DNA of 12,112 nucleotides from an uncultured archaeon (lineage in GTDB: Archaea > Halobacteriota > Methanosarcinia > Methanosarcinales > Methanoperedenaceae). The stretch lies in NCBI GenBank assembly GCA_902386115.1, contig CABMHZ010000245.1, positions 1-12,112 of the forward strand. Reading direction: 5' to 3'. Below the pieces are notes generated by a model, which was not told where the DNA came from, searched no databases, and worked only from the letters and a program-made list of their open reading frames with translations. Numbering within the stretch: position 1 is the stretch's first letter; each line of letters opens with the position of its first letter. A program made the translations under genes and the position numbers. Shown in pieces: positions 1 through 12,112 of this stretch.

Positions 1-402
1 GATCTGCTTCATTATCGTTTCTTTCCCTGTTGCTTTATCAGCGTCAAACCCCAGTACCCCGAAATCTAACGAGTTGCCGATTATGGACACAAGCACCGCA
101 TGCCGGAATGAATCCCGCTCTGATACGAATTCCTTTGCAAATGGTAAAAGCTTCCCTGCAATCTCATTGCTCTGCTGCTTTTTCTCCCTGTACGGATCGA
201 TATCCCCAAGAACCCTGTACGCTTCCCTGTGTATCTTCGTGCTCAAATGCGTTGCATGGGCGCCGTCAACCAGGTACTTCCGCAGCACCTCGATCCCTGC
301 AAGCACTGCTTTTTTCTGCAACTCTATGTCATTTGTGGATAGCTCTGCTTCGAACTGGACTCTGGATAACAGGCACGGTGCGCACCTGGGATGGGTTTTC
401 AT
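1..402 (-). CDS. DUF89 / ARMT1-like (damage-control phosphatase family) protein, N-terminal 134 codons; the 3' end runs off the window start
   Basis: Not in the supplied ORF track because it is open at the window edge. My own minus-strand translation from ATG 402..400 gives MKTHPRCAPCLLSRVQFEAELSTNDIELQKKAVLAGIEVLRKYLVDGAHATHLSTKIHREAYRVLGDIDPYREKKQQSNEIAGKLLPFAKEFVSERDSFRHAVLVSIIGNSLDFGVLGFDADKATGKETIMKQI. There is no stop down to position 1. The N-terminal CxxC, DPY..K and IIGNxxDF motifs are typical of archaeal DUF89 proteins. A GGAG lies 6 nt upstream of the ATG. The gene sits 9 nt downstream of the polB stop on the same strand. Confidence 0.6.
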   Translation of the reverse strand, partial: MKTHPRCAPCLLSRVQFEAELSTNDIELQKKAVLAGIEVLRKYLVDGAHATHLSTKIHREAYRVLGDIDPYREKKQQSNEIAGKLLPFAKEFVSERDSFRHAVLVSIIGNSLDFGVLGFDADKATGKETIMKQI

Positions 403-411
403 GTTTTTCTC

Positions 412-3000
412 CTAAAAATCGAATAATTGTCTCTGTTTAGTTTCTGTAGCCGCCTTTTTCTCCCCCATACATCTTAACATTTCCCCGGTTATCCCGAAAT
501 CGGAAAGTATGCGCTCAACAGGCGGAAGTATCTGTTTATTGACATAATAATCCACATCCAGGGGCAGTTTTTTCTCTTTTGCGTATTCAGGGTCTTCCGC
601 CCTTTCCACGAACATCCCTTTTCCCGCCAGGATGACAAATGGTATCCTGTCGCCCACACTGGCAACTATGCCTCTTTTCTGCAATTTTTCGATGACAGTT
701 GTGTGAGGCTGTTTGTTCTTATAGCTCCCGACTTTCTTGGTGTACTGCCTTGTCAGTATCAGGTCATCGAACAGCTCGCTGTCTTTCCCGGTATCCATCG
801 ACCTTATGCGGTTTATGGTATCCTTCACAAGTTCGACCGCATCATCCACTTTTCCTTCTTTCAGCACAAGCTCAAGAACTCTTTCAACTGTCTTTGTGGT
901 CAATCCGCACCAGTCGCGGCGGACAGTTTCCATGCCTTTTACCTTTATTTTTTCCTTCATTCCCTTCGCTGTCTTTTCCATTATCAGAAGGGCATAACGT
1001 TTCTTTGCCAGGAATATCGCGCGCCTGGCAAATGAGTCAAAAACAAGTTCCATAGGCTTGACAAGTGAATCCGTGACGGTATTTGCAATGCTATTTCCCA
1101 CAAGTTGCGCTTCGTCAAAAGTAAGCTCTTTATCAAGGAGATGAACGAAAACGCTGTCCGTATCTCCGTACACCACAGAGAGAATAATTCGTTTCCCGTC
1201 TTTTATTTCATCTTTTTTAAATGCCCTGCCGTCTTTCAGGGTTATTTCCTTTATATCGTTCTCTATAAGTTTCTTGGTGCGAAGGATATTCTCGCGCCCG
1301 AAGCTCGTTACCGCGCCTGCAAGCGTCAGGCTGTAGAGCCGCGCCCGCGCATATCCTGAATAACCGTAGAAGCTGTTAAGCAGTATCTTGAGCGCGAGTT
1401 GCGTGGCATCAAGCGCCCTGTATTCTTCTTCGTTAGCTGTCTTCATTTTTGCCCGAGTAGCCTGCCTGCGGTTCAGGAGTTCTTCAAGTATGGACGGTAC
1501 AATCCCTTTTACCACATCCCGCGAGACAAAAACACCGCCTGTCGGTGCAACGATAACATCATCGGGTCTCTCGCCTACAACCACTGTTGTGTAGCACAGG
1601 TTATGTGCCATCATTATTGTTGGGTAAAGCGACTTGTAATCAAGTATCACGATATTCTCAAGCAGCCCTTTCTTTGGTGTAAGCACTTCGGCGCCAGCCA
1701 GTTCCTCTCCTTCATCGAACCTTTCATCCGACATTTCGCCAGTGGGACGTGTGGGCAACACGCGGTCGTGTTTTTTATACTCCTTGAGTATGAGGTTCTC
1801 TACCATCTGGGTCTGCCCGCCGTCAAGGATATCCTGGAGCAGCGTCCCGCTCACCCTTGCAAGAGCGATGTACTTGTCTATAAGCCGCAGCTTCAAAAGG
1901 AAGGCAAGGGCAAGCTCGGAGTCGCGTCTCGCATATTCGATGAATTTCGAAAGCTTCTCACCGTTATCATTCCAGTACGATTCCATTTCAAGAAAAGGAA
2001 TTTCCAGTTTCTCAAGCCCGAGCAGTTCCTTTGCAGCGTTCCTGAGCGTGTATTGCTTGAGCGAGAATTCACGGCGAAGCAGCGGCAGCACGTCCACGGC
2101 GATGCGTCCCATCACGCTTACTCGTGTGATGTTCCCGATCTTCCTGTAATAGAGCGTTTTCCCGTCCCTTCCTGCAAGCGGTTCTATCCTTGCCCCTTTC
2201 CTGTTCAGCGCCTTTATCCTGTCCACGATGTAGGGAATGTCAAAACTGTTGGAGTTATACCCGAGCAGGATGTCGGGATCGTAATCCCTTATGATATCAA
2301 AAAACCGCCGCAGCATTGCCTCTTCACTGCCGCAGCTCTCGACATCCATCTTATTGTCTGTCTTTTTTCCCACAAGCACAAGCGTCTTTTTACCTTCAAA
2401 TTCAGGCTCAAAAGTAAGACTTATAAGAACTATGGGCGAATTCTCTGGCACCGGCATGGCGCCATGCAGGGGCAGGCACTCGATATCGAATGCAAGGTGC
2501 CTGAAAGGCGCATTTTTCAGTATATCTATCGCTTCCACTTTTCTTGATGTTAACCTGATACTGCTGAGAATGTCGGCATCATCGGAATTTTCTTCAGGTT
2601 CTGCCGCTGCCCACATCATCCCGCCAAGACCGTTGTCAACCATATACCTGTTCCTGAACAGGATATCGGTCTCATAAATATCGTCCACCATTTTTTTTAC
2701 ATCATCACGGATGGCTGGAACGCCCTTGGGGTCGTAGAGAATGATCTTGAGCATGGTGACTTGATTCTTAAAATACCCTATGGGTTCAAACCTCTTTACG
2801 ACTTCTATCCGTTTTATATGCTCCTTGAAGCGTTCTTTTAAAATATCCGCACTTTCAGGCAACGCTTTGGCATAAAAATAAGGCTCAAATTCCGGCACCG
2901 AGCAGCAGACGCTTTTTCCCGACCCGTCCCTTCCATAGAGCCGCACCACAGGCTTACCATCTCTGTAGGTGTAATCGGCATCGAGTATCTGGAAATTCAT
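412..3000 (-). CDS. polB: Family B DNA polymerase (archaeal replicative PolB type), apparently intact and intein-free
   Basis: 862-aa ORF carrying all canonical motifs. Exo I: FDIECLP. Exo II: LLGYNSNSFDIPYI. Exo III: YARRDSELA. Pol motif A: DYKSLYPTIM. Motif B: KILLNSFYGYSGY. Motif C: VYGDTDSVFV. KKRYAL is also present. The N-terminus ILDADYTYRDGKPVVRLYGRD is typical of archaeal PolB. Confidence 0.95.
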   Translation of the reverse strand: MNFQILDADYTYRDGKPVVRLYGRDGSGKSVCCSVPEFEPYFYAKALPESADILKERFKEHIKRIEVVKRFEPIGYFKNQVTMLKIILYDPKGVPAIRDDVKKMVDDIYETDILFRNRYMVDNGLGGMMWAAAEPEENSDDADILSSIRLTSRKVEAIDILKNAPFRHLAFDIECLPLHGAMPVPENSPIVLISLTFEPEFEGKKTLVLVGKKTDNKMDVESCGSEEAMLRRFFDIIRDYDPDILLGYNSNSFDIPYIVDRIKALNRKGARIEPLAGRDGKTLYYRKIGNITRVSVMGRIAVDVLPLLRREFSLKQYTLRNAAKELLGLEKLEIPFLEMESYWNDNGEKLSKFIEYARRDSELALAFLLKLRLIDKYIALARVSGTLLQDILDGGQTQMVENLILKEYKKHDRVLPTRPTGEMSDERFDEGEELAGAEVLTPKKGLLENIVILDYKSLYPTIMMAHNLCYTTVVVGERPDDVIVAPTGGVFVSRDVVKGIVPSILEELLNRRQATRAKMKTANEEEYRALDATQLALKILLNSFYGYSGYARARLYSLTLAGAVTSFGRENILRTKKLIENDIKEITLKDGRAFKKDEIKDGKRIILSVVYGDTDSVFVHLLDKELTFDEAQLVGNSIANTVTDSLVKPMELVFDSFARRAIFLAKKRYALLIMEKTAKGMKEKIKVKGMETVRRDWCGLTTKTVERVLELVLKEGKVDDAVELVKDTINRIRSMDTGKDSELFDDLILTRQYTKKVGSYKNKQPHTTVIEKLQKRGIVASVGDRIPFVILAGKGMFVERAEDPEYAKEKKLPLDVDYYVNKQILPPVERILSDFGITGEMLRCMGEKKAATETKQRQLFDF

Positions 3001-3024
3001 TATGGTTAGATTTGATTTAACAGG

Positions 3025-3030
3025 TTTATA
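3025..3030 (-). promoter_or_regulatory. Candidate archaeal TATA box (TATAAA on the minus strand) for polB, implying a leaderless or near-leaderless transcript
   Basis: The intergenic gap between the dprA-like stop (3037) and the polB ATG (3000) is only 36 nt. On the minus strand it reads gaaaccTATAAAcctgttaaatcaaatctaaccataATG. That places TATAAA at -30..-25 relative to the A of the ATG, which is the spacing expected for an archaeal promoter starting at or near the start codon. No SD-like motif is present in the gap. Confidence 0.3.
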
Positions 3031-3036
3031 GGTTTC

Positions 3037-4209
3037 TTAATGTGCATCCTCAAAATCTTCCAATTTCCTATTATTAGAAGTTGCACTTATTTTTTTACCC
3101 CTTTTTTTCTTTTTGTTTGATTGTGCGTACCCTGCTAATGGGACAGATAGATTCAACTTGTATGCGGAAACAAATGCCGAAACTTCTTCTTTGATGGTTG
3201 ATGCATGTTCACATCTATCTAATGTAACCAGCAGACTCGGTCGTGACATTGATGTGATCTTTGAACCCGATTGATATGCAGATTTCAACGCATATAACTC
3301 ATCTTTTTTCTTCTGCATTAAGGTCTTTGCCAGATACACATCGTCATCATTTTCAAATACAATATTGGCCCGATTATCGGCAATCAATTGATTATTGCCA
3401 CTTTGTTTTGATGCTTCAGGTGAATTTAGGGGATGTTTCATTACAATTAGTACTCTCTTTTGTTTTTCACAAAATCCCACAGTATGCATAGTGCCACCCT
3501 TGATGCCTGTTTCGATGACCAGAACGCCCAGAGATAAACCACTCTGGATCCGGTCGCGTTCCACAAAAAAGCTGTTGAATATTTTTGTGCCTGAGGGATA
3601 TTCTGAAACAAGCGCACCATTATTTATAATGATGGCATCTGCAAGTTCCTTGTTTTTATAAGGATATACAATATCTAATCCATGTGCCAATACGGCTACC
3701 GTTTGACCATTTGTTTCTAAAGCACCCTTATGTGCAGCCGAATCAATACCTTCAGCCAAACCACTGATAACAACATATCCTTCTTTAGCAAAAAGTTTTG
3801 CAATCTTTTTTGCCTGGTTTTTCCCGAAATCAGATGGTTTTCTCGTCCCGACAATTGCAATACTGTTTTTGTTTAAAGCCTCGAGATTCCCTTTGACGTG
3901 TAATAATACAGGCGGGTTGTCGATTATTGAAAGGCATTCGGGATAGTATGGACTTTCTCGTGATATTATCTTAATATTCTGTTTTTGCGAGATATTTATT
4001 ATTTCATGGGCTTTATCCCAACCTTTATTCGCATCTTGAATGTCTGGTATGGATATTCTTCCGAATTCTCCATTCGCCTTTTTTAGTATCTCAATTAAAT
4101 CGAGAGGACATGTTGGTTCTAATAAATCAGTTATTGATAGGATTTTCTCAATCGTTTTTACACCAACACCAGAGATTTGCTGCAAAGCCAGTATAGATAT
4201 TGGTTCCAT
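3037..4209 (-). CDS. dprA: DprA/Smf-like DNA-processing protein (Rossmann/SLOG-type core) with a divergent Lys-rich C-terminal extension
   Basis: 390-aa ORF. The N-terminus has an HhH-like segment, LQQISGVGVKTIEKIL. The DprA core follows: AIVGTRKPSDFGKNQAKKIAKLFAKEGYVVISGLAEGIDSAAHKGALETNGQTVAVLAHGLDIVYPYKNKELADAI..NGALVSEYPSGT..FNSFFVERDRIQSGLSLGVLVIETGIKGGTMHTVGFCEKQKRVLIV, then GNNQLIADNRANIV. The last ~110 aa carry no motif I recognise and end in SNKKKKRGKK. A GGAG lies 8 nt upstream of the ATG, and the start is only 12 nt after the upstream PRTase stop. Confidence 0.85.
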   Translation of the reverse strand: MEPISILALQQISGVGVKTIEKILSITDLLEPTCPLDLIEILKKANGEFGRISIPDIQDANKGWDKAHEIINISQKQNIKIISRESPYYPECLSIIDNPPVLLHVKGNLEALNKNSIAIVGTRKPSDFGKNQAKKIAKLFAKEGYVVISGLAEGIDSAAHKGALETNGQTVAVLAHGLDIVYPYKNKELADAIIINNGALVSEYPSGTKIFNSFFVERDRIQSGLSLGVLVIETGIKGGTMHTVGFCEKQKRVLIVMKHPLNSPEASKQSGNNQLIADNRANIVFENDDDVYLAKTLMQKKKDELYALKSAYQSGSKITSMSRPSLLVTLDRCEHASTIKEEVSAFVSAYKLNLSVPLAGYAQSNKKKKRGKKISATSNNRKLEDFEDAH

Positions 4210-4221
4210 GCTGCTTGCTCC

Positions 4222-4770
4222 TTATATAAATTGAGTTAGCCCAAGTGCATACATAACTACAATTTTAGCTCCAGTATTTTCTAACATATATTTTCCAGCC
4301 CTTAATGATATTCCAGTTGTTGTTACATCATCCAGAAGAAGTACTTGTTGGTATTTGATTATAATCTCGTTTTTCAAAGTAAGAGATTCTATTTCTGATT
4401 TCAGGTCGCGTTTACCGCCTAATGCCTTTTTTGGAATTTCATTAACCCTTACTATAACATCAGTTCCATCGATTATTGGAGTTTTACATAATCTTTTTGC
4501 GATTGTTCTAATACCAGATGGTGCAGTCCCAATAATATGTTTTTGTATAACACATATAACATATTTTTCAGTATCCGAAAAAATTGCGCGCAATTCGTTT
4601 ACAAAGTATATGATATCACTTTCACTTGGATTATAGTGTTTTATTTGAAGAACTGATCTGGAAAAAGAATCAAACTTCGGGTTATATTTTGGTTGATACT
4701 TGCCAAGAGAAATTATTTTATTTCTGTCGGCATTATTTTTTGTCGAATCTCGGAATATTGTACATTGCAT
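4222..4770 (-). CDS. ComF-like type I phosphoribosyltransferase (PRTase) domain protein
   Basis: 182-aa ORF. The C-terminal PRPP-binding loop QQVLLLDDVTTTGISLRAGKYMLENTGAKIVVMYALG is the hallmark of type I PRTases, with the length and placement seen in ComF/ComFC-family proteins. There is no N-terminal CxxC zinc-finger, and the N-terminal ~90 aa have no recognisable motif. The gene is very AT-rich. Confidence 0.8.
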   Translation of the reverse strand: MQCTIFRDSTKNNADRNKIISLGKYQPKYNPKFDSFSRSVLQIKHYNPSESDIIYFVNELRAIFSDTEKYVICVIQKHIIGTAPSGIRTIAKRLCKTPIIDGTDVIVRVNEIPKKALGGKRDLKSEIESLTLKNEIIIKYQQVLLLDDVTTTGISLRAGKYMLENTGAKIVVMYALGLTQFI

Positions 4771-4862
4771 TATTTACTCATCCATTTATTGGCATTCACT
4801 TGAAAAAGCTGATTAGACATATTTATCAAATTATAATGACTATTTCTCTATATATAGTAATT

Positions 4863-5318
4863 CTAAGCGGAGTGAAAGTCTTCATTATCGAGGGGGTTGA
4901 TCAGCTTTATCCAGGAAATCTTTTTAAAGTCTTTATCATTTTCCGTATAGATCGAGAATACGTTATTTTCTCTCATGGTTGCAGCCAGCAGCGCATCCCA
5001 GTAATGAATTCCATATTTTGTACTGATAGCGATAGCTGATTTTATTGTTTGTGCATTACAGGTAATGACATGCCAGCCCTGGAAATCGATTATGAGTTCA
5101 ATAAAATCTCCTGCCACCTTTGCCGGTATCGGCTTTGATATCTTTTTTGTTACGACAACATAGAATTCCGACAGGTTCTGGACAGAAACAGCAAGCTTGC
5201 GCTTATTTTTCCAGCAGTCGGCTACCAGTTCAGAGCAAACCTTTCGTTTTTCAGGTTCGCTTTCATCAAAAACATAGCTCAATAAGTTTGAATCTATCAG
5301 GGCAAGTTCATCTTTCAT
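4863..5318 (-). CDS. vapC: PIN-domain ribonuclease toxin, VapC-like
   Basis: 151-aa ORF. PIN acidic signature positions: N-terminal LIDSNLLSYVFDESEP, central HYWDALLAATM, and C-terminal IYTENDKDFKKI. It overlaps the upstream small antitoxin ORF by 11 nt, the classic type II TA architecture. Confidence 0.8.
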   Translation of the reverse strand: MKDELALIDSNLLSYVFDESEPEKRKVCSELVADCWKNKRKLAVSVQNLSEFYVVVTKKISKPIPAKVAGDFIELIIDFQGWHVITCNAQTIKSAIAISTKYGIHYWDALLAATMRENNVFSIYTENDKDFKKISWIKLINPLDNEDFHSA

Positions 5319-5547
5319 GGAGTTCGTCCCTGTTCCTGTATAATCTCTTGCCGAAATCGAATTTCAGTTCAAGGAGCTTGAATGCCTCCTGTGCTATTTT
5401 TTTCTGCTTTTTTTCATCGACCCATTTTTTCATCGCTTCTGTCAGCGCTTTTCCAAGTTCGCCCTTTCTGGTGCCATGGACGCTGCGGACAACCATCCTG
5501 AACTCCTTTTCCACGTCGTCTTTGATATTAACTGTTATCGTGCCCAT
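5308..5547 (-). CDS. vapB: VapB-like antitoxin (probable ribbon-helix-helix type)
   Basis: 79-aa ORF immediately upstream of, and overlapping, the PIN gene. The N-terminal strand-helix pattern is TITVNIKDDVEKEFRMVV. The central region is Lys/Glu-rich. The C-terminal ...RNRDELHER tail is common in archaeal VapB antitoxins. Confidence 0.7.
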   Translation of the reverse strand: MGTITVNIKDDVEKEFRMVVRSVHGTRKGELGKALTEAMKKWVDEKKQKKIAQEAFKLLELKFDFGKRLYRNRDELHER

Positions 5548-5786
5548 GATTGTAAATGAATTTGCGTTGTATTTAAATGTATTGTATTTTTAAATTTTAA
5601 AAACACCATAAGATTTACGCTCTCAGTTATCCGATATGCTATTATTTCAATACCAGTAATAAAAGACGAAATAAATATATAAACCCTGATTACATATATA
5701 GAACTGAAAGAACAGATGACAGGGGAAGACTTGAGGTTGCCTGAGAACAGAATTAGATTCTTTACTGTTTAGTATAAAAGAAGATT

Positions 5787-7682
5787 ATGGAAGAAAGATT
5801 GGACAGGGTCTTTACATTAAGACACGACCTGAAAATAATAATTATTCTCAGCAGTGTAGTATTCCTGATATCAGCCGCGCTGAACTTCCAGAACCGGATC
5901 GATGGGGGGTTTTTGATCCAATATGGGCAGTGGGGGATATCCGAGGCGCTTGTCTTCATCTCATTCCTCGGTGTCGCTCTTTCGGTCTATTATTATATGG
6001 GTCTTCGGGAAACGAAAGACCAGCTTGAAATGCGGCGCCAGGCTGAGATGATAACCAGGGATCGCCTCCTCCGGACAAAGGCGTTCCATGTCATAGACAG
6101 GGAGATACTGTCAAACCTGCCCATAATCGAGATCATAAAGAGTGTAATAAAGAACGTCCCCAAAGAACTCGGAGGTGACGTTGTTGCGATAAGCATGGAT
6201 GGAATGCACTTTGCAAAACTGCCAGCGGGGGATATCGTAGAGGAGGATGTCATTTCGGTCTCCGATGACATTATGAAGTGTTTCGATGAAAATAAGACGG
6301 CAATAGGAATAAATAACCTTGATATCGAACCGCGTGTGGCGATACTATCTGAAAGGATAAAACACCTGAGATCTCCTTCATATCTCTGTGTGCCCATGGT
6401 GGCTAAGGACAGGACGATAGGTGTCATGCATCTTCTTTCCCAGACCTCAAAGGTGTTCGTGGAAGAAGACATAGAATTTTTCACGGCTCTTGCTTCGAAG
6501 GCTGCCATCGCTGTGGAAAGAGCGAAAATGACAGCTGCACTGCGCCAGAGCGAAGCTGAACTGAAGCGGGCGCAGATCGTCTCAAGGACAGGTAACTGGT
6601 CTATGGATGTCAAGGCGAATGAGCTCATGTGGTCGGATGAGACCTACCGCATTTTCGGAGTTCCTATCGGATCTTCAATGACCTTTGAGAAGTTCCTGGA
6701 ACGCGTGCACCTGGACGACAGGGAATTAGTTCATGCTAAATGGACAGGGGCTCTCAGAGGGGAACCGTACAATATAGAGCACCGCATAATCGTCAACGGT
6801 GAATTGAAATGGGTGAATGAGCTGGCGGATTTCGAGTTTGATAAAGACGGGAAAGCCCTGAAAGGGTTCGGCACAGTCCAGGATGTGACAGAGCGCAAAG
6901 CCGCACAGGAGATGCGGATCGAAAAAGAGCGTCTTGAGTTCGCAAGCAGAGCCAAGAGCGAATTCATTGTAAGCATGAGCCATGAGCTGCGGGCTCCTCT
7001 AAACTCCATAATGGGTTTCTCCGACCTCTTGAAAATGAAACTCGCAGGAGACCTGAACGAAAAGCAGGTCCAGTACATAGACAGCATTTATTCCGAAGGC
7101 TCTTTCCTTCTCATTTTAATCAATGATATACTTGACCTGAGCAAAGTCGAGGCGGGTAAGATAATACTTGTGATCGAAAAGGTTAACCTTCATGCAACTA
7201 TCGAGGAAGCTCTCCTGCTGATAAGGGAGAAGGCGCTCAAGCAAAAAATAGACTTCAAACTGGATTTTGATCCCCATATCGAGATTATCGGGGCTGACAG
7301 GCAGCGTGTTAAACAGATACTTTATAATCTGCTCTCCAACGCTGTGAAGTTCAGCAAGGAGGAAGGCGGTACGGTAACCATTACCACAAAGAAGGAGGGC
7401 GATATGGCGCAGATAAGTGTCTCTGACACGGGGATAGGGATGAAGCCTGAGAACATGGGAAGGCTATTTCAGAGGTTCGAGCAGCTTGAACCCGGTATCT
7501 CGATGAAATACGGGGGCACAGGACTCGGACTTTCGATTTGCAAACAACTGGTGGAACTGCACGGCGGAAAGATATGGGCAAAAAGTGAACCGGGTGAGGG
7601 CTCCACGTTCACGTTCACGCTCCCGATTGAAATAAAAAAGAGCGCCCCTGACAAAAATGTTATCATTGAGAAAACGATTTAA
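5787..7682 (+). CDS. Membrane-anchored sensor histidine kinase (2 TM - GAF - PAS - HisKA - HATPase_c)
   Basis: 631-aa ORF. There are two N-terminal hydrophobic helices (IIIILSSVVFLISAALNF and ALVFISFLGVALSVYYYMGL). A GAF-like region contains SYLCVPMVAKDRTIGVMHLLS. A PAS-like region contains TGNWSMDV..ELMWSDETYRIFG...IEHRII..GELKWV. The H-box is SMSHELRAPLNSIMGFSDLL, with the His codon at 6981-6983. The N-box is ILYNLLSNAVKFS, and the G-boxes are DTGIGM and GGTGLGLSICKQLVELHGGKIWAKSEPGEGSTFTFTLP. No response regulator lies within the window. Confidence 0.9.
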   Translation: MEERLDRVFTLRHDLKIIIILSSVVFLISAALNFQNRIDGGFLIQYGQWGISEALVFISFLGVALSVYYYMGLRETKDQLEMRRQAEMITRDRLLRTKAFHVIDREILSNLPIIEIIKSVIKNVPKELGGDVVAISMDGMHFAKLPAGDIVEEDVISVSDDIMKCFDENKTAIGINNLDIEPRVAILSERIKHLRSPSYLCVPMVAKDRTIGVMHLLSQTSKVFVEEDIEFFTALASKAAIAVERAKMTAALRQSEAELKRAQIVSRTGNWSMDVKANELMWSDETYRIFGVPIGSSMTFEKFLERVHLDDRELVHAKWTGALRGEPYNIEHRIIVNGELKWVNELADFEFDKDGKALKGFGTVQDVTERKAAQEMRIEKERLEFASRAKSEFIVSMSHELRAPLNSIMGFSDLLKMKLAGDLNEKQVQYIDSIYSEGSFLLILINDILDLSKVEAGKIILVIEKVNLHATIEEALLLIREKALKQKIDFKLDFDPHIEIIGADRQRVKQILYNLLSNAVKFSKEEGGTVTITTKKEGDMAQISVSDTGIGMKPENMGRLFQRFEQLEPGISMKYGGTGLGLSICKQLVELHGGKIWAKSEPGEGSTFTFTLPIEIKKSAPDKNVIIEKTI

Positions 7683-7710
7683 GCAATCGAATAATGTTTG
7701 AAGCAGAAAT

Positions 7711-8619
7711 ATGGACGAATCCGAAAAAATAAAACAACTCAAGAAAAAACGTAACGCGATAATTCTCGTTCACAATTACCAGCGCGCCGATGTGCAGGAT
7801 GCTGCCGATTTCGTGGGCGATTCCTTTGGTCTGTCCCAGAAAGCGGTGGCAAGCGGGGCGGATGTTATCGTATTCTGCGGCGTGGATTTCATGGCAGAGA
7901 GCGCGGCTGTGCTGAACCCGGAAAAGACGGTTCTGATGCCTGAAATTTCTGCGCAGTGTCCCATGGCAGCCATGATAACCCCGGAAGCCCTGAAGCTTGA
8001 AAAACAAAAGCATCCGGATGCGGCTGTGGTCTGCTACGTTAACACTTCTGCGGCGGTCAAAGCGGAAAGCGATATCTGCTGTACCTCAGCGAACGCAGTC
8101 AAGGTCGTGAATTCACTTGCGGAAAAAGAAATAATTTTCGTTCCCGACAGGAACCTGGCGCTGTATGTTGCTTCTCATACTGAAAAGAAAATTATCCCCT
8201 GGAAGGGCTACTGCCCCACGCATCACCTGATACTGCCTGGCGACGTCATGCTTGAAAAAGAAGAGCATCCGGATGCAGAAGTGCTTGTTCATCCCGAATG
8301 CAGACCTGATGTTGTGGCGCTGGCTGATAAGGTGCTGAGCACGGCAGGGATGCTCAAATACGCGGCGCAGTCGGATGCGCGGGAGTTCATCATAGGGACA
8401 GAGATGGGGCTTCTGCACAGGCTGGTGAAGGAAAATCCGGGGAAGAAGTTCTTCATTGCTACTGAATATGCCGTCTGCCCGAACATGAAAATGAACACCC
8501 TGGGCAGTATTATCCGGGCACTTGAGAAAAATGAGCTCGTTATTAAAGTCCCTGAAAATGTCAGGAAAAAGGCAAAACTTGCGCTTGACAGGATGCTGGA
8601 AGCCGGACGCGGGGATTGA
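7711..8619 (+). CDS. nadA: Quinolinate synthase A (NAD biosynthesis)
   Basis: 302-aa ORF with characteristic NadA blocks: [94 protein letters not shown] and IIGTEMGL. The three Cys ligand positions for the Fe-S cluster are present. The start is 28 nt after the kinase stop. Confidence 0.95.
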
Positions 8620-8648
8620 AGAACGGAGTTGTATGAAATCTTACCTCC

Positions 8649-8654
8649 TTTTTT
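8649..8654 (+). terminator. Oligo-T run (T6), a candidate archaeal intrinsic terminator for nadA in a convergent junction
   Basis: cctccTTTTTTaac lies 30 nt after the nadA stop. Archaeal RNAP terminates at oligo-T tracts. The run overlaps the stop codon of the convergent nucleotidyltransferase reading frame. Confidence 0.25.
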
Positions 8655-9161
8655 AACCCACTCCTGCACTATCTCGCGCATATATCACCTGCCTGTCCCT
8701 CAATATTTTATTAATGAATGGGTCACCGATATTGATCCTGTGCCTGAGTTCTTCCGGCGTGCGAACTACTATGTCCATAGGAACATATCCGTCTTTTAAT
8801 AACGCCTGATGGATGCGGCGCGTTTTATCGGTCTTTCTGCGGATTCCATTATCACAAAAAGGTCAAGGTCGCTGTCATTGTCGGGTTTTCCCCATGCATA
8901 GGAGCCGAACAGGATTATCTTTTCAGGATGAAGGTTTTCTGCGATTTTCCTGGCAATATCAGCGATAGTTTTCCGGGATATCATAAATGTGCTTGTGTCA
9001 CCTTCATTATCCGTTAAATTCCTGATAAGTTCTTTTGAGAAGAAATACCGGATCGGGATGACATTATTTTCGTCAAGTTTTACATCAAATTTACAGCCGC
9101 ACACAGCGCAGACTCTGCCTTTAAGTATGGAGCTTTTCACGGTCACATCTTTCTTTTTCAT
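8653..9161 (-). pseudogene. Minimal nucleotidyltransferase (MNT / NTP_transf_2, HEPN-MNT antitoxin type) interrupted by a frameshift near 8796-8803
   Basis: The track ORF 9161..8796 contains the NTase signature KIILFGSYAWGKPDNDSDLDLFVI and stops at ...RPIKRAASIRRY*. My translation of a different minus-strand frame, immediately after, gives LLKDGYVPMDIVVRTPEELRHRINIGDPFINKILRDRQVIYARDSAGVG* with its stop at 8655..8653. That is the normal C-terminal half of these NTases. The two halves join at the sequence cgttattaaaagac, so a 1-nt indel is implied. The likely true start is M60 (ATG 8984..8982, MISRKTIADIARKIAENL...), because the upstream 59 codons look non-homologous. Confidence 0.7.
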
Positions 9162-9275
9162 ACCTTGTTCATAGAAATTGAGTTACTTCCGGATATTTCT
9201 TTTCTCTGCCTCTTATCCAAAATCCAGCAAAACATTATTAATATTTGGGTATTATTAAGAATCTAACGGAGCAGG

Positions 9276-9839
9276 ATGGTAATACCAGACTTAAAATCAG
9301 CAGAAGAAAAAGCACAACCTGAGGAAATAATCACCGGAGCCATGCGCATCACTGGCGTTAAAATGACATACTACTTCATCTGCCACACAAAACTATGGCT
9401 TTTCTCGCACAATATCACGCTTGAGAAAGAGCATGATAATGTGAATATCGGAAAACAACTGCATGAAGACCGCTATAAGCGCGACTCAAAAGAAATCACT
9501 ATCGACCAGACGATAAGCATCGATTTTATCAGGAAGGGAGATACCATCGTCCTCCATGAGATCAAAAAGACCAAAAGCATGGAAGTTGCACATCGCTGGC
9601 AGATGCTATATTACCTGTACTATCTCAAATCAAAAGGCATCAAAGCCACAGGAGAAATAAATTATCCTCTTGTCAGCAAGAAAGAAGATATCCAGCTTCT
9701 TGAAAAGGATGAATCCGATATGGAAAATGTGATAAATGATATCAGGAAGATCGCGATGGGAAGAATGCCCCCGCCAAAGAAGATCAGGATATGCCAGAAA
9801 TGCGCATATTACGAATTCTGTTTTGGAGATGAATTATGA
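9276..9839 (+). CDS. cas4: CRISPR-associated exonuclease Cas4 (RecB-like nuclease with Fe-S cluster)
   Basis: 187-aa ORF. There is an N-terminal Cys in [12 protein letters not shown] and a C-terminal [10 protein letters not shown], giving the four-Cys cluster pattern C...CxxCx5C. The RecB nuclease motifs are IDF...[10 protein letters not shown] (D...ExK) and QMLYYLYYL (QhxxY). A GGAG lies 4 nt upstream of the ATG. The stop overlaps the cas1 start (ATGA). Confidence 0.9.
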
Positions 9840-10825
9840 AGGAAGATTACTACATAACACAGGACGGTGGACTCACAAGACATGAGAATACCGTATATTT
9901 CGAGAACGATAATACAAAACGCGCCCTTCCGGTAAATAAGATATATTCGATATACGCATACGGCAGGCTCAGTTTCTCATCGGGCGTCGTGGATTATCTT
10001 GCAAAAAGCGGGATACCGATACACTTCTTCAATTATTACGGATTTTACGAAGGCTCGTTCTACCCGCGTGAAACGCTGATAAGCGGCGATTTGACTGTAA
10101 AGCAGGCATCGAATTATCTTGACAGCACAAAGAGGCTGGTCCTCGCAAAGTCCTTTGTAGAAGGTGCATGTGGGAATATCCTCCGCAACCTTAACTATTA
10201 CGCGCGTGATATGAAAAGTCTGGAAACGCATATCGGCGGGATCGAATCCGAGATCGCAAGATTACCCGAGACAAACACTATCCCTGAGGTCATGAATGTG
10301 GAAGGACGGATAAGGAACATGTATTATACGGCGCTTGATGAGATATTTCCTGAAAATTACAAGATAATCAAGAGGTCAAGGATGCCGCCGGAGAACAGGA
10401 TGAACACTCTTATCAGTTTCGGGAATTCGCTGATGTACACGACCACACTTTCGGAGATATACAATACCCAGCTTAATCCCACTATATCTTTCCTTCATGA
10501 GCCTTTTGAGCGGAGATTCTCGCTTGCTCTTGATGTGAGCGAGATATTCAAACCTATCATTATTGACAGGATCATCCTGAAACTTGTGAACAAGAACATG
10601 CTCGATGATGATTGTTTCAGGGGAGAGATCGGGGATATGCTGCTAAGTGAAAAGGGGAAAAAGCTGTTCCTGAATGAATATTACGAGAAACTTTCCACAA
10701 CCGTTAAACACAGAGGATTGGAACAAAATGTTTCTTTCAAGCGGCTTATACGACTTGAATTGTATAAACTTGTTAAGCACTGCCTCGGTGAAAAGGATTA
10801 CAAGCATCTTATTATGTGGTGGTAA
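9836..10825 (+). CDS. cas1: CRISPR-associated integrase Cas1
   Basis: 329-aa ORF. Typical Cas1 blocks are present: [26 protein letters not shown] (catalytic E), [23 protein letters not shown] (catalytic H) and [21 protein letters not shown] (catalytic D). It overlaps cas4 by 4 nt. Confidence 0.95.
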
Positions 10826-11091
10826 TCTTGTATGTGATAATCGTTTATGATGTTGGGGTGGAAAGGGTGAATAAGGTAAGAGTTTACCTGAAGCAGTATC
10901 TTAACTGGGTGCAGAACAGCGTGCTTGAAGGTGAGCTGACAGAGGCTGAATACATGAAGGTTATGAGTGGGCTTCGGGATTTGATTGATGAAATCCAGGA
11001 TAATGTTCTCTGTTATAAAACAAAAGACAGGAAGTATCTTGACATCGATGAGATCGGTACTAAAAAGGCTGAGATCACAACGATAATCTGA
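10816..11091 (+). CDS. cas2: CRISPR-associated endoribonuclease Cas2
   Basis: 91-aa [40 protein letters not shown] is the ferredoxin-fold N-terminus of Cas2, including the metal-binding Asp in VYDV. The start is ambiguous. ATG 10816 overlaps cas1 by 10 nt. TTG 10828, 2 nt after the cas1 stop, would give the more canonical (M)YVIIVYDV N-terminus. Confidence 0.9.
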
Positions 11092-11102
11092 GATAAATAG
11101 TT

Positions 11103-11154
11103 AAAAGTCGTGGATCTTTATAAAGGAAATACAAAACCCGGGATACACGACTTT
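11103..11154. repeat. Inverted repeat / potential hairpin in the promoter-distal leader (9-bp stem, 33-nt loop)
   Basis: AAAGTCGTG (11104-11112) is the exact reverse complement of CACGACTTT (11146-11154). The loop contains the TTTATAAA TATA-like element. Confidence 0.4.
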
Positions 11155-11214
11155 GAATCCTGTTTTTACAAAGGTTTTTGTGGGATGAGGTCTATCTGGA
11201 TTTGAGAGAAAATC

Positions 11215-11243
11215 AATAGACATTACCTGAAATAGTGTCTATT
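11215..11243. repeat. Inverted repeat / potential hairpin in the promoter-proximal leader (8-bp stem, 13-nt loop)
   Basis: AATAGACA (11215-11222) is the exact reverse complement of TGTCTATT (11236-11243). The loop is ttacctgaaatag. Confidence 0.4.
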
Positions 11244-11287
11244 TCCCTGCACAAATTCCACCTTAAAAACAGAAGAAAAAAGCTTGG

Positions 11288-11636
11288 GTTAAAATCAGAC
11301 CTTAGAGGGATTGAAACAATATATCATTAGTTTATAAACTATGTCTGGAATTAAGTTAAAATCAGACCTTAGAGGGATTGAAACGAAGCAAACTGGGAAA
11401 CACTTATGGATGCTATATGTGTTAAAATCAGACCTTAGAGGGATTGAAACGCATTCGCGGCAAGAGGTCATGATGCGTGGAGTTGTGTTAAAATCAGACC
11501 TTAGAGGGATTGAAACCCAATAATTGCAGGTTTGACAACTGCGCCAGTTATAGTTAAAATCAGACCTTAGAGGGATTGAAACTCTGTCAACTGCCTCATT
11601 AAACAGCATAACGGGTGCGTTAAAATCAGACCTTAG
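11288..11636 (+). CRISPR. CRISPR array: 5 identical 30-nt repeats GTTAAAATCAGACCTTAGAGGGATTGAAAC, 5 spacers (37, 36, 36, 36, 36 nt), plus a sixth repeat truncated after 18 nt
   Basis: Repeats lie at 11288-11317, 11355-11384, 11421-11450, 11487-11516 and 11553-11582, and all are identical. Partial repeat 6 (GTTAAAATCAGACCTTAG) lies at 11619-11636. Spacers: S1 11318-11354 AATATATCATTAGTTTATAAACTATGTCTGGAATTAA; S2 11385-11420 GAAGCAAACTGGGAAACACTTATGGATGCTATATGT; S3 11451-11486 GCATTCGCGGCAAGAGGTCATGATGCGTGGAGTTGT; S4 11517-11552 CCAATAATTGCAGGTTTGACAACTGCGCCAGTTATA; S5 11583-11618 TCTGTCAACTGCCTCATTAAACAGCATAACGGGTGC. The repeat 3' end ATTGAAAC matches the canonical 8-nt crRNA 5' handle of Cas6-processed type I/III systems. 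Confidence 0.97.
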
Positions 11637-12112
11637 GCATTACCTAAAAATAGATTAGTAATATTTATCATGTAAGCCACCGTATATAGAGTATGGGTAC
11701 TAACAAGCAGTATGAATGGTGGCTAAAAGCCCTCTCAGGAGCAGATGAAGTTCAAGCAAGACGTTTTGCGGGTGCAATAGCGCTTGAAATTGGTTGGGGT
11801 GGAATTACAAAAGTGGAAGAACTAACGGGAATGTCCCATTCAACCATCAGTAAAGGAATTGAGGAACTCAAAACCTCAGAGAAACTTGAACCTCCAGAAA
11901 GACTTCGAGCATCCGGAGGAGGAAGGAAAAAGGTAGAAGAAAAAGATCCTGGAATCATTAGAGATCTTGAAAAAATCATGGATGAAAATACGTCAGGTGA
12001 TCCAATGAGTCTCCTGAAGTGGACAAACAAATCAACTTACAAAATTGCTGATGAATTGAGAAGGATGGAACATAAAATTGATCCAGACACGGTAGGGCGT
12101 CTTTTGAAATAA
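11637..12112 (+). mobile_element. Left part of an ISAzo13-family insertion sequence inserted into CRISPR repeat 6; extends beyond the window
   Basis: The repeat consensus breaks abruptly at 11637 (expected AGGGATTGAAAC, observed GCATTACCTAAA...). A further 56 nt of AT-rich sequence follows, then a transposase ORF. The exact IS terminus and any target-site duplication cannot be defined without the right end. Confidence 0.55.
11693..12112 (+). CDS. ISAzo13-family (DDE_Tnp_ISAZ013-like) transposase, N-terminal DNA-binding portion; the ORF stops after 139 codons at the window end
   Basis: The block GWGGITKVEELTGMSHSTISKGIEEL (HTH), then RLRASGGGRKKVEEKDPGIIRDLEKIMDENTSGDPMSLLKWTNKSTYKIADELRRMEHKIDPDTVGRLL, matches the conserved N-terminal region of ISAzo13-type transposases (R.PGGGRKK..E.DP.L...L..L....T.GDP.S.L.WT.KS.R.LA.EL...GH.VS..TV..LL). 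Full-length members are several hundred aa, so the TAA at 12110-12112 is premature relative to the family. That could reflect a frameshift, a pseudogene or a split ORF. Confidence 0.75.
   Translation: MGTNKQYEWWLKALSGADEVQARRFAGAIALEIGWGGITKVEELTGMSHSTISKGIEELKTSEKLEPPERLRASGGGRKKVEEKDPGIIRDLEKIMDENTSGDPMSLLKWTNKSTYKIADELRRMEHKIDPDTVGRLLK

Follow-up and report, generated by a model that had tools for sequence, protein, structure and literature searches.

The two adjacent minus-strand genes located between positions 3037 and 4770 of the window (the whole stretch of 12,112 nucleotides analysed herein) very probably constitute an archaeal ShosTA system, that is, a type IV toxin-antitoxin pair of the abortive-infection type and of the short-toxin subtype, carried on a Methanoperedens-like chromosome within a variable islet upstream of polB. 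The pair is an ordinary member of the published ShosTA family, and the likeness to the DprA-PPRT system of Rousset, proposed earlier in a sequence-only reading of this DNA, turned out to be correct, DprA-PPRT being another name for ShosTA (bioRxiv 10.1101/2022.05.11.491447). A pair of DprA-like protein and PRTase from a P2 hotspot confers protection from T7 and lambda on E. coli (PMC9122126), and the mechanism of ShosTA, described in that reading as unresolved, has since been published in 2025-26 (PMC11961720, PMC12961424). The remark that no characterised archaeal version was known stands insofar as no experimentally tested archaeal copy was found in the literature searched, and falls short in that DefenseFinder censuses already list ShosTA as a widespread archaeal system (bioRxiv 10.1101/2024.10.26.620412, PMC11291487, PMC13465236).

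Both genes start with ATG: the PRTase-only toxin gene shosT, of the short ShosT subtype, extends from 4770 to 4222 (minus strand, 182 aa) as assigned from the open reading frame, the PADLOC match and the AF2 fold, and the DprA-like antitoxin gene shosA extends from 4209 to 3037 (minus strand, 390 aa) as assigned from PADLOC, Pfam and PDB matches. The intercistronic spacer of 12 nt (4210..4221, minus strand, GGAGCAAGCAGC), read directly from the sequence, carries a Shine-Dalgarno-like GGAG located immediately 3' of the TAA stop and ending 8 nt ahead of the shosA ATG. The family-B polymerase gene polB (3000..412) lies on the same strand, 36 nt downstream of shosA, and the GC content of the shosTA pair is 0.357 against 0.476 for polB and 0.445 for the remainder of the window. 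On the other side is vapBC, a separate neighbouring module (4863..5547, minus strand), consisting of an RHH gene (5547..5308; RHH_6, E 0.0047) and a PIN/VapC gene (5318..4863; PIN, E 5.3e-10), and the two modules form part of one variable islet upstream of polB. The AT-rich intergenic region upstream of shosT (4771..4862, minus strand), in which the TATA-like stretches CTATATATAG and CATTATAA were read directly, is presumed to include the shosT promoter. A CRISPR-cas locus is located 4.5 kb from the pair, with cas4 from 9276 followed by cas1, cas2 and a CRISPR array of 6 repeats. The gene arrangement, the spacing, the AT-richness relative to polB and the setting between polB and vapBC near CRISPR-cas are thus all as the sequence-only reading had given them. 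No HAD hydrolase gene was found in the window.

The DprA-like protein matched the PADLOC ShosA model PDLC03961 over residues 5-295 (E 1.2e-76, 255.9 bits), and its top sequence matches in PDB were E. coli ShosA structures 8zva and 9vzo (E 9e-32). The DprA core, assigned by Pfam PF02481 (DNA_processg_A) to residues 75-283 (E 6.7e-65), is intact as had been claimed. The score of 200.5 bits against the dprA equivalog model of NCBIfam, TIGR00732, exceeds its cut-off of 191.15, and because of this the protein is annotated publicly as DprA; ShosA could not be separated from canonical DprA by fold search (3maj, 3uqz and 8zva, all at E about 1e-21), nor could the two be told apart by sequence. Residues 1-314 were confidently modelled by AF2, starting with an N-terminal helical, SAM-like domain (3982..4209, minus strand, residues 1-76; helices 3-10, 17-24, 35-49 and 57-76, pLDDT >90), followed by the DprA-type Rossmann core (3343..3981, minus strand, residues 77-289) and by an extra C-terminal helix (3268..3342, minus strand, residues 290-314). 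The Ser/Lys-rich tail (3040..3267, minus strand, residues 315-390), which includes a KKKKRGKK patch and 11 Ser and 10 Lys among its 76 residues, is predicted to be disordered (pLDDT about 30). The C-terminal third, hitherto considered unrecognisable, hence conceals no further domain.

This architecture parallels that of E. coli ShosA, which also comprises a SAM-like domain, a DprA core, an extra C-terminal helix, a disordered tail and ssDNA-binding arginines. The E. coli SAM domain consists of five helices within residues 1-94 (PMC11961720), and helix alpha14 sets E. coli ShosA apart from S. pneumoniae DprA (PMC12961424); judging from its position, helix 290-314 may correspond to alpha14. The putative ssDNA-binding arginines R123 and R218 of the core are invariant among 29 homologues and align to R139 and R234 of E. 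coli ShosA, which that protein needs both to bind ssDNA and to act as an antitoxin (PMC12961424). The instability of E. coli ShosA is due to its disordered C-terminus (PMC11961720), and by analogy the tail of the window protein, which differs in length and sequence between homologues, is a candidate instability element that might serve as a degron. The two proteins differ, however, in the residues for RecA contact and dimerisation: the RecA-binding K200 and R206 of E. coli ShosA are replaced by Y184 and A190, the latter being invariant within the archaeal clade, and the dimerisation residues L181 and F182 by E165 and T166, so that neither set is kept in the window ShosA.

The PRTase gave a modest match to the PADLOC ShosT model PDLC03962 (E 9.5e-13, 46.6 bits, residues 53-179). 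Its PRPP-binding loop (4306..4344, minus strand, residues 143-155, VLLLDDVTTTGIS) is intact, as noted before, with the motif VLLLDDVTTTG at residues 143-153 including the acidic pair D147/D148; D147, D148, T151, G153 and S155 are invariant among 27 aligned homologues, and the start of the protein, MQC(T/R)IFRD, is likewise conserved. Pfam PF00156 was matched weakly and over residues 127-173 only, its 23.4 bits (E 4.1e-5) falling short of the gathering score of 26.3. The N-terminal half, which had been called unrecognisable, is included in a confident AF2 model (pLDDT 90.4) and falls within the alignment of the ComF-family model TIGR00201 with residues 19-176. In the model an 11-residue loop (75-85) follows strand 70-74, and a loop of lower confidence (109-122) carries the conserved R121, so that the predicted fold appears to be that of a non-canonical PRTase of ShosT type, with an extended PPi loop and a long flexible loop. 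The best TM-score was obtained with E. coli ShosT 8zvd/8zvc (TMq 0.65, with modest E-values of 6e-5), salvage PRTases and PyrR reaching 0.33-0.47. The salvage enzymes APRT and OPRT were rejected as candidates, since the apt and pyrE models, whose cut-offs are 107-243 bits, gave no more than 22.4 bits and matched the PRPP-loop region only.

E. coli ShosTA (APEC O1 / KTE181) has been characterised structurally and biochemically (PDB 8ZVA-8ZVD, 9VZO, 9W2P; PMC11961720, PMC12961424). Its toxin, like that of the window, is a PRTase with the DD pair in the PRPP loop, and mutation of this pair (D331A/D332A) abolished toxicity (PMC11961720, PMC12961424). The E. coli toxin differs in its length of 424 aa and in carrying an N-terminal PPase-like hydrolase domain (residues 1-164), which is absent from the window ShosT and for which 182 aa leave no space. 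This fused domain, which raises the toxicity of E. coli ShosT only modestly, does not define the family, because the PADLOC ShosT profile comprises 237 positions and because the domain is missing from the phage and plasmid members as well. The sequence likeness between the two toxins is limited to the PRPP loop: E. coli ShosT was not matched by the window ShosT in a phmmer search of PDB at E <= 1, the PDB sequences that were matched had E 0.02 or worse, and the ShosT family profile reached E. coli ShosT at E 0.012 within the PRPP loop region. Since this sequence link is weak, we base the membership in ShosTA on the PADLOC match, the fold and the pairing of the genes taken together.

The closest parallels are the orf14/orf15 pair of Salmonella phage SopEPhi and the pair on plasmid pHB of Hymenobacter sp. 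APR13, which share with the window pair the gene order, a PRTase-only toxin of 174-193 aa followed by a DprA-like protein, and the PADLOC models at similar scores. The supposition that the window pair may be a distinct variant was therefore not upheld, as its short toxin fits an existing model and occurs in both of these bacterial elements. The window ShosT is 39% identical to the pHB toxin (E 1e-31) and 28% identical to the SopEPhi toxin (E 4e-14). All three pairs reside on mobile or variable DNA, SopEPhi being a P2-like phage, pHB a plasmid and the window pair chromosomal in an archaeal host, and the ShosA tail of the window is far longer (76 residues, 390 aa in total, versus 325 aa for SopEPhi orf15). 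The public record of the Hymenobacter plasmid copy carries a transformation GO term. Weaker PADLOC matches were given by PsyrA for the DprA-like protein (E 3.8e-35) and by PsyrT for the PRTase (E 4.8e-5). PsyrTA/RqlHI resembles the window pair in having a DprA-like antitoxin and a toxin that ends in a related PRTase domain, but in PsyrT/RqlH this domain is preceded by a RecQ-like helicase region (PMC4670107), for which there is no space in the window toxin; correspondingly, the window ShosT matched positions 588-684 only of the 689-position PsyrT profile.

The pair is kept together elsewhere, in many differing contexts. The order PRTase then DprA was found in 25 of the 36 related loci anchored on ShosT, mostly from Methanosarcinales, ANME and Methanoperedens and in unrelated contexts, with intergenic gaps ranging from -8 to +118 nt (most commonly 11), and at 18 of 21 loci the pair had a lower GC content than its flanks, the difference being 2 points or more at 14 of them. 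In close relatives whose PolB is 86-91% identical, the region upstream of polB contains shosTA, vapBC, both or neither, and this variable content indicates that the pair is a mobile accessory module rather than a partner of polB. For instance, L042 has vapBC but no shosTA, and in L043 and L070 vapBC lies on the opposite side of shosTA. Identities among three close relatives were 62-67% for ShosA, 88-92% for PolB and 83-95% for VapC. The toxin family alignment brought up no relative in IMG/VR and a fold search of BFVD gave nothing at E <= 0.001, so that these two sources offer no sign of archaeal viruses carrying the archaeal ShosTA clade.

The expectation of a patchy distribution was borne out by these loci, that of co-location with defence genes for a minority of them only. 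In a census of 107 neighbouring ORFs at 17 loci, no shared neighbour was detected apart from a HAD gene, which occurred at some of the loci. Methylases of type I RM systems, helicases and HNH genes were each encountered at 2-3 loci, and housekeeping genes flank most of the related loci. This prevalence of housekeeping genes over defence islands would suit a selfish addiction module, engaged in post-segregational killing or stabilisation of the islet and having no antiviral role in its host, and so would the position next to the vapBC toxin-antitoxin module in a region reshuffled between relatives. Decay states are known as well, in the form of an orphan antitoxin or an orphan toxin: in L035 shosA is retained while shosT is cut down to its last 46 codons or so, which is a typical decay state of a toxin-antitoxin pair, and ANME-2 genomes carry an intact, selected shosT without shosA, which is unexplained if ShosT is always toxic. 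Addiction as the sole function is nevertheless unlikely, given the strong protection against phage by bacterial members (PMC9122126, PMC11961720), the CRISPR-cas locus at 4.5 kb, and the type I RM, helicase or HNH genes beside some related loci. The addiction and antiviral roles are not mutually exclusive.

We also considered a DNA-processing pair like ComFC and DprA, in which the DprA-like protein would receive ssDNA from the PRTase-fold protein so that RadA can be loaded. ComFC proteins, which bind ssDNA as well as interacting with DprA (PMC9005727), share with the window pair the PRT fold, the extended PPi loop, the DDxxTTG PRPP loop and the association with an ssDNA-binding protein of the DprA family; in addition, the best Foldseek E-value for the ShosT model was that of H. 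pylori ComF 7p0h (1.6e-5), TIGR00201 aligned over nearly the full length, ShosA scored above the dprA equivalog cut-off, and a Cys-rich N-terminal extension is present in some members of the ShosT family. Against these, the TM-score of the ShosT model was 0.43 to ComF as compared with 0.65 to ShosT, TIGR00201 gave 28 bits versus a cut-off of 233.55, and the three cysteines of the window ShosT (C3, C73 and C95) do not make up the 4-Cys zinc finger of ComFC. The window genes stand side by side and are mobile, and do not belong to a competence regulon. Among the ORFs of the window there was no comEC, comEA or pilus gene, as reported before, and the patchy, low-GC, context-free spread with its decay states suits a toxin-antitoxin or defence module and not a conserved pathway. 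The DNA-processing role is thus highly improbable, and the earlier preference for a conflict system over a competence pair agrees well with the PADLOC ShosA and ShosT matches, the conserved pairing, the variable presence and the low GC.

A housekeeping pair of salvage PRTase and DNA-repair accessory protein tied to polB, suggested by the 36-nt distance on the same strand and by the adjacency of polB in three related contigs (L035, L043 and L070), is largely refuted and scarcely credible, since the polB accessory reading is ruled out by the absence of the pair from most polB loci (6 of the 10 close relatives and all of about 55 more distant ones), and since the pair is never near polB at the other related loci, lies 12 points below polB in GC, and is devoid of a PRTase approaching the apt or pyrE cut-offs. 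The sequence-level outcomes named beforehand as refuting a conflict system, namely a pairing confined to this locus, universal presence next to polB and a PRTase of salvage type, were not encountered.

For the archaeal ShosTA we propose a mechanism carried over from E. coli, in which ShosT would bind PRPP and pass phosphoribose to an acceptor, thereby upsetting the purine nucleotide pools and leading to replication or DNA damage. ShosA would counter this damage without binding ShosT, through ssDNA binding and recombinational repair, and would be short-lived owing to its disordered tail. Upon infection, shut-off of host expression by the virus, or titration of ShosA by viral ssDNA intermediates, could unleash ShosT, and the infected cell would then be arrested or killed. 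The archaeal recombinase is RadA, not RecA. The recombinase partner of ShosA in this archaeon would accordingly be RadA instead of RecA, this being the least supported step of the scheme.

A separate HAD hydrolase gene is added in many of the archaeal loci, an example being the one at 4156-4662 of L043. The HAD protein showed no sequence match to the N-domain of E. coli ShosT (8zvb), and homology between the two is not established, as the two are linked solely by the resemblance of each to BT2127, a HAD pyrophosphatase (PMC11961720). The window locus, lacking a pyrophosphatase-like hydrolase either fused or as a separate HAD gene, thus represents the minimal two-gene form. It is possible, if rather doubtful, that the archaeal clade forms a mechanistically distinct branch of ShosTA, with an antitoxin that depends on RadA or acts purely as an ssDNA sensor, an optional separate HAD pyrophosphatase, and the window pair as the minimal functional core; the suggestion of a RadA-dependent or sensor-only antitoxin stems from the replacement of the RecA-contact and dimer residues of E. 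coli ShosA.

The knowledge of ShosTA is little altered by this archaeal copy. As to the public DprA labels, the gene so named in genomes of Methanosarcinales, ANME and Methanoperedens encodes the antitoxin half of a toxin-antitoxin or defence pair. The finding that the HAD or PPase-like partner is separate or missing at many archaeal loci agrees with the modest boost of toxicity by the E. coli PPase domain, and the lack of conservation at the RecA-contact positions prompts one to ask by what means the antitoxin acts where the recombinase is RadA. The region upstream of polB in Methanoperedens-like genomes is a small hotspot trading toxin-antitoxin and defence modules, and if the archaeal clade is indeed a distinct branch, the pair would be the first abortive-infection system of this kind open to study in methane-cycling archaea.

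The PRTase gene (shosT, 182 aa, 4770..4222) and the DprA-like gene (shosA, 390 aa, 4209..3037) were called as minus-strand ORFs with exactly the limits proposed in the sequence-only reading, and are separated by a 12-nt spacer, GGAGCAAGCAGC, from the TAA stop of the former to the ATG of the latter; the GGAG noticed in that reading stands 8 nt upstream of the shosA start codon. The pair is, as had been remarked, AT-richer than polB (GC 0.357 vs 0.476, with 0.445 for the remaining window). Both sequence cores described as intact were confirmed, the DprA-like protein carrying a complete DprA domain (Pfam PF02481, E 6.7e-65, residues 75-283; 200.5 bits against NCBIfam TIGR00732, slightly over the cut-off of 191.15) and the PRTase carrying a PRPP loop of PRT type (VLLLDDVTTTG, residues 143-153), the region to which its weak Pfam PRT match (23.4 bits, short of the 26.3 gathering score) is confined. 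Against PADLOC-DB, the DprA-like protein matched ShosA (PDLC03961, E 1.2e-76, residues 5-295) and the PRTase matched ShosT (PDLC03962, E 9.5e-13, residues 53-179), both more strongly than the PsyrA and PsyrT models. ShosTA was originally reported as a toxin-antitoxin pair and later as an anti-phage system, and is the validated DprA plus PRTase pair of Rousset et al. from a P2 prophage hotspot (bioRxiv 10.1101/2022.05.11.491447; PMC9122126), so that the comparison with DprA-PPRT, another name for it, in the sequence-only reading was apt. The system and its mechanism are already known, the latter, called unresolved in that reading, having since been published (PMC11961720, PMC12961424). According to DefenseFinder censuses, archaea carry ShosTA more often than bacteria do, Asgard archaea being enriched in it, and among archaeal virus-host genomes about 16% have it (bioRxiv 10.1101/2024.10.26.620412, PMC11291487, PMC13465236). 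The archaeal copies, the short toxins and the separate HAD gene described below are not discussed in the two mechanism papers, and no experimental test of ShosTA in an archaeon was found in the literature.

In a PDB sequence search, the top matches of the window ShosA were E. coli ShosA (8zva, 9vzo; E 9e-32), closely followed by S. pneumoniae DprA. Its structural model is confident for residues 1-314, including N-terminal helices (SAM-like domain), the Rossmann core and a long extra helix (290-314), and disordered for residues 315-390, a layout matching that of E. coli ShosA, in which the disordered C-terminus renders the antitoxin unstable (PMC11961720, PMC12961424). Since layout and folds match known ones, the parts formerly called unrecognisable are not new domains: the C-terminal third of the DprA-like protein is a disordered antitoxin tail, and the N-terminal half of the PRTase is a ComF/ShosT-type N-terminal subdomain. 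Window ShosT D147 and D148, invariant in 27 homologues, are the counterparts of E. coli D331 and D332, mutation of which removes toxicity (PMC11961720, PMC12961424). By ungapped alignment of the two ShosA proteins, the ssDNA-binding residues R139 and R234 of E. coli correspond to window R123 and R218, both invariant in 29 homologues, while the RecA contacts K200 and R206 (window Y184 and A190) and the dimer-interface residues L181 and F182 (window E165 and T166) are not conserved. The archaeal recombinase is RadA, and therefore the RecA part of the E. coli mechanism is not simply transferable. ShosA proteins, among them that of the Hymenobacter plasmid pHB (L122 2617-3735), P0121, P0131 and P0157, score above the dprA equivalog cut-off and for that reason bear the public name DprA; the pHB copy also carries the GO term DNA-mediated transformation; for copies in defence pairs this label is likely misleading.

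E. coli ShosT (424 aa) combines the PRTase with an N-terminal hydrolase domain that is similar to BT2127, a HAD-family pyrophosphatase; mutations in this domain lower toxicity only slightly (PMC11961720), whereas the window toxin is a PRTase alone. The pairs of Salmonella phage SopEPhi (orf14, 193 aa, plus orf15) and plasmid pHB (174 aa plus 372 aa) match the same PADLOC models with scores similar to those of the window pair, their toxins being 28% and 39% identical to window ShosT, respectively. As judged from these matches, the short PRTase-only toxin is not a new form, and the idea of a distinct variant was not upheld. A conserved HAD-family gene lies directly 3' of shosA in seven of the loci examined, representing five distinct contexts (L043 4156-4662; L070 4077-4580; L019 7998-8501; L004 1881-2378; L020 7668-8159; L018 4919-5421, frameshifted; L032 7836-8336), and remnants of 29-30 codons were detected in L001-L003 and L017; no trace of it was found within the window. 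In profile and PDB sequence searches the encoded protein matched Pfam HAD_2 (E 1.4e-25) and, among others, BT2127 (3qu2, E 1.2e-7); BT2127 is also the structural comparator for the N-terminal domain of E. coli ShosT, to which (8zvb) the HAD protein gave no sequence match. Together with the homologue P0275, in which TPR, HAD and ShosT-type PRTase are fused, the separate HAD genes suggest that the archaeal clade has, as an optional partner with a gene of its own, the hydrolase that is fused to the toxin in E. coli.

Named homologues of both window proteins are mostly from Methanosarcinales, Methanoperedens, ANME-1 and ANME-2. A motif-based scan across GTDB, with each species represented by one genome, gave 35 loci, a few bacterial and about 30 archaeal (Methanosarcinales, ANME-2 and Methanogaster, Methanothrix, Methanophagales, Methanomassiliicoccales and Methanoperedens). 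The two genes are kept as neighbours elsewhere, shosA lying directly 3' of the toxin gene in 25 of 36 toxin-anchored loci (gap -8 to +118 nt), and pair GC is lower than that of the flanks in 18/21 loci, by at least 2 points in 14/21. The flanking genes vary (valS-hemA-hemB/ksgA, endonuclease V, GTPase and HNH genes among them), and a census of 107 ORFs from 17 loci revealed no conserved neighbour apart from the HAD gene of some loci; type I RM, helicase and HNH genes occur in only 2-3 loci each in that census. The distribution is patchy, six of ten close polB relatives being without shosTA at this locus. A purely selfish addiction module would be compatible with a defence role, and as the full explanation we consider it unlikely.

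Counted as 50%-identity representatives, the toxin family is large (170 clusters at E < 1e-30, 1109 at E < 1e-10), and in many of its proteins an N-terminal extension precedes the C-terminal PRTase module; in P0095, P0104 and P0119 this is Cys-rich, 60-75 residues long and ComFC zinc finger-like, with no match in a Pfam search of P0095. In P0222 (542 aa), a ShosT match (residues 30-204) precedes a ShosA match (224-507) within one polypeptide, which could be a fused toxin and antitoxin or the product of a gene call that read through. An intact 193-codon shosT without shosA was observed in ANME-2 and Methanogaster MAGs (L007, L012 and L014, each 5983-6564; L009 1573-2154; L013 2986-3567; L016 1592-2173; also L024-L026), 3' of a gene for a large membrane protein, putatively a MATE-type efflux protein, with a shosA remnant of 35-46 codons in two of these MAGs. 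Pairwise dN/dS of 0.10-0.49 indicates purifying selection on the orphan shosT, all copies of which carry GESSD instead of the family GG(S/N)RD, the equivalent of window R121 being S. The reverse decay state was found in a Ca. Methanoperedens sp. MAG (L035 5918-7370, JAUSDC010000197.1), where the toxin is lost and the antitoxin kept: gyrA is followed by the last ~46 codons of shosT, 85% identical in nucleotides to the 3' end of window shosT, and by an intact 405-aa shosA directly against polB.

The AlphaFold model of window ShosT is confident (pLDDT 90.4), and its best Foldseek matches were ComF of H. pylori, first by E-value (E 1.6e-5, TMq 0.43), and ShosT of E. coli (8zvd/8zvc, E 6e-5 to 1e-4), the latter with the top TM-score of 0.65. 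A ComFC/DprA-like DNA-handling pair, to which this ComF fold and a near full-length alignment with the comF model would point, is nevertheless very improbable, because ShosT lacks the zinc finger, the comF score is far under the cut-off, competence genes are absent nearby and the distribution resembles that of a TA module; transformation had already been regarded as the less plausible role. An ordinary salvage PRTase was rejected, salvage-enzyme profiles giving at most 22 bits (cut-offs 107-243) and salvage PRTases and PyrR reaching TM-scores of only 0.33-0.47 with the model.

Metagenomes scanned with the N-terminus of PolB yielded 80 loci; with the window and L035 counted in, ten loci with PolB 86-91% identical and a sufficiently long upstream stretch were compared. 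The region upstream of polB (window 3001-5760; L042-L047, L068, L070) is a small variable hotspot of Methanoperedens-like genomes with at least six gene contents, including vapBC, shosTA and AAA_14/DUF4143 ATPases. The order is vapBC, shosTA, polB in the window; gyrA, AAA ATPase, shosT-shosA-HAD, vapBC, AAA ATPase, polB in L043 and L070; vapBC, polB in L042; a NTPase_1-type gene before polB in L044 and L068; other genes before polB in L045 and L047; and, listed separately, other genes before polB in L046. Identity between the window, L035 and L043 is 62-67% for ShosA, against 88-92% for PolB and 83-95% for VapC. The variable contents and the divergence of ShosA mark the pair as an accessory, exchangeable module; a replication accessory of polB was rejected, the pair varying among close polB relatives and being absent upstream of polB in all ~55 more distant loci. 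The window vapBC (RHH antitoxin 5547..5308 and PIN toxin 5318..4863, minus strand, 11-nt overlap), 83-86% identical to the L042 and L043 copies, is by the same comparison far less diverged than shosTA. Besides the family-B DNA polymerase gene found by profile search, the window carries a GAF-PAS histidine kinase gene, nadA, and a minus-strand gene for a Pol-beta-type (MNT-like) nucleotidyltransferase (121 aa, 8796-9161) that lacks an adjacent HEPN partner ORF; a fragment 93% identical to the latter lies upstream of polB in L068. Plus-strand cas4-cas1-cas2 adaptation genes and a CRISPR array (9276-11650; six copies of the 30-nt repeat GTTAAAATCAGACCTTAGAGGGATTGAAAC, spacing 66-67 nt) are present, with no CRISPR effector gene within the window; they are followed at 11693-12112 by the first part of a transposase gene of ISAzo13 type, which runs off the end of the window.

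Gene arrangement, residue conservation, predicted folds, the antitoxin tail and a mobile, patchy distribution were seen in the sequences and models themselves, whereas toxicity, trigger, recombinase partner and any antiviral effect in archaea are carried over from E. coli. As a ShosTA toxin-antitoxin pair, the archaeal copy may act along the steps described in E. coli, from which we infer the following. ShosT would bind PRPP through its DD loop and a flexible loop and pass phosphoribose to an acceptor, upsetting purine nucleotide pools and harming replication. ShosA would not bind the toxin; it would bind ssDNA and promote recombinational repair, perhaps with RadA as the recombinase partner, offsetting the damage, and would be turned over rapidly owing to its disordered tail. 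Either viral shut-off of host gene expression, leaving ShosT unopposed, or viral ssDNA intermediates diverting ShosA, thereby freeing ShosT, could be the trigger, and under unopposed ShosT the infected archaeal cell would arrest or die.
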